Source: Longimicrobiales bacterium (GTDB taxonomy: Bacteria > Gemmatimonadota > Gemmatimonadetes > Longimicrobiales > Gaopeijiaceae). From it: a stretch of 64,000 nt of DNA. This document shows, piece by piece, positions 1 through 64,000 of this stretch. Numbering within the stretch: the stretch's first letter is position 1; every line of letters begins with the position of its first letter. Both the position numbers and the translations under genes were made by a program. The stretch lies in the NCBI GenBank assembly GCA_965202985.1, contig CBDBCF010000001.1:608001-672000 (forward strand), in the 5' to 3' direction. The notes below the pieces were generated by a model, which saw nothing but the letters and a program-made list of their open reading frames with translations, did no database searches and was not told where the DNA came from.

Positions 1-749
1 ACCCGCGTGCCGGCAACCCGGCTCTTCCATATCGCCTTCTTCTTCGCCGGTGTCCAGCGCCCGCCCGACAAGCTCTCCCCGGCCAAGTGCACGACGGCGT
101 CCGCGCCCTCCAGCCGTTCGCCGTCGATGCGTCCCTCCATCGGGTCCCAGTGGACCTCGCCCTTGTCCGGGTCGGCCTTCCGACGCACGACGGGCAGGAC
201 CGTGTGGCCGCCGGTTGCCAGAAAGTCGCACAAAGCCCGGCCCACGAACCCGCTGGCGCCGGTGACCGCGACGGTCAGCGACGGTCCCTTGTAGCCATGG
301 TGCCGCCCCAGATCGTGAGCCAGTCGGCGGCTCCGGAAGGCGAACAGCCGCCCCAGCTCGCGCTCCACGACCGGGCCTGCGAAGATCGACGCGGCCGAGC
401 CCAGCGGAGGCTCCCACTCGACGCGGTCCCGAAGCACCGTGCCCCCGTCCTCGGCAGCCTTGAAGTCGTGTGTGTGCGTCCACGAGGCGAATGGACCCGA
501 CTCCTGTTCGTCCCGGAAGCGCTTGCCCGACTCGAACGCCGTGTGGCGCACCCTCCAGTTCAGCGTCATCGGCCCGCGACGGATGCGGACATGGACTCGC
601 CCGCCGTCTTCGATGCCCCCGCTTCGGTCGGCCACGCGCGCATTCTCCCATGGCGGCAACAGGCGCTCCAGCGCGCGGGGCCGCATGTGCCAGGCAAACA
701 CGTCGGCAACCGGGAACGGCAGGTGCTGTTCGTGGAGAAGTTCGGGCAT
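1..749 (-). CDS. TIGR01777-family NAD-dependent epimerase/oxidoreductase with N-terminal SRPBCC-like domain (3' end outside window)
   Basis: Not in the ORF track because it runs off the edge. Manual translation from ATG at 749: MPELLHEQHLPFPVADVFAWH...LERLLPPWE...VAVTGASGFVG...DAVVHLAGE...RWTPAKKKAIWKSRVAGTR. Confidence 0.85.
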   Translation of the reverse strand, partial: MPELLHEQHLPFPVADVFAWHMRPRALERLLPPWENARVADRSGGIEDGGRVHVRIRRGPMTLNWRVRHTAFESGKRFRDEQESGPFASWTHTHDFKAAEDGGTVLRDRVEWEPPLGSAASIFAGPVVERELGRLFAFRSRRLAHDLGRHHGYKGPSLTVAVTGASGFVGRALCDFLATGGHTVLPVVRRKADPDKGEVHWDPMEGRIDGERLEGADAVVHLAGESLSGGRWTPAKKKAIWKSRVAGTR

Positions 750-884
750 AGGGGAAACGCGGTCGGGAAGTTCGCGGGCAAGCGGTTGTTCGCGGGCGAA
801 GCGGCTCATTGCGCGAGCCAACCGGTTATCATCATTTGGAGCCGGTTGAACAGGCAAGGCCACCACGAGCAGGCAGGAAGAACA

Positions 885-2750
885 ATGACCAAACCACAGC
901 GCCGTCGCCAATCCGTTTTCGTTCGCCGATCCGCTTTCGCCCGCCCACCCGTCTTTCGCCGGTCCGCTTTCGGCGCGCCAGCTTTCTTTGCGCTGACGGT
1001 GGCGGTTTCGACCATGGGAACGCCCATCGGCGGCGCCGACGCCCAGTCGTGGGCCGTCACCGGGGTTCGGGTCTTCGACGGCGAGGCCGTGCTGGAAGGG
1101 GCGACGGTGGTGGTCGTGGACGGGCGGATCGCGGTCGTGGACGCCGGGGCGCAGCCGCCCCAGGACGTGGAGACAATCGACGGCGCGGGGCGGACGCTGT
1201 TGCCCGGCTTTGTCGACGGCCACGCCCACTCCTACGACGACGCGCTCTACCGGTCGGCCGTCTTCGGCGCCACGACCGTGCTGGACATGTTCACCGAGCC
1301 GGCGTTCGCGACCGAGCAGCGACGGCAACAGGCGGAGGGCGAAGCCAACGATCGGGCCGACCTGCTGTCGGCGGGCATCCTGGCCACGGCGCCCGGCGGC
1401 CACGGCACCCAGTACGGCATGGAGATCCCCACGCTTTCGACCCCGGCCGAGGCCGCGGACTGGGTGGCGGCACGGGTCGCCGAAGGCTCCGACTTCATCA
1501 AGATCGTGGTCGAGGACGGCACGATCATCGACCTGCCGACGCCCACGCTGGACCTTCCCACCGTCCGGGCGCTGGCGGCCGCGGCTCGGGAGCACGGCAA
1601 GCTGGCGTTGGCCCACGCCACCACCATAGCCGGAGCGCGCCGGGCGCTGACCGCGGGCGTGGACGCGCTGGCCCACATCTTCGCGGACTCGGCGCCGCCG
1701 GCGGACTGGGTGGCCGACGCCGCGGCCCGAGGCATTTTCGTGGTTCCCACGCTGACGGTGCTGGAAAGCCTGGAGGGCACGCCGTCGGGCGCTTCCATGG
1801 CCGAAGACCCCCACATCGGTCCGCTGATGACCATCCGGGAGCGGTCGCAGGTCGCCGCTACCTACCCCCGGTCCGCCGCCGGCGGCTTCCGCTTGGCCAA
1901 CGCGGTCGAGGCCGTGCGGGCGCTTCACCAGGCCGGCGTGCCGATCCTGGCCGGAACCGACGCCCCCAACCCGGGCACCTCGCACGGCATCAGCATGCAC
2001 CGGGAGTTCGAGCTCCTGGTCTCCGCCGGACTGTCGCCGGCCGAAGCGCTGGCCGCGGCCACGTCGGTCCCCGCGGACGTCTTCGGGCTGGAGGACCGCG
2101 GACGGATCGCGACGGGCTTGCGGGCCGACCTGGTCTTGGTAGAGGGGAACCCGTTGGAGGACGTGACGCGGACCCGCGCCATCGTGGGCGTCTGGAAGGC
2201 GGGCCACGCCGTGGACCGGTCGAAGCCCGAAGAGGCGGTGGCCACGCTGGCCAGCCCCGGCCCCGTCGCCGACTTCGACGACGGTCAGGTCGCCGGCGCC
2301 TACGGATCGGGCTGGGAGAACTCGACCGACGACATCGTGGGCGGCACGTCCACCGTCGTCGTCCAGGCCGGAGACGAAGGCGCCGAGGGCACGGCCCACC
2401 ACCTGTCGGTCGCCGGGGAAGTCGGAAGCGGGTTCTCGTTCCCGTGGGCGGGAGCGATGTTCTACCCCGGCGCAACGCCGATGGCGCCCGTGGACCTGTC
2501 GGCGGCGTCGGAGCTCGCGTTCTGGGCCAAGGGCCAACCCGGCACGTACCGCGTCTTGCTCTTCTGCCAAGCCATGGGGCCCATGCCCACGCAGCAGACG
2601 TTTCAAGTCACCGGCGAATGGCAGCAGTTCGTTCTCGCGTTCGAAGACTTTCGGGGCCTGGACGCGTCGGGCCTGACGGGCATTTTATGGTCGGGCGGTC
2701 CCGCCCTGGGTCCATTCCAGTTCGAGATTGATCAGATTGAAATTCGGTAG
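885..2750 (+). CDS. Secreted metal-dependent amidohydrolase with C-terminal CIA30/carbohydrate-binding-like domain
   Basis: LLPGFVDGHAH, FIKIV, AH, GTDA and G-ADLVLV motifs; C-terminal beta-sandwich (VDLSAASELAFWAKG...FQFEIDQIEIR); AGGAAG before ATG 885 (ORF track start at 87 is over-extended). Confidence 0.85.
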   Translation: MTKPQRRRQSVFVRRSAFARPPVFRRSAFGAPAFFALTVAVSTMGTPIGGADAQSWAVTGVRVFDGEAVLEGATVVVVDGRIAVVDAGAQPPQDVETIDGAGRTLLPGFVDGHAHSYDDALYRSAVFGATTVLDMFTEPAFATEQRRQQAEGEANDRADLLSAGILATAPGGHGTQYGMEIPTLSTPAEAADWVAARVAEGSDFIKIVVEDGTIIDLPTPTLDLPTVRALAAAAREHGKLALAHATTIAGARRALTAGVDALAHIFADSAPPADWVADAAARGIFVVPTLTVLESLEGTPSGASMAEDPHIGPLMTIRERSQVAATYPRSAAGGFRLANAVEAVRALHQAGVPILAGTDAPNPGTSHGISMHREFELLVSAGLSPAEALAAATSVPADVFGLEDRGRIATGLRADLVLVEGNPLEDVTRTRAIVGVWKAGHAVDRSKPEEAVATLASPGPVADFDDGQVAGAYGSGWENSTDDIVGGTSTVVVQAGDEGAEGTAHHLSVAGEVGSGFSFPWAGAMFYPGATPMAPVDLSAASELAFWAKGQPGTYRVLLFCQAMGPMPTQQTFQVTGEWQQFVLAFEDFRGLDASGLTGILWSGGPALGPFQFEIDQIEIR

Positions 2751-2796
2751 CGCAACCGCGCGAAACACGGCGCAAGCCACGCAAAGGAGCAAAGCA

Positions 2797-5205
2797 GTGA
2801 TCGCAACGACAACGCACCGTCCGCGTCCGCGCGGACTCGCATGGGCCGCGGGACCGGCCCTGACCCTTGCCGCACTCTTGACCACGGCGACGCCGACGTC
2901 CGGCCAAGGCTACGGCACTTCGGCGGCCGTGGCGGGCGGCGACGCGCTGGTGGGCGAGTCCCTCAACGAGCGCGTGCCCGGCTACGTGTACGTCTACCGC
3001 GCCGGCGACGAGGGCTGGATGGAAGTTCAGCGCCTGCAGGCATCGGACGCCGCCCAGGCCGACCACTTCGGGCGCTCAATGGCGGTCGTGGACGGCGACT
3101 TGCTGGTGGGCGCCACGGTGGCGAACGACACCAGCGGCGCCGTCTACGTCTACAGGAAGAGCGACGACGGTCGCTGGGCCGAGGTCCAGAGGATCGCCGC
3201 CGAAGACGGAACCCGGGGCGACGCTTGGGGGCGGACCATGGCCAGCGGCGGCGGGCTCGTCCTGGTGTCGGCCTGGGGTCACGCGGACGATCGGGGCGCG
3301 GTCTACGTGCTGGCCAAGGACGAAGGCGGCGAGTGGGTTCACGAGGCCAAGCTCGCTGCCGGCGACGGCGCCCCCAACGACGCCTTCGGCACCTCGGTGG
3401 CCACCGACGGCGAGCACGCGCTCGTGGGAGTGCCGCAGGCCAACGGGCGGCGAGGGGCCGTCTACGTCTTCCAGCGCCAAGCCGGCGGCGCCTGGACCCA
3501 GACTGCCAAGCTGGAGATGGAGGACGCGAGCGGCAGCGGGTTCGGCATGTCGGTTGCGGTGCGCCACGGAATGGCCCTGGTGGGCGCCCCCGGCCACGAC
3601 GGGTTCGCCGGAGCCGTGTTCGGCTACGTCCTGGACGAAGCGTCCGGCGAGTGGCTTCCGAACGGAACGTACCGCGCCTTCGACGGCGAGCGGGCCACCC
3701 AGTTCGGCATGTCGCTGGCGCACGAGGGTTACGACGTGTGGATCGGCGCCCCTGGGGCCGGCGGCGGTGAAGGCCGCTACTACGTCATGTCGTGGAACGA
3801 CGACCAGGACGAGTGGGGCTCGCTTTCCAAGTTCGCCTTGGACGACTTGGCGCCGGGCGACGGCCTGGGCCGGGTGGTCGCGTTGGGTCCCGAGTTCAGC
3901 GTGGTCGGGTTGCCGGGAGACGACTTCAGGATGGGCTCCGCCTCCATCGTGACCAAGGGCGCCGACGGGTGGGGCGATGCGACTCGGACGATCAGCGAAG
4001 TCGCGGCGCTGGACGCCATCACCGGCAGCAACGTGGACTGCGACGACGGGACGGCGGGGGAGTTCGGCTGCACGGACGTGGACATCGTGTCGTTCCTGCC
4101 GGTGCAGGCGATCGGCGGCACGCGAGGGGTGGAGGTCAACGACGTGTGGGGCTGGACGGACCCGGTCACCGGAACGGAGTGGGCGCTGGTCGGACGCTAC
4201 GACGGCACGTCGTTCATCGACTTGAGCGACCCCGCCAACCCCGTGTACGCCGGCAACTTGCCCTTGACCGAAGGCGCCCGTCCCAACACGTGGCGCGACA
4301 TCAAGGTGTACGAAGACCACGCCTTCATCGTGGCCGACGGCTCCGGCGAGCACGGCATGCAGGTGTTCGACCTGACCCAGCTGCGCGAACCCCGGGACGG
4401 CCCGGAGACGTTCAAGGCGACGGCCCACTACGACCTTATCCAGAGCGCGCACAACATCGTGATCAACGAGGAGACGGGCTTCGCGTACGCGGTTGGCGCC
4501 AGCGGAGGCGGCGGCACGTGCGGCGGGGGGCTGCACATGATCGACGTTCGCGCGCCTACCGAACCCGTGTTCGCCGGGTGCTTCTCGGACCCGTCCACGG
4601 GCCGGCGAGGGACCGGTTACAGCCACGACGCCATGTGCATCGTGTACCGCGGCCCCGACCAGGAGCACCGGGGCAAGGAGATCTGCTTCGGGTCCAACGA
4701 GACGGCGCTGAGCATCGCCGACGTGTCCGACAAGGAGAACCCGGTGGCGCTGGCCATGGCGTCGTATCCGAACGCCGCCTACTCCCACCAGGGCTGGATC
4801 GACGAGGCCCACGAGTACTTCTACATGAACGACGAGCTGGACGAGCTGTCCGGCGGCGTCTCCAACACGCGCACGCTCGTCTGGGACGTGAAGGACTTGG
4901 ACGAGCCGGTGCTGGCCAAGGAACACGTGTCCGAGAACACGTCGTCGGACCACAACTTGTACATCCTGGGCGACTTGATGTACCAGTCCAACTACGTGAG
5001 CGGCCTGCGGATCCTGGACATCTCGGACCGCGAGAACCCCGAAGAGGTGGCGTTCTTCGACACGGTGCCGTGGACGCCCGACGCTCCTGGCTTCGACGGA
5101 TCGTGGAGCAACTACCCGTACTTCGAGAGCGGCGTCATCGTGGTTACGTCGGGCAAGGAAGGCGTCTTCGTGCTGCGCAAGGCGGACCGAAACCTGATTC
5201 CGTAG
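2797..5205 (+). CDS. Choice-of-anchor B family secreted protein (FG-GAP repeats + LVIVD-like propeller), paralogue 1
   Basis: Repeated FG.S.A...LVG.P....GAVYV; NDVWGWTDP, WRDIKVY, HNIVIN, YSHDA, HQGW, DHNLY, SNY.SGLRILD; AAGGAG before GTG 2797. Confidence 0.85.
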   Translation: MIATTTHRPRPRGLAWAAGPALTLAALLTTATPTSGQGYGTSAAVAGGDALVGESLNERVPGYVYVYRAGDEGWMEVQRLQASDAAQADHFGRSMAVVDGDLLVGATVANDTSGAVYVYRKSDDGRWAEVQRIAAEDGTRGDAWGRTMASGGGLVLVSAWGHADDRGAVYVLAKDEGGEWVHEAKLAAGDGAPNDAFGTSVATDGEHALVGVPQANGRRGAVYVFQRQAGGAWTQTAKLEMEDASGSGFGMSVAVRHGMALVGAPGHDGFAGAVFGYVLDEASGEWLPNGTYRAFDGERATQFGMSLAHEGYDVWIGAPGAGGGEGRYYVMSWNDDQDEWGSLSKFALDDLAPGDGLGRVVALGPEFSVVGLPGDDFRMGSASIVTKGADGWGDATRTISEVAALDAITGSNVDCDDGTAGEFGCTDVDIVSFLPVQAIGGTRGVEVNDVWGWTDPVTGTEWALVGRYDGTSFIDLSDPANPVYAGNLPLTEGARPNTWRDIKVYEDHAFIVADGSGEHGMQVFDLTQLREPRDGPETFKATAHYDLIQSAHNIVINEETGFAYAVGASGGGGTCGGGLHMIDVRAPTEPVFAGCFSDPSTGRRGTGYSHDAMCIVYRGPDQEHRGKEICFGSNETALSIADVSDKENPVALAMASYPNAAYSHQGWIDEAHEYFYMNDELDELSGGVSNTRTLVWDVKDLDEPVLAKEHVSENTSSDHNLYILGDLMYQSNYVSGLRILDISDRENPEEVAFFDTVPWTPDAPGFDGSWSNYPYFESGVIVVTSGKEGVFVLRKADRNLIP

Positions 5206-5220
5206 GACAAGAGATTGCGT

Positions 5221-5263
5221 CGGCGCGCCCGTCGGCCCAATGTTGGGTGCGGCGGGCGCGCCG
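5221..5263. terminator. Strong GC-rich intergenic stem-loop (terminator or mRNA stabiliser)
   Basis: CGGCGCGCCCGTCG-GCCCAA-TG-TTGGGT-G-CGGCGGGCGCGCCG inverted repeat just after the stop at 5205; no U-tract. Confidence 0.5.
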
Positions 5264-5347
5264 TCGGGCAAGCTCGGGAGCCAAATGTGCAGCCCAGCCG
5301 CGTCAAATCCACGGCCCAATCTCACTTCGGAATTAGGACACGTCGCC

Positions 5348-7921
5348 ATGTCAGGACACGTCGCCACGCGCACAAGAAGCTTTCGCTCCCTCGCAAGCTG
5401 CTTCCGCTCCGTTCCCGGAACGCTCGGGATCGGCGTGGCTTCCGGCAGGGGCCGGTCGCCGCACTTGGCCGCCGCGCTTGCGGTCGCGGCCACGGGCTGG
5501 GCCGGCGCTCCGGCGTGCGCCAGTGCGCAGACGTCGGTGGTCGCGCGCGGTGTGGCCATTCCGGCGGCCGCGCCGGGGCTGGCAGCCTTCGCCTCCAGCG
5601 TCGTGGTGCAAGAGGGAACGGTCTACGTGGGCAAGCCAGGCGGCATCGGCTTCTTCCCCATGCCGCCCAACCGGCCCGGCGCGGTGCACGTCTTCGAGCG
5701 CTCGGACGGCGAGTGGACGGAGACGGCCGTGGTCGAGGCGCCGGGCGGAGACGTGGGTACCGGCTTCGGCGAGGGGCTGGACGTGCACGGAGACGTCATG
5801 GTCGTCGGGGCGCCCAGCGAGGGGAACGGGGCCGTGCACGTCTACCGCCGCGCGGACGGCCAGTGGAGCGCCGAAGCGCGCTTGACCTGGAGCGACGCCG
5901 TGTCCGGCGCACGGTTCGGCGCCGCCGTAGCCAGCGACGGCGGGAGCGTGTTCGCGGGGGCGCCGGGCGCCGACGGGGGCGCGGGCGCAGTGGTCGCGTT
6001 CGACCGCGACGCGGAGGGCCGGTGGCGCCAGGTCGCCACGTTCCCGGGCGAAGTGCCGGCGGGGCAGCTGGGCCTTGCGCTCGACATGGAAGGCGGTTTG
6101 GCGGCAGCGGGAGCGCCCGGCGGCGACCCGCCCCTGATTCCGAGCGGCGAGATGCCCGCGTTCCTTCCCGGCGCGGTCCACGTCTTCGCTCGGGACGAGT
6201 CCGGCGAGTGGACACGGGCGGCAACGTTGGAGCCCCCCGCCGCGACCCCGGCCGCCACGGGCCGAAGCGTGGCCGTGTCCGGCGGGCGCGTCTTCGCCGG
6301 GGCGCCGTTCGCAGCGCACGCGGCCGGGGCCGTGTACGAGTTCGCCCGCTCGGACGAAGGGCCGCCTTCCGACGCCGAGTGGACGCTGGTCCGCACGATC
6401 GAGGCCGACGAAGCCGCGTTCGGCACGCTCATGGGCATGTCCGTTTCCGCTTCCGGGAGCGACTTGGTGGCCGGCACGCCGTTGGCCGGCCAGGGGCTTG
6501 GCGGCGGGACGGCGTTCCGTCGGGACGCGGAAGGCGAGTGGCGGCAGGTCGCGTCGTTCGGCCCCGGCGGCCCCTTCGCGTTCTACGGAATGGCCGTAGC
6601 GGTGGGCGGCGACGTGGCCGTGGCGGGCGCGCCGGGCGCGGACTTCTTCGAGGGGACGGGGTTCCTCTTCCGGCGAACAGCGGAGGGGTGGGAGCCCGAG
6701 GGCTCGGTCATCGACGAGGCCGGCGGCCTGGAAGCCGTCACAGGCGAGGAGCGCGAGTGCCAGGACGGTTCGGCGGCCGCGTTCGACTGCGAGGAAGTGG
6801 ACTTGGTTTCGTTCGTGCCCGTGCGCGGCCTGGGCGGCGAACGGGGCGTGGTGGTCAACGACCTGTGGGGCTGGACAGATCCGGAGACGGGCAAGGAGTA
6901 CGCCGTGGTCGGGCGCAACAACGCCACCACCTTCGTGGACCTTAGCGACCCCGGCAATCCAATCTACCTGGGTGAGCTTCCCTTGACCGAAGGCGCCACG
7001 CCCAACATGTGGCGCGACATCAAGGTGTTTGCGGACCACGCCTTCATCGTGGCTGACCAAGCGGGCCCCCACGGCGTGCAGGTGTTCGACCTGACACGAC
7101 TCCGCGACGTGACCGCGCCTCCCGTCGTCTTCGAAGCCGACGCGCACTACGACGGCATCCACTCGGCGCACAACATCGTCGTCAACGAGGGCACGGGCTT
7201 CGCCTACGTGGTCGGCGCCTCCGGGGGCGGCGAAACTTGCGGCGGCGGCTTGCACATGATCGACGTGCGGGAGCCCAAGAACCCCACCTTCGCCGGCTGC
7301 TTCGCCGACGGGAACACCGGCAACGCGGGAACCGGGTACAGTCACGACGCCCAGTGCATCCGCTACCACGGCCCGGACCCGGACTACCAGGACCGGGAGA
7401 TCTGCCTGGGGGCCAACGAGAACGCCCTGTCGATCTCCGACGTGACCGACAAGGACGCCCCGGTCGCTCTCTCGACCGCCGAGTACCCCAATACGGGCTA
7501 CTTGCACCAGGGCTGGGTCACGGACGACCACCGCTACTTCTTCATGAACGACGAGATCGACGAGCTGGCGGGCAACGTGTCCCGCACCCGCACCTTGGTG
7601 TGGGACATCGCGGACTTGGAGGACCCGGTGCTGGTCAAGGAGCACTTCGGGAGCACGGGATCGTCCGACCACAACCTGTATGTGCGCGGCGACTACATGT
7701 ACCAGGCCAACTACGTGAGCGGCCTTCGCATCTTGGACATCTCGGAGCCCGAGGAGCCCAAGGAAGTAGGGTTCTTCGACACGGTGTCGGCCGGCGACGA
7801 CGTGCCGGGATTCGCAGGGGCTTGGAGCGTCTATCCGTACTTCGAGAGCGGGCTGATCATCGTGTCCAGCATGCGCGAAGGGCTGTTCGTGCTGCGCAAG
7901 AGGCCGCCCCCCGTGTCGTAG
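5348..7921 (+). CDS. Choice-of-anchor B family secreted protein, paralogue 2
   Basis: Same architecture and C-terminal motifs as 2797-5205 (NDLWGWTDP, WRDIKVF, YSHDAQC, HQGW, DHNLY); start uncertain. Confidence 0.85.
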   Translation: MSGHVATRTRSFRSLASCFRSVPGTLGIGVASGRGRSPHLAAALAVAATGWAGAPACASAQTSVVARGVAIPAAAPGLAAFASSVVVQEGTVYVGKPGGIGFFPMPPNRPGAVHVFERSDGEWTETAVVEAPGGDVGTGFGEGLDVHGDVMVVGAPSEGNGAVHVYRRADGQWSAEARLTWSDAVSGARFGAAVASDGGSVFAGAPGADGGAGAVVAFDRDAEGRWRQVATFPGEVPAGQLGLALDMEGGLAAAGAPGGDPPLIPSGEMPAFLPGAVHVFARDESGEWTRAATLEPPAATPAATGRSVAVSGGRVFAGAPFAAHAAGAVYEFARSDEGPPSDAEWTLVRTIEADEAAFGTLMGMSVSASGSDLVAGTPLAGQGLGGGTAFRRDAEGEWRQVASFGPGGPFAFYGMAVAVGGDVAVAGAPGADFFEGTGFLFRRTAEGWEPEGSVIDEAGGLEAVTGEERECQDGSAAAFDCEEVDLVSFVPVRGLGGERGVVVNDLWGWTDPETGKEYAVVGRNNATTFVDLSDPGNPIYLGELPLTEGATPNMWRDIKVFADHAFIVADQAGPHGVQVFDLTRLRDVTAPPVVFEADAHYDGIHSAHNIVVNEGTGFAYVVGASGGGETCGGGLHMIDVREPKNPTFAGCFADGNTGNAGTGYSHDAQCIRYHGPDPDYQDREICLGANENALSISDVTDKDAPVALSTAEYPNTGYLHQGWVTDDHRYFFMNDEIDELAGNVSRTRTLVWDIADLEDPVLVKEHFGSTGSSDHNLYVRGDYMYQANYVSGLRILDISEPEEPKEVGFFDTVSAGDDVPGFAGAWSVYPYFESGLIIVSSMREGLFVLRKRPPPVS

Positions 7922-7931
7922 CCAGGGCGGT

Positions 7932-8882
7932 TCAGTTCGTGTGTTCGCCCCCGAGCGGCATCGACATGGACCGCACCAAGCGGGTCGCAACTTCATCGAG
8001 GCTGTGCGCGCGCGCACCGTGAAGCTTGAACACGCTGACGGCCTTCGCCACTGAGACCGCCCATTCGAAGGGCTTGGTCGGGCCAAATTCGACCGCCGCC
8101 ACGCCGCGCAAGTACATCGCTTCCCGCACCATCTTCATCGCTTCGAAGCCCGAGACCGACTCGACGATGTCGCGCCCCTCGCGATCGGTTTCTTGGTGTT
8201 CCACGCGGTGGAGCGTCCCAAGCCACTTGGCGGACTGTACGGCCCGCGCTTCGGGCACGGCGTAGTGCTTGTCGGATCCATCCCTTTTCCGCACCCTCGA
8301 CTTGCTTCTGGCACCCGTGAGCGCCAAGGCGTCCGGGAGCAGCTTCAAGTTCGGAACGCCCCAAGCGAGCATGTGTCCTTTGGCCTGAGCGGCGCTCACG
8401 ATCACCATGTCGTCGGCAAAGAACGACAGACCGTTCGCGGCAAGGACGGCCGCCAACGTCGACTTGCCCGCTCCGCTCCGCCCGATCAGCGCGTGAACCT
8501 GCCCTCCGTGTTCGAGGGCGCTGGCGTGCAGCGGCAACAGGCCTCGCTGCAACGCCAAAGCAGCCCACGGATGGGCCCACAAGAACGCCCGGACATCCGC
8601 CTCCGGCACGCCCCAGTCTCCCCCGCTGATCTTGTAGCGGATCGACTCGCCTCCTTCGACCAAGAAGTCGACGCCGCTTCGAAAGCTGATCAAGAACTCC
8701 CCGGGCGCGAACTGGACTCGACATCGGTCCGTTCCCCAACTGAGAGGCGAGGGAACCGAGCCGCGTCGAATCGAAACGTCTGCGCCGTGGTCTCGCATCC
8801 AGGGATCGGCCCACGGACCCAAGTCGAAGTCGGCGGCAACCGTGAACGGGGTCGCCGGAGCGCGGGTTCCCGGCTCGATCAC
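7932..8882 (-). CDS. HPr kinase-like P-loop kinase (lasso-peptide/HprK-related type)
   Basis: LLPLHASA, Walker A GRSGAGKST, FFADD; GAGGAG 9 nt before GTG 8882. Confidence 0.75.
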   Translation of the reverse strand: MIEPGTRAPATPFTVAADFDLGPWADPWMRDHGADVSIRRGSVPSPLSWGTDRCRVQFAPGEFLISFRSGVDFLVEGGESIRYKISGGDWGVPEADVRAFLWAHPWAALALQRGLLPLHASALEHGGQVHALIGRSGAGKSTLAAVLAANGLSFFADDMVIVSAAQAKGHMLAWGVPNLKLLPDALALTGARSKSRVRKRDGSDKHYAVPEARAVQSAKWLGTLHRVEHQETDREGRDIVESVSGFEAMKMVREAMYLRGVAAVEFGPTKPFEWAVSVAKAVSVFKLHGARAHSLDEVATRLVRSMSMPLGGEHTN

Positions 8883-9019
8883 GGATTTTGGCTCCTCGGA
8901 ATCGCTAACGGGCCTGCTCCGATCCTGCCGATGCTCGACGCCGCCTAAGCCATGATGTCGGGCAACCTGTGTTCGCGGCACGAGTAGCTTCCTTGTTGGG
9001 TTCTAGCGAATTTGTTCCC

Positions 9020-9946
9020 ATGCGACGCCCGAAACAAGCCGGCCGGCCGCCGCCCGATCCCTCGCAAGCGGGCGTTCCCTTCACCGTCGACGCGGACCTG
9101 TGCTTGGGTTCGGCGGTGGCGTCCTGGGTCCGGTCCCACGGGGCCGACGTGACGGTCCGGCGCGGCGCGGTGCCCGAGGAGCTGGCGGAGGCGACCGTCC
9201 AGCGGGGCGCGTGGTCTTGCGCGGGTCGGCGGGTGCTGGTTCGACGCCGGGGAATTCGGTTCTTGGTCGAAAACGGCGAAACGATTCGCTATCAGACGGC
9301 GGCGGACGCCCCCGAGGCCAACATTCGCCTCTCCCTCTTCGGCTCGGCTTGGGCCGCCCTCCTGTTGCAACGCAACCTTCTGCCGCTCCACGCAAGCGCC
9401 GTATGCCGCGGTGCGGACGTGTACGCCTTCGCGGGCAAGTCCAGAGCGGGCAAGTCCACGCTGGCGGCCGCTCTTGCCGCCCGCGGGCTGGACTTCGTCA
9501 CCGACGATGTTCTGGTCTTGGACCCTTTGTTCGGGTCCGACACCCGGTGCTACGGGTGCACGGAGCTGAAGTTGTGGCCGGATGCGCTGGAGCTGACCCG
9601 GGCCTCCCGCCGGACGCTGATTCACGACCGAGCCGACAAGCTCTACGCCGTGCCAGCGACGCAGGCGCAGTGCCCGGCGGGGCGTCTCAGGGCGCTGTAT
9701 GTGCTTGCCGAGGAAGCTGGCGACCGGTCCTGCCGGATCGAACCCGTCACGGGATCCGAGTCGATCGACGTCTTGGCCCGCTCGCTGCACCGGCGTCGCT
9801 TGACCGCGGCGATCGTCGGACGGCGACGCTTGTACGAATGGCTCGCCCAGATGCGGAAGCACGTGAGGGTGTCCAGGTTTCGCCGGTCGCGGTTGATCTC
9901 CCGGTTCGACGAAGGGGTAGCTCATGTGGAGACCTTGCTCTCCTAG
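9020..9946 (+). CDS. HPr kinase-like P-loop kinase, divergent paralogue
   Basis: LLPLHASA, GKSRAGKST, FVTDD, LKLWPDAL; aligns end to end with 7932-8882. Confidence 0.75.
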   Translation: MRRPKQAGRPPPDPSQAGVPFTVDADLCLGSAVASWVRSHGADVTVRRGAVPEELAEATVQRGAWSCAGRRVLVRRRGIRFLVENGETIRYQTAADAPEANIRLSLFGSAWAALLLQRNLLPLHASAVCRGADVYAFAGKSRAGKSTLAAALAARGLDFVTDDVLVLDPLFGSDTRCYGCTELKLWPDALELTRASRRTLIHDRADKLYAVPATQAQCPAGRLRALYVLAEEAGDRSCRIEPVTGSESIDVLARSLHRRRLTAAIVGRRRLYEWLAQMRKHVRVSRFRRSRLISRFDEGVAHVETLLS

Positions 9947-10815
9947 TCGGGCGATACTTGGGGCGCGAGGCCTTCCGGAAACTCGCGAGAGGCCACTGTC
10001 ACGGAACACCGGTAGACGCGGGATATGTTCGCGGCGGTCAGAACGCGAGCCGCGTCTCCCTGGGCGGCCGGAGCGCCGCTCTCCATGAGGAGGTGCCGAT
10101 CCCCGAATCGGGCCGCCAAGTTCAGGTGGTGGGTCACGGCCACCACAGCCACGCCGTCGCTTCGCGCCAAGTCGCGGAGCAGCCGGAAGACGGCCGTCTC
10201 GTAGCGCATGTCCAGGGCCGCCGTCGGCTCGTCCAGCAGCAGGATCGACGGCTCCTGGGCCAGCGCCCGCGCGATCCGCGTCCGCTGCCGTTCGCCGCCC
10301 GACAAGCTGCGGAAGTCCCGTTCCTCCAACCCTGCGACGCCGCAACGCTCCATGGCGCGGGCCACGGCCTCGCGGTCTTGCCTGCCTTCGCGGCGCCAAG
10401 GACCCAAGCTGGCGTAGCGTCCCATGGCCACCAAGCTCCGGGCCGTCACGGGAAACGGCACGTGTTCGTGCTGGGTCACGACCGCCATCCGGGCCGCCAG
10501 AGCCCGGCGCGGCCACCGGTCCAAGGGGCGGCCCGCAAATCGAACTTGACCCGACCGAGCGCGCGCTCCGCCCGCGAGGAGCCGCAGCAGCGTGGACTTG
10601 CCGGACCCGTTGGGGCCAAGCACGGTACTCACCGCGCCGGGTTCGGTCTCTAGCGAGATGCCGTCCACCGCGGGACGGGCCGCCCCCGGGTACCGGTAGA
10701 CGAGGGACCGAGCTTCCAGCAGGGGAGCGGCTTCGGCGGCGCGGGGGGACCCGGAGGCGCGGACGGCCTGGGACGCGGGGGGCGCGGGCTCGGAACTTGG
10801 AGCCGGACCGTTCAC
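9943..10815 (-). CDS. ABC transporter ATP-binding protein (FepC/BtuD/HmuV type)
   Basis: GPNGSGKST, LSGGERQR, LLLDEPT, VTHHLNLA; GTG start overlaps the permease stop (GTGA). Confidence 0.9.
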   Translation of the reverse strand: MNGPAPSSEPAPPASQAVRASGSPRAAEAAPLLEARSLVYRYPGAARPAVDGISLETEPGAVSTVLGPNGSGKSTLLRLLAGGARARSGQVRFAGRPLDRWPRRALAARMAVVTQHEHVPFPVTARSLVAMGRYASLGPWRREGRQDREAVARAMERCGVAGLEERDFRSLSGGERQRTRIARALAQEPSILLLDEPTAALDMRYETAVFRLLRDLARSDGVAVVAVTHHLNLAARFGDRHLLMESGAPAAQGDAARVLTAANISRVYRCSVTVASREFPEGLAPQVSPD

Positions 10816-11801
10816 CGGGTGCTCCTTGCGAGCAGCACCGCGAAGAGCGGGACGCCCACCAAGGCGGTCACCACCCCCGTGGGAAGTTCCTGAGGCGCCG
10901 CGACCGTCCGTGCCGCCGTGTCGACAAGAACGAGGAACGTCCCTCCGGCCAGAAACGACGCCGGGAGAAGCACGCGGTGGCCTCCGCCCCACAACAGGCG
11001 AACGGCATGTGGGACGACGAGGCCCACGAAGCCGATGACCCCGGCCGCTGCGACGGAGGCGGCCACGGCCAGGGATGCGGCCACGTAGCCCGCCTGCTTG
11101 ACCGTTTCCACGCGCACGCCCAGGTAGGCGGCCGTTTCTTCGCCGACCGTCATCACGTCCAGCGGCCGAGCGAGCACGAAGGTCGCCCCCACCAACGGGA
11201 TCAGCACGACCGCCAAGGCGCCGACCTCGGCAGGACCGGCTCGCGCCAAGCTCCCCATCATCCAGAACATCGCCGAGCGGAAGGACTCGGCGTCGGCCAG
11301 GGTGAGCAGGAGCAGCACGACGGCGTTGAAGAACGCTCCCGCGATCACTCCGGCCAGCAGCAGTACGCGGGTATCCAGCACCGGACCCGCCGACATGGCC
11401 ACTCGCCGCACCGCGAACACGGCCAGCAACGCCCCTGCCACGGCGCCGCCCCCAACACCCCCGCGAAACGCCGCCAGTCCCAGGGCGAGAGCGGCCACCG
11501 AGCCGGCCGCGGCCCCGCCGGACACGCCCAGCACGTACGGGTCGGCCAAGGGATTGCGCAGCAAGGCCTGCAAGACGGCGCCCGCCACCGCCAGCGCGCC
11601 GCCCACTAGCAACCCCAGCACCACGCGGGGCGCCCGCAGCTCCAGCACGACGACGCGCTGGCGCTCGTCCCCGCCCCCCAACAGCACCTCCATGACCTGC
11701 CCCGGACCGATCGCCGCCGAACCGGCGTAGAGGCCGGCCAGCACCGCCCCGGCCGCCAGCACCGCAAGCAGCCCCAGGAGCCTGCCGGGGCTCGTCTTCA
11801 C
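10812..11801 (-). CDS. FecCD/BtuC-family ABC permease
   Basis: LRAPRV, LLRNPLADPYVLGVSGGA, GVIGFVGLVVPH, ELPTGVVTALVG. Confidence 0.92.
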   Translation of the reverse strand: MKTSPGRLLGLLAVLAAGAVLAGLYAGSAAIGPGQVMEVLLGGGDERQRVVVLELRAPRVVLGLLVGGALAVAGAVLQALLRNPLADPYVLGVSGGAAAGSVAALALGLAAFRGGVGGGAVAGALLAVFAVRRVAMSAGPVLDTRVLLLAGVIAGAFFNAVVLLLLTLADAESFRSAMFWMMGSLARAGPAEVGALAVVLIPLVGATFVLARPLDVMTVGEETAAYLGVRVETVKQAGYVAASLAVAASVAAAGVIGFVGLVVPHAVRLLWGGGHRVLLPASFLAGGTFLVLVDTAARTVAAPQELPTGVVTALVGVPLFAVLLARSTR

Positions 11802-11862
11802 GATCCGGCCCGCGACCGCGATCTAGCCCCGGCCCGAACCCCGCCTGCGGTCCTCGTTCGGC

Positions 11863-12894
11863 TCATGGCCTGCTCGCACGGTCGCCGCCGTGAAAGAGCG
11901 CCGCCAGCAACCGCGCCGCTTCGCCCATTCGCGGACCCGGCCGGCCGAACAGCGAAGCATCCACCGTCGCGATGCGCCCCGCCTCCACCGCGGGCACGGC
12001 CTGCCAACCCGGCGAGGCAGCCAGCCGCTCCGCCGCGCGTTCCGCCGACCGCGCCGCTATCGCCGAAGGCGCCGGCAACTGGCCTTTCCGCGCCCGGCCG
12101 AGTCCCGCCACGGGGAGTCCCGCCACGGGGAGGATCACGTAGTCCGGATCCCGCCACACGACCTCCTCGAGGCTCACCATGGGCCAGGGCCCGTTCATGT
12201 CCGCAAACACGTTCGACACGCCGCCGGCCGCCAGCACCGAGTCCAGGAACGTCCCCGGCCCTGCGGTCATGGGCGGATCGCGCTGCACCACGTACGCCGC
12301 TTCCACCGGCGATCGGCCGGCCCAGGTCGCCCGGGCCGCCGCCAAGTCGTCTTCCACGGCCGCCACCAGCGAGTCGGCACGGTCGGGCGCCCCCGTCAGA
12401 CGTCCCAGGTTGCGAGTCAGCCGCCGAAAGTCCTCCATCGTCTGCACTCGAGCGCCGTACCAAGCCAGCCCCAGCGCATCCAGGCGACTCCCCAGCGACG
12501 CGCCGCTTCCCGCCGCGGGCCACACCACCACCAAGTCGGGGGTCAGCTCGGCCAGGAACTCCAAGCTGGGATCGATGCCGCCGCCCACCGAGGGGAGCGA
12601 CGCCAGTTCGGCCTGCTCGTCGTAGCGGGTTCGCGCAACCAAACGATCTCCTGCCCCCAGAGCCACCAGGGTCTCGGTGGCCGCCGGCACAAGCGACACG
12701 ATGCGGCTACGGGGAGGAGACGCCGAGTGGATGCGTCCCAGGTCGTCGGCCACCGCGTCCGGGCCTTCCGGTGCACCACCTCCGCGGGCGCACGCCGCGA
12801 GCAGCAGGCTCGCCCCGAGCAACAGCCCCGCGCAGCCGTCTCGAACCAGCCGCCCGCGCGCCGGAGGCCGCCTTCGGCGCCGGCGTTCGCGCAA
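11863..12894 (-). CDS. Helical-backbone substrate-binding lipoprotein (BtuF/siderophore type)
   Basis: Lipobox LLAAC; DDLGR..RIVSLVPAATETLVALG; VSLEEVV..DPD; RPGPRM; start (TTG 12894) approximate. Confidence 0.85.
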   Translation of the reverse strand: MRERRRRRRPPARGRLVRDGCAGLLLGASLLLAACARGGGAPEGPDAVADDLGRIHSASPPRSRIVSLVPAATETLVALGAGDRLVARTRYDEQAELASLPSVGGGIDPSLEFLAELTPDLVVVWPAAGSGASLGSRLDALGLAWYGARVQTMEDFRRLTRNLGRLTGAPDRADSLVAAVEDDLAAARATWAGRSPVEAAYVVQRDPPMTAGPGTFLDSVLAAGGVSNVFADMNGPWPMVSLEEVVWRDPDYVILPVAGLPVAGLGRARKGQLPAPSAIAARSAERAAERLAASPGWQAVPAVEAGRIATVDASLFGRPGPRMGEAARLLAALFHGGDRASRP

Positions 12895-12902
12895 CCGGCC
12901 GG

Positions 12903-14840
12903 CTACAGCAGCGCGTTGGCGGTCCATGCCCCCGCGTACGCCAGGGCCAGCATGTAGGCGAATTGCAACGCGGGCCACCGCCAGCCGCCCGTCTCGCGAC
13001 GCACCACCGCCACCGTGGACATGCACTGGAGCGCGAAGACGAAGAACAGGAGCAACCCCACGGCCGACCCGAAGTCCAGGTCTCGTCGAAGAGCCGCCTG
13101 CAGCTCCATGTTCTCGTCGCCCGCGTTCTCCACGCCGTAGATCGTACCCAGCGTGCCCACGATGACTTCGCGGGCCGCCAAAGACGTGACCAGCCCGATC
13201 CCCACGCGCCAATCGAAGCCCAGGGGCTCGATCGCCGGCTCGATCACTTGGCCGATCCGTCCCAGGGCGCTGTCGCCGATCTCGGGCGCGCCGCCTTCGG
13301 GATCCCGCGGAACCTGGGTCAGCACCCAGAGCGCCACCGCCACCGCAAGGATGATCTTGCCCGCCCGACGCAGAAAGATGCGGGTCCGCTCCACGAGCCG
13401 CGCGGCGATGGAGCGCGCCGAGGGCAAGCGGTACGGGGGAAGCTCCATGACGAAAGGCGTGGGGCGGTCCCGGAGCAGGGTGCCCTTGAGGACCGCCGCC
13501 GTGATCACGGCCACGACCAGCCCCAAGGCGTAGAGCCCCAAGAGCACCGCGGCGCGGCGTCCCACGAAGGGGCCGAGCAGCGGGCCCGCCGGGATGAAGG
13601 CGGCGATGAGCAGCGCGTAGACGGGCAGCCGCGCGGAACAGGTCATGAACGGGGCCACGAAAACGGTGGCGATCCGGTCCCGCTCGTTCCCCACGGTCCG
13701 CGCCGCCATGACCGCCGGGACGGCGCAAGCGTAGGCCGACAGGAGAGGAAGAAAGGACTCGCCCTGCAGGCCCACGCGGTGCATGAGGCGGTCGGCGATG
13801 ACGGCGGCTCGCGCCATGTAGCCCGAGTCCTCCAGGATCGAGATGAAGAAGAACAGGACGAGGATCTGCGGAAGGAAGACGACCACCGAGCCGACGCCGG
13901 CCCACACGCCGTCCACCAGCAGCGAGCGGAACCAACTGTCGGGCAGGACGCCGGCCAAGTACTCTCCAGAGCCGGCGACCAGGGCCTCGGTCCCGTCCAT
14001 GAGGGGCACGGCCCAGGCGAAGATAGACTGAAAGACCAGCACGACCACCGCCAGGAAGGCCATCGGCCCCAGGATCGGGTGAAGAAGAAGCGCGTCCAGT
14101 CGGTGGGTGACCGGCGACGGACGAGGCGCGCGGAAGCCCGCCGACCGCCCGATCGTGCGTGCCCGCTGCCGCCGGTCGGCGAAGAGGTCCACCACGGGAA
14201 GGGAACGGCCGGCCGGGTCGGGGGCGCCGTTCGCGACAAGGGACGATGCGGTCGGGGCGACCACCGGACAGGCGGGGGCCTCCTGGCTCAGCATCGACAG
14301 GAATCGGCGGACGGGTTCCAGGGCCGGCGCGCTCCGGGCGTCGACCAGGGCCACGTTCACGCCGAGCTCCTGAGCCAGCGCCGAGGCCCGCAGCGCGCCG
14401 TCGCGACGCCCGAGTTCGTCGGCCATCGTCAGGACCACCAGCGTCGGCAGCCCCAGGGCCAGCACGGGTTCCGCCAGCATGAGGTGGGACTCCAAGCGCG
14501 TCGCGTCCAAGACCAGGATCACGGCGTCGGGCGCCGGCGCCCCTTCCATGCGTCCCAGGAGCACGTCTCGCGTCACTCGCTGGTCCATGCTGCGCGGCGA
14601 CAGGCCGTGGACGCCGGGCAGGTCCGTCACCTCGACCGATCCCGCGGGCAACAGGGCCGTTCCCGTGCGCTGCTCCACCGTCACGCCGGGGTAGTTGGCC
14701 ACGCGCTGGCGAAGCCCCGTCAGGCGGTTGAAGAGGGTGGACTTGCCCGAGTTCGGCGGGCCCACCAAGGCCACCCTGGGGAAACGGCCGTCCGGGGTCT
14801 GCCCGGAGCTGGCGGGCTTCGGCGCAGGGCTGTCGGACAT
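12903..14840 (-). CDS. feoB: Ferrous iron transporter B
   Basis: GPPNSGKSTLFN, VANYPGVTVE, DLPG, LEDSGYMAR, PFMTCSARLPVY, FVMELPPY, AAREV. Confidence 0.95.
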   Translation of the reverse strand: MSDSPAPKPASSGQTPDGRFPRVALVGPPNSGKSTLFNRLTGLRQRVANYPGVTVEQRTGTALLPAGSVEVTDLPGVHGLSPRSMDQRVTRDVLLGRMEGAPAPDAVILVLDATRLESHLMLAEPVLALGLPTLVVLTMADELGRRDGALRASALAQELGVNVALVDARSAPALEPVRRFLSMLSQEAPACPVVAPTASSLVANGAPDPAGRSLPVVDLFADRRQRARTIGRSAGFRAPRPSPVTHRLDALLLHPILGPMAFLAVVVLVFQSIFAWAVPLMDGTEALVAGSGEYLAGVLPDSWFRSLLVDGVWAGVGSVVVFLPQILVLFFFISILEDSGYMARAAVIADRLMHRVGLQGESFLPLLSAYACAVPAVMAARTVGNERDRIATVFVAPFMTCSARLPVYALLIAAFIPAGPLLGPFVGRRAAVLLGLYALGLVVAVITAAVLKGTLLRDRPTPFVMELPPYRLPSARSIAARLVERTRIFLRRAGKIILAVAVALWVLTQVPRDPEGGAPEIGDSALGRIGQVIEPAIEPLGFDWRVGIGLVTSLAAREVIVGTLGTIYGVENAGDENMELQAALRRDLDFGSAVGLLLFFVFALQCMSTVAVVRRETGGWRWPALQFAYMLALAYAGAWTANALL

Positions 14841-14893
14841 CGTGGCACCGCCGCCCGGATCGTGCGCGCCGGACGCCCTGCCGACGCCGGCGA

Positions 14894-15208
14894 TCAATTC
14901 GGGTCCAGGACCCCCGCCGCCTCCAGGCCGCTTCGTACGCACAGGCACGAAGCCGTCTCCTTCCGCAGGGCGACCAGCGCGCCGTCCACGCGGTAGACCG
15001 TCGGGTTCCCCGCGGGGGCGTGGCGCACCGGACAGAGCCGGCAACCGGGCACGATGCCCTTCTCCAGCAAGGGTTCCAGGTCGTCGCCGGCCAGGTCGAT
15101 CCGAACGAGAACGACCTCTTCCTTCAAGGGCACGTCGGCCAGCATGCGGTCGGCGCCCTTGGGGGCCGGGCCGCGATCGTTCGGAGCGTCGTCGCGTGGT
15201 TTGGTCAT
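14894..15208 (-). CDS. feoA: Ferrous iron transport protein A
   Basis: LLEKGIVPG...AP.GNP...RVDGALVALRKE; directly upstream of feoB. Confidence 0.88.
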   Translation of the reverse strand: MTKPRDDAPNDRGPAPKGADRMLADVPLKEEVVLVRIDLAGDDLEPLLEKGIVPGCRLCPVRHAPAGNPTVYRVDGALVALRKETASCLCVRSGLEAAGVLDPN

Positions 15209-15243
15209 GCTCCGTCCATGCTTCGGTTGCGTCGTCGGGACGC

Positions 15244-15269
15244 AATGAGATTGAGATTGATTCTCATTG
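15244..15269. promoter_or_regulatory. Fur-like operator upstream of feoA
   Basis: AATGAGATTGAGATTGATTCTCATTG containing the 7-1-7 dyad TGAGATTGATTCTCA (15252-15266); AT-rich island in GC-rich DNA. Confidence 0.75.
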
Positions 15270-15297
15270 AACCAATACGGTAGTAGAGTAGGGAGTC

Positions 15298-15936
15298 ATG
15301 ACGCAAGAGGAAGCCCCGGATACCGCCGTCGCGTACCCCGTGCCCGCAGGCGTCGGCGAAGGCGAATCGACGGTGCGCCGAAGTCGGTTCGTGGCGCGGG
15401 TCGGCCGAGCCCGGAGTCGCAACCAGGCGCTCCAATTCGTCCAGGACGCCAAGGAGCGCCTGCCCGGCGCCACGCACTACTGCTGGGCGTTCAACTCGGG
15501 GCCGCCCGGCTCCGCCGTTCAGGTGGGAGCGAGCGACGCGGGCGAGCCGCCGGGCACGGCCGGGCGCTCCATGCTCGCCTACCTCCTCCGCTCGGGCGTG
15601 GGCGAGGTCGTGGCGGTGTGCGCACGGTACTACGGCGGAGTCAAGCTGGGAACGGGAGGGCTGGCCCGGGCCTACTCCGACAGCGCGAAGCAGGCTTTGG
15701 TGGCCTGCCCGAAGAAGACGAACGTCGAGCGCGTCCCGGTCCGGGTCGCGATTCCCTACGCCTCCGTGGACCGCGTGGAACGGTTGTGGGCCAAGTTGGG
15801 CGCAACCGTTCGGGAGAGGGAGTTCGGCGCCTTCGTTCGCTACGAGGTAGCTGTCCCGCGGGAACAGCGCCTGCGCATGGAAGAGGAGGTCGCCGGCGTC
15901 ACGGCGGGAACCGGACGAATCGAAGACCCGGCCTAG
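15298..15936 (+). CDS. yigZ: YigZ/IMPACT family protein
   Basis: RSRF, ATHYCWAF, SDAGEPPGTAG, RYYGGVKLGTGGLARAY. Confidence 0.92.
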   Translation: MTQEEAPDTAVAYPVPAGVGEGESTVRRSRFVARVGRARSRNQALQFVQDAKERLPGATHYCWAFNSGPPGSAVQVGASDAGEPPGTAGRSMLAYLLRSGVGEVVAVCARYYGGVKLGTGGLARAYSDSAKQALVACPKKTNVERVPVRVAIPYASVDRVERLWAKLGATVREREFGAFVRYEVAVPREQRLRMEEEVAGVTAGTGRIEDPA

Positions 15937-16062
15937 CTAAGGAGCAACGGCCCCAAGAGGAAACGGCTACGGGAAGGCGCTCGGCGTCCGTCTCGGGCGG
16001 CGTCCCCGGGGCGCGAGTCGCCCCCCGGGGATCTCTGGCGGAAGTGCGGGCCTACGGCAGGG

Positions 16063-16272
16063 TCAACCCAGCCGGACCACGTTTTCCGCGGCCGGTCCCT
16101 TGGCCCCGTCGACCACGTCGAACTCCACCCGCTCGCCTTCGGCCAGGCTCCTGAAGCCCTCCCCCTGGATGGCGGAGAAGTGGACGAAGCAGTCTTCGCC
16201 GTTGTCGGCCCGCGAGATGAAGCCGAACCCCTTCTGGTCGTTGAACCACTTGACGGTTCCTTCGGTGCGCAC
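16063..16272 (-). CDS. Cold-shock protein (CspA family)
   Basis: [15 protein letters not shown] (RNP1), FVHFSAI (RNP2), [15 protein letters not shown] upstream. Confidence 0.97.
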
Positions 16273-16501
16273 GCTGTCTCTCCCTCTGGTGTTGCTAGGT
16301 TGGTCCGCCGGTGTCTGTCTTGGTCGCCGGCGTGTTCCGGCTTGCCCGTAGCCGGACGAATTTCAGCGGCCAGCAAAAAGACGGGCATCCCCCACGGTCG
16401 TTCGGGGCCCGTCTTCTTCTGGGTGATCGCACTGGCCGCTGCGGACTCGCTCTTGAATGGTCGCTCAAGGTGAAGGTCGCATGACGCGCCGGTGGGGTCA
16501 A
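16273..16501 (-). promoter_or_regulatory. csp promoter and ~190-nt structured 5' leader
   Basis: TTGACC(16501-16496)-N17-GACCTT(16478-16473); nested stems 16364-16373/16432-16441 and 16378-16386/16407-16415. Confidence 0.55.
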
Positions 16502-16516
16502 CCCGCCCGGGGCTCG

Positions 16517-17038
16517 TCAACCGGAGTCGCCCGAGCCTCTCGTCGTCCAACCCGAGTCGGGGTTGCACAGAAGGCTTGGCCGGTCGGGGTCTCGGCAGGC
16601 CGGCGCCTGGATCTCCAGCGTGTCGGAGACGACGTCCCCCGCGGTGGTGGCCCCGGACACGACCAGCCGGAAGTCGTAGGCCCTCGGAACGTTGCCCCAG
16701 ACGCGAGCCGTGTCCGGCTGCTCGAATCTGCGGCGTCCGGCCTTGCGCATGGAACGGGGGCACCAGAGGGGGTTGGCCGTCTCCGCCGCCAGCTCCCACG
16801 TCAGGACCACGTTCTGCCGAACCGCGGGCACGGCGCTGATCCGCACCCACAGGTTCTGGACCTCCACATCCAGCGTGTCCAGGACGATCTCCAAGCCGGC
16901 GGGGGGCGGATCGACTTCCAGGCTCGTCGGCAGTCCGGTCCCGCACGCGGACGGGGCGACGGTCGCGCCCGCCAATGCGCACAGGAACAAAGAGCGGCGC
17001 CGGGCCGCTCGCGTGGTGCTCCTCCGGGGTTCCCACAT
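16517..17038 (-). CDS. Hypothetical (lipo)protein
   Basis: AAGGAGG RBS, basic N-terminus, hydrophobic stretch ending SAC; no family recognised. Confidence 0.65.
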   Translation of the reverse strand: MWEPRRSTTRAARRRSLFLCALAGATVAPSACGTGLPTSLEVDPPPAGLEIVLDTLDVEVQNLWVRISAVPAVRQNVVLTWELAAETANPLWCPRSMRKAGRRRFEQPDTARVWGNVPRAYDFRLVVSGATTAGDVVSDTLEIQAPACRDPDRPSLLCNPDSGWTTRGSGDSG

Positions 17039-17085
17039 GGCGTCCTCCTTCGCTCGGTCTTCCCTCGGTGCAACGCGTTCCTGAC

Positions 17086-17114
17086 AAGATAATTTAGGCG
17101 TCCCTAAAATGCAA
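17086..17114 (-). promoter_or_regulatory. Sigma70-type promoter with DtxR/MntR-like operator in the spacer
   Basis: TTGCAT(17114-17109)-N17-TATCTT(17091-17086); spacer holds the perfect dyad TTTAGG-N4-CCTAAA (17093-17108). Confidence 0.65.
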
Positions 17115-17263
17115 CGATTTTGTTTTTCAATCGTTACGAAAACGTCTTCTTGGAGATCGGAGTCGGTGCGACCAGAGTCCGCGCTACGTCACCGACACCT
17201 GCGAAGACTTGTCCTCGGAAAGCAGTCCGACGACGACCTGACTCGGCTTGGCGCGACGGGCGG

Positions 17264-17545
17264 TCAGACGGGGCCGTTCGCGGTCCGCGCCAGCAGCTTG
17301 TCGCCCGTGTCGCAGTCCACCACGGCGTCCGCCGCCTCGTCCACCAACTCCGATCCCGACGCCGCCAAGATGCGACGCAGCCGCTCCGCCGTCCCCGACC
17401 CGAACCGCCGCGCCGCCAGCCGAACCACCAGCGCCCGCTTCTCGGCCAACCCCTGTTCCAGCCCTTGTTCCAGCCCCTGCTCCAGCCCCTGCTCTCGACC
17501 TTCCCGCCGGAGCTCCTCCGCTGCTTCCGCCGCCTGCCAGGACAT
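17264..17545 (-). CDS. Predicted internally initiated small Rpn C-terminal protein (Rpn-S-like, 93 aa)
   Basis: In-frame ATG preceded by AGGGAGGGAGGCGGC; MSWQAAEAAEELRREGREQG... Confidence 0.6.
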   Translation of the reverse strand: MSWQAAEAAEELRREGREQGLEQGLEQGLEQGLAEKRALVVRLAARRFGSGTAERLRRILAASGSELVDEAADAVVDCDTGDKLLARTANGPV

Positions 17546-18298
17546 GCCGCCTCCCTCCCTTGGGTGTCTGATCCGCTCCACGATCCGCTCTCTCGTCGCC
17601 CGCGCCACGCCCATCGCCCGCGCCGCCTCCTCCGCCCACATCGCGTAGCCCTCCCGCACGCCCGCGTGCTCCGGACCGCCGTAGCGCGCAACCAGCGCTT
17701 CCGTCACCCGGCCCAGGTTCCGCCAGTCCCGAACCAGGTCCACCAGCCACCGCAGCAGCGTGCCGTCCGCCGGCAAGTCTTGCTCCGCAGCCGACCTCGA
17801 GTCAAGGACCTCGTACAGGTGCGCCGTCTGCCGCCGGGCGGCGCTCGCAGACCCCGGCGGCGCCAGCGCGGCCACGCTCGTCAGCGCTCGCCACGGCTTG
17901 GGACCGACGTGCAGCACCGACGACAGGACGGTGGGCGCGCCGCTGCCGTCGGGGTTTCTCCACTGCTCGCTGGCTTTGAGGAAGCGGTAGAGGTGGGCGA
18001 CGTACTCGAGGCTTCGGAAGAGCATGTCGTAGCGGACGGCGGACTGGTACTCGACGTGGAAGACGACGGCGCGGCGGCGGTGGCGGAAGGGGACCCACCA
18101 AGCGGCGTCGGCGCGGCGGAGCTTGGGGCCGGGGGAGACGTGCTCGGTGGGCAGTTCGCGGATCGAGTCGAGGTCGAGTTCGCGGTGCCAGCCGCGAGCC
18201 ATGAAGTCGCGGACCAATGACTGGGCGGCGAGGGGGTGGGCGAAGAACGACTTGAGGACCTCGTCGTGCCTGCGGGGGCGCTTGGGACGCTCCGTCAT
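17264..18298 (-). CDS. Rpn/YhgA-like recombination-promoting nuclease (PD-(D/E)XK family), copy 1
   Basis: HD..LK..F.HP, RRAD..W.V, HVEYQS, M..R.L.Y, VLH.G..PW; C-terminal (GLEQ)n and RRFG domain. Confidence 0.88.
   Translation of the reverse strand: MTERPKRPRRHDEVLKSFFAHPLAAQSLVRDFMARGWHRELDLDSIRELPTEHVSPGPKLRRADAAWWVPFRHRRRAVVFHVEYQSAVRYDMLFRSLEYVAHLYRFLKASEQWRNPDGSGAPTVLSSVLHVGPKPWRALTSVAALAPPGSASAARRQTAHLYEVLDSRSAAEQDLPADGTLLRWLVDLVRDWRNLGRVTEALVARYGGPEHAGVREGYAMWAEEAARAMGVARATRERIVERIRHPREGGGMSWQAAEAAEELRREGREQGLEQGLEQGLEQGLAEKRALVVRLAARRFGSGTAERLRRILAASGSELVDEAADAVVDCDTGDKLLARTANGPV
17450..17494. repeat. 12-bp tandem repeat (~3.7 copies) encoding GLEQ
   Basis: CCCCTGTTCCAG CCCTTGTTCCAG CCCCTGCTCCAG CCCCTGCTC. 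Confidence 0.9.
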
Positions 18299-18384
18299 GG
18301 GTTGCGGTCTCCGTTGGCGCGGGGAGTTGGCGGACGTTGGCGGACCGGCCTGCGAGGACCGGGCGAGTCCTGGACACGGAGCAA

Positions 18385-18433
18385 GATGGGACGAAATTGG
18401 GGCGTTTCCATGGCTGGATCGGCCCGTTTTTCG
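18385..18433 (-). promoter_or_regulatory. Conserved upstream element of Rpn copy 1 (shared with 62150-62200)
   Basis: Plus strand GATGGGACGAAATTGGGGCGTTTCCATGGCTGGATCGGCCCGTTTTTCG. Confidence 0.6.
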
Positions 18434-18555
18434 GCGACCTTCGCCGGACCGGAGGAGGCCGTGAAATGCCGTCCCTCCAGACGCTCTTGGTCAGCCCGAC
18501 GCGGCCTCGCACCGACCCATCCCTGCGGCGGGCCGTTGCGCTTGGCGGCTCGTCT

Positions 18556-19722
18556 TCAATCGTCAGGAAATGAACGCGGACACGGAGCGGAGTCGAAGTA
18601 GAGTTGATCCAGCAGGTAGCGTACGCGATGGCGCGCAGCGCAGCGCCGCAACATGTCGGCGGGAACGGACCAGGGCGCGCGGCCCAGTCGATAGTCGTCC
18701 ACGGCCCGATGCAATGCGCGCCGCTTGTCCGGCGCCAGGAGCCGCTTGACGTACCCTTGGGCGTGCTGCAGGACGTTGACGTGCCGTTCTCGCGTGGCGG
18801 GCGTGCTCATGGCGGCCAGAAACCCTGAGCCGTAACGGGCCGCCAGCTCGTCGTCGGGTAGGCGACCGGCACCGCCCAACAGTCTCCCCAGGCGACGAAC
18901 GGCGCCTTCGTCCCGAGCCCAGACCACGAACTTGTGGGCCGTGTGAAAGGCCACGAGACGAGACCGGAGTCTGGCGGCGCTCTCGGCGACGGGTCGGGAC
19001 GCGGAGGCGGAGGTCGTCGCGCTCTCGGCGGCAAGCCGGAACACCGCGCCTGCGGGTGCCGCGACGGTGGCCAGGGCGCGCCAGCGGTTGCGAGCAAAGA
19101 CCGTCTCCAGAAACGCCTTGGCGAGGGACGCGGTCTGCAGGTCCCCTTCCTCCGCCAAGGGCAGGTCGGGACATGCTCGCCGCAGTTCGAGGGCGAACAG
19201 TCCCGTGCCGCCGGACTGGCCCACCCATTCTTCGCCGCTCCGGCTTCGGCGGAAGACGCGCGCGCTTCCCAGCCCGCAAGACGGCGATCTGCTCTTCAAG
19301 ACGTAGCCGTCCAGCTCCAGGTCACCCAGAGCCCGTGTCCTTCGGCGGGCGTATCGCGTCATCCGCTCCGTATGGTCCCGGCCCGACGCCGGGTCCACCA
19401 TGCGGAGGCCGCCGTCCCGCTCCTCGAGTCGCACCGGCGGCCTGGGCACACCCATGCCGGCTTCCACCTCGGGGCAGACCCGGACCCACTGCGCCCACGG
19501 GCCCAGCGCGCGATCGAGCGCGGAGTCGCGCTTGTGACCGCCGTCGTAGCGAACCGCGTCGCCCAGCAGGCAGGCGGACACGCCGATCCGAACCGGGGCG
19601 TCCGGCGAGTACCAACGACGCCAGCCTCCGGGCCAGGGTTCCGACGCGGCCGACGGGGGAGGTGCACCCGACCCGGAAGCGCCGGCGGCACGGACACCGT
19701 CGCCGGACTGCCGGCGCGTCAC
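18556..19722 (-). CDS. DUF523 + DUF1722 (YbbK/YbgA) domain protein
   Basis: IGVSACLLG..VRYDGGHK, CPEVEAGMGVPR, LKSRSPSCG, EEG.L, FHTAHK, NVLQHAQGY; GTGA overlap with the upstream gene. Confidence 0.9.
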   Translation of the reverse strand: MTRRQSGDGVRAAGASGSGAPPPSAASEPWPGGWRRWYSPDAPVRIGVSACLLGDAVRYDGGHKRDSALDRALGPWAQWVRVCPEVEAGMGVPRPPVRLEERDGGLRMVDPASGRDHTERMTRYARRRTRALGDLELDGYVLKSRSPSCGLGSARVFRRSRSGEEWVGQSGGTGLFALELRRACPDLPLAEEGDLQTASLAKAFLETVFARNRWRALATVAAPAGAVFRLAAESATTSASASRPVAESAARLRSRLVAFHTAHKFVVWARDEGAVRRLGRLLGGAGRLPDDELAARYGSGFLAAMSTPATRERHVNVLQHAQGYVKRLLAPDKRRALHRAVDDYRLGRAPWSVPADMLRRCAARHRVRYLLDQLYFDSAPCPRSFPDD

Positions 19723-20342
19723 GGGAAGGCGGTCGTCGCCCAGAGCGCAACCGCCACGGCCAACGGCGTCGTCAGGTTGTCGTCGAGCTTCCACGGCGCC
19801 GCTTCCACGGCCGCCGCTAACCCGGCCGCCAGCAGCCCATGAGGCACGCCCGCCCAGGGAACGAGGACGCCGCAGCCGGCAACGAAGAACGTCGCGGTTC
19901 CTTCCCAGCTGCCCTTCCCCAGAGCCCGCCTGCCCCACAGCCGTCCGACCACGCTGGCAGCGGGGTCGGCGAGGGCGAGAACCAGAAGCGAGGGCACGAA
20001 GTGGGCGGGAGCGAGAAGCGACACGGCCAGTGCGCCCGCCAGGAACCAGGACGACGAGGCCGGGCCGCGCGCCTCCCTGGGAGACGCAAGAACCCGGAAC
20101 CAGCGAAAGAAGATCGCGTTGACCTCCGGAAATCGGAAGCGGAGCGCGTCGAGGGAGAAGGAAGCCGCTGTCGCCCCGGCGAGCGCCGCCCGCAGTCCGA
20201 ACGAGCCCGCTCCCGCGCAGTGCGCCGCCGCCGCTAGGCCGACCCCCGTCGCGGCGTGAAAGACGCGACGCCACGGCTGCACGCCGCCGGTCCGTTCCGC
20301 GAGAACCTCGGTCGGCGCCTGCTTGCGATCCCTTTCGTTCAC
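19719..20342 (-). CDS. Polyprenol/dolichol kinase-like (CTP-transferase family) membrane protein
   Basis: RRVFH, LALADPAASVVG..WG, KGSWEG, LDDNLTTPL. Confidence 0.8.
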   Translation of the reverse strand: MNERDRKQAPTEVLAERTGGVQPWRRVFHAATGVGLAAAAHCAGAGSFGLRAALAGATAASFSLDALRFRFPEVNAIFFRWFRVLASPREARGPASSSWFLAGALAVSLLAPAHFVPSLLVLALADPAASVVGRLWGRRALGKGSWEGTATFFVAGCGVLVPWAGVPHGLLAAGLAAAVEAAPWKLDDNLTTPLAVAVALWATTAFP

Positions 20343-20423
20343 CGGGGTGACGTTGCCGGAGACGGGCGCCTGCTGCAACCCCACGCACGCGCCGGCCGGT
20401 CCGCTACTCGGGCCGGTCCGCGG

Positions 20424-20463
20424 CGGCAACTCGACTGTTACAGAACCGGGAATCCGCCGTTAC
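20424..20463 (+). promoter_or_regulatory. Pho-box-like direct repeats with 11-bp period
   Basis: CGGCAAC(20424), CTGTTAC(20435), CCGGGAA(20446), CCGTTAC(20457) upstream of the TonB receptor operon; two good and two degenerate half-sites. Confidence 0.45.
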
Positions 20464-20587
20464 CCATGCCCGGTACCGTCCGTTGCGCGCCGGGCGCAAG
20501 CCGCCGGGTCGCCGACGAAACCCCCCGCTTGCGGCGCTGGCCGTCGCGGGCACGCTCCGCCTAGAACAAAGGAACGAATTGAGGCCG

Positions 20588-23410
20588 ATGCGTCTTCCCG
20601 GAAAGCCCGGACTGCGGGCGCTGATCCCACTCGCGGCGGCGGTTGCCGCCTACCCCGTCCACGGCGCGGCCCAGACGGGCAAGATCGTGGGCCGCGTCCT
20701 CGACGCCGGAACCGCCCAGCGTATCGCGGGCGCCCAGGTGTACCTGGAAGACCAGTCTGCCGGCGGGCTGTCGGGGGTCGACGGACGGTTCGTGGTCCGC
20801 GACGTCCCGGCGGGCGAGCACGCCGTGGTGGTCCGGATGCTGGGGTACGCCACCAAGACGGTGACGGGCGTGACGGTGGAGGCGGACGGGTTCGCCACCG
20901 TGAACGTGTCGATCGAGTCGGCGGCGGTGAGCATCGAAGGGGTCACCGTGGAGGCCACCGTCGAAACCGGGTCCACGGCCGCCCTGCTCTCCGAGCGCCA
21001 GAGCCGGTCGTTCGTTGTGGACGCCATCGGCGCCGACCAGATCTCCAGATCCCCCGACGGCGACGCCGCGGCGGCCCTGAAGCGGGTGCCGGGGCTGTCG
21101 GTGGTGGACGGCAAGTTCGCCTACGTCCGGGGGCTGGGAGAGCGCTACAGCGCCACCACGCTCAACGGCGCCCCGTTGGCGTCGCCGATGCCGGACCGGA
21201 AGGTCGTGCCTCTGGACATCGTGCCGTCGGACCTGCTGGAGTCGATCGTCACGGTCAAGAGCTACTCGCCCGACCAGCCCGGCGACTACGCCGGCGGCTT
21301 GGTCGAGCTTCGCACGAAGGACTTTCCGGCTCGCAGAATTTTCTCGGTGTCGGCGTCCAGCAGCTTGAACACCGTGACAACCTTCGAGGACGGCCTGCGC
21401 TACGCCGGCGGCGGCTTGGACTTCCTGGGCTTCGACGACGGAACGCGGGCGCTTCCGGCCCTGATCCCGACGGACCAGCGGGTCATCTACTGCGGCGCGG
21501 GCTGCTTCTCGCGCGCGGATCTGGAGCGGTTCGGCGAGTCCTTCGGCGGCGACTGGGGCCCCACCTTCCGCAATCTGCCGCCGAACGGCTCGATCGGGCT
21601 GTCGTACGGTGACGATCTGGAGGTGTTCGGCCGGTCCTTCGGCGTGCTGGGGTCGCTGACGTACTCCAACGGCTTCGGGAGCCGGAGCAAGATCGTCGAG
21701 CGGGTGTTCTCCACGTCGGGCGTGGACGATCCGGAGGTCGACTACGAGGGCCAAGCCACGACGCGCTCGGTGTCGCTGGGCGGCCTGGCCAACCTGTCGT
21801 ACGAGCTCGGCCCCACCAGCCGCATCACGGCCAACTTGGTGTACAACCGGCTCATGGACGACGAGGCCCGCACTTACGAGGGCTTCAACCTCGACTCCAA
21901 CTCGAATCAGCGGAACCACCGCATCCGCTTCCTGGCCCAGACGTTGACCAACGCCCAGATCAAGGGCGAGCACCGCTTGACGTTCCTGGCGAACGCGAAG
22001 TTCGACTGGCGGGGCGCCTGGTCCCGCGCGCAGCGATATGAACCCAACACGCGCGACGTGCTCTACCGGGAAGAGGACGGCGAGTACCTGTTCGAGAACT
22101 TCGTGTCGTCGGGATCGGTTTTCCACCAGGACTTGGTGGACGACACCTACAGCGCCGCCGCCGACTTGGACCTTCCCTTCGCCTTGGGCGGGGGCGACCG
22201 GGGCGGGACGGTTTCCGTGGGCGGCTTCTTCAGCGCGAAGCGTCGGGACGCATTCACGCGCAGGTTCCGGTTTCTGCTGGTTTCCGGGGGGGACGTGGGT
22301 CGCCAAGTGCGGATGCGCGACCCCAACAACCTGTTCAACGCGCGAACGATCGGGAACGGCTTCGAGCTTCAAGAGGCCACCTTCCGGCCCGACAACTACG
22401 ACGCGTCTGAAGACGTGCGCGCGGGCTACGCCATGCTGGACGCCCAAGTCGTCGGACCGCTCAAGCTGATGGCCGGCGTTCGAGCCGAGTCGGCCGCGCA
22501 AGAGGTGGCGCCCCGCGACTTGTTCGACCCGAGGCTGCCGGCACTAGACAGGGCGGAGCTGGACGACCTGGACCTGTTGCCTGTCGTCGCGCTTACCCTT
22601 CGGCTTCGAGAAGGCATGAACGTGCGCATGGGCGCGTCCCGGACCTTGGCCCGGCCGCAGTTGCGGGAGCTGGCGCCATTCGCCTTCGCCGATTACGCGG
22701 GCGGCTACTTGACGGTGGGAAACCCGGAGCTGCGACGCTCGCGCATCTGGAACTTCGACGGCCGCTGGGAGACGTTCTTCGGCCACGGGGGCGTGTTGGC
22801 GGTCAGCGGCTTTCACAAGAGCTTCGAGGCCCCCATCGAGGTCGCCGTGCTGCCCAGCACCGAACTGCTCAAGACGTGGATCAACGGCGGTGCCGCCGTC
22901 AGCTACGGGGCGGAGTTGGAGTTTCGGTCCGATCTGGGCTTTCTGTCGTCGGAGCTGGAGGCGGTGTTGCTCAACAGCAACTTGACGCTGGTGCGCTCCG
23001 AAGTGGGCACGCCGGGCGTCATCCGGGCGTACGTGCCCGGAGAAGGCGGCGTCGACCTGCCAGTAGTGCCCAAGAACCGTGCGCTCCAAGGACAGTCGCC
23101 CTATGTGGTCAACGTGGGCCTTTCCTACGCTTCCCCGTCGGGCGGGTCGCGGGCCAGCGTGCTGTTCAACCGCTTCGGGCGCCGCATAGACGCCGTGGGC
23201 GGTCAAGCCACGCCCGACATCTTTGAAGAGGCCCGCAGCCAACTGGATGTCGTGCTGGAACGAAGGATCCGGGGCGGGGCCAGGATCAAGCTCTCGGCGA
23301 GCAGGCTGATCGGAAGCGTGGTCGAATTCACCCAAGGCGGGGGGCTGCTGCGCAGCTGGAACGCGGGCCGGACCCTCTCGTTGTCGGTCGGCTGGAACAC
23401 GGGGAACTGA
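20588..23410 (+). CDS. TonB-dependent outer-membrane receptor with N-terminal carboxypeptidase-regulatory-like domain
   Basis: DAIGADQISRSPDGDAAAALKRVPG, YVRGLGERY, LDIVPSDLL, GNPEL, LQGQSPYVVN. Confidence 0.92.
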   Translation: MRLPGKPGLRALIPLAAAVAAYPVHGAAQTGKIVGRVLDAGTAQRIAGAQVYLEDQSAGGLSGVDGRFVVRDVPAGEHAVVVRMLGYATKTVTGVTVEADGFATVNVSIESAAVSIEGVTVEATVETGSTAALLSERQSRSFVVDAIGADQISRSPDGDAAAALKRVPGLSVVDGKFAYVRGLGERYSATTLNGAPLASPMPDRKVVPLDIVPSDLLESIVTVKSYSPDQPGDYAGGLVELRTKDFPARRIFSVSASSSLNTVTTFEDGLRYAGGGLDFLGFDDGTRALPALIPTDQRVIYCGAGCFSRADLERFGESFGGDWGPTFRNLPPNGSIGLSYGDDLEVFGRSFGVLGSLTYSNGFGSRSKIVERVFSTSGVDDPEVDYEGQATTRSVSLGGLANLSYELGPTSRITANLVYNRLMDDEARTYEGFNLDSNSNQRNHRIRFLAQTLTNAQIKGEHRLTFLANAKFDWRGAWSRAQRYEPNTRDVLYREEDGEYLFENFVSSGSVFHQDLVDDTYSAAADLDLPFALGGGDRGGTVSVGGFFSAKRRDAFTRRFRFLLVSGGDVGRQVRMRDPNNLFNARTIGNGFELQEATFRPDNYDASEDVRAGYAMLDAQVVGPLKLMAGVRAESAAQEVAPRDLFDPRLPALDRAELDDLDLLPVVALTLRLREGMNVRMGASRTLARPQLRELAPFAFADYAGGYLTVGNPELRRSRIWNFDGRWETFFGHGGVLAVSGFHKSFEAPIEVAVLPSTELLKTWINGGAAVSYGAELEFRSDLGFLSSELEAVLLNSNLTLVRSEVGTPGVIRAYVPGEGGVDLPVVPKNRALQGQSPYVVNVGLSYASPSGGSRASVLFNRFGRRIDAVGGQATPDIFEEARSQLDVVLERRIRGGARIKLSASRLIGSVVEFTQGGGLLRSWNAGRTLSLSVGWNTGN

Positions 23411-23414
23411 AAGC

Positions 23415-24980
23415 ATGCAAGCACACGTGCACATCGTCTGGAAGAACCGCGCGGTCGTCGGGCTGGTCGCGGCCGGCGCCGTCTCGGCAGGAGCCTGCGG
23501 CAGCCCCACGCAGACCGGAGACGCCCCCGCGGCACCCACGCACGTCCGGGCCACGGTCGGCGGCAACGACGTCACGCTCCGCTGGCGAGGCTCCGGCGAC
23601 TCCTACAAGGTGCTGCGCCAAGGCGGAGGCCATGGCTATGTCCAGATCGCCCAGGACGTGCCGTCCAGGTCGTACACGGACTCGGACGTTCGGGAGGGAA
23701 GCTACGGCTACCGCGTGGTCGCGGTCGTCAACGGCATCGAATCCAGCCCGTCGAACCCGGCCCCCGCGACCGTGGCCGACGCGAGTCGGTGGCGCCACCT
23801 GAGCGGGGAGATCAGCGGCGTCCGCACCCTGAACGCCGATTCCGTATACATCCTTCGCGGAATCGTGATCGTGAAGAACGGCGGCGAGCTGCGCATCCCC
23901 GCGGGGACGCTGCTCAAGGGCGACGTGGCCACGCAACCCACCGCGCTCGTCGTGCGGACCGGCGGCAAGCTCTACTCGGAGGGCGCCGCGGACGCGCCGG
24001 TGGTGTTCACCAGCTCGTCTCCCGAAGGCGAACGGCGCCCCGGCGACTGGGGCGGCATCGTGATCAACGGCCGGTCGCTCTGCAACTTTCCCAAGGAGCA
24101 GTGCGTGGGCGAGGGTTCGTCGGGCACGTACGGCGGCACGGACAAGGACGACGACAGCGGGCGGATCGTGTACACGCGCATCGAGTTCGCCGGCTTCGAG
24201 GTCTCGTTCGGCAACGAACTCAACGCCCTGACCCTGAACGGCGTGGGCGCGGGGACCGAGATCCATCACGTGCAGGCCAACGTGGGGCTGGACGACGGCA
24301 TCGAGTTCTTCGGGGGCACGGTGGACCTGAAGTACGCCTTGGTCACCAACGCCAGCGACGACAGCTTCGACTACTCCTCGGGCTGGCAGGGCCGGGGGCA
24401 GTTCTGGATTGCGCAACAGGACCCGAACGACGCCGACAACGGCTTCGAGGTGGACGGCAACGAGGACGACTACAACGCCACGCCGTACACGAACCCGCTT
24501 CTATACAATGTGACGCTCGTGGGGAACGGTCCGGGCGGCGACAGCGGCGACGAGTCCGACGTGGGTCTGCTTGTGCGCCGGGGCGCCGCTGGGAGGATCT
24601 ACAACACCGTGGTCGTGGGCTTCGGCGACCAAGGGCTGGACGTGGACAACGGCGAGACCTTGTCCAACGGCCTGGAGCTGCGGAACTCGGTTCTGGCCGA
24701 GAACAAGGCGCCGTTTTCCACCGACGACGACGGGATCGACGAAGCGGCGTTCTTCAACAACGCCGAATGGAACAATCGGGTGCTGGAGGGCAGCGCCATG
24801 CTGGCGGCCCCCTTCGACCGCGACGCGCCCGACTTCACGCCCTTGGCCGGTTCGCCGTTGCTGACGGGCGCGGCCACCCCGCCCGACGACGGCTTCTTCA
24901 CCGTCGTGGACTTCGTGGGCGCGGCGGCGCCGGGCGGCGACAAGTGGTGGATGGGCTGGACCTCGTTCGTCCGGAACTGA
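23415..24980 (+). CDS. Surface lipoprotein with FN3 domain and beta-helix (resembles Caulobacter ElpS family)
   Basis: Lipobox AGAC; GDWGGIVING, YGG...DDSG...Y.RIEFAG, NELNALTL.GVG.GT, DDGIEFFGG, DDSFD. Confidence 0.75.
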   Translation: MQAHVHIVWKNRAVVGLVAAGAVSAGACGSPTQTGDAPAAPTHVRATVGGNDVTLRWRGSGDSYKVLRQGGGHGYVQIAQDVPSRSYTDSDVREGSYGYRVVAVVNGIESSPSNPAPATVADASRWRHLSGEISGVRTLNADSVYILRGIVIVKNGGELRIPAGTLLKGDVATQPTALVVRTGGKLYSEGAADAPVVFTSSSPEGERRPGDWGGIVINGRSLCNFPKEQCVGEGSSGTYGGTDKDDDSGRIVYTRIEFAGFEVSFGNELNALTLNGVGAGTEIHHVQANVGLDDGIEFFGGTVDLKYALVTNASDDSFDYSSGWQGRGQFWIAQQDPNDADNGFEVDGNEDDYNATPYTNPLLYNVTLVGNGPGGDSGDESDVGLLVRRGAAGRIYNTVVVGFGDQGLDVDNGETLSNGLELRNSVLAENKAPFSTDDDGIDEAAFFNNAEWNNRVLEGSAMLAAPFDRDAPDFTPLAGSPLLTGAATPPDDGFFTVVDFVGAAAPGGDKWWMGWTSFVRN

Positions 24981-25522
24981 CGACGGCGCGAGCGACGGCG
25001 ACCGTCGCGGTGCTCTTGGGCGTCTGGGGGTGCGGCGTCGGGTCGGCCGGGGCGGATGCTCCGTTTCCCGGATCGGCGGCCAGCTTGGAGGCGCTTGGCA
25101 GGGGCGTCTTCGAGTCTTTCACGCGGAACGATCGCGAAGCGCTGGAGGCGTTTCGGCTCACCGAGGACGAGCACAACACAGTGGTGTGGCCCGAGCTGCC
25201 GGCCGCCCGGGCCGACGAGACGCCGTTTCCGCTGGACTTGGCGTGGCGCAACATTCAGCTTCGGAACGGGCGGGCGGTTCCGAGGGCGGCGGAGGCGTTG
25301 CGGCGAGCGGGAGCGGAGGCGTTCGAGGGCGCGGAGTGCCGGGGCGCCGCGCGGTCCTTCGAGACGTTCGTGGTCCACACGGACTGCCGCGTGCGCTTCC
25401 GGGCGACGGGAGGCGCGCGCTACGATATTCTTCTCTTCAAGGACGCGCTGGAGAGGAACGGAGGCTACAAGGTGTTTCGCTACTACGACGAGGACCCGGA
25501 GCGATTGCGGGACGAACCGTGA
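24977..25522 (+). CDS. Hypothetical exported protein or lipoprotein
   Basis: Fills the gap in the operon, coding-like composition (VLLGVWGC...VVWPELP...KDALERNGGYKVFRYYDE); start uncertain (CTG 24977 or GTG 25010). Confidence 0.65.
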   Translation: MTTARATATVAVLLGVWGCGVGSAGADAPFPGSAASLEALGRGVFESFTRNDREALEAFRLTEDEHNTVVWPELPAARADETPFPLDLAWRNIQLRNGRAVPRAAEALRRAGAEAFEGAECRGAARSFETFVVHTDCRVRFRATGGARYDILLFKDALERNGGYKVFRYYDEDPERLRDEP

Positions 25523-26256
25523 CGGCGTTGGCCGCCGGGTCCGCCGTCAAGCGGGTTCTGGTCGTCGAGGACGAGGACGACATCGCCGCCCTGGTGTCCT
25601 TCCAGCTTGCCCGGGAGGGCTACCACGTGGACACGGCACGAAGCGGGTCGGCGGCGTTGAGCGCGCTGCAACGGGGGACGCCCGACCTGGTCGTGCTGGA
25701 CCGGATGCTTCCCGGCGTGTCCGGCGACGACGTGCTGCGGGCGATCCGCGGCGATTCGGCCACGCGCGGGTTGCCTGTACTGGTGCTCAGCGCCAAGCGG
25801 GAGGACGAGGAACGGGTCGCCGGCCTGGAGCTGGGCGCCGACGACTATCTTACCAAGCCGTTCAGCCTCCGGGAGCTGGTGTTGCGGGTAGACGCCATCC
25901 TGCGGCGCTCCCGCAGCGAACTGCAGCACGCCAAAGGCGGTGGCCGCATCCTCCGGTCCGGACCCCTGAAGGTCGATCTCGGAGCGCTGCGCGTGACGCT
26001 GAATGGCGAAGAAGTGCAGCTTACGCCAACGGAGTTTCGCCTGCTCCGGACGCTCTTGGGGCGAATCGGCCGCACGCAAGGCCGTCGCCAGCTGCTAGTG
26101 GACGCTTGGCAGCTGGCTCCCCGCGCCGCCGACCGCATCCACACGCGCACCGTGGACATGCACGTCCGACGCCTGCGCGCCAAGCTTGGCCCCGCCGGCG
26201 ACCGGATCGAGACCGTGCGCGGCTTCGGGTACCGGTTCCGGCGGGACGGAGGGTAA
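25519..26256 (+). CDS. OmpR/PhoB-family response regulator (PhoB-like)
   Basis: VLVVEDE, DLVVLDRMLP, GADDYLTKPF, LTPTEFRLL, TRTVDMHVRRLRAKL, IETVRGFGYRF. Confidence 0.92.
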   Translation: MTALAAGSAVKRVLVVEDEDDIAALVSFQLAREGYHVDTARSGSAALSALQRGTPDLVVLDRMLPGVSGDDVLRAIRGDSATRGLPVLVLSAKREDEERVAGLELGADDYLTKPFSLRELVLRVDAILRRSRSELQHAKGGGRILRSGPLKVDLGALRVTLNGEEVQLTPTEFRLLRTLLGRIGRTQGRRQLLVDAWQLAPRAADRIHTRTVDMHVRRLRAKLGPAGDRIETVRGFGYRFRRDGG

Positions 26257-26421
26257 CGGGGGGCCGAAGCGCCCTTGGGGGGAGACGCGCGGCCCGCGCT
26301 TCCTGGCACCCTGTCCGAGCTTGCCCGCAATCCGTCCTCGTCTTATTGTCATGGCGGTCAGCGGCCAGCCACTTGCGCGCAGCGGGAATCGAAGTAGAAC
26401 ATCGGGGATGTTCGGTCGGGG

Positions 26422-26715
26422 TCAGGTGGCACGACCGGACATCCCCGCGCCCGCAGCCATTGGAACGGCGGGAACGCTCACGGGCACCAGCAGCTCCCCG
26501 TCCGAGCGTGCGGCCAGAGCTTGGAGTGCCGGGGGAAGCGGGTCTCCATGCTCCACGCGTGATTCCGCGATCTTGCGCGCGAGTCCTTGGGCGATCTCGG
26601 CCACTTCCACGACGCTGCAGCCCTCGGCAACCAGCCCGGGCACGTCGGGACTCGTCGCCAGGTAGCCGCCTTCCTGCAGCGGCTCCACGCGAAGACGAAT
26701 CGTCACCTCGTCCAC
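26422..26715 (-). CDS. HicB-family antitoxin-like protein (no hicA seen)
   Basis: EGGYLATSPDVPGLVAEG.S..E......LA....E...E.GDPLP; GGAG/AGGA before GTG. Confidence 0.75.
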   Translation of the reverse strand: MDEVTIRLRVEPLQEGGYLATSPDVPGLVAEGCSVVEVAEIAQGLARKIAESRVEHGDPLPPALQALAARSDGELLVPVSVPAVPMAAGAGMSGRAT

Positions 26716-26720
26716 CAGTC

Positions 26721-27419
26721 CTACTCCAGCGGCGCCGTCTCGAGCTTGGAGACGTGGAGGTTCAGCCCGTGGTTGACGCGGAAGCCGTAGACGCCGTCCG
26801 AGGGGAAGTCCCCGCGGGGAAGGTCGGCCACCTCCTGGCCGTTCACTAGGAAGCGCACGGCTTGAGGGCCGGCCTCCAGGACCAGAACGTTCTTGATGGT
26901 GGCACCGCCTTCCTCGCGGTCGGCGAAGGACAAAACGGCGTCGTGGGCAGTCCACGGCAGCACGGTCGGCGCCTCCGGGCCTTCGCGCCGCTTGACGATG
27001 AACTCGCCGCCGTTGCGGATCAGGAAGTACGAGTACTCGATCTCGTCGCCGTCCATGGCTTGGCCGCCCACGAAGATGCCGAAGGCTTCCCGCCGTTCCC
27101 CGGGGTCGAAGAGAAACACCTCCATCTCCACGCGGAAGTTGCCCGACGCCTCCATCTCCGGCCCCCAGTAGACGGCCGGGGGGCCCGACGTGACGTGCCA
27201 GCCCGGGGGCATATCCACGAACATCTCGAGGTCGTCTTCCGAGCGATCCGGCGTGTCGAAGCGGACTTGCCAGCCTTCGGGCCGCTCCAGGTCCTGCGCG
27301 GCGACGGCCGAGGACGACGAGAACGCAACTAGGGCGAGAACGACGAGAACAGGACGGAACGCGACGCGCACCGGCAACCTCCTTGGTCGAGTGGACGGGT
27401 TCCCTGGCCGAAGCGACAA
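26721..27419 (-). CDS. Hypothetical secreted protein (possible concanavalin-like beta-sandwich)
   Basis: Signal peptide ending AVAA-Q; GWHVTSGP, EAFGIFVGG, YSYFLIR..G.F, G.YGFRVNH; start approximate. Confidence 0.7.
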   Translation of the reverse strand: MSLRPGNPSTRPRRLPVRVAFRPVLVVLALVAFSSSSAVAAQDLERPEGWQVRFDTPDRSEDDLEMFVDMPPGWHVTSGPPAVYWGPEMEASGNFRVEMEVFLFDPGERREAFGIFVGGQAMDGDEIEYSYFLIRNGGEFIVKRREGPEAPTVLPWTAHDAVLSFADREEGGATIKNVLVLEAGPQAVRFLVNGQEVADLPRGDFPSDGVYGFRVNHGLNLHVSKLETAPLE

Positions 27420-27591
27420 CCGACAGTCGGCGGCGCGGGGCCCCGCAAAGGGTCGGGGAGTCGATCAAGATCGGGAACGAAGCGCTGCCTCGTCAAGCCA
27501 AGAGCGCGTCCGCGCGTCGCCGAGCCTCGCGGACCGCTCGAGGAGCCGGCCAGGGGCGCGCCGTCGCCATGTGGCCACGGCATCGCGCGCC

Positions 27592-28281
27592 TCACGCCTC
27601 GCAGAGCCTCTCGAACGCTGCCACGGCGATCCGCCCGCAGGCGGCTCGGACCGTGTCCCAGTCGTGCCAACGAGGGGCGAGTCCCTTGTACTCGGACAGC
27701 TTTGTCCCTTCAAGATCGAAGGGCATCGGGTTCGCCAGCTGCGCATGGAGCTGCTGCAACGGCGATTCTCCGTTCTCTTGGCGGTAGAGGTCGTCGAACG
27801 GCCGCAACCCGTCTGCGCACCGGCAATCCCCCATCCGGTCCGCCAGGGCCACGAAGTCCAGGTAGTCGCGGGTGGCGTTCCGCTTGAGGATCAGGACCGC
27901 CTTGATGCGAAGGATCTCCGCTTCCGTCGGGATGGTGATCCGTCCGCCGCTCGTGGTCAGCTGGGCGGTCTCGAGGGGTGCTTGCCTGATCATCTGGCGC
28001 ACGCCGGTCTCGATGCCGTCCAAGCTCCCCAAGATCATGACCGGGCGGGCCGTTCGGGCCGTCCTCCACCCGGCGACGGATTCCAAGTCGGCGAGAACTC
28101 GGTCGAAGCGGGACCGCAGGTCGGCGACAACGTGATCCGCGTCTTCCGACAGTCGATGCTTCCCGTAAACGGCCGCGGCGGTGCCTCCCACGAGAACGGC
28201 GCCGGGCACGAACCGCTGCAATCGGGCCGCCGCCGACAGGACCCGTTCCCAGTCAGGAAGCGCTTGCGTGCTCTCGGGCAT
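27592..28281 (-). CDS. AbiEii/MenT-like nucleotidyltransferase (putative toxin)
   Basis: VLVGGTAAAVY..HRLSEDAD (Pol-beta fold motif), K..LI..RN..RDYLD. Confidence 0.75.
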   Translation of the reverse strand: MPESTQALPDWERVLSAAARLQRFVPGAVLVGGTAAAVYGKHRLSEDADHVVADLRSRFDRVLADLESVAGWRTARTARPVMILGSLDGIETGVRQMIRQAPLETAQLTTSGGRITIPTEAEILRIKAVLILKRNATRDYLDFVALADRMGDCRCADGLRPFDDLYRQENGESPLQQLHAQLANPMPFDLEGTKLSEYKGLAPRWHDWDTVRAACGRIAVAAFERLCEA

Positions 28282-28480
28282 AGAGCATCCAGAAGTGGTG
28301 GCGCTGGGCGTAGGGGTCGGCGATGCGGGCGGCGCAGACGCGCTCGATGCGGGACAGGACGGCGGGATCGTCCAGGGCGGCGCGACGCAGGTCCAGCCAG
28401 TCCTGCCAAGAGCCGCGGGCAACGATGTCGTCCACCGCGGCCAGCGTGAACCGCTCGTGGTTCAGGTGGCGGTGGCGCAC
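28253..28480 (-). CDS. Small protein upstream of the nucleotidyltransferase (putative antitoxin)
   Basis: 75 aa, AVDDIVARGSWQDW..L; overlaps the partner start by 29 bp. Confidence 0.65.
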   Translation of the reverse strand: MRHRHLNHERFTLAAVDDIVARGSWQDWLDLRRAALDDPAVLSRIERVCAARIADPYAQRHHFWMLYAREHASAS

Positions 28481-28505
28481 CGGCGTCGGCCGAGACTGCG
28501 GCCCG

Positions 28506-31184
28506 TCAGCGGCCTCGGCTGCGCCCGCTCCCGCCGATGGGGTCGCCCGGCGGGAGCCGAAGCGACGGCGACGGCACCGTGTTTTCGATTCGGGCCTGCC
28601 AGCGGCGGATGTCGGCGTGGACCAAGCGTTCGTGGGCCGAGCGGTCCAGGCGGTCGCCCGCGATGCGGTTGCTTAGGCGCCCGGCCAGTCGGCCCAACCC
28701 CGAGTTCATGTTCTCGGTGAGCCCTTCCAGGCGGCCGGCCAGCCGGTCCAGCCGGTCCGACAGCACGGCGCGAACCTCGGGCGCGGTCGCCTCGGCGCTC
28801 GCCTGCTGCATCATCCGGTCCACCACGGCGCGCTGGATGGCGTGGAGCACCTGCAAACTGTACTCGTCGTCCGGCTTGTCGACGCCCCACGTCGCGTCGA
28901 CCAAGCGGTCGGTCACCTCTTCCAGGTTGGGGTAGCCCTCGTCCATGCTGCCGTAGACGACCAGGCGCGCCATGCGTTGCGGCTGCAGGATCTCGCCAAC
29001 CGTGAAGCGGGCCGCCGCGGCCGCCGCGCCCACGGGGTCGAAGAGCAGTCCGGTGTGGCCTTGGAAGACTTCGCCCTCCTGATGTCGGAACGCCGGCGGC
29101 GGGATCATCGCCGCGATCTCTTCGGGCAACGCCAGGAAGTCCACGGTCAGCGCCGACAAGATCGTCTCCAGCGCGTCCCGCTGCTCGTCGCCGTCGACGA
29201 TCGTCACCGGCGTCTGGCCGTCGCCGCGCACGGCGTAGCGATAGTCGGCCCCGCCCAGGCTCTGGGCCGCGGCGCGCAGCTGGAAGCGATGGTGCATGTA
29301 GAGCGGCAGCAGCACGTACTCCAAGTCGGACAGCGGCCTGCCGTGACGGACGACCTGTTCGCCGAACTTCTCCATGCCGATGTCGCGGACGCGGATCTCG
29401 TGCTTCAGGTGGTCAACCAAGTTGGCCCCATTGTCCCACACGCCGGCGTACGGATGGGCTGCGCCGATGAAGTTGTTGTTCGAGTGGGCCATGAACACCA
29501 GGCCGTCGCGGATGCCCTGCTCCACGATCTCTTCAAGCGCCGCCCGTTCGTCGGCGCCCGAGGGGAACTCGCGGTACAGCCAGTTGACGGACAGCTCGTC
29601 GTAGGTGCCGATCCGCTGCACGTAGGCGTTGGACAGGTCCAGCTCGCCGTCCACGATCTCGACCAGGGGCGCGGGATAGTCCATGACGCTTTCGCGCCCG
29701 AAGGTGCTGGCCAGGTAGTTGTGGGGGAAGCCCAGCGTGTGCCCCACCTCGTGGGCCGACAGTTGCCGAACCCGCGCCAACGCCATTTCCACGGCCTCTT
29801 CGCTGGACGCCTCGGGGCCGGCCATGGCCACCTCCGCCAAGTACTCGAAGGCGGGCATGGCCGAAAGGCCGCAAGCCGCCCCCGCAACCGCGTCGGGCGG
29901 AAATGCGTCCGACGGGAAGTGTCCCGAATGCGCGCCGTCCTGATGGTCCGCGCCGTCGCCGGCCGCGAAGTCGGCAACCATGCCCTGGCCGAGCAGGTAG
30001 TCCTGCCGGAGACGGAGGCTGCCCAAGTTCACCACGCCGCGAATGATCTCGCCGGTGCGCGGGTCCACGACCGAGTTGCCGTACGAATACCCGCGCGTTC
30101 GGCGGTGCGTCCAGTGGATCATGTTGTAGCGGATGTCCTGGGGGTCCACGCCGGCGGGAAGGACCTCGACCCGGAACGCGTCGACGAACCCCGCGGCCTC
30201 GAACGCGTCGACCCACCAGAGGGCGCCCTCCACCAGCGCGCTCCGGATGGGCTCCGGCGTTCCGGGGTCCACGTAGTAGACGATCGGCTCGACGGGCGCC
30301 GACGGTTCGGCTGTCGGGTCGCGCTTGACCAAGCGGTGGCGCGCGACCAGGCGAAGGCGCATGTCCTGGTCGATCGGCGTCGCATAGTCGAAGATCGTGG
30401 GACCGTTGACGCCGATGCGCGGGTCCGCGATCCGCGTGCGGTAGCCGTCGTCCGGCAACTGGATGAACGAGTGGTGCTGGCGCAGCGTCACGGCCTGCGG
30501 GTTGGCGGCCACGCCACGAACCAAGCCGCCGGGGTTGTCGCTGGCGAAGGTCAGGAGCGCCTCGACCTCGGTGTTCTCGGGAAAGGAGCGGGTCGCGGGC
30601 ATGTGAATGGCCGAACGGGACTTGTCGAGGCGGAACGTCCCCTGGCCTCGCTGCGCGATCTGACCGATCACGTTGCGGGCGTCGCGCACGAAGAAGGGCG
30701 TCGCATCCACCAGCACCCGGCCGTCCGATTCGGCCACGACGTCGAAGCCCCAGTAGACGGACGGCGCGAAGGCGTCGCGGACGGCCTGCACCTCGGTTGG
30801 GTTGTCGCTGCGTGCCTGGAACTGGTAGTTGGGCTGCATCAGGAGGAGCCGAGGACCGGCGCGTCGCGGTTCCAGAACGTAGGTTCCCCGCAGCTGGCCG
30901 CGGTCGATGCCCACGGGGTTGGACCCCAGGCCCGAGCCCATGGACACTTGGTAGAGGAACTCTCCGCCCTCCGGGTCCATCTCCCAGTAGAGGGCGCCCC
31001 GGGCCGCATCCCAGTACAGGTTGAAGAAGCCCTCCATGGCGGTGGCGGCCTCGATCTTCTCGGCGATCGTCGGCAGCGGCTCTTGGGCGGTCGACGGGGC
31101 GGGCGCGAACGCGCCGCAGGCGGCCGCGAGCAGGGACAGCGTCAGGACGCGGGCGGAAACGGCGAGGGAATCGAAGATGGACAT
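28506..31184 (-). CDS. Secreted zinc-dependent metalloprotease (DUF5117/DUF4953 type)
   Basis: HEVGHTLGFPHN zincin motif, SVMDYP Met-turn, RSFPENTEVE, DPRTGEII. Confidence 0.9.
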   Translation of the reverse strand: MSIFDSLAVSARVLTLSLLAAACGAFAPAPSTAQEPLPTIAEKIEAATAMEGFFNLYWDAARGALYWEMDPEGGEFLYQVSMGSGLGSNPVGIDRGQLRGTYVLEPRRAGPRLLLMQPNYQFQARSDNPTEVQAVRDAFAPSVYWGFDVVAESDGRVLVDATPFFVRDARNVIGQIAQRGQGTFRLDKSRSAIHMPATRSFPENTEVEALLTFASDNPGGLVRGVAANPQAVTLRQHHSFIQLPDDGYRTRIADPRIGVNGPTIFDYATPIDQDMRLRLVARHRLVKRDPTAEPSAPVEPIVYYVDPGTPEPIRSALVEGALWWVDAFEAAGFVDAFRVEVLPAGVDPQDIRYNMIHWTHRRTRGYSYGNSVVDPRTGEIIRGVVNLGSLRLRQDYLLGQGMVADFAAGDGADHQDGAHSGHFPSDAFPPDAVAGAACGLSAMPAFEYLAEVAMAGPEASSEEAVEMALARVRQLSAHEVGHTLGFPHNYLASTFGRESVMDYPAPLVEIVDGELDLSNAYVQRIGTYDELSVNWLYREFPSGADERAALEEIVEQGIRDGLVFMAHSNNNFIGAAHPYAGVWDNGANLVDHLKHEIRVRDIGMEKFGEQVVRHGRPLSDLEYVLLPLYMHHRFQLRAAAQSLGGADYRYAVRGDGQTPVTIVDGDEQRDALETILSALTVDFLALPEEIAAMIPPPAFRHQEGEVFQGHTGLLFDPVGAAAAAARFTVGEILQPQRMARLVVYGSMDEGYPNLEEVTDRLVDATWGVDKPDDEYSLQVLHAIQRAVVDRMMQQASAEATAPEVRAVLSDRLDRLAGRLEGLTENMNSGLGRLAGRLSNRIAGDRLDRSAHERLVHADIRRWQARIENTVPSPSLRLPPGDPIGGSGRSRGR

Positions 31185-31339
31185 GCGTTCAACCTTTCGG
31201 ATGGACGGACCGTTTGGACGTAGCGGATGCGGCACAGGCGAACGACGCGCAGGACTCTGCGATGCGCGACGCGGGAAGAGATTGGAGATCGGGCGCGAAG
31301 CGCGCAAGGCGCGGGGCGGACGCAGGGGGCGCATCGGCC

Positions 31340-33055
31340 CTAATCGACGCCCACCAGGTCGCACTGCTTGCAGACCCACTGCAGGCCGGCGCCCAGGTTG
31401 TTCAGGTCGAGGGTCTCCAGTTCGGCCTTCACGTCGGCGCCGGGGGCGAACCGCTGGTCGTCCAGCATGTCGCTTTCGACCCAGAAGGTGTAGCTGAGGA
31501 ACTGTCCGCCCGAAGGCTGATGCACGGTGAGTCGTCCCCAGGCGCCGTGCCCCAGCGGCCCCAGCATGGCCTTGCCCAGGACACGGCCGAAGTCGGAGCC
31601 GCCCGTCACCTTGAACACCTTGTAGATGTTGCTCTTGCGCGCGACCTCCCGAACCTTGCCCTTCACTACGGCCTCGTCGGAAGCGCTCTCCGGCCGCACC
31701 GCCCGGATCGGGTTGTCCGGTGGGGCGATGGGACTCGGGCGGTTCGCCAACGGCGTGGGCATGCGGGCGCTGGCGCGTCCCTTCTCCAGCCATTCGCGCA
31801 GGTTGCGGGTCTCGATGGGCCGCAGCGGTCGGCCGTCGATGGTGCGCGTGGTGTGGCTCAGCAACGAGTCGAAGATGTCTTCCGGGGTCGGGGGCGGCAC
31901 TTTACTTGCCATGGCGTGGACGTGCGACCGCGCCAGGATGCGCCGAACGTCCTGCTCCGCGATGTGAATGCCCTCTCTGGCCAAGCTGTCCCTGCACCAC
32001 GAAACGCAGCGGTCCTCGTAGTACTCGGTCTCCCGACCGACGTAGGACGCCGCCTTGGCGAAGACGCCCCAGTACTGCCGCGCGTCGATCTTGGGCAGAA
32101 CCGTGTCGCGCAGGAGCTGCACCATCGACCTAGGCGCCGCCCCGGCGGCAACCACGATCGGCTTCGGCTGCGCATGGCGCTCGGGGTCCCATATGTAGCC
32201 GCCACCCATCCGCAAACGGGAACCCAGCGGCGTCTCCTGCAAGAAGTCCAACAGCGAATCGTACCCGAACCAAGAGTCCCGATCCCCGAACGCGACCTTC
32301 AGTTCGGCGTCCAGCGCCGACAGGGGAACGGCGATTCGGCTCTGCGCCACGAAGCGGTCGGTGGCCTGCACGACCGGGGCGGGCTCCAGCGGTTGCGCAG
32401 CCTCCGCCTCGTCCGCGGGGGCGGGCGCGACGAGTCCGCCGGAGGGTCGCAACAGGTACTTGAGGAAGTCGAAGCTGATGCTTGCCAGGTTGGTGTAGGC
32501 GTGACTGGCGTTGCCGGCCGAGATGACCATCGTTCGCAGGTCGCGGGCCCGGAGGTGCTGCAGCAAGGGGGTGAAGTCCGCGTCGTCCGAGGCGATGATG
32601 AACTCGTCGTACCGGTCCTGCGACTCCTCGGAGTACAGGCTGGCGAGCACGTCCACGACCATGCGGATGTCGGCGGCGTTCTTCATCCCGCTCGTCAGGG
32701 CCGGACAGTCCACGACCTCGAAGCCGGAGAGAAGGAGCGCCTGTCGGAAGCGCGACAACGACAACCACTCGCCGTCGCCGCTGTCGTCCTTGACGCCTCC
32801 CTTTGGATTGACATAGGCGCGCCAGAGGATGATCTCTCTCTCTTCGGCGCCCGGAGGCAGCTTCTCGTGGGTCAAGTCGGACAACCACTCGCAGAAGTTT
32901 CGGGCCAGGGCGTCGGCCACTTCCGGTCTGCGAGTGTGCAATCCGTGGAACACGTTGTCGAAGTCGACGAACAGGGCCGACCGGATGCGAGTGCGCGGGG
33001 CCGGGGGGCGCTTTCGGAAGCGTTGCAGACGAAGTGCCGACAGCAGTTTCGGCAT
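31340..33055 (-). CDS. NYN (LabA/DUF88 PIN-fold) domain protein with LOTUS/OST-HTH-like domain and extra C-terminal domain
   Basis: LFVDFDN, KNAADIRMVVD, IASDDADFTPLL; later PLSAL...WFGYDSLLDFL. Confidence 0.85.
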   Translation of the reverse strand: MPKLLSALRLQRFRKRPPAPRTRIRSALFVDFDNVFHGLHTRRPEVADALARNFCEWLSDLTHEKLPPGAEEREIILWRAYVNPKGGVKDDSGDGEWLSLSRFRQALLLSGFEVVDCPALTSGMKNAADIRMVVDVLASLYSEESQDRYDEFIIASDDADFTPLLQHLRARDLRTMVISAGNASHAYTNLASISFDFLKYLLRPSGGLVAPAPADEAEAAQPLEPAPVVQATDRFVAQSRIAVPLSALDAELKVAFGDRDSWFGYDSLLDFLQETPLGSRLRMGGGYIWDPERHAQPKPIVVAAGAAPRSMVQLLRDTVLPKIDARQYWGVFAKAASYVGRETEYYEDRCVSWCRDSLAREGIHIAEQDVRRILARSHVHAMASKVPPPTPEDIFDSLLSHTTRTIDGRPLRPIETRNLREWLEKGRASARMPTPLANRPSPIAPPDNPIRAVRPESASDEAVVKGKVREVARKSNIYKVFKVTGGSDFGRVLGKAMLGPLGHGAWGRLTVHQPSGGQFLSYTFWVESDMLDDQRFAPGADVKAELETLDLNNLGAGLQWVCKQCDLVGVD

Positions 33056-33197
33056 GAGCGGCTCCAGTAGGTCGTTCGGATGGGAAGCGCGACGGCAAGG
33101 CGGCTGGGGCGCGGGCGCGCCGAAGCATCGTGCCGGAAGCATGTAATAGTACGGCGCAAAGGGCGAATCGTCTTCCCCCCGAAGCCGCCCGAGTCCG

Positions 33198-34886
33198 TCA
33201 GCGACCGTCCCCTTCCAAGACGGGGGGCGTCCGCGCGTGGGCGGCCTGCTCTAAGTCGTAGGCGTACGCCAGCAGAGCGCCGTCGGTCCAGAGGTCACCG
33301 ACGAAGGCGACCGCGAACGGTGTGCCGTCGTCGTAGTAGGAGAACGGAACGGTCACCGTGGGGAACCCCAGGTCGTTCACGATGTTGCTCGGAAGCTCCG
33401 CGTGGTTGTTCGGCCGGTAGTCGGGGCTTTCCGGGTCTTCCACCAAGGGCCGAATCGGCTCTCCGGCTTGGGGAAAGAAAAGGCCGTCCAGCTCGTGCTC
33501 GCCCACCACCTCCCGAAAGAGCGCCCGCAGCTCGCGGCGCCACGCCTGATACGCGTCTCCCGCTTCGGTGGCCGTGGGCGCGGTCGGAGGTCGGCGCTCT
33601 TCCCGCCCCGCCCTGCCGCTTGGGAACGTCCGTCCCGCCAGGGCCTCCCATTCTTCCACGGTGCGAAAGGCGGCCCCTTCGCCCAGCCCCTGCAGGTAGA
33701 CGAGAAGGCCGTGGCTGGACACGGTGGGCACGGACGGGCGCTCGGCGTACAACTCCGTCCAGCCGCGCCCGGCGAACGGGTCTTCCACGACGACGGCGCC
33801 CCGGCCTCGCAAGACGCGGACGGCAGCCCGGTACCGCTCCTCGGTTTCGGGCGCCAGGGGCAGGAACGAGGTCCGCCAGCCGGGGCCGACCAGCCCGAAG
33901 CGCCGGCCCTGCAGAGCGCTCCTGCTCAACCCGGCTGCGTATCCGCCTTCGGGCGTTCGACCGGCGCCGGCGAAGGTGGCCGGGTCTTCCGTCGTGGGAC
34001 CGACGATGGCGTCCAGCACCCACGCGGCGTCCCGCACGGTGCGGGCCAGCGGTCCCACCACGTCGCGGTAGGTGGCGTCGATGGGAAGCACGCCCTCCAG
34101 CGGCGCCAAGCCAAACGACGGCTTTACCCCGACCAGGGCCTGCGCCGCTGCCGGGTTCTGGATGGAGCCGCCCGTCTCGGTCCCCAGCCCCAGCACGGCG
34201 AAGCTGGCGTTCACCGCCGTCGCCGTTCCACCGCTGGACCCGCCCGGCACGCGGTCCACGGCGTACGGGTTCAGCGTCTCGCCGGCCGCGGTGCTGCGGG
34301 TCCGGGTTCCGTGGCCAGCGAAGTCCGGCAGGTTGGTCTTGCCCAGGACGACCGCGCCGGCGTCCAGCAGGCGCTCGACCGCCGCCGCGTGGTCGCCCGG
34401 GATCATGTCCACCCCTCCCGCGGCGGCGCTGAAGCCCTCGAAACCGGCCGTGGTCACCAGCCCAGCGTAGTCCATGTTGTCCTTGATCACCACGGGTACG
34501 CCGTGGAGCGGTCCGCGGGGACCCCGCGCTCGATACTCGCGGTCCAGCGCCTCGGCCTGGGCCAGGGCCTCCGGGTTCATGGACACGAAGGCGTTGTATC
34601 GGTCCTCGTAGCGGGCGATTCGGTCCAGGAAGGCCTGCACGAGCTGGACGATCGTGTAGCGGGACGCGCGGAGGTCGCGCTGCACTTGGTCGGCGGTGAG
34701 TTCCACCACGTCGATCGCGGTGTCGGGAACCGGTTGCTGCACCGGCGCGCCGTTCGCCGGATCGCCGGGGGCCAGATGCAGCCCGACGATCGCCCCCAGC
34801 GACAAGAGGCGCGCGGCCGACGGACATCCCGCGAGCGTGGCGACGAACCGCTTGCCGCGGCTTTCGCGAAGCGCGTCGGCTGACAT
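33198..34886 (-). CDS. Amidase-signature family protein, probably exported
   Basis: GPLHGVPVVIKDN, GKTN, PGGSSGG, GTETGGSIQNPA. Confidence 0.92.
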   Translation of the reverse strand: MSADALRESRGKRFVATLAGCPSAARLLSLGAIVGLHLAPGDPANGAPVQQPVPDTAIDVVELTADQVQRDLRASRYTIVQLVQAFLDRIARYEDRYNAFVSMNPEALAQAEALDREYRARGPRGPLHGVPVVIKDNMDYAGLVTTAGFEGFSAAAGGVDMIPGDHAAAVERLLDAGAVVLGKTNLPDFAGHGTRTRSTAAGETLNPYAVDRVPGGSSGGTATAVNASFAVLGLGTETGGSIQNPAAAQALVGVKPSFGLAPLEGVLPIDATYRDVVGPLARTVRDAAWVLDAIVGPTTEDPATFAGAGRTPEGGYAAGLSRSALQGRRFGLVGPGWRTSFLPLAPETEERYRAAVRVLRGRGAVVVEDPFAGRGWTELYAERPSVPTVSSHGLLVYLQGLGEGAAFRTVEEWEALAGRTFPSGRAGREERRPPTAPTATEAGDAYQAWRRELRALFREVVGEHELDGLFFPQAGEPIRPLVEDPESPDYRPNNHAELPSNIVNDLGFPTVTVPFSYYDDGTPFAVAFVGDLWTDGALLAYAYDLEQAAHARTPPVLEGDGR

Positions 34887-35014
34887 CTTCCGCCTTCCGT
34901 GACGATCGGTCCTTTGGGGGGTCCTGCGCCTGCTCGCCCGCAACTTGCCGTCGCGGGAACGCCGGCGCTACCCTGGAGTCCCCTTGTCGCCCCCGCCAGG
35001 AGCCGAATCCGCCC

Positions 35015-35596
35015 ATGCTCGACCGATTTCATGCCGCCGCGCCCTTTCGCGCGTACCTGGACTCCGTTCGCGAGAACCAGGACCTGTGGAGGGGCGTGTA
35101 CGACCGGGCGCGCCTCCCGGCCAAAGCCGGCGCCCAAGCCCGGGCCGTCCGAGGCGCGTGGCGGCTCTTGGCGTTGAGCGAAGACTGGTGCGGAGACGCC
35201 GCCAACATCCTGCCCGTCGCGGCCCGGCTGGCCGAATCGTCGCCCGACCTGGAACTGCGCGTCTTGTCGCGAGACGAGAACCTGGACCTCATGGACGCCC
35301 ACCTGACCAACGGGCGAAGCCGCTCGATCCCCGTGATCATGCTGCTGGACGTGGACGGCCGCGAGAGGGGCTGGTGGGGCCCCCGTCCGGCGTCTCTTCA
35401 GAAGTGGGTCATGGAAGAGGGCATGAAGATGGAGCCGGGTCCCCGCTACCGGGAGGTCCGGCGGTTCTACGCGCGCGACAAGGGCCAGTCGATCGTGGAG
35501 GAGCTGCTGGCGCTTCTTCGGAAGGCGGAGCAGGCCGACGTCGGCCCTCGGATGGCGGCCGAGCAACCAACGACCACAGCCGGAGTTGAAGCATGA
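35015..35596 (+). CDS. Thioredoxin-like protein (WCGD type)
   Basis: LSEDWCGDA, RDENLDLMD, RSIP, WGPRP. Confidence 0.88.
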   Translation: MLDRFHAAAPFRAYLDSVRENQDLWRGVYDRARLPAKAGAQARAVRGAWRLLALSEDWCGDAANILPVAARLAESSPDLELRVLSRDENLDLMDAHLTNGRSRSIPVIMLLDVDGRERGWWGPRPASLQKWVMEEGMKMEPGPRYREVRRFYARDKGQSIVEELLALLRKAEQADVGPRMAAEQPTTTAGVEA

Positions 35597-37029
35597 ACAG
35601 ACGGTGCGACCAAGTGGTCCCGGGATGTTTCGGCGTCCGGATTCGATGGGCGTTGCGGGTGCGCGTCGCGTTTCTCCTGGCCTGCTTGGCCGGGTTCGCG
35701 CAGGCGGACGCGGGGGCGGCCCTTGCCCAAACGCGCGACTACGACGCCGCCCGCCCGTTCGGCACGCTCCGGGAACAAGCCGCCGTACAGCAGGGCTGGC
35801 TGCGGGAGCGGCTCGAGAAGAACCTGCCCATGCTCATGCGCAAGCACGGCGTGGACATGTGGGTCGTGACCATGCGCGAGTACAACGAGGACCCCGTGTT
35901 TCGCGCGCTGGTGTCGCCCACCACGTTCGCCGCCCGTCGTCGCACGATCTACGTCTTCCACGATCGGGGACCGGAGGCGGGGGTGGAGCGGCTGGCCTTG
36001 GGCGGCACGTCGCAGGGGGGCGTTTACGAGGCGGTGCGCGCCACGACGGAGGCGCCCGACGGCAGGGCCGCCGAGCTGTGGGGCAGGGACCAGTGGGACC
36101 TGTTCGCAACGATGGTCCGCGAGCGGGATCCACGGCGGATCGCCGTCAACATCTCCCACGACCACAACTTCGCCGACGGACTTTCGGCGGGCGAATGGGA
36201 GCAGATGGAGGCGGCGATGGGGTCGGAGTTGGCCGAGCGCGTCGTGCGCGAGCCGTTGCTGGCGATCGAGTACCTGGCCAGGCGCGTGCCGGGCATGATC
36301 CCCGTGTACAGGCGAATGCAGGCGATCGTGCACGACATCATCGGGACGGCGTTCTCGGAGGTGGTGATCGTGCCCGGCCGGACGACCACCGAGGACGTCG
36401 TGTGGTGGATGCGCCAGCGGGTGCACGACTTGGGACTGGACTCGTGGTTCCAGCCGTCGGTTTCGGTGCAGAGGCGCGGCGTGGCAATGGCCGACTCGGT
36501 GGCGCCGGTGATCCTGCGCGGCGACGTCCTCCACTGCGACTTCGGACTGGTCGCCCTTGGAATGGCGACGGACACCCAGCATATGGCCTACGTCCTGCGG
36601 GCGGGAGAGACGGAGGCGCCCGAGGGGCTTCGGCGGGCGCTGGTCAACTCCAATCGCCTTCAGGACATCTTGTTCGAGGAGACGCGCGTGGGCCGCACGG
36701 GCAACGAGGTGCTGGCGTCGGTGCTGGACAAGATGCGCGCCAAAGGCTTGAACGGGACCATGTACACGCATCCGATCGGCGACCACGGTCACGGGGCCGG
36801 TCCGCTCATCGGCCTGTGGGACTACCAGACCGGCGTGCCCGGGCGGGGCGACCCGTTCGTGATCCCCGGCATGTGGTTCTCCACCGAGCTGCAGGTGACG
36901 ACGCCGGTTCCCGAGTGGGACGGACAGCCGGTGCGCATGGCCCAAGAGGAGGAAGCCGAAGTCACGCTGGACGGGGAGATCCGCTGGATGCTGCGACGCC
37001 AGACGGAGTTGCACCTGATCCGCCAGTGA
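35593..37029 (+). CDS. M24-family (Xaa-Pro) metallopeptidase, exported
   Basis: GDVLHCDFG...TDTQH, YTHPIG.HGHGAG, STE, EE; signal peptide. Confidence 0.88.
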   Translation: MNRRCDQVVPGCFGVRIRWALRVRVAFLLACLAGFAQADAGAALAQTRDYDAARPFGTLREQAAVQQGWLRERLEKNLPMLMRKHGVDMWVVTMREYNEDPVFRALVSPTTFAARRRTIYVFHDRGPEAGVERLALGGTSQGGVYEAVRATTEAPDGRAAELWGRDQWDLFATMVRERDPRRIAVNISHDHNFADGLSAGEWEQMEAAMGSELAERVVREPLLAIEYLARRVPGMIPVYRRMQAIVHDIIGTAFSEVVIVPGRTTTEDVVWWMRQRVHDLGLDSWFQPSVSVQRRGVAMADSVAPVILRGDVLHCDFGLVALGMATDTQHMAYVLRAGETEAPEGLRRALVNSNRLQDILFEETRVGRTGNEVLASVLDKMRAKGLNGTMYTHPIGDHGHGAGPLIGLWDYQTGVPGRGDPFVIPGMWFSTELQVTTPVPEWDGQPVRMAQEEEAEVTLDGEIRWMLRRQTELHLIRQ

Positions 37030-38296
37030 TCCGGGCCCCGTCTGCGGCTCGCGCGGTGAACAGCTCGCTGCTGCGCGGCGGTCGGCCCAGCTGCGGGCCG
37101 TAGAATCGCTCCGACAGTGCATCCATGACCTTGGGCGCGGCGTTGGGACCGCACAGGGCTACGACGCAGCCGCCGAAGCCGGCGCCCGTCAGTCGCGCAC
37201 CGGCCGCGCCAGCGCCGACGGCCGTCGCCACGATCTGGTCCAGCTCCCGCGTGCTCGCCTCGTAGTCGTCCCGCAGGCTCTCGTGCGAGCGGACCATGAG
37301 GGCACCGAACTCCGTCATTCGCGAATCGGCCATGGCCGCTTGGGCCAACTCGACGCGCCGTGCCTCGGTCAGGACGTGACGGAAGCGGCGCAGCAGGACG
37401 GGCTCCAGGACGCGCCCGGCCCGCTCCAGCAGCTCGTCGATCTCGATCGGCGTCGCCGGGGCGGAGATCGCGGCGCCGGACGCGCTCGGGGCGTTGCCCG
37501 CGCGCGGAGACGCAACCGAACCGCAAGCAAGCGCGATCTCGGCGTAGGTCCGCGGCACGGGTGAAGGCGCTCCTGCACCGGCCGGCGGGGGCCATGCCGC
37601 CGTCATCCGCGCCAGCGCCGCCCGGCATTCGCGAGGCCGCGCGTTGTAGGCGTCCTGGGCGCCCCCGTCCCGAGCGGCCCGGGTCTTTTCGGCGTGCGCC
37701 AGCGAGAACGCAACCACCCATCGCCACCGGGCGGGGATCGCCACGGGCGTCACGCGCAGCGGCTCGAAGTTGATCCTAAGGGCGTGTCCACGCCGACCGC
37801 ACAGGCTGGCCGCCTGGTCCATGCCCCCGCCCTCCAACCCGGCGAAGCGCTCGGCCTTGGCCAGCAGGGCCGCCAGCTCCAGGCGCGGGACCTGCGCTCC
37901 GTTCGCGTCCAGCAGCCCCAGCGCCGACGCCACCACCAGCGCCGACGAAGACGAGAGCCCGGCCGCGACCGGCAAGCGGCCCCGGACGACGCCTTCGATT
38001 CCCCTTTCGAGGGCGACGCCATGGCCAGCCAAGCCACGAGCGGCGGCGCGGACGTAGTTCGACCAGTGCCCGTCTCGCGCGCGCTCGATCCGTCGGTCCA
38101 GCCGGAACGCGAAAGACAGAAATTGCCCGGCGGCTCCGGCCAGCCGCACCACGGGCTCGTCCAGCGGCCGAAACTCGATCTGCACGTCCCGGTCGATCGC
38201 CATCGGAAGGACGGGCAAGCCGTTGTAGTCGATGTGCTCGCCGATCAGGTTGACGCGCCCGGGAGCGGCCGCGCACCGGATCGAAGTTGCGTGCAC
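36962..38296 (-). CDS. galK: Galactokinase (GHMP kinase)
   Basis: APGRVNLIGEHIDY, P.AAGLSSSSA, GGMDQ, SH.SLRDDYE, GARLTGAGFGGC. Confidence 0.88.
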   Translation of the reverse strand: MHATSIRCAAAPGRVNLIGEHIDYNGLPVLPMAIDRDVQIEFRPLDEPVVRLAGAAGQFLSFAFRLDRRIERARDGHWSNYVRAAARGLAGHGVALERGIEGVVRGRLPVAAGLSSSSALVVASALGLLDANGAQVPRLELAALLAKAERFAGLEGGGMDQAASLCGRRGHALRINFEPLRVTPVAIPARWRWVVAFSLAHAEKTRAARDGGAQDAYNARPRECRAALARMTAAWPPPAGAGAPSPVPRTYAEIALACGSVASPRAGNAPSASGAAISAPATPIEIDELLERAGRVLEPVLLRRFRHVLTEARRVELAQAAMADSRMTEFGALMVRSHESLRDDYEASTRELDQIVATAVGAGAAGARLTGAGFGGCVVALCGPNAAPKVMDALSERFYGPQLGRPPRSSELFTARAADGARITGGSGATPSGVAASSGSPRPA

Positions 38297-40069
38297 CTAT
38301 GCGGTCGCCCGCGGCAGAACCCGAAACAGCCACGCGCCCGCCCCGATCGACACGCCCAAGGCCAGCGCGGCGGCCACCGGTCGGCCGTACAGCAGATAGC
38401 CCGTGCCGAAGAGCGCGCCGTAGACCAGGACGCAACCCAGGAACCACGCCAAGAACGCCGCAGTGACCGAAGAGCCGTCGTCTCCTTCCTCGGCGGCGCC
38501 TGCGTTCACGACCCGTCGCCACCCTTTGCCCAGGGGCCGGATCTTGTCGTAGAAGCGCTGCAGGGTCGCCTCGTCCTCGGGCGGCGTCGCAAAGGTTGCG
38601 GCGAGCCATCCGGCGGTCGTGACGGCAACGCCCACGACCAGCTGGACTTGCGTTGCGACGGGCTCGAAGCCCAGTGCGCCGTGGACCCACGCAAAGTAGA
38701 CGGCCACGAGAAAGGAAACGGTCATTCCGGTCAGCTCGCTCCAGACGTTGACCCGATACCAGAACCAGCGCAGCAAGAAGATCAGGCCCGTTCCCGCGCC
38801 GATCTGAAGCAGGATTTGGAACCCTTGTCCGGCCGTGTCCAGCTGCAACGCCACGGCCGCGCCGGCCACCATGAGCGCCACGGTGGACAGCCGCCCCGCC
38901 AGCACAAGTCGGCGTTCGTCGGCGTTCGGGTTCACGAAGCGCCGGTAGACGTCGTTGACCACGTACGACGCGCCCCAGTTGAGCTGCGTGCTGACGGTGG
39001 ACATGTAGGCGGCGGCCAACGACGCCACCACCAAGCCCAGCAGCCCCGCGGGCAGAAACACCAGCATGGCCGGATAGGCCAAGTCGTTGCCCACCAGGGA
39101 CGGGTCCAAGTTCGGAAAGCGCGCCCGAATGTCCGACAACTCCGGATACACGACCATGGAGCAGAGCGCCACGACGATCCACGGCCAGGGCCGGAGGCCG
39201 TAGTGCGCCACGTTGAACCACAGGGTCGCCTTCATGGACTCCCGCTCGTTCTTGGCGGCGAGCATCCGCTGGGCCACGTAGCCGCCGCCCCCCGGCTCGG
39301 CGCCGGGATACCACGCGCTCCACCACTGAACCGCAACGGGGATCACGAAGATCGCCGCCGCGGTGGACCAGTCGGAAAAGTCGGGCAGGAAGTTCATGGC
39401 GTCGCGCACGCCGGGGTTCGCGAGCAGGCCGCTCAGGCCGCCCACCTCGGGCTGCGCGAGCGAGAACCACGCCGCGGCCAAGGAGCCCGCCATGGCGACC
39501 ACGAAGAGGATCAAATCGGTGGCGACCACGCCCCAGAGACCGGAGGTGGCCGAATAGAGCATGGCTACGGACCCGGCGACCAGCACCGTCGCGAGAGGGT
39601 CCAGTCCCAGGAGCACGCCCCCGATCTTGGTCGCCGCCAGAGTGACCGTGGCGATGATCATCACGTTGTAGAAGACGCCCAGGTACAGGGCCCTGAACCC
39701 GCGCAAGAACGCCGCCGGGCGTCCCGAATAGCGCAACTCGTAGAACTCGATGTCGGTGAGCGCGCCCGACCGCCGCCACAGCTTGGCGTAGAAGAAGACC
39801 GTGCACATGCCCGTGATCAGGAACGCCCACCACGACCAGTTCTTGGCCACGCCGCCGTCCCGGACGAAGTCGGACACCAAGTTCGGCGTGTCGGTCGAAA
39901 ACGTGGTCGCCACCATCGAGGTGCCCAGCAGCCACCACGGAAGCTTGCGTCCCGACAGGAAGAATTCGCCGGCCCCCGCACCTGCGCGCCGCGCAAAACG
40001 CAGCCCGATGGCAAGGGCGCCGAGGCCGTACAGAGCAATGACGAACCAGTCGAGCGGTGCGAGTTGCAT
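38297..40069 (-). CDS. Sodium:solute symporter (SSS) family protein
   Basis: FFLSGR.LPWW..GTSMVATTFS, YVAQRMLAA, AAYMST; many hydrophobic segments. Confidence 0.92.
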   Translation of the reverse strand: MQLAPLDWFVIALYGLGALAIGLRFARRAGAGAGEFFLSGRKLPWWLLGTSMVATTFSTDTPNLVSDFVRDGGVAKNWSWWAFLITGMCTVFFYAKLWRRSGALTDIEFYELRYSGRPAAFLRGFRALYLGVFYNVMIIATVTLAATKIGGVLLGLDPLATVLVAGSVAMLYSATSGLWGVVATDLILFVVAMAGSLAAAWFSLAQPEVGGLSGLLANPGVRDAMNFLPDFSDWSTAAAIFVIPVAVQWWSAWYPGAEPGGGGYVAQRMLAAKNERESMKATLWFNVAHYGLRPWPWIVVALCSMVVYPELSDIRARFPNLDPSLVGNDLAYPAMLVFLPAGLLGLVVASLAAAYMSTVSTQLNWGASYVVNDVYRRFVNPNADERRLVLAGRLSTVALMVAGAAVALQLDTAGQGFQILLQIGAGTGLIFLLRWFWYRVNVWSELTGMTVSFLVAVYFAWVHGALGFEPVATQVQLVVGVAVTTAGWLAATFATPPEDEATLQRFYDKIRPLGKGWRRVVNAGAAEEGDDGSSVTAAFLAWFLGCVLVYGALFGTGYLLYGRPVAAALALGVSIGAGAWLFRVLPRATA

Positions 40070-40083
40070 GGGGCGTCCTTGGT

Positions 40084-41019
40084 CTATGCCGGGGCGCCGA
40101 GCGGCCGCCCCCACAAGCGACGAGGGTAGACTCCGGATTCTACCATGGCTTGCAGGGCCGCGGCTACGCGGTCGCGGTCGCGGGGAAAGGTGACGCCCAT
40201 CCAAGTTGCGCGCGTGGGCAGGACCGAAACACGAACCCGGCGGGCGGCGATCAAGTCGTTCACGGCTTCCGTGAGGTAGAACTCGGCGTCGGGGCCCGGG
40301 CCGGCCCGGAGGAAGGCGGCGAAGCGCTCGGCGAGCAGGGGAACGATCTCGGGCGCAAACCCCCACAGGTTGGTGCACACGAGCGCATCCAGGTCGGTCT
40401 CCACCGGGGCGCCCGTCGGGTCCCGGCCCACGACGCGGCTGCCGCGGCGATGCAGTTCCAGCCCTTCGACGAGCCCCTTCAGCGTCCCGTTCGGGCCAAC
40501 CCGGCAGAGACCTCTGGACACGCCTCCCGCCGCCGAGAGCGTGGCCCGCAACGGATAGGCGACCGTGCATGCGGGCACAGGCCGGGCGTCCGGCGCCTCC
40601 CACAGACCGCGCGCCACTGTCGCGTACGCCTCTCGTCCGTAGAAGTCGTCGGCGTTGCAGACCGCAAACGGGCCAACGATGCGATCCTTGGCCGACAGGA
40701 CCGCGAAGCCGGTGCCCCAAGGCTTCGCGCGACGTCGCGCTTCCTGGCAGCAAAACTCCACGCGCAGACCGGCCTGGCGAGCCGGCGCCACGTGAGCCTC
40801 GAATGCGTCGCGCATCGCCTCTTGGACGACGAGCACGAAGCCGCCGAACCCTGCCAGCGCTCCGTCGTAGAAGGCGTAGTCCAGCAGGGCTTCGCCGCCG
40901 GGACCCAGCGCCTCCAGCTGCTTCGGCCGGCCAAAGCGCGTGGACCGACCGGCTGCAAGAACGACCAGAATCGGTGCGGCGCCGGCCGGCCGCGCACCAT
41001 CACGACTGGCCGACGCCAC
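40084..41019 (-). CDS. Sugar-phosphate nucleotidyltransferase (NTP_transferase family)
   Basis: LVVLAAGRSTRFG..KQ, KPWGTG.AV, NADDFYG, VSRG.C, EFYL, W.GVT. Confidence 0.88.
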   Translation of the reverse strand: MASASRDGARPAGAAPILVVLAAGRSTRFGRPKQLEALGPGGEALLDYAFYDGALAGFGGFVLVVQEAMRDAFEAHVAPARQAGLRVEFCCQEARRRAKPWGTGFAVLSAKDRIVGPFAVCNADDFYGREAYATVARGLWEAPDARPVPACTVAYPLRATLSAAGGVSRGLCRVGPNGTLKGLVEGLELHRRGSRVVGRDPTGAPVETDLDALVCTNLWGFAPEIVPLLAERFAAFLRAGPGPDAEFYLTEAVNDLIAARRVRVSVLPTRATWMGVTFPRDRDRVAAALQAMVESGVYPRRLWGRPLGAPA

Positions 41020-41048
41020 AGTCCTTCGTTCCGGTCCCGACGCGCCCG

Positions 41049-41546
41049 CTACTTTCGAGCTTCCAAGACTTCCTTGATGTCCTGCATGCGCTCCGACGTG
41101 ACCGCGTGCAGATCCTGAACGCGACCAGACGTCACGTCTCGCAGATCTTGAATCCTGTCCGACATGACGTCCTTCAAGGTGTCGATGTGGGCGGCAACCC
41201 GGCCCTCGACCTTGTCGATATGAGCGGCGACCCGATCCTCGCTCTTCTCGACCTGCGCCATGATGCGATCTTCGGTTCTCTCGATGTTCTTGCCGATCGC
41301 TTCGTGAGCTCGCGCCCCCTCGGCACGCACTTGGGCAATCGATTCCTTCACTTCCTGGAACTGCCTGTCCACGGACTCGAACCGCTTGTCCACGGACTCG
41401 AACTGCTTGTCCACGGATTCGAACCGCTTGTCCACGGACTCGCGCAAGTCGTCGATCCGCGTTGCCAGCCAACGGGCAATGGCAATTTGACTGCCGATGA
41501 TCGCTGCGAATGCGCCCAATGCTCCGAGTGTCGCTGCAAAATCCAT
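41049..41546 (-). CDS. Membrane-anchored coiled-coil repeat protein
   Basis: N-terminal hydrophobic helix, then (ESVDKRF)-like heptads and 11-residue repeats; AAGGAG RBS. Confidence 0.75.
   Translation of the reverse strand: MDFAATLGALGAFAAIIGSQIAIARWLATRIDDLRESVDKRFESVDKQFESVDKRFESVDRQFQEVKESIAQVRAEGARAHEAIGKNIERTEDRIMAQVEKSEDRVAAHIDKVEGRVAAHIDTLKDVMSDRIQDLRDVTSGRVQDLHAVTSERMQDIKEVLEARK
41358..41441. repeat. 21-bp tandem repeat, 4 copies
   Basis: GAACYGCYTGTCCACGGAYTC at 41358, 41379, 41400, 41421. Confidence 0.92.
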
Positions 41547-41605
41547 GTGCTTTTTCTCCTTTCGGACGGGTTGTCCCCGTCGCTTTGCGTGATGGCCGGT
41601 GCTCG

Positions 41606-42370
41606 TCACCGGCGCATTTTGCCCCCCAGTCCGACCACTTTGAGTACCTTCGCCAACGGGTCGTAGTACCGGTCCGCGACGCGCTCCTTGAGTGGAATAA
41701 TTGCGTTGTCGGTGATGGTGATGTGCTCCGGGCAGACGACCGTGCAGCACTTGGTGATGTTGCAGTAGCCCACGCCGTCGCGCTCCTTCAAGTCCGCCAA
41801 GCGGTCTTCGTCGTCGGCGGGATGCATGTCCAGATAGGCCGCGTGCACAAAGAACCGGGGGCCGATGAACTTGCCCTCCAGGTGGTAGTGATGGTCCCGA
41901 TCCACGTGGCACACGTCCTGGCACAGGAAACACTCGATGCACTTCCTGAACTCCTGGGAGCGCTCCACGTCGGGCTGATGCATCTTCCACGTTCCGTCTT
42001 CGTGGTCGGGCGGGCGCGGCTTGAAAGGCTTGATCCGCTTCTTGATCTCGTAGTTGACGCTCACGTCGGACACCAAGTCCTTCTGCACCGGAAACGCCTG
42101 CATCGGCTCCACGGTGACGGGCCGGTCCACGGGCAAGGTGTTCATGCGCGTCATGCACATGAGCTTGGGCTGTCCGTTGACTTCGGCCGAGCAGGAGCCG
42201 CACTTGCCGGCCTTGCAGTTCCACCGCACGGCCAAATCGTTGGCTTGCTCGGCCTGGATCTTGTGGACCACGTCCAGCACCACCATCCCCTCGGAGTAGC
42301 CGGTGCGGTAGGTCTCGAATTCGCCGCCCTCCGAGTCCCCCCGCCATATCCTGAACGTCGCTTCGTGCAT
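41606..42370 (-). CDS. sdhB: Succinate dehydrogenase/fumarate reductase iron-sulfur subunit
   Basis: NCKAGKCGSC...LMC, CIECFLCQDVC, CNITKCCTVVCP. Confidence 0.93.
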   Translation of the reverse strand: MHEATFRIWRGDSEGGEFETYRTGYSEGMVVLDVVHKIQAEQANDLAVRWNCKAGKCGSCSAEVNGQPKLMCMTRMNTLPVDRPVTVEPMQAFPVQKDLVSDVSVNYEIKKRIKPFKPRPPDHEDGTWKMHQPDVERSQEFRKCIECFLCQDVCHVDRDHHYHLEGKFIGPRFFVHAAYLDMHPADDEDRLADLKERDGVGYCNITKCCTVVCPEHITITDNAIIPLKERVADRYYDPLAKVLKVVGLGGKMRR

Positions 42371-44172
42371 CAGCCTTGCTCCTCGATGATCCTTGCGAGT
42401 CTTTCGGGCAACGGCAGGACCGGCTCCTTGCGGACCTGCATGGAGCCGTCCTCGCCCTTTTCGACGATCAAGTTCGCCTTGCCCCACTCCGGGTCCTTGT
42501 TCCGGTAGTCGTTCCGGCTGTGGGCACCCCGGCTCTCCTTGCGTTCCTTGGCCGCCACGGCAACGGCTTCGGACACGGTAAGCAAGGGCTCCAAGTCCAG
42601 CGCCGCGTGCCACCCCGAGTTCCACTCCCGGTTTCCATGCACCTTGACCTTGGCCGCCCGCGCGCGCAGCTCCGCCAAGGCCTCGAGCGCGTGGTCCATC
42701 TCTCCCTCTGCGCGGATGATCCCCACGTTGTCCTGCATCATGTCCTGCAACGCCTGCTGGATCTGGTAGGGACCCTCGCCCGAGTCGTCGCGATCGAACG
42801 GCGTCAGCACCGCCCGCGCCGCGGCTTCCGCATCGCCCTCGCGCACCGACGCAGGCCCGGCGGACCTTGCGTGCTCGGCCGCGTGCTCGCCGGCCCGCTT
42901 GCCGAACACCACCAAATCCGACAGCGAGTTGCCGCCCAGGCGGTTGGCGCCGTGAAGCCCGGTGGCGCACTCGCCCGCCGCGAACAGACCCGGCACGGTT
43001 GTCATCTGGCTGACCGAATCCACGCGCACGCCCCCCATGGCGTAGTGCGTGGTCGGCCCGACTTCCATGGGCTCTTCGGTGATGTCCAGGTCGGCCAGCT
43101 GCCTGAACTGGTGGTACATCGACGGAAGCTTGCGCTTGATGTGCTCGGCGCCTCCGTCGACCCGGTCCTTGATCCACGCGATGTCCAGGAATGCGCCGCC
43201 GTGAGGACTCCCGCGTCCCGCCTTGACCTCGGCCAGGATCATGCGCGCCACGTGGTCCCGGGTCAGAAGCTCGGGAGGCCGGCGCGCGTCGCGATCTCCG
43301 GTCACGTAGCGCCAGCCCTCCTCCGCGTCGTCGGCCACCAAGTCCTCGTACAGCTCGGGGATGTTGTCGAACATGAAGCGCTTGCCTTCGCTGTTCGTAA
43401 GCACGCCCCCTTCGCCGCGCACGCCCTCGGTGACCAATATGCCGCGCACCGAAAGCGGCCACACCATGCCGGTCGGATGGAACTGGACGAATTCCATGTC
43501 CTTGAGCTGTGCGCCGGCGTGGTACGCGAGCGAGATTCCGTCGCCGGTGCACTCCCACGAGTTGGACGTAATCTTGTACGCCTTGCCCAGGCCGCCCGTG
43601 GCCAAGATCACGGCAGGCGCCTTGTACAGATGGAAGCGCCCGCGCTCCCTGTCGTAGCCGAAGGCACCGGCGACGCGCTCGCCGTCCTTGAACAGGGTGG
43701 TGATCGCGACCTCCATGTGCACGGCGATGCCCTGGTGGATTCCGTAGTCCTGCAGGGTGCGGATCATCTCCAGTCCTGTGCGGTCGCCCACGTGGGCCAG
43801 CCTGGGGTACGCGTGCCCGCCGAAGTTCCGCTGCAGTATGCGCCCTTCCGACGTGCGGTCGAACAGCGCCCCCCACGCCTCGAGCTCGTTGACGCGCGCC
43901 GGCGCTTCCTTGGCGTGAATCTCCGCCATCTCCCACTGGTTCAGGTACTGGCCGCCCCGCATGGTGTCGGCGAAGTGCACTTGCCAGCCGTCGCGCTCGT
44001 CCACGTTGGCCAGCGACGCCGCCATGCCGCCTTCGGCCATGACGGTGTGAGCCTTGCCCAAGAGCGACTTGCACACGAGTCCGACGCGCACGCCCTTGGC
44101 GGAGGCCTCGATGGCGGCCCGGAGCCCCGCCCCTCCGGCGCCGACGACGAGCACGTCGTATTCGTGCGTCAT
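42370..44172 (-). CDS. sdhA: Succinate dehydrogenase/fumarate reductase flavoprotein subunit
   Basis: GAGGAG, KAHTVMAEGG, QFHPT, TEGVRGEGG, HYAMGG, HGANRLGGNSL, ESRGAH. Confidence 0.95.
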   Translation of the reverse strand: MTHEYDVLVVGAGGAGLRAAIEASAKGVRVGLVCKSLLGKAHTVMAEGGMAASLANVDERDGWQVHFADTMRGGQYLNQWEMAEIHAKEAPARVNELEAWGALFDRTSEGRILQRNFGGHAYPRLAHVGDRTGLEMIRTLQDYGIHQGIAVHMEVAITTLFKDGERVAGAFGYDRERGRFHLYKAPAVILATGGLGKAYKITSNSWECTGDGISLAYHAGAQLKDMEFVQFHPTGMVWPLSVRGILVTEGVRGEGGVLTNSEGKRFMFDNIPELYEDLVADDAEEGWRYVTGDRDARRPPELLTRDHVARMILAEVKAGRGSPHGGAFLDIAWIKDRVDGGAEHIKRKLPSMYHQFRQLADLDITEEPMEVGPTTHYAMGGVRVDSVSQMTTVPGLFAAGECATGLHGANRLGGNSLSDLVVFGKRAGEHAAEHARSAGPASVREGDAEAAARAVLTPFDRDDSGEGPYQIQQALQDMMQDNVGIIRAEGEMDHALEALAELRARAAKVKVHGNREWNSGWHAALDLEPLLTVSEAVAVAAKERKESRGAHSRNDYRNKDPEWGKANLIVEKGEDGSMQVRKEPVLPLPERLARIIEEQG

Positions 44173-44966
44173 CACAGGATCCTCGGGTCGGTCCACACGC
44201 CCATGGCGCACATGCGGATGTAAAAGTCCGTGAAGCCGACCCAGAACAGGCTCAGCCACGCGAACAGCTGGTGACGCTCGTTGCACCACGTCGCCCCCTT
44301 CCATGCCTTGAGCCGCGTCGGCCGTCGGGCCAGCCGGTTGAGTCTGCCGCCCACCAAGTGCCGCAGCGAGTGGCATCCGAAGGTGTAGCCCGACAGCAGG
44401 ACCACGTTCGTCAGCAGCACCAGCGTGCCCAGGCCGATCCCGAACTCGTCGTGGTCGGGGCCGAACCACAGGCCGCGGTAGACGTCGATCGACAGGATGA
44501 TCAAGAACGCCAGGGCGAAGTACAGGAAGAAGCGGTGCAGGTTCTGGAAGATCAGGGGAAAGGAGTGCTCTCCCCGGTAGTTCTTCTGGGCCTTGCCGAC
44601 CCCGCAGCCGGGAGGCGACGCCCAGTGCGACTTGTAGTAGGCGCCTCGGTAGTAGTAGCAGGTGAAGCGAAAACCTCCCGGCGCCCAGAGAATCAGGAAC
44701 GCCGGGTAGAACGGAAGCCACGCCGGCCACCAGCCGGGCAGCGCGCCGAACACCGCATGGTGCGACTCGCCGAACAGGAGGGGCGAGTACATGGGGGAAA
44801 GGTATCCCTCGTGCTCGAAGTGACCGTTCTGGAGCGCCGCCCACGTGGAGTAGACGATGAACGCCGTCAGGCCCAAGAACACGGCCGCGGGCTTGGTCCA
44901 CCAACGGTCGGTTCGGGCCGTCTGCAGGAACGGACGCCGGGAAACGGTCGCCAGAGGCTGGGCCAT
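44172..44966 (-). CDS. Succinate dehydrogenase membrane anchor, mycobacterial Sdh1 (Rv0249c)-like
   Basis: FRFTCYYYRGAY, FPLIFQNLHR, YTFGCHSLRH; first gene of the operon. Confidence 0.8.
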   Translation of the reverse strand: MAQPLATVSRRPFLQTARTDRWWTKPAAVFLGLTAFIVYSTWAALQNGHFEHEGYLSPMYSPLLFGESHHAVFGALPGWWPAWLPFYPAFLILWAPGGFRFTCYYYRGAYYKSHWASPPGCGVGKAQKNYRGEHSFPLIFQNLHRFFLYFALAFLIILSIDVYRGLWFGPDHDEFGIGLGTLVLLTNVVLLSGYTFGCHSLRHLVGGRLNRLARRPTRLKAWKGATWCNERHQLFAWLSLFWVGFTDFYIRMCAMGVWTDPRIL

Positions 44967-45066
44967 GGGGTGGCGGACCTCCTCTTCGGGGACGGTGTGC
45001 GGGTGGGCGCTGAGCGAGACGGCCCTAGTAAACTACAATGGATCGACACGCTCCGCTTGGCTGCGC

Positions 45067-46974
45067 TCAGTCTCCCAAACCGGCAGCCTTCAGCAGCCGC
45101 AACGCGTTCGTGGACTTGGCGATGCCCGCGACCAAGCGGTAGTCGAAGTGCAGTCCCTCGTCGTCTTCGCCCACGAACTCGGTGCAGTGGACGGCGACGG
45201 AACGAGCAGCCAGGTCGTCGGCATCGGCCAGGGTCAGGTCGTGGGTGGTCGCGGCGCCGACGGCGCCCGACGCGAGCAATCGGCGAAGGACGGCACGGGC
45301 GGCGATTCGGCGTTCGGCGCTGTTGGTGCCCTGCAGGATCTCGTCCAGCAGGTAGAGCGTTCTGGAGGTGGCGCCGGCCTCGGCGGCGCTCACCACCTGC
45401 TTCAGCCGACGGAGTTCGGCCATGAAGAACGACTCGCCGCGCACCAGCGAATCCCGCACGCCCATGCACGTGACGACCCGCACCGGGGGCAAGCGGAACG
45501 ATTGCGCGCAGACCGGGGCCCCGGCGCGGGCCAGCACCGTGTTCAGTCCCACGGCCTTCAACAAGGTGGACTTGCCCGACATGTTGGAGCCGGTCACCAA
45601 CAGAAACGACCCCGGCGGCCCGATCTCGACATCGTTGCCCACGCAAACCGGCGGCGGCAGCAGCGGGTGGCCCAGTTCCCGCCCATGGAGAGCGTTCGCG
45701 TCCGGGGCCAAGTCGGGCGCCGCCCACTCTGGGTTGTCGGCGGCAAGGGCGCCCAGGGCCGCAAGCGCCTCGGCCTCTCCAACGGCAGTCAGCCAGCTTC
45801 GCACGCGGCGGCCCGCGCGACGCCTCCATCGTTCGAGGGCCGCCAACACGTGCACGTCCCAGAAGAAGATCGTGGCCAAGGGCAAGTGAAACAGAGGCGA
45901 TCCCCGCAGGTCCGCCATGTCCAGCAAGCGGCGCAGCGACTTGATCTCGGCGTGCGCGGGCCGCGCGTCGTCGCTGGCCGGCGCCTCGGGACCGGAGTTG
46001 CCGGGGCGGTCGGGGCGGCCTCCGCGAAGTGTGGCACGGATCGACGCGGCGTATTGCGATTCCAGGTTGGAGTCGGACACGTGGGCGAAGAGGCGCCCGT
46101 AATTTCGGATGCGCGACTCGCCGTCCTCGGCCTGGGCAAACGTTCGCCCGATCGTCTTCCAGCACGGGGCAAGGACGAGCGCCGATGCCGTCAGCGGCCA
46201 CGCAATCACGCTTGTCGACGCAAGGTCCAGCGCATAGAGGACGATCGACGCAACGTTGACCGGCGGCAGCACCCAGCCGGCCACGCGAAGCCAGCGAAGC
46301 GGACGGCGGCTCGACAGATCGTCGTCGCCCTCGGCCCAGCTCAGGAACCTGCCGGGAGCCGACTCGGATTCGGCGCTCGCGTCCTCAACCAGCCTGGCCT
46401 CCGCGGCCAATCGGTCTCGAAAGTCGATCGCCTCGGCAAGCTCGGCGACGGCCTCCTGCCGCAACGCGACGGTCCTTGCATCCGCGCCGCCGAGCAACCA
46501 AGCCCGCAACGTTCGGCGGCCGGCCGCGGTTCGACACGCGCCGCCGATCAGGTGCAGCAGCGACGCCTCGCCCCACAGGTCCAGGTCGTCGGCGTAGTCG
46601 TGATCGGGCGGAGAAACGGGCTCGGGGCCTGCTGCGACGGGCGGCAGCGGCAGCGCGGACCAGCATCGCTCGACCCGCGCGATCCCCTCCCGATTGAACT
46701 CCGCCATCAGCGTCGCCCGGCGCTGGCGAAGGCGCGCCCGGCGTTGCCAGGCAACTAGGCACCCGAACGCGACGGCTGCCAGCGTCAGCAGAAGGACGGC
46801 CTCCGAGCCTTGCCCGGACGCAAACAACAGCCACGCCGCCGCTGCGACGACGACGAACAAGGTCAGCCGGCCGCGCGCGTGCTTCCGAACTTGGCGTTCG
46901 TGCGCCGCGGCCCGCTCCTCGAACTGCTGCGCCCGCGCGGCGTAAACGGCGGCCGGGTCGGCGCGTCCGTTCAG
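45067..46974 (-). CDS. MutS-related ATPase with N-terminal membrane segments
   Basis: DDLDLWGE.SL, GHPLL, VTGSNMSGKST, D.L..GES.F.AE, LLDEIL.GTNS, TTHD; frame open upstream of the ORF-track start (46860), no canonical start found. Confidence 0.85.
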   Translation of the reverse strand: MNGRADPAAVYAARAQQFEERAAAHERQVRKHARGRLTLFVVVAAAAWLLFASGQGSEAVLLLTLAAVAFGCLVAWQRRARLRQRRATLMAEFNREGIARVERCWSALPLPPVAAGPEPVSPPDHDYADDLDLWGEASLLHLIGGACRTAAGRRTLRAWLLGGADARTVALRQEAVAELAEAIDFRDRLAAEARLVEDASAESESAPGRFLSWAEGDDDLSSRRPLRWLRVAGWVLPPVNVASIVLYALDLASTSVIAWPLTASALVLAPCWKTIGRTFAQAEDGESRIRNYGRLFAHVSDSNLESQYAASIRATLRGGRPDRPGNSGPEAPASDDARPAHAEIKSLRRLLDMADLRGSPLFHLPLATIFFWDVHVLAALERWRRRAGRRVRSWLTAVGEAEALAALGALAADNPEWAAPDLAPDANALHGRELGHPLLPPPVCVGNDVEIGPPGSFLLVTGSNMSGKSTLLKAVGLNTVLARAGAPVCAQSFRLPPVRVVTCMGVRDSLVRGESFFMAELRRLKQVVSAAEAGATSRTLYLLDEILQGTNSAERRIAARAVLRRLLASGAVGAATTHDLTLADADDLAARSVAVHCTEFVGEDDEGLHFDYRLVAGIAKSTNALRLLKAAGLGD

Positions 46975-47023
46975 GAGCCCGGTCCCGGCAGGAGATCGCC
47001 GCTCTCGGCGCCCGAGTGCCCCA

Positions 47024-47815
47024 TCACGACTCCGCCGGTCCGGCCGGCTTCGACCCCGGCTCCACGTAGCCGCACAGGCCGCTTATGCGAGCCGCCGACA
47101 CCATCGCCTCCTTGCCCATCAGGCGAATCCGGTCGTTGGTGGCGCGGCTGCGCGGAGCGTCCACGGTCAGGGCGGCAACAACCTTGCCGGTGCGGTCGCG
47201 GACCGGCGCCCCGACGGAGCTGATCTCGGACAAGCCTTCGCCCACGTTCACGGAATAGCCCCGCTCGCGCGTCTTGCCCAGTTCGGACTCGAGGCCGGCG
47301 CGGGTGGTGATCGTCCGCAGGGTCCACGCCTTCAGGGCTTCGCTTCCCAGCAGGTCCATCCGCTCTTTCTGGGACCGCCACGCCAGCAGCACCTTGCCCC
47401 CGGCGGTCGCGTGCAGCGGAAGCTGATCGCCCACGATCTGGGACAGTCGCTCGAACTGGCTGATCTCTTCCGTCGCAACGATGACGGCCGCGTTGCCGGA
47501 CAACTTCATGAGCGCCGTCATTTCGCCCACGCGACGGGCCAGCGCGCGCAGCTCCGGATGGGCAACCCTTTGAAGCGACGTGGAGCGCTGGGCCAGTTCG
47601 CCAAGCACCGCAAACCGGATGCCCAGCCGAAAGAGGCCGGTGTGCGGGTCCTGATCGAGGAATCCGGATTCGGCGAACTGTTGCAGAAGCCGTTCCGCCG
47701 TGCTCGGGGAGTTCTCCGTCAGGGCGGCGACTTCCGCGGGGCTCAGCTCGGGCCTTTCCCGGGTGAACAGTCCCAGGACTTGGTTCAGGGAGTCGAGCAA
47801 AGGGGCTCTCGCCAA
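47024..47815 (-). CDS. IclR-family transcriptional regulator
   Basis: N-terminal HTH, PLHATAGGKVLLA, T..TIT, RERGYS, SVGAPV. Confidence 0.92.
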   Translation of the reverse strand: MARAPLLDSLNQVLGLFTRERPELSPAEVAALTENSPSTAERLLQQFAESGFLDQDPHTGLFRLGIRFAVLGELAQRSTSLQRVAHPELRALARRVGEMTALMKLSGNAAVIVATEEISQFERLSQIVGDQLPLHATAGGKVLLAWRSQKERMDLLGSEALKAWTLRTITTRAGLESELGKTRERGYSVNVGEGLSEISSVGAPVRDRTGKVVAALTVDAPRSRATNDRIRLMGKEAMVSAARISGLCGYVEPGSKPAGPAES

Positions 47816-47970
47816 AGGTGTCCTGCCTGCTTACGGGAGTCGCGGAACGCCCTTGCTTGCGACCGGCGTCTCGCTGGGCTAGCTTACCGCCCGTTCGATG
47901 CTTCATAGTGGCGCCGTCGCGCCCGACGGGCAACGGGAACGCCGAGCGGGAGAACGAGTCGCAGCCCGAA

Positions 47971-49278
47971 ATGGACCAGGAATACGACGCCATCGTCATC
48001 GGGGCCGGAATCATTGGCGCGTCGGTGGGCTTTCACTTGGCGAGAGGCGGCCGCCGCACGCTCAACGTGGACAAGCACCCCGCGGCCGGGTTCGGCTCCA
48101 CGAGCAGCAGCTGCGCCATCGTCCGCTTTCACTACTCCACGTTGCAGGGGTGCGCCATGGCGCGGGAAAGCTACTTTCATTGGCTGGACTGGGGGCGGTA
48201 CTTGGGCGTCGCCGACGAAAAAGGGCTGGCAAAGTACGTCAACACGGGCGGCTTGATCACTAAAACCGAGCGAAATGGTTGTCTTGTGCAGGTCATGCGA
48301 TGCCTGGACGAACTGAGCATTCCTTACGAAGAACTCGAAGCCGAGGAGGTCGCCCAGCGTTTTCCGTGGATCGACGCTCGCGCGTACGGCCCTCCGGTGC
48401 CCCTGAACGACGCGCGCTTCGGACAACCGTCGGGCGGGCAGATCGCGGGCGCCGTGTACGTGCCCGAGACCGGATACGTGGACGATCCCACGCTGGCGTG
48501 CCACAACCTGCAGCGCGCCTGCGAGCAACACGGCGGGCGGTTTCGCTTCGGCGCCGAGGTCGTGGAGGTCCGCCGGCGGGACGGGCGCGTCGCGGGCGTG
48601 ACGCTGGCAGAAGGCGAAGAGATCGAGGCGCCGGTCGTGGTCAACGTCGCCGGTCCGCATTCCGGGGCGGTCAACGCCATGGCCGGGGTGCTGGACGGCA
48701 TGAACGTGCAAACGCGCCCTTTGAAGGTGGAGGTGTGCTACGTCCCTGCGCCCAACGGCATGGATTACGAGCAGGTGGCGCCGCTGATCTCGGACGGCGA
48801 TATCGGATGCTATTCGCGGCCTGCGACCGGCAATCACATCGTGGTCGGCTCGGAGGACCCCGCGTGCGACGAGCGCGCGTGGGTGGACGACCCGGACGAC
48901 TACAACACCGGCTTCACGCATCAATGGGAAACGCAAGTCATGCGCGAGGCGCAACGGATCAAGGGACTGGGAGTCCCCGGACAAACTGGAGGCGTAGTGG
49001 ACTTGTACGACGTATCGGACGACTGGATCCCCATCTACGACAAATCGGACCTTCCGGGCTTCTACATGGCCGTGGGCACGTCCGGCAACCAGTTCAAGAA
49101 CGCGCCCGTGGCGGGCCGCGCCATGGCCGAACTGGTGGACAAGGTGGAGGCGGGACGCGACCACGACGCCGATCCCGTGTCGGTCCCCCTGCCCTGCACG
49201 CGACGCGAATGCGACCTGGGCTTCTTCAGCCGCAGGCGCCGCCCCAACCGTGCTTCCTCCATGTCGGTGATCGGCTGA
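47971..49278 (+). CDS. FAD-dependent oxidoreductase (sarcosine oxidase beta/DAO family)
   Basis: IVIGAGIIG, VVNVAGP, YDVSDDWIPI, GTSGNQFKNAP. Confidence 0.88.
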   Translation: MDQEYDAIVIGAGIIGASVGFHLARGGRRTLNVDKHPAAGFGSTSSSCAIVRFHYSTLQGCAMARESYFHWLDWGRYLGVADEKGLAKYVNTGGLITKTERNGCLVQVMRCLDELSIPYEELEAEEVAQRFPWIDARAYGPPVPLNDARFGQPSGGQIAGAVYVPETGYVDDPTLACHNLQRACEQHGGRFRFGAEVVEVRRRDGRVAGVTLAEGEEIEAPVVVNVAGPHSGAVNAMAGVLDGMNVQTRPLKVEVCYVPAPNGMDYEQVAPLISDGDIGCYSRPATGNHIVVGSEDPACDERAWVDDPDDYNTGFTHQWETQVMREAQRIKGLGVPGQTGGVVDLYDVSDDWIPIYDKSDLPGFYMAVGTSGNQFKNAPVAGRAMAELVDKVEAGRDHDADPVSVPLPCTRRECDLGFFSRRRRPNRASSMSVIG

Positions 49279-51773
49279 TGGGGGCCGCGAAGCGAAGCGC
49301 CCGTTCCGCTATTGCCGCCACCCGGCGCGCAGCAGCGCTCGGGGCGACGGTCCTGGGCGCGGCCACCGCTTCCGCTGCGGCTGGCGGAGCGGCAGCCCAT
49401 GCGGCGGCGGGCCAGCAGATGCTCACGGAACGAGAGTACGCCCGGGCGGAGCAGTTTCTGCCTTGGAACGCCGCCAAGCTGGTGTCGGGAGACCAGGTGG
49501 CGCCCGAGTTCTTCGACGGCGACCGCTTCTGGTTCCGCAGCCGGACGGGGACCGGCCACGAGTTCGTGGTGGTGGACCCGGCAGCCCGGACGCGCGCACC
49601 GGCGTTCGATCACGACCGCTTGGCCGCGGCGCTGTCGCTGGCCGCCGATACGGCCTACGAGGGCCACGCGCTGCCCTTCGACGAGTTCGAGTTCGTCGAG
49701 GAGGGCGTCGCCGTCCGCTTTCATGTGGCCGACTCCGTTCGCTGGACATGCCGCTTGGTGACGGCCGGCGGCACCGGCTACGCCTGCTCGGGGCCGGACG
49801 CCGTGCCCGCGCCCTCGGATGCAGAGCGAAGGTCGCCGGACGGGCGATGGGTCGCCTTCGCTCGGGACGAGAATCTGTGGATTCGCGAAGCGGCGACCGG
49901 CAACGAGGTCCAGCTGAGCCGCGACGGCGAGGTGGATTTCGGCTATGGCGCCGTCCCGGAGGGTTGCTGCCAGGAAATCACCAGCCGGCGCGACGGTCGG
50001 GAGCGGTCTCCCGTGCTTCAGTGGTCGCCCGACTCCCGGCGCATCGCCACGCACAGGTACGACGAGCGGGGCGTGGGCAAGTTCCACCTGCTTGAAGCCG
50101 CCGACGGACGTCCCGTGCTCCACTCATGGGCTTATGCATTGCCGGGCGATTCCGTGATTCCAACCGCGGAACTCTGGGTCTTCGACGTGGAGGCCGCCCA
50201 AGGCGTGCGCGCACAGGTCGAAGCACAGCCGGGGAACTTCACTCGTGGCGACACGACCTACGCGGACGTGCAGTGGACGCGCGACGGACGCCACGTGTTC
50301 TACACGCACCGGAGCCGCGACTTCAAGAGCTACGCCTTGTACAAGGTGGACGCATCCACGGGCGACGCGACGCGCCTGCTCGGAGAGACCGGGCCCACCT
50401 ACGTGGAGCTCAACCAGTTCACCTACTTGCCGCCGGCATGGCGAGTGCTGGGCGACGGCTCCGAGTTTCTTTGGTGGTCCGAGCGCGACGGTTTCGGTCA
50501 CCTGTACCTGTACGACGGCGACGGCAACTTGAAGAACCGCGTCACCGCGGGGCCGTGGCTGGTCACCGAGGTTGTGGCCGTGGACGAAGACGCGCGCATG
50601 GTCTACTTCGCCGCGGCCGGACGCGAAGAGGGCCGGCACCCGTACTTCGTCCACATCTACAGAGCAAGCTTGGACGGCGCGGATCGCCCATCAGCTGGCG
50701 AAGGCGCAGTCGGCGACGCGGCGCCCCCGCAGCTGCTGACGCCCGAAGATGCGGTCCATCAGGTTATTGCTTCGCCATCGGGACGCTATTTCCTGGACCG
50801 ATATTCGACGCCGGAGACGCCTCCGACCGCCGTGCTCCGGAACCGGGACGGATCGGTGCGCATGACGGTCGAAACGGCAGACGTTTCCAGGCTGGTCGAA
50901 GCGGGATGGGTTCCGCCGGTGCGCTTCCGGGCCCGGGGACGCGACGGCACGACGCCCGTGTACGGGCTCCTGTGGTTCCCGCCGGGCTTCAACGCGGAGA
51001 CGGACTCCGCACCACCCGGGACGCCCGCGAACCCTCCCGCCCGCTATCCCGTGGTGGACTACATCTACCCGGGACCGCAGATCGGCGCAGTCACGCGCTA
51101 TGACTTCTCGGCGTCAGGGCGGGGCAATGGCCGAGCGCTCGCGGAGCTCGGCTTCGTGGTCTTCGCCGTGGACGCCTTCGGGACGCCGTTGCGCTCGAAG
51201 GCGTTCCACGACGGCTACTACGGCAACATGGGAGACAACGGCTTGCCCGACCACATCTCCGCGCTCAAGGAACTGGCAAGCCGATACCCCCGGATCGACC
51301 TGGATCGGGTCGGCATCTTCGGCCATTCGGGCGGCGGCTTCTCGTCCACGGACGCGATTCTGCGCTACCCGGACTTCTACAAGGTGGCGGTGTCGGGCGC
51401 GGGCAACCACGACAACCGGGGCTACCACTTCCCATGGGGCGAAAAGTACCAGGGCCTGCTGGAAGCGAACGCCGCCGGAGGCGACAACTACGACAGCCAA
51501 GCCAACCAAGAACTGGCCGCCGACCTGCGCGGCAAGCTGCTGCTGCACTACGGCACGCTGGACGACAACGTGCATCCCAACATGACGATCCGTCTCGTGG
51601 AGGAGCTGATCCGCCACAACAAGGACTTCGACATGTTCGTGCTTCCCAACCGCAACCACGGATATGCAAACGAGCCCTACGTAGTGCGGCGTACCTGGGA
51701 CTACTTCGTGGAGCACCTGTTGGGCAAGAAGCCGCCCCACGAGTACGAAATCACGGGGCCGGGGTCGCTCTAG
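49278..51773 (+). CDS. S9B dipeptidyl-peptidase IV family protein, exported
   Basis: SPDG/WSPDS propeller repeats, WSERDGFGHLY, YPGP, GHSGGG, DDNVH, NH. Confidence 0.92.
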   Translation: MGAAKRSARSAIAATRRAAALGATVLGAATASAAAGGAAAHAAAGQQMLTEREYARAEQFLPWNAAKLVSGDQVAPEFFDGDRFWFRSRTGTGHEFVVVDPAARTRAPAFDHDRLAAALSLAADTAYEGHALPFDEFEFVEEGVAVRFHVADSVRWTCRLVTAGGTGYACSGPDAVPAPSDAERRSPDGRWVAFARDENLWIREAATGNEVQLSRDGEVDFGYGAVPEGCCQEITSRRDGRERSPVLQWSPDSRRIATHRYDERGVGKFHLLEAADGRPVLHSWAYALPGDSVIPTAELWVFDVEAAQGVRAQVEAQPGNFTRGDTTYADVQWTRDGRHVFYTHRSRDFKSYALYKVDASTGDATRLLGETGPTYVELNQFTYLPPAWRVLGDGSEFLWWSERDGFGHLYLYDGDGNLKNRVTAGPWLVTEVVAVDEDARMVYFAAAGREEGRHPYFVHIYRASLDGADRPSAGEGAVGDAAPPQLLTPEDAVHQVIASPSGRYFLDRYSTPETPPTAVLRNRDGSVRMTVETADVSRLVEAGWVPPVRFRARGRDGTTPVYGLLWFPPGFNAETDSAPPGTPANPPARYPVVDYIYPGPQIGAVTRYDFSASGRGNGRALAELGFVVFAVDAFGTPLRSKAFHDGYYGNMGDNGLPDHISALKELASRYPRIDLDRVGIFGHSGGGFSSTDAILRYPDFYKVAVSGAGNHDNRGYHFPWGEKYQGLLEANAAGGDNYDSQANQELAADLRGKLLLHYGTLDDNVHPNMTIRLVEELIRHNKDFDMFVLPNRNHGYANEPYVVRRTWDYFVEHLLGKKPPHEYEITGPGSL

Positions 51774-51776
51774 CGC

Positions 51777-53129
51777 ATGAGTTCGCCAGTTCGCGCCCGT
51801 CATGTCAACCGCTTGTCGCGACGGCGCTTTCTTGGGGGACTTGCAGCGGCGTGCGCAGCATCAACGGCGCAGCTTCGACACGTCCAGCCGGGGGCGCAGG
51901 GGCTTCGGGTCGACGGCGAGCGAGTCAATGGATTCTTGGCCGATCTTCGGCGGTTCGGCGGCACGCCCGACGGCGGAACTACGCGCTTGGCCTACAGCGA
52001 CGAGGACTTGGCCGCCCGAGACTACGCAACGGGCGTCATGGAACGGGCCGGGTTGCGTGTTTCCACCGACCTGGCCGGAAACTTGGTCGGCGAGCGGGTC
52101 GGAACCGATCCGCGACTCCGAACGCAACCGATCATTGCGGGGTCCCACATGGACACCGTTCCCGGGGGCGGCAGCTACGACGGCCACGTGGGCTCCGCCA
52201 GCGCGATCGAAGTCGCCTTGACGCTGAACGAGCACGGCGTCCGGACCCGCCATCCGCTCGAAGTCGTGATCTTCCAAAACGAAGAGGGCGGCAAGACGGG
52301 CAGTCGCGCACTGGTCGGGCGGGTCGAGCCCTTCGAGCTGGAGATCGAGACGGCGTCGGGGTTCACGATCCGTCATGGCATCGCCCGCTTGGGCGGCGAC
52401 CCGGATCGCCTGGACGAGGCCCGTCGCGCGCCGGGCGCCATGGCCGGGTTCTTCGAGCTTCACATCGAGCAGGGCGGCCTCCTCGAAGCCGCGAACGCGC
52501 AGATCGGGGTGGTGGAAGGGATCGTGGGCATCCGGCGGTGGAACGTGACGGTCCGCGGAATGGCCAACCATGCAGGCACAACCCCGATGGACCAGCGCCG
52601 AGACGCGCTCGTAGCCGCCGCCGACTTTGTTCGGGCCGTACACCTGGCGGCCATGGAGATGCCCGGCCGACAGGTCGCCACCGTCGGACGGATCGAGGCT
52701 CTCCCCGGAGCGCCCAACGTCGTGCCGGGTTCGGTTCGCGCCAGCCTGGAGATCCGCGACTTGTCCATGGCGAAGATCGACCGCGTGTTCGCCGAGATCA
52801 GGCGGCGGGCGGCGGTGGTCGCCCGAACCCGGGACGTGTCCATCGACTTCGACCGCTTCTACGAGAGCTTGGCCGCTCCCACGGACCCCCGCCTCCGCGA
52901 CATCGTGGAGGCGTCCGCCTCTGCGCTTGGCTGTTCGAGCATGCGGATGCCGTCCGGCGCAGGCCACGACGCCCAGAGCATGGCCGAGCTGGGACCCGTC
53001 GGCATGATCTTTGTCCCCAGCCGGAACGGCATCAGCCACTCGCCCTTGGAGCACACCCCCGCCGCCGACGTGATCCGCGGCGCCGACGTGTTGTTGCGCT
53101 CCGTGCTGGCGCTGGACGAGGCGGGCTGA
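51777..53129 (+). CDS. M20-family Zn hydrolase (N-carbamoyl-amino-acid/allantoate amidohydrolase type) with Tat signal
   Basis: SRRRFL; GSHMDTV..GG.YDG, NEEG, ELHIEQG, NHAGTTPM, SGAGHDA, SHSP.E. Confidence 0.9.
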   Translation: MSSPVRARHVNRLSRRRFLGGLAAACAASTAQLRHVQPGAQGLRVDGERVNGFLADLRRFGGTPDGGTTRLAYSDEDLAARDYATGVMERAGLRVSTDLAGNLVGERVGTDPRLRTQPIIAGSHMDTVPGGGSYDGHVGSASAIEVALTLNEHGVRTRHPLEVVIFQNEEGGKTGSRALVGRVEPFELEIETASGFTIRHGIARLGGDPDRLDEARRAPGAMAGFFELHIEQGGLLEAANAQIGVVEGIVGIRRWNVTVRGMANHAGTTPMDQRRDALVAAADFVRAVHLAAMEMPGRQVATVGRIEALPGAPNVVPGSVRASLEIRDLSMAKIDRVFAEIRRRAAVVARTRDVSIDFDRFYESLAAPTDPRLRDIVEASASALGCSSMRMPSGAGHDAQSMAELGPVGMIFVPSRNGISHSPLEHTPAADVIRGADVLLRSVLALDEAG

Positions 53130-53147
53130 CCGCCTCTCCCGTGGTCC

Positions 53148-54299
53148 CTACACCCAGCCCTTCCTTCTGAAGTCGCGCAGGGTGTCGCAGAAGCGGCCCA
53201 TGTCTTCGGGCAGGCCGAACGACAGGCGGTTCCAGTCGAGCATGGGCGGGAAGTCCCGGCCGACCAGGAACCCGACCTCCGCCATGCGGCCCCGGTAGGT
53301 GGCCAAGTCGCCCGCGATCCGGTGCATGATGAAGTTGGTCTGGGTGGGCATGTGCTCCAGGCCCAGCTCGTCCAGGGTGGTCTGCACCATCGCCTTGGCC
53401 TCCTGGTTGACCTTGCGGCTCTTGGTCATCAGGGCCTCGTCCCGGAACGACGCGCTCGCCGCCGCCAGCGCCAGCTGGTTCGCGTTGTTTCGCGAGGCGA
53501 AATCCGACAGGCGCGCCGCCGTGTCCGGGTGCGCGATGCCGTAGCCCAGTCGGAGTCCCGCCAAGCCGTAGATCTTCGAGAACGTCTTGACGACCAGGAC
53601 GTTCCGCTTCTCGGCGATCCACGGCAGCGAACTCCACATCCGCTCGTCTTCCACGTACTCGATGTACGCTTCGTCGGACAGGAAGAAGACGTGCTCCGGG
53701 GCGTCCGCGATCCAGGCGTCGATCTCCGCGCTGGGCGTGATCGTGGCCGTCGGGTTGTTGGGGTTGCAGAGGTAGACCAGCGCGGGCCGGCCCGTGCTCT
53801 CCGCGGCCTCGCGCATCCGGCCCAGGTCGTGTTCGCGCGCCGCGTTCAGCGGCACCTTGACCAGCTCGTAGGATTCGGTGCGCTGGTAGTCGGTCACCGC
53901 CTCGTAGGTGGGATCGGCCATGACCAGCCGAGCCCGGGGCGCCGCGAACGCCTGCACCGCCATCTGGAGAACCTCTGCCGAGCCGGTGCCGATCATGACC
54001 TGCTCGGTCCCGACGTCGTGGGCCTCGGCCAGCTTGGCCACCAGCGACGACTGCTGGTCCGACGGGTAGCGGTTGGCCAGCACGATCGCCTCCACCAAGG
54101 CGTCCTTGGCCGCCGGCGAGATCCCCAGCGGGTTCTCGTTCGAGTTCAGCCGGACGCCCCCGTTGCTGGTCCTGCGTCCCGGCCCGGCGGCCAGCGCCGA
54201 GAGCGGTCGAGCCGCGCCTGCGCCGAACGTGCCCGTCGCCAGTCCCGACACGGCGATCCCCGAGAGTGTTCCCTTCGTGATGAATGCCCGCCGCTTCAT
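53148..54299 (-). CDS. PLP-dependent class I/II aminotransferase (HisC-like) with Tat signal
   Basis: KRRAFI; LNSNENP, CNPNNPT, DEAY, TFSKIYGLAGLRLGY. Confidence 0.88.
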   Translation of the reverse strand: MKRRAFITKGTLSGIAVSGLATGTFGAGAARPLSALAAGPGRRTSNGGVRLNSNENPLGISPAAKDALVEAIVLANRYPSDQQSSLVAKLAEAHDVGTEQVMIGTGSAEVLQMAVQAFAAPRARLVMADPTYEAVTDYQRTESYELVKVPLNAAREHDLGRMREAAESTGRPALVYLCNPNNPTATITPSAEIDAWIADAPEHVFFLSDEAYIEYVEDERMWSSLPWIAEKRNVLVVKTFSKIYGLAGLRLGYGIAHPDTAARLSDFASRNNANQLALAAASASFRDEALMTKSRKVNQEAKAMVQTTLDELGLEHMPTQTNFIMHRIAGDLATYRGRMAEVGFLVGRDFPPMLDWNRLSFGLPEDMGRFCDTLRDFRRKGWV

Positions 54300-54417
54300 G
54301 ATCGTGCCTCCGTTGGTTTGCGTCTGGTCGTCCCCGGCCTCGCGCCTATAGTGGCAAGGTGCGGCGCGACGCGCCAGTGCGAGCGCCCAAAGCCGCCAGG
54401 TCGCCGCGACGCGCCGG

Positions 54418-56169
54418 TCATCCGCCGGCCGGCGTCTCGTCCAGGACGTCGTCGCGTGTGCCCGTCATCTCCCACCGCACCAGCGTCACCGGGATCACGC
54501 CCGCGGCGAAGAAGCGGTCGAAGAAGTCCTTGACCGTGAAGGCGTCGCCCTGCTGCAAAGCCCACTCGGCCATCAGTTCCTCGATCTGAACCTTCCCCGT
54601 CAGGTAGCTGGTGCCGTACCCGGGCTGCTGCAGGTACAGGTGCTGTTCGTTCCGCACCAAGTCGGCGTCGGGAAGCCATCCCCGGGGCGTCCACTCGGTG
54701 GCGTGCGCCACGGCCTGCTCCATGTCGAATACGTTGCCGTGCAGGTAGAGGCCGCTCAACGCCCGCGCCGCGCGCTGCGCCAGCATGATCCACACCAACT
54801 CGCGCGACCTGGGCTTCCCGGCCAGGATGCCGGCGTGCATCGCCATCTCCTCCATCCCCGTGGCCAGGCCCTCGGAGCGCGCGTCCCAGATGTTGTACAG
54901 GAGCGGCGTTCGTCGCACGACGCTGGCATGAGGCGTCTCGACCATGGCCGCCAGCTCGATCCAGTGGTGCAGGTGCGCCCGCATGACCACCGGGTCCCGG
55001 TAGTTCACCTCGCTGAAGAAGTTGCGGATCTCGCCCGGCGCGGCCGGCACGAAGGTCCCGTTCTTGGCGCGCAACGCCGGGTCCATCCACGGCTGCACGG
55101 TTTGGATCGCGTCCTCCTCCAGGAACCGCATGTAGTCGTCCACGGCCTCGTTCAGCCGCCGGTCGTACTCCTCCGCGCCGGCGATCCGCTCCAGCGACGG
55201 CAGGCTCCGGTTGCGGTGCTCCTCCAGCCGCAGCGAAGAGTGGGCGCGGGCCAGCTCCCGGCGCATGAGCGTCACCTGCTGTTCCCACGAATAGGGCACC
55301 AAGTGGACGTTCCGCATGTACCACGTGTACTGGTCCTTGCCCACGCCCGACGGGCCCGTCTTGGCCGCGGCCGTGCTCTCGATCCAGTCGTGGAACGCAA
55401 GCGTCGCAGCGCGGGCAGCGGCGACGGCGGCCTCGAGGTCCTCGCGCGTGTCGGCAACGCGCTGGGCGAACGACGCCAGCTCCGCCTCCTGCCGTCGGAA
55501 CGAGCGCAGCCCCGCCATCCACAGGTCGCCGGCGTCTCCGGTCAGGTTGACGCGGGCTTGGTCCAGCAGCTCGGGGATCGCGCCGATTCTGGACGCCAGC
55601 TCGTCGGCGTCGGCGTCGGACAAGGGGTAGTCGTAGGTCCACAGGTCGATCCAGCCGTGAACCACCGGTCCCTCGTGCGCGGGCACGTCGCTCTGGGCGT
55701 CGAACACGCTGGCGTAGAACGCCGGGTTGCGCGCCCACGGACGGCGCACGCGGTGGTCGAAGTCCAACCCGTTCATCTCCGCCCGCACCAAGTGCCAGTC
55801 GATCTGCTGCTCGACGGGCCAGTCCCGGCCCCGGGGGTCCAGCGCCTCCAGGCGGGCGCGCCACGCGGGCAGCGCGTCGTACTGCGCCGCCATGGCGTCT
55901 TCCGAGTAGTCGGGCACGCCGTTCGCGAACTCGGGCGACTCGAACTCGCGCCACTCGGCGAAGAGCGCCGTCAGCGCGTCGTAGCCGCCCGCGACGGCGG
56001 CCGCCGCCGCGGCGCTGGCCTGGGCTACGTCGCCGGACCCCGCGGCGTTCCGGCCGTCCTCGATCCCGCAGCCGGCCAGCGCCAACAACAAGCACGCCAG
56101 CGTCGACCACCTCCGCCGGCCCGACTTCGCTCCCGCCAACCGAACGCCCAGTCGCCCGCCGCCCTTCAC
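54418..56169 (-). CDS. DUF885-family lipoprotein
   Basis: Lipobox LAGC; PWARNP.FY, SEGLA...E, QPGYGTSY..GK, F..KDF.D.F...G.IP; GTGA overlap. Confidence 0.8.
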   Translation of the reverse strand: MKGGGRLGVRLAGAKSGRRRWSTLACLLLALAGCGIEDGRNAAGSGDVAQASAAAAAAVAGGYDALTALFAEWREFESPEFANGVPDYSEDAMAAQYDALPAWRARLEALDPRGRDWPVEQQIDWHLVRAEMNGLDFDHRVRRPWARNPAFYASVFDAQSDVPAHEGPVVHGWIDLWTYDYPLSDADADELASRIGAIPELLDQARVNLTGDAGDLWMAGLRSFRRQEAELASFAQRVADTREDLEAAVAAARAATLAFHDWIESTAAAKTGPSGVGKDQYTWYMRNVHLVPYSWEQQVTLMRRELARAHSSLRLEEHRNRSLPSLERIAGAEEYDRRLNEAVDDYMRFLEEDAIQTVQPWMDPALRAKNGTFVPAAPGEIRNFFSEVNYRDPVVMRAHLHHWIELAAMVETPHASVVRRTPLLYNIWDARSEGLATGMEEMAMHAGILAGKPRSRELVWIMLAQRAARALSGLYLHGNVFDMEQAVAHATEWTPRGWLPDADLVRNEQHLYLQQPGYGTSYLTGKVQIEELMAEWALQQGDAFTVKDFFDRFFAAGVIPVTLVRWEMTGTRDDVLDETPAGG

Positions 56170-58301
56170 GAGTCCGACACCTTCTTCGCGTCGTCCGCCT
56201 CGTCGTCCCCCGGCGCCTTCTCCCACTCCCATGTCCGGTCCATCACCCACCGCTCGAACCAGTCCAGCTCCACGTTGGCCTTGTACAGCCGGTGCCGAAG
56301 CTCGCGCCATCCGTGGCCCTGGCGGGGCGCCACGTACAAGTGCGTGGGGACGCCGTTGTGGCGCAGCCCCCGATACATCTCGACCGACTGGGGCATCGGA
56401 ACGCGCGCGTCTTCCTCGCCCACCAGGAACAGCGTCGGCGTAACGACCTTCCACACCTCGCGCAACGGGGAATCCTGCCAGTACTGGTCGATCTTCGCCC
56501 CTTCCTCCCATGGCGTCGTCCCGAACCACGGCGTCCTGTAGATGCGCACGTCGCTCTGTCCGTACATCGACACCCAGTTGGCCGCGCCGGCCCCCGAAGA
56601 CGCGGCCCTGAAGCGGTCCGTGTAGGTGACGACCTTGTTGGTCATGTGGCCGCCGGCGCTCCAGCCCATCTTGGCCATCCGCGTCCCATCCACCATGCCG
56701 GCCTCGATCAAGTGGTCCACGCCGGCCATCACGTCCTTGTGCGCCTGGTCGAAGTAGTGGCCGACCATGTTGCGCAGGAACTCGTCCCCGTAGCCCGTGC
56801 TGCCCCTGTAGTTGGGCTTGAGCACGAAGTAGCCCAAGCGCGCAAGCACGGTCTCGTAGTTGTGGGACGAAGCGAACCGGAAGCGGTCCGAAGAGGCCGG
56901 CCCTCCGTGCGTCTGGACGACCAGCGGATGGCGTGCGCCATCCACGTAGTCCAGCGGGTAATAAAGCAGCCCTTCGACGGCCGCCCCGTCCTCGCCGCTC
57001 CACTGGATCGCCTCCACCTTCGGCAGCCGAAAGCGCGACGCCATGTCCGCGTTGACCGTGGTGACGCGCTCCATGTCGCCTCCGTCCGCGTTCAGCAACC
57101 AGGCATCGCCGGGCTCCACGGGACCGGCCACGGTCACGGCCAAGCGGTCCAGCGCGGGGTTGTAGTCGCCCAGCGAAACGCTGTGGTCGCCGCGGGTGAT
57201 TTGCGTCGCCGTTCCCGACGCCGCGTCCACAGCGAACAGCTCTTGGCGCACGCCGGTGTTGGCCTGCACGAGGATCGTGGATGCGTCCCGGCCCCAGATC
57301 GCCTGGCTGGCCTCGTGGGGGAAGTCGGGAACGACAGGTCGGTACCCGCCGCCCGCGCCCGAATCGCCGGCCGTGCCAGCGTCCGCACCTGAGCCCGAGC
57401 CGTCCGCCGCCGCCACGTACACCTTGTCGTTGTAGTAGAACTCGCCTTTGGTGTTGGAGTCTGCGCGGAAGAGGACCCACTGGTTGTCCGGCGACAGTTC
57501 GGCGCCGTACTCGGGAACGCCGTTGCGCGTGATCCGGCGCGCTTCCGTGCCGTCGGCGTTCATGACCCACACCTCGCCGTCGTCGTTGTCGTCGAAGAGA
57601 GGCGACGGCCCCCTGTCGTATGCGACCATGGCGCCGTCCCGGGACAACCGGTACTCGTTGACCGAGAACTCGCCCTCGGTTATGCGCCGGGTCTCGGCAG
57701 CGCCCTCGGCCGCAACGCCTTCGCCCATGTCCACCTGCCACAGATGGCGCTGCTGGTAGTTCTCGTCGAAGGCGTAAACGTCGTCGCCGGCCTTCTCGCG
57801 GGCCTTCTGTTCGTCCGGCTTGTCGTCGGACGCCAGGAAGTACAAGGCGTCGCCGGCGGGCGCCCACGAGACGGACGAGACCGCCGTGGGATGGTCCGTA
57901 AGCCGGCGCGCCTCGCCCCCGCGGGTGTCCAGCAGGTAGATCTGCATCGATTCGTCGGCGCCGCGGGCGGCGGTGAAGGCGATCATCGACCCGTTGGGAG
58001 ACCAGCGCGGGTTGGACTCGCCGTCCTCGCCGCCTGTCAGCCGCAGGTCCGGCCCTCCGCCGACCGTCGCCATCCAGATATGGGCGACCGCGCGGTTTCT
58101 CTCCCAGTCCGCGTCCGAGCGGACGTACAGCACGCGCGTTCCGTCGGGGCTCAGCCGGGGCGACGAAACCCCCGGCACGTTGACGAGATCGACGATGCCG
58201 GGCGCACGCTGGGCGGCGACAGCGGTCGGCGCCGCGAGAAAGCAGGCCAGCGCGACAGGAACTGGGCGGCAGCGGACGGGCGAACGGTGCGTGCGTGTCA
58301 T
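56166..58301 (-). CDS. S9-family peptidase (acylaminoacyl/prolyl oligopeptidase type), exported
   Basis: PD40-like repeats, HGGP, PNYRGSTGYG, GWSAGG, D.RVP, GH. Confidence 0.92.
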   Translation of the reverse strand: MTRTHRSPVRCRPVPVALACFLAAPTAVAAQRAPGIVDLVNVPGVSSPRLSPDGTRVLYVRSDADWERNRAVAHIWMATVGGGPDLRLTGGEDGESNPRWSPNGSMIAFTAARGADESMQIYLLDTRGGEARRLTDHPTAVSSVSWAPAGDALYFLASDDKPDEQKAREKAGDDVYAFDENYQQRHLWQVDMGEGVAAEGAAETRRITEGEFSVNEYRLSRDGAMVAYDRGPSPLFDDNDDGEVWVMNADGTEARRITRNGVPEYGAELSPDNQWVLFRADSNTKGEFYYNDKVYVAAADGSGSGADAGTAGDSGAGGGYRPVVPDFPHEASQAIWGRDASTILVQANTGVRQELFAVDAASGTATQITRGDHSVSLGDYNPALDRLAVTVAGPVEPGDAWLLNADGGDMERVTTVNADMASRFRLPKVEAIQWSGEDGAAVEGLLYYPLDYVDGARHPLVVQTHGGPASSDRFRFASSHNYETVLARLGYFVLKPNYRGSTGYGDEFLRNMVGHYFDQAHKDVMAGVDHLIEAGMVDGTRMAKMGWSAGGHMTNKVVTYTDRFRAASSGAGAANWVSMYGQSDVRIYRTPWFGTTPWEEGAKIDQYWQDSPLREVWKVVTPTLFLVGEEDARVPMPQSVEMYRGLRHNGVPTHLYVAPRQGHGWRELRHRLYKANVELDWFERWVMDRTWEWEKAPGDDEADDAKKVSDS

Positions 58302-58437
58302 GAAGGGACCTCGGGGGTCGGTCGGTTCGTGCTCTCGGGCCAGTCTTCCGCGTGCATTCTGGTTCGCGCCCACGGGGCCGGCAAGCCGGCAAGCTCGCGC
58401 GGAGCCGGCCGTGTCGAAGCGTTCGCGCGCTCGGTCG

Positions 58438-59649
58438 CTAACGCGCTCGGCTCCACCACTCGGCCGGCGTCGCCCGGACGGCCCGTCGCGACATGCGGTC
58501 GAGCCAGAGCGCGACGCGGCGCAGCGGCGTCCCGGCCAGCCATTGCCAAGCCCGGTTCCACCACTGGGCGTAGTCGCGGTTGTAGGGACACACGCGCACG
58601 CAGATGGCGCAGTCGGTGTTCAGGTTCGACCAGAAGCGGAAGCACTTCTCCCCGTCGGTGGTCCACTTCTCGACGCCTCGGATGTTGGAGCGGTTGTGCA
58701 CGGCCGTGGACGGCGCGCCGTCGGCGATGGCCTTGGCCGGGCAGGCGCGGGTGCACGCCCGACAGACGCCGCACGTCTCTTCCACGCCGAAGCGTCGCGG
58801 CCGGTCGTGGGCCAGCGGCATGTCGGTGAACACCTTGCCCAGTCGCACTCTGGGACCGAACTCCCGCGTGATCAGCAGGCCGTGACGCCCGTACTCTCCC
58901 AGCCCCGCCTTGATCGCCAGCGGAATCGCCAACGCCGTGTCGTTCATGCTCGCCACGGCCCGGTAGCCCAAGTTCACGATGTACTGGGCGATGGCCAGCA
59001 GCACGATCGCGTCCAGCGAGTACCCGGCGCCCGTCGCGGCCCCGCTCAGCGCGGACGGCGCCGTGCGCAGCAGTCCCCGGTCCATCGACTGGGCCACGAT
59101 CACGACGTTCCCCAGGTCGCCGGACACCTCCTGCGGCTTCTCGGATTCGGTCTCGCGGCTGTAGTTGTGCGCGTAGACCCAGCGCTCGTCGTATCCGGTG
59201 ATCCCCACCAAGTCGGCCCCCACGGTCAAGGCGGCCCGCTTGACGTGCGCGGCCAGCGCTTCGGCCGACCCTGCGAACGGCTCGCCCCCCGGCCCCTCGC
59301 GCAGGACGGTGTACGGATCGAGAAAGCCCTCCCGCCGGTCGCTGTCCTGGCGAAGTTCGGCGAAGACGTCCGCAACGTGCCACGAGGCGTTCCGCAGGGC
59401 GTAGTCGAGGCGCGTGAAGCCGTCGGCGTCGCGCCACCGGATCTGCGGCGTGCGGTAGGTTTCGTAGAAGGTGTCCGAACGGTGGGTTCTGACCGCCGGG
59501 TCCCAAAACGAACGGCAGAATACGTCGTCCTTCTGCGAGAAGCGGCGAAACCCGGGGCCAACCCGAAAGCCGGCCCGGGCATCGTCCGCGCGTGGAGCAT
59601 GGCGCGCACCATCCATGCCGTTCGCGGGTCGCGTTTTGGATTGCCTCAC
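58438..59649 (-). CDS. Reductive dehalogenase (RdhA)-like cobalamin/2x[4Fe-4S] protein without Tat signal
   Basis: GADLVGI....ERWVY, GYS, AGLGEYGR.GLLIT.EFGPRVRL..VFTDMPL, CGVCRACTRACP, C-X11-CAICVRVCP-like second cluster; start 59649 or 59616. Confidence 0.8.
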   Translation of the reverse strand: MRQSKTRPANGMDGARHAPRADDARAGFRVGPGFRRFSQKDDVFCRSFWDPAVRTHRSDTFYETYRTPQIRWRDADGFTRLDYALRNASWHVADVFAELRQDSDRREGFLDPYTVLREGPGGEPFAGSAEALAAHVKRAALTVGADLVGITGYDERWVYAHNYSRETESEKPQEVSGDLGNVVIVAQSMDRGLLRTAPSALSGAATGAGYSLDAIVLLAIAQYIVNLGYRAVASMNDTALAIPLAIKAGLGEYGRHGLLITREFGPRVRLGKVFTDMPLAHDRPRRFGVEETCGVCRACTRACPAKAIADGAPSTAVHNRSNIRGVEKWTTDGEKCFRFWSNLNTDCAICVRVCPYNRDYAQWWNRAWQWLAGTPLRRVALWLDRMSRRAVRATPAEWWSRAR

Positions 59650-59844
59650 GCCGTCAGCTTATCTTCGCGGCACGGCCAGCGCCACTTGGCGACGGCGCGC
59701 CTGTGGACATCTTGCTCGGGCGGAGCCCCGACCAGCTGCCAAACCGATGGCACGCAATGACCCATCACAAGAAGAGGGAACCGGCGTTTCCCCCGTGTCG
59801 CATCCTTGCCGATCGGCCGACCCCTCCAAGGAGGAGCGTGCTCC

Positions 59845-60915
59845 ATGACCGCACGTCGTAGCGCCCTTGCCGCAAGTATCGCCGTCGGGGCTCTGGCGTT
59901 CCCAGCCGCGGCGATCGTCCGGCCACTCTCCGGCCAAGGCGCTACCGCCGTGGCGTCGCTCGATCTGATCGAGACATGGAGTTCGGACGAGGTGGCGGGC
60001 CTCGAGCTCGCCTGGGTCGACGGCGTCGTGGAGACTCCGGCGGGCACGATCTGGATATCCGACCCGTCGACTCCGGTCGTGATTTCGGTGGACCCCTCGG
60101 GAGGCCGTCCGACCGTGATCGCGAGAGGCGGCGACGGACCCGGCGAAGTCCAGTCTCCGGATCGAATCGCGCTGACCCCCGGAGGCAACGTGGCGGTGTT
60201 CGATCTGGAGCGCGGCGTGGAGATCTTCACGCCCGCAGGGGACCATCTGAGGCGGGTTCGGTTTCGCGTCCTCCTGTCGTGGCCCCGTGGCTTCGCGGCC
60301 CTGGACGGAGGTAGGTTCGTCGTCAGCGGCGGACTGCCGGGCGTCCCAGCCCCGCTGCACCTCTTTGACGACGACGGCAGCTTGCTGGCCAGTTGGGAAC
60401 AGCCGTCCGACGCGGAGAACTGGAGAACTCGAATCGTCGGCGGCGGCGGTCCAGTCCATGCGACGTCCGACAGCGGCCTTCTGTACTCGCAGGCTGCGCC
60501 GCATCGCATCGCGAAGTACTCGTTTTCGTCCAGACCGGCCGAGAGTCCCCGAGGAACACTGGTCGTGGAGATGCCACGCCTGCTTCGGCACCCGGGCGAC
60601 GGCGGCGTCGTGGAGACGGGAGAGGGAGTAAACTTGTCCCGCAGCTACCATCCGCACTTTCCGCAGTCGGTGGGCATCTTCCAGATGGACGACGGGGCGG
60701 TCGTCAACATGATCGCATACAAGGACGACGGCTACTCGGTGTGGCAGGTCTTCCGCCGGGACGAATCCGGCCGTGTCCGCCTGGCAGGCGAAGCGCGAGC
60801 CGAGACCGCCTACATGCCCTGGCACCTAAGCGCCGACGGCGACTTCCTCGCATCCAGGACCGACCCGGCCACCGACGTGCCCACGGTCGTCCGGCTGAAG
60901 CTGACGGGCGGATAG
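59845..60915 (+). CDS. Exported beta-propeller (NHL/6-bladed-like) protein
   Basis: GGAGGAG RBS, signal peptide, G.GPGE..SP motif. Confidence 0.7.
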   Translation: MTARRSALAASIAVGALAFPAAAIVRPLSGQGATAVASLDLIETWSSDEVAGLELAWVDGVVETPAGTIWISDPSTPVVISVDPSGGRPTVIARGGDGPGEVQSPDRIALTPGGNVAVFDLERGVEIFTPAGDHLRRVRFRVLLSWPRGFAALDGGRFVVSGGLPGVPAPLHLFDDDGSLLASWEQPSDAENWRTRIVGGGGPVHATSDSGLLYSQAAPHRIAKYSFSSRPAESPRGTLVVEMPRLLRHPGDGGVVETGEGVNLSRSYHPHFPQSVGIFQMDDGAVVNMIAYKDDGYSVWQVFRRDESGRVRLAGEARAETAYMPWHLSADGDFLASRTDPATDVPTVVRLKLTGG

Positions 60916-60937
60916 ACGCCGGCGGCGCAGGCGGGCA

Positions 60938-61216
60938 CTAGAGCTGGCGGGAGGCGGAAGCGCCGTTGGCCGCCTCGGCCAGCAGGTCGTCCCCCGTCTC
61001 GCATTCCAGCACGGCGTGGCCCACCTCGAGCAGCTGCTCGGGACCCATCGCCCCCATCAGCGCCTCCAGACGCTTCGCCGTCTCCATCCCGAACTTCCGC
61101 GACGCCTGCCCAAGCACCATCTCTCGGCGACCCCGGGCCACGCCCTTCTTCACGCCCTTCGCCATGCCCCTGCGCTCGTGTCCCTCCACCCACTCCTCGT
61201 AGTACGTCTGGCCCAT
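60938..61216 (-). CDS. Predicted internally initiated small Rpn C-terminal protein (Rpn-S-like, 92 aa)
   Basis: In-frame ATG preceded by GAGGAGGCGCTGGAG; MGQTYYEEWVEGHERRG... Confidence 0.6.
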   Translation of the reverse strand: MGQTYYEEWVEGHERRGMAKGVKKGVARGRREMVLGQASRKFGMETAKRLEALMGAMGPEQLLEVGHAVLECETGDDLLAEAANGASASRQL

Positions 61217-62086
61217 CTCCAGCGCCTCCTCGGGTTGAATGATCCCCTGCACGATAACCTCCGTCCGCTCCGCCGGCACGCCCGCCGCTCGCATCCGCTC
61301 GTCCGTCCACCTGGCGAACGACCGCCGGAACGAACGATGCCCCTCCCCGGCCCGATGCCTCGCCAACGAGGCGTGCACGCGCGGAAAGGCGTCCCCCAGC
61401 GGCGCCCGCTCCAACGCGCCCAGCCAGCCCAGCAACGAGTCCGCCGGCAACAAGCCCCGCGCCGACGCCGACTGCAAGTCAAGCACGACGCAGCGGTGCG
61501 CGGTGCCGAAGCCGGCTACGGCGCGCGCCACGGCCGGCGGCGGCTCCGGCGTGCGCGTCAAGGCCGCCAAGCTCGTCTCCGCCGGCCAGCGCTTCGGACC
61601 GGTGTGGAGGACGCAGGAAAGGAGCAGGGGCACGGCGTCCCCCGGGTCCAGCATCTTCGGGTTGGCCCGCAACGCCTCGACCATCCCGATCGCGTAGTCC
61701 AACGTGCGAAGCGCCATGTCGGAATCGTGGGACGCCTGGAACTCGACCAGGAAGACGACCGAGGCCTCGCCGCCCTTGAACCAGACGCGGAGCGCGAAGT
61801 CGGCCAGCCTGCGCTTGAGGCCCTCGGAGATCGTCTCGGTGGAGACGAGCGCGGCGGTGCCGAGGTCGAGGTGCTGGTGCCATTCGACGGCCAGGAAGTC
61901 GCGGATCAGCGATTCGATCGCCGCGCCGTGGGCGAAGAGGGCCTTGTAGGTCTGGTCGTGGCGACGGCGCTCGCGCTCTTGGGGCGCGTCGTCCTGGGAG
62001 TCCGGGGCATCGGCCACGCAGTCGGGCTGCTGCGACGAGTCGGGGTCGTGGTCGGGCAGTTGGTGTTCGTTGCGGTGTCGGTCCAT
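60938..62086 (-). CDS. Rpn/YhgA-like recombination-promoting nuclease, copy 2
   Basis: HDQTYKALFAH, RRLAD, LVEFQA, MALR.L.Y, VLHTG..RW; C-terminal G..KG..KG..RG and RKFG domain. Confidence 0.88.
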   Translation of the reverse strand: MDRHRNEHQLPDHDPDSSQQPDCVADAPDSQDDAPQERERRRHDQTYKALFAHGAAIESLIRDFLAVEWHQHLDLGTAALVSTETISEGLKRRLADFALRVWFKGGEASVVFLVEFQASHDSDMALRTLDYAIGMVEALRANPKMLDPGDAVPLLLSCVLHTGPKRWPAETSLAALTRTPEPPPAVARAVAGFGTAHRCVVLDLQSASARGLLPADSLLGWLGALERAPLGDAFPRVHASLARHRAGEGHRSFRRSFARWTDERMRAAGVPAERTEVIVQGIIQPEEALEMGQTYYEEWVEGHERRGMAKGVKKGVARGRREMVLGQASRKFGMETAKRLEALMGAMGPEQLLEVGHAVLECETGDDLLAEAANGASASRQL

Positions 62087-62149
62087 TGGGGGCGAGCGGC
62101 CTTTCTGGGCGCGGGGGCTCGTGCCGCCTCTCGGGGCGGACACCCAAAC

Positions 62150-62200
62150 GATGGGGCCGAAAACGGGGCGTTTGGATAGCTGGTTGGGACCAACTTTTCG
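62150..62200 (-). promoter_or_regulatory. Conserved upstream element of Rpn copy 2 (shared with 18385-18433)
   Basis: Plus strand GATGGGGCCGAAAACGGGGCGTTTGGATAGCTGGTTGGGACCAACTTTTCG. Confidence 0.6.
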
Positions 62201-62330
62201 CCGGACTCCCGGGGACTACCTTTCTCGGCGGCGGGCCTTGACTCCGCGTACCCGGCAGCGTACACCCGCAATCTGCGCCAAGCCTTTGTCGCGCAGGGAA
62301 TCTCGCACGTTTCCGGGGTCGGGCTTCGGT

Positions 62331-63368
62331 CTAGACGCCGTGGTAGCTCCTGTACCACTCCACGAAACGTCGCAGCCCTTCCCGCACCGGCGTGGAGGGC
62401 CGGTAGCCCACATCGGCGCGGAGCCGCTCCACGTCGGCCAGCGTTTCCCGAACGTCCACCGAGCGACGAGGCACGAGCTTCCGGACCGCTTTCGCGCCCA
62501 GGAGCTCCTCCAAGACGTCTACGAACTCCATGAGGTGGACCGACCGGCCCGCGCCGATGTTGTACAGCCGACAGGGCGCTCGGCTGCTTCCGGGGTCGGG
62601 GGCTCCGCCGTCCCACTCGGGGTTGCCCCGGGGAACGTTCATCAGCACTCGCACCACGCCCTCCGCAATGTCTTCCACATAGGTCCAATCGCGCCAGTGC
62701 TGGCCCCGGTTGTAGAGGGTCACGGGCTCGCCGGCCAGGATCTGTCGCGTGAACAGGTAGGCCGCCATGTCGGGGCGGCCCCACGGACCGTAGACGGTAA
62801 AGAACCGCAGGCCCGTGGTGGGCAGGTCGTACAGGTGCGAATAGGAGTGCGCCATGGCCTCGTTGGCCTTCTTGGTGGCCGCGTACAGCGAGAGCGGGTG
62901 GTCGGTCGAGTGGTCCACCGAGTACGGCAGTCGCTCGCTCGCCCCGTAGACCGAGCTGGTGGAAGCGTAGACCAAGTGCTCGGCGCGCGCGTGCCGGCAG
63001 CCCTCCAGAACGTGGGCGAACGCGACGACGTTGGCGCGCGTGTAGGCGAGCGGTTCCTTGAGCGAGTGGGCGACGCCCGCCTGCGCGGCCAAGTGCACGA
63101 CACGGTCGAAGCGCTGCTTCGCGAAGAGCTCCTCGACCGGCGCCGCTTCGGCCAAGTCCAGGCGAACGAACGAGAACCGGCCGCTCTTGCCGGCGCCCCG
63201 GGCGTTCCGGGCGGCTTCGGCGGCGCGGGCAAGGCGGTCGCGCTTCAGCTGCGGGTCGTAGTAGTCGTTGAGGTTGTCCACGCCCGTCACGTCGTGCCCG
63301 GCGTCCACGAGCCGCAGGGACACGAAGTGGCCGACGAAGCCGGCGGCGCCCGTCACGAGAACTCTCAT
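62331..63368 (-). CDS. NAD-dependent epimerase (UDP-glucuronate 4-epimerase type)
   Basis: VLVTGAAGFVG, DNLNDYYD..LK, HLAAQAGV, YAATKKANE, LRFFTVYGPWGRPDMA. Confidence 0.92.
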   Translation of the reverse strand: MRVLVTGAAGFVGHFVSLRLVDAGHDVTGVDNLNDYYDPQLKRDRLARAAEAARNARGAGKSGRFSFVRLDLAEAAPVEELFAKQRFDRVVHLAAQAGVAHSLKEPLAYTRANVVAFAHVLEGCRHARAEHLVYASTSSVYGASERLPYSVDHSTDHPLSLYAATKKANEAMAHSYSHLYDLPTTGLRFFTVYGPWGRPDMAAYLFTRQILAGEPVTLYNRGQHWRDWTYVEDIAEGVVRVLMNVPRGNPEWDGGAPDPGSSRAPCRLYNIGAGRSVHLMEFVDVLEELLGAKAVRKLVPRRSVDVRETLADVERLRADVGYRPSTPVREGLRRFVEWYRSYHGV

Positions 63369-63454
63369 GGCCGTGTCCCTGCGCGACGGCAACGCCCTAT
63401 CTTGCGGAATCGATCCGGCGCCGCCGCCGACCCGCTCACCGTTCCGCCGCACTC

Positions 63455-64000
63455 ATGACGCCACCGCCCAACCCGCCCAGCCGACCACACCAAGTCGACC
63501 CGTCCCGCCGATCGCCCGCGCCGCTGCCCGGACCGTCTGTCTCCGTCGGCTGGCTGGCCGATCGCCTGGGGTCGCCCGGCCTCGTCGTGCTCGACGGCTC
63601 CTGGTACCTGCCCGGCGCCGGCCGCTCGCCGGCACGCGAATTCGAGGAGGTCCGCATCCCCGGCGCCTGCTTCTTCGACCTGGACGGCGCCAGCGACCCC
63701 GCCTCGCCGCTGCCGCACACGTTGCCGCCGCCCGAGCACTTCAAGGCGCGCGCGGAGGCAGCCGGCGTGTCGGACGGGTCGGTGGTCGTGGTGTACGACG
63801 CGTCGGGGGTGAACCTGAGCGCGCCGCGCACTTGGTGGACGTTCCGCTACTTCGGGTTCCACGCGGTCGCGGTGCTGGACGGCGGACTGGGCCGATGGAG
63901 GGCGCGCGGCTTCCCGACGGAGTCCGGACCGCCGACGCCCGTCGGCCGGGACGCGCCGGTCCGCTTCACGCCCGTCGCCAACCCCGGCATGGCCCGCACT
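63455..64000 (+). CDS. 3-mercaptopyruvate/thiosulfate sulfurtransferase (rhodanese family), 3' end outside window
   Basis: Not in the ORF track. Manual translation: ...VSVGWLADRL...VVLDGSWYLP...RIPGACFFD...LPHTLP...VVVYD...SAPRTWWTFRYFG...VAVLDGG. Confidence 0.88.
   Translation, partial: MTPPPNPPSRPHQVDPSRRSPAPLPGPSVSVGWLADRLGSPGLVVLDGSWYLPGAGRSPAREFEEVRIPGACFFDLDGASDPASPLPHTLPPPEHFKARAEAAGVSDGSVVVVYDASGVNLSAPRTWWTFRYFGFHAVAVLDGGLGRWRARGFPTESGPPTPVGRDAPVRFTPVANPGMART

Follow-up and report, generated by a model that had tools for sequence, protein, structure and literature searches.

A C-to-G switch of synonymous codons inside Rpn genes of a Longimicrobiales bacterium and its possible origin

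Two Rpn genes and the frames predicted within them

The window, that is, the whole stretch of 64,000 nucleotides analysed here, carries two genes of the Rpn (YhgA-like) family, both on the minus strand. The features recognised in and around them are listed below.

17264..18298, minus strand: Rpn (YhgA-like, PF04754) gene copy 1, 344 aa, candidate long form RpnL (Pfam, 4.5e-9)
18383..18431, minus strand: copy 1, conserved upstream motif, candidate regulated promoter
17927..18298, minus strand: copy 1, C-rich block, codons 1-124, fourfold C/G 59/5
17264..17926, minus strand: copy 1, G-rich block, fourfold C/G 25/105, relaxing over the last 10-15 codons
17777..17805, minus strand: copy 1, candidate internal sigma70-type promoter, with TTGAC at 17805-17801, a 17-nt spacer and a weak second hexamer
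17264..17545, minus strand: copy 1, candidate RpnS antitoxin frame from M252 onward, 93 aa, GGAGG at 17550-17558; layout as in PMC10400941
17447..17494, minus strand: copy 1, four EQGL repeats, the first 17 residues after M252
60938..62086, minus strand: Rpn gene copy 2, 382 aa
62148..62198, minus strand: copy 2, upstream motif
61714-61501, minus strand: copy 2, gradual C-to-G switch, codons ~124 to 195
61477..61482, minus strand: copy 2, internal TTGAC box
60938..61216, minus strand: copy 2, candidate RpnS frame from M291, with GGAGG upstream

Both genes passed the curated cut-off of PF04754 (21 bits) with 36.6 and 57 bits, and both missed that of TIGR01784 (52.1 bits) with 22.2 and 31.8 bits. 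Judged from their sequences, they are members of a divergent subfamily of the Rpn/YhgA-like nucleases that lies below the TIGR01784 cut-off. The family profile matched E. coli RpnA with a probability of 99.4, and D12, D64, E83, Q85 and R95 of copy 1 were aligned with D11, D63, E82, Q84 and R94 of RpnA, which we take to be the catalytic residues. No solved structure was found to match. The Rpn copy and its paralogues were seen as short contigs in two DNA runs of one sample, and none of 38 candidates was confirmed in a metagenome scan.

Rpn/YhgA-like genes have been described as gene-within-gene toxin-antitoxin systems (Zhong et al. 2023, PMC10400941). With the Rpn genes of that article's main text, the window genes share a PD-(D/E)XK-type N-terminal domain, four-residue repeats, a large number of copies, the lack of visible terminal inverted repeats and, as candidates here, an internal promoter and an internal start. 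In copy 1, GGAGG and M252 precede the four-residue repeats by 17 residues, which falls within the 8-20 residues given there for the internal start of E. coli-type RpnS. The codon before GAC at column 160 of the family alignment ends in T in 100 of 141 homologues, although such codons make up 5-7% elsewhere; this T is conserved in five of six groups and gives rise to TTGAC. By group, TTGAY is present in 15/20, 15/21, 21/21, 31/37 and 9/15 genes, and in only one of the 27 genes from other genera of the same family. A sigma70 scan with strict settings gave no hit within copy 1. The conserved TTGAC on the one hand, and GGAGG with M252 on the other, nonetheless support a candidate internal promoter and a candidate internal start for RpnS, and the idea of the initial annotation that translation may begin within the gene has gained ground accordingly. 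Both window genes would thus belong with the Rpn long/short (RpnL/RpnS) toxin-antitoxin systems, as candidate toxin/antitoxin pairs.

The motif upstream of the Rpn genes was found at 38 sites over threshold in the genome. It also precedes ssb and the genes for a ComM/YifB-type chelatase, a double HhH (ComEA-like) protein and a PilB-like ATPase, as well as recQ and a C39 peptidase gene; recA carries it weakly, and several unrelated genes also lie behind it. The motif possibly marks a candidate competence or recombination regulon. Such an arrangement resembles competence regulons such as Sxy/CRP-S, in that one motif is common to ssb, comM, a comEA-like gene, a pilus ATPase gene and Rpn, but the Sxy/CRP-S motif itself differs from the one upstream of Rpn, a candidate regulated promoter. 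In E. coli, transposase-like genes probably belong to the Sxy/CRP-S regulon. Some Rpn copies of this genome (e.g., C1:701448 and C1:795688) are truncated but retain the RpnS tail as well as the upstream motif.

The switch at silent sites in the window, the genome and the homologues

The initial annotation had described a flip from C-ending to G-ending synonymous codons in the middle of both Rpn genes, and a recount reproduced its figures exactly. In the first 107 codons of copy 1, CGC/CGG is 14/0 and GTC/GTG is 9/0, and from LLRW onward the same pairs stand at 2/17 and 1/9. The best change point falls at codon 124 (17926 in the window), with a fourfold C/G of 59/5 before and 25/105 after it (Fisher's test, 1e-23). 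The likelihood ratio of this change point was 103, and the maximum across 1000 synonymous shuffles was 13.2. Copy 2, with CGC/CGG of 8/0 up to DMALR and 4/9 from SASARG, changes gradually with a ratio of 23.2, and is thus less sharp than copy 1, as had been claimed. For neither gene did any of the 1000 shuffles reach the observed ratio.

To compare these values with ordinary genes, we used gene calls from our own hexamer model (2601 genes in the genome), for which reason start codons are approximate. The remaining 43 called genes of the window had change-point ratios of at most 15.9. Among 2548 background genes of the genome, the largest upward (C-to-G) ratio was 38, as against 103 in copy 1, and the average gene showed no such gradient; a general 5'-3' gradient was rejected as the cause on this ground. 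Thirty Rpn hits were called in the genome, 20 of them being at least 900 nt in length. All 20 full-length paralogues switch upward, 11 exceeding every background gene. Neither outcome that would have refuted the initial annotation, a gradient of this size in ordinary genes or Rpn paralogues lacking the switch, was observed. The ten shorter hits, mostly G-rich 3' fragments, were excluded from this count. The flip is a real, strong and conserved feature of these genes.

The same rise from C to G was found in 115 of 121 homologues across four high-GC phyla, one locus set being the best 77 of 316 relatives. We scored a rise when the first quarter of the gene lay below the mean of the last two quarters, and dropped partial ORFs. 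Of the loci taken, the rise was present in 21/21 from the same genus, 26/27 from other genera of the family and class, 21/21 from Gammaproteobacteria, 32/37 from Acidobacteria and 15/15 from Spirochaetia. No clear switch was seen in E. coli rpnA/B/C/E, a Pseudomonas copy or a Skermanella plasmid copy; the Rpn genes of Hydrogenophilus and Thiodictyon switch weakly, and that of Mycetohabitans is G-rich throughout. Clostridium, which is too AT-rich to score, and the Halomonas locus L041 lie outside this scoring. The family is expanded in all three relatives from the same genus, and this query did not find it in 37 more distant genomes. Tandem or closely linked Rpn pairs and triplets occur in other genomes (L103, L057, L058 and L012).

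Could a C-rich 5' segment have been joined only once to a G-rich 3' segment, forming a chimera whose descendants merely inherited the contrast? The switch points do lie at or near conserved protein motifs, where diverged copies could cross over. Nevertheless, the rise was found in 40 of 41 representatives sharing less than 75% nucleotide identity, and recent substitutions in three phyla still favour the C-to-G pattern (see below). Such a relic is therefore highly improbable, and we consider it the least credible of the explanations treated here.

The skew spans all eight fourfold codon boxes, GGG and CGG included, and TTG takes the place of CTG in the G-rich part. As all eight boxes shift together, the skew acts on nucleotides rather than on the choice of tRNA. 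GC content is unchanged, the bias being one of G versus C on one strand. The excess of C begins ~100 nt upstream of the start codon, at the upstream motif, and the G-rich block fades 30-50 nt before the stop codon; the flanking DNA is neutral, and the skew stops at the element ends or the limits of shared sequence. Several general causes were rejected. Ordinary single-copy genes carry no replichore skew, which excludes a replication-strand bias, and the 12 co-directional Rpn copies switch in the same manner as the 8 head-on ones, so that replication orientation does not account for the switch. Gene length fails because long unique genes are neutral, and expression level because ribosomal-protein genes (0.36-0.56) have no preference for G.

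The initial annotation also raised selection on the RNA. Such selection might favour long-range helices between the C-rich 5' half and the G-rich 3' half (a fold-back like that of type I toxin mRNAs), or codon choice might tune RpnL versus RpnS at the level of tRNA. The gradient roughly doubles the predicted cross-half pairs relative to global shuffles. However, when three genes were folded with 12 shuffles each, cross pairs were no more numerous than in synonymous shuffles that keep the gradient, and the native minimum free energy was weaker in all three (-578 vs -588, -618 vs -634 and -475 vs -492 kcal/mol). Tuning by tRNA-optimal codons is contradicted by the joint movement of the codon boxes and by the unbiased ribosomal-protein genes, and the onset of the G-rich zone lies 75-130 codons ahead of the start of RpnS. 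We thus regard selection of either kind as very unlikely.

Repeated sequences elsewhere in the genome and tuf genes in other genomes

Ribosomal-protein genes are not among the G-richest genes of the genome; these comprise tuf, the genes for giant repeat proteins and for IS transposases, and part of a multi-copy ATPase family. The repeated parts of 18 giant genes exceed expectation by +0.18 to +0.35, and nine long unique genes deviate by -0.04 to +0.03. For instance, the repeated modules within g2474 lie at 0.75-0.90 and its unique part at 0.41-0.59. The 18 genes, which are very long or incomplete (e.g., C1:1804480 with 13009 aa, and C2:777910), are made up of modules shared up to ~180 times; 16 are co-directional with replication, their repeated modules being G-rich and their unique parts mostly neutral. 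Ordinary two-copy paralogues showed no excess of G (0.49), a point that speaks against any simple rule.

In the bacterium's own family, the fourfold G/(G+C) of tuf is 0.63-0.91 in 18 scored two-copy genomes, and two complete genomes from one genus that have a single copy score 0.42 and 0.44; lone tuf hits in fragmented assemblies gave 0.72-0.85. Values of 0.80-0.92 were obtained in two-copy Gammaproteobacteria and Acidobacteria, as against 0.47 in two single-copy Spirochaetia. Among 40 further tuf loci, picked phylum-wide for assembly quality and spread, tuf exceeded its flank by more than +0.14 in 17 of 20 two-copy cases, compared with 5 of the 20 loci where the copy appeared to be single (p=1e-4, related genomes not being independent). 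Skew was near zero in three of the 20 two-copy loci, and collapsed assemblies would explain the five G-rich apparent single copies. When pooled, two-copy tuf genes already favour G in the first codons, and their last twelfth is neutral. The lone tuf of the present genome (C1:907948-909138) is 0.89 G, and rpoB, rpoC and fusA motifs were not found; these two observations together suggest that the assembly collapsed between tufB and tufA.

Five IS types run in the opposite sense: they set out at about +0.3 and finish, at the 3' end, between -0.02 and -0.4. Their transposase genes (e.g., C1:22947, 420877, 517153, 279634 and 1633299) are G-rich over the 5' three-quarters and lean to C in the 3' quarter; this polarity, the reverse of that of Rpn, is bounded by the element ends. 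A 215-bp element present in three copies (C1:578281) likewise runs from G to C. In codon classes, the Rpn 5' block resembles the IS 3' ends. The middle of Rpn is characterised by changes from C to G, C to T, CTG to TTG and GAA to GAG, and the signs of all four classes match those between two-copy and one-copy tuf.

Intragenic tandem repeats follow fork direction, with +0.18 in eight co-directional and -0.04 in nine head-on genes (p=0.027), the frame being set by dnaA at C1:1525105 and a terminus near C2:427 kb. Of two tandem triplets of the multi-copy ATPase family (C2:39388-44300 and C2:181262-186000), the co-directional one is G-rich (+0.29) and the head-on one slightly C-rich (-0.04 to -0.10).

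Recombination between repeats and Rho-dependent termination as possible causes

In these high-GC bacteria, a sequence with a homologous partner becomes richer in G and poorer in C on one strand. This is a correlation; the G-rich signature tracks copy number in tuf, the giant repeat genes and the IS elements, and the dependence on a homologous partner was found for tuf and the giant genes. We consider it probable that the G-rich block of Rpn has a repeat-linked origin. The gain of G would occur on whichever strand provides the invading 3' end when repeats undergo gene conversion or fork restart. It might arise if C:C mismatches escape mismatch repair and G:G mismatches abort exchange, or if exposed C is deaminated. 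The 3' two-thirds of Rpn would then obey the repeat bias and, like tuf, relax where homology ends. In the C-rich 5' block, the same bias may act on the other strand, if exchanges start on the promoter side, which is the weakest step of the scheme. Taken as a whole, the view that the flip is a non-adaptive footprint of strand-biased recombination among Rpn paralogues, with the polarity reversed at the 5' end, has in our judgement a little less than an even chance of being right.

Exchange between Rpn paralogues has left traces in this genome, as identity within the pairs g447/g1937 and g569/g1690 is 0.93-1.00 ahead of the tail and drops to 0.76-0.87 from there on. Recent substitutions were polarised by parsimony on 59 non-independent triplets from the other three phyla: in columns 1-60, G-to-C changes (0.031 per site) exceed C-to-G changes (0.010; p=0.014), and in columns 61-160, C-to-G changes (0.046) exceed G-to-C changes (0.024; p=0.006). 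Polarity was not significant in 34 triplets of the bacterium's own phylum. Rpn copy number did not predict skew in 24 genomes of the family (Spearman, p=0.28-0.75), in which the two single-copy Rpn genomes were the only ones without a C-rich start. The 5' block is a partial mirror only, with G-to-A changes at twofold sites being raised in one of three groups.

The strand-asymmetric process envisaged by the initial annotation was tied to recombination at a recurrent break inside the gene. The link to recombination received indirect support from tuf, the giant genes, the IS elements and the mosaic paralogues, but a single recurrent site was not supported by mapping on the alignment: the switch lies anywhere between HMM columns ~60 and 159 depending on the subfamily, and no motif common to the switch points was seen. 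A version of this idea posits breaks or nicks inside the gene, possibly made by RpnL in cis, from which repair synthesis runs outward both ways and leaves an origin-like C|G polarity. The observed polarity indeed matches a replication origin, the sign of the tandem repeats can be predicted from fork direction, and gene orientation is irrelevant to the switch. In subfamily A the switch takes the form of a sharp step. Such a step also occurs in g506 and is unlike a decaying tract, which counts against recombination among paralogues; in other genes the switch is indistinguishable from a gradient. On the other hand, the profile of tuf, G-rich from its start and neutral at its 3' end, fits a bias on invading tails better than one on new synthesis, and under the invading-tail reading an internal break would yield G|C, as in the IS elements. 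Together with the mobile position of the switch, these points render internal breaks unlikely.

The main rival to recombination is selection for Rho-dependent termination. If this is the case, Rho would be loaded on the C-rich 5' UTR and the first part of the coding sequence and would cut the toxic RpnL transcript short, and the C-poor stretch from the internal promoter to the RpnS start, which is C-rich for antisense RNA, would shield the untranslated leader of the antitoxin. Several observations are consistent with this proposal. The genome carries one rho gene over the TIGR00767 cut-off and a second rho-like gene just under it (C1:1122217 and C1:2623422); the 5' region is C-rich from the upstream motif onward and weakly folded, local folding being weaker than in global shuffles. 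The G plateau occupies columns ~160-255, covers the predicted antitoxin leader and declines in the RpnS frame in the three other phyla; in subfamilies B and B2, it starts at the internal promoter, as the proposal predicts. Among the 41 representatives, the contrast lies in C (twofold T/C 0.075 vs 0.213, p=3e-10) and not in A/G (p=0.40). PMC13323073 describes Rho as shaping synonymous codons in Bacilli, and internal transcription starts in E. coli rpn genes are reported in the main text of PMC10400941, where Rho and termination go unmentioned and 'codon' refers only to start and stop codons.

Nevertheless, a Rho-like signature is absent elsewhere in the genome: convergent and tandem 3' ends are alike (0.508 vs 0.511, p=0.60), and the DNA after stop codons is at ~0.50. 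The 5' ends of restriction and methylase genes, which were suggestive at first, proved not significantly C-rich (p=0.30 and 0.08; 18/18 and 22/28 hits could be placed on called genes). The rpn genes of E. coli do not switch, although this species has Rho and the genes have an internal promoter; in several groups, up to 100 codons of the G-rich zone precede the internal promoter; and tuf, the giant genes and the IS elements are left unexplained. Selection for Rho-dependent termination is thus a possible but doubtful account of the whole pattern. Alternatively, both processes may have acted, Rho selection having produced the C-rich block only and the repeat bias the G-rich block.

If we return to recombination as the preferred reading, it is attractive to speculate on a strand-specific form of biased gene conversion in high-GC bacteria, so far undescribed, in which G is favoured over C on the invading strand and long-lived repeats record where recombination started and in which direction it ran. 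Rpn, under a competence-type promoter, would be the sole family here with a reversed 5' polarity, since its spread would start on the promoter side. We put this wider proposal forward tentatively, as it is rather unlikely to hold in full.

The gene family is known, and the C-to-G flip and the rule of G-rich duplicates appear to be new; searches of open-access main texts yielded no account of a codon flip within genes or of duplicated genes enriched in G. Two known non-adaptive biases of synonymous composition, GC-biased gene conversion and replication-linked GC skew, are linked to recombination or to fork direction. The present bias differs from both, as GC content is constant, G is set against C on one strand, and the effect is confined to repeats. 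Conversion between tufA and tufB, for which uniform initiation and no base or strand bias were described (Paulsson et al. 2017, PMC5485169), is alike in being bounded by the ends of homology between repeats; the terms 'polarity' and 'asymmetr' do not occur in the searched text of that article. The purine bias driven by Rho in Bacilli (PMC13323073) is alike in shaping synonymous choice on the sense strand at the nucleotide level, but it is genome-wide and favours A and G, whereas the Rpn bias is local and flips its sign within the gene, with T rising along with G.

If recombination is genuinely the cause, the synonymous G/C skew would serve as a sequence-only readout of conversion polarity, would flag collapsed duplicates in assemblies, would caution against taking tuf codon usage as a translational optimum, and would offer a testable handle on how Rpn genes multiply. 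Initiation on the promoter side, if true, would further hint at how these genes move without transposon ends. If selection through Rho is the cause instead, a toxin-antitoxin switch would be encoded in silent sites.

In keeping with a repeat-linked bias, single-copy genes behind the upstream motif are not C-rich, whereas the multi-copy g1523 is. A family of genes for membrane-anchored, coiled-coil repeat proteins (CCDC90/apolipoprotein-like; C1:2216171, 2124858 and 1346440, and C2:808840) has head-on members that are C-rich and co-directional members that are neutral to G-rich, two of the genes lying behind the Rpn upstream motif. In the window itself, a sigma70-like site on the plus strand (17081-17110) lies over a near-palindrome at ~17094-17110, which resembles a DtxR/Fur-type metal-regulator box; the site would point towards the 3' end of Rpn copy 1.
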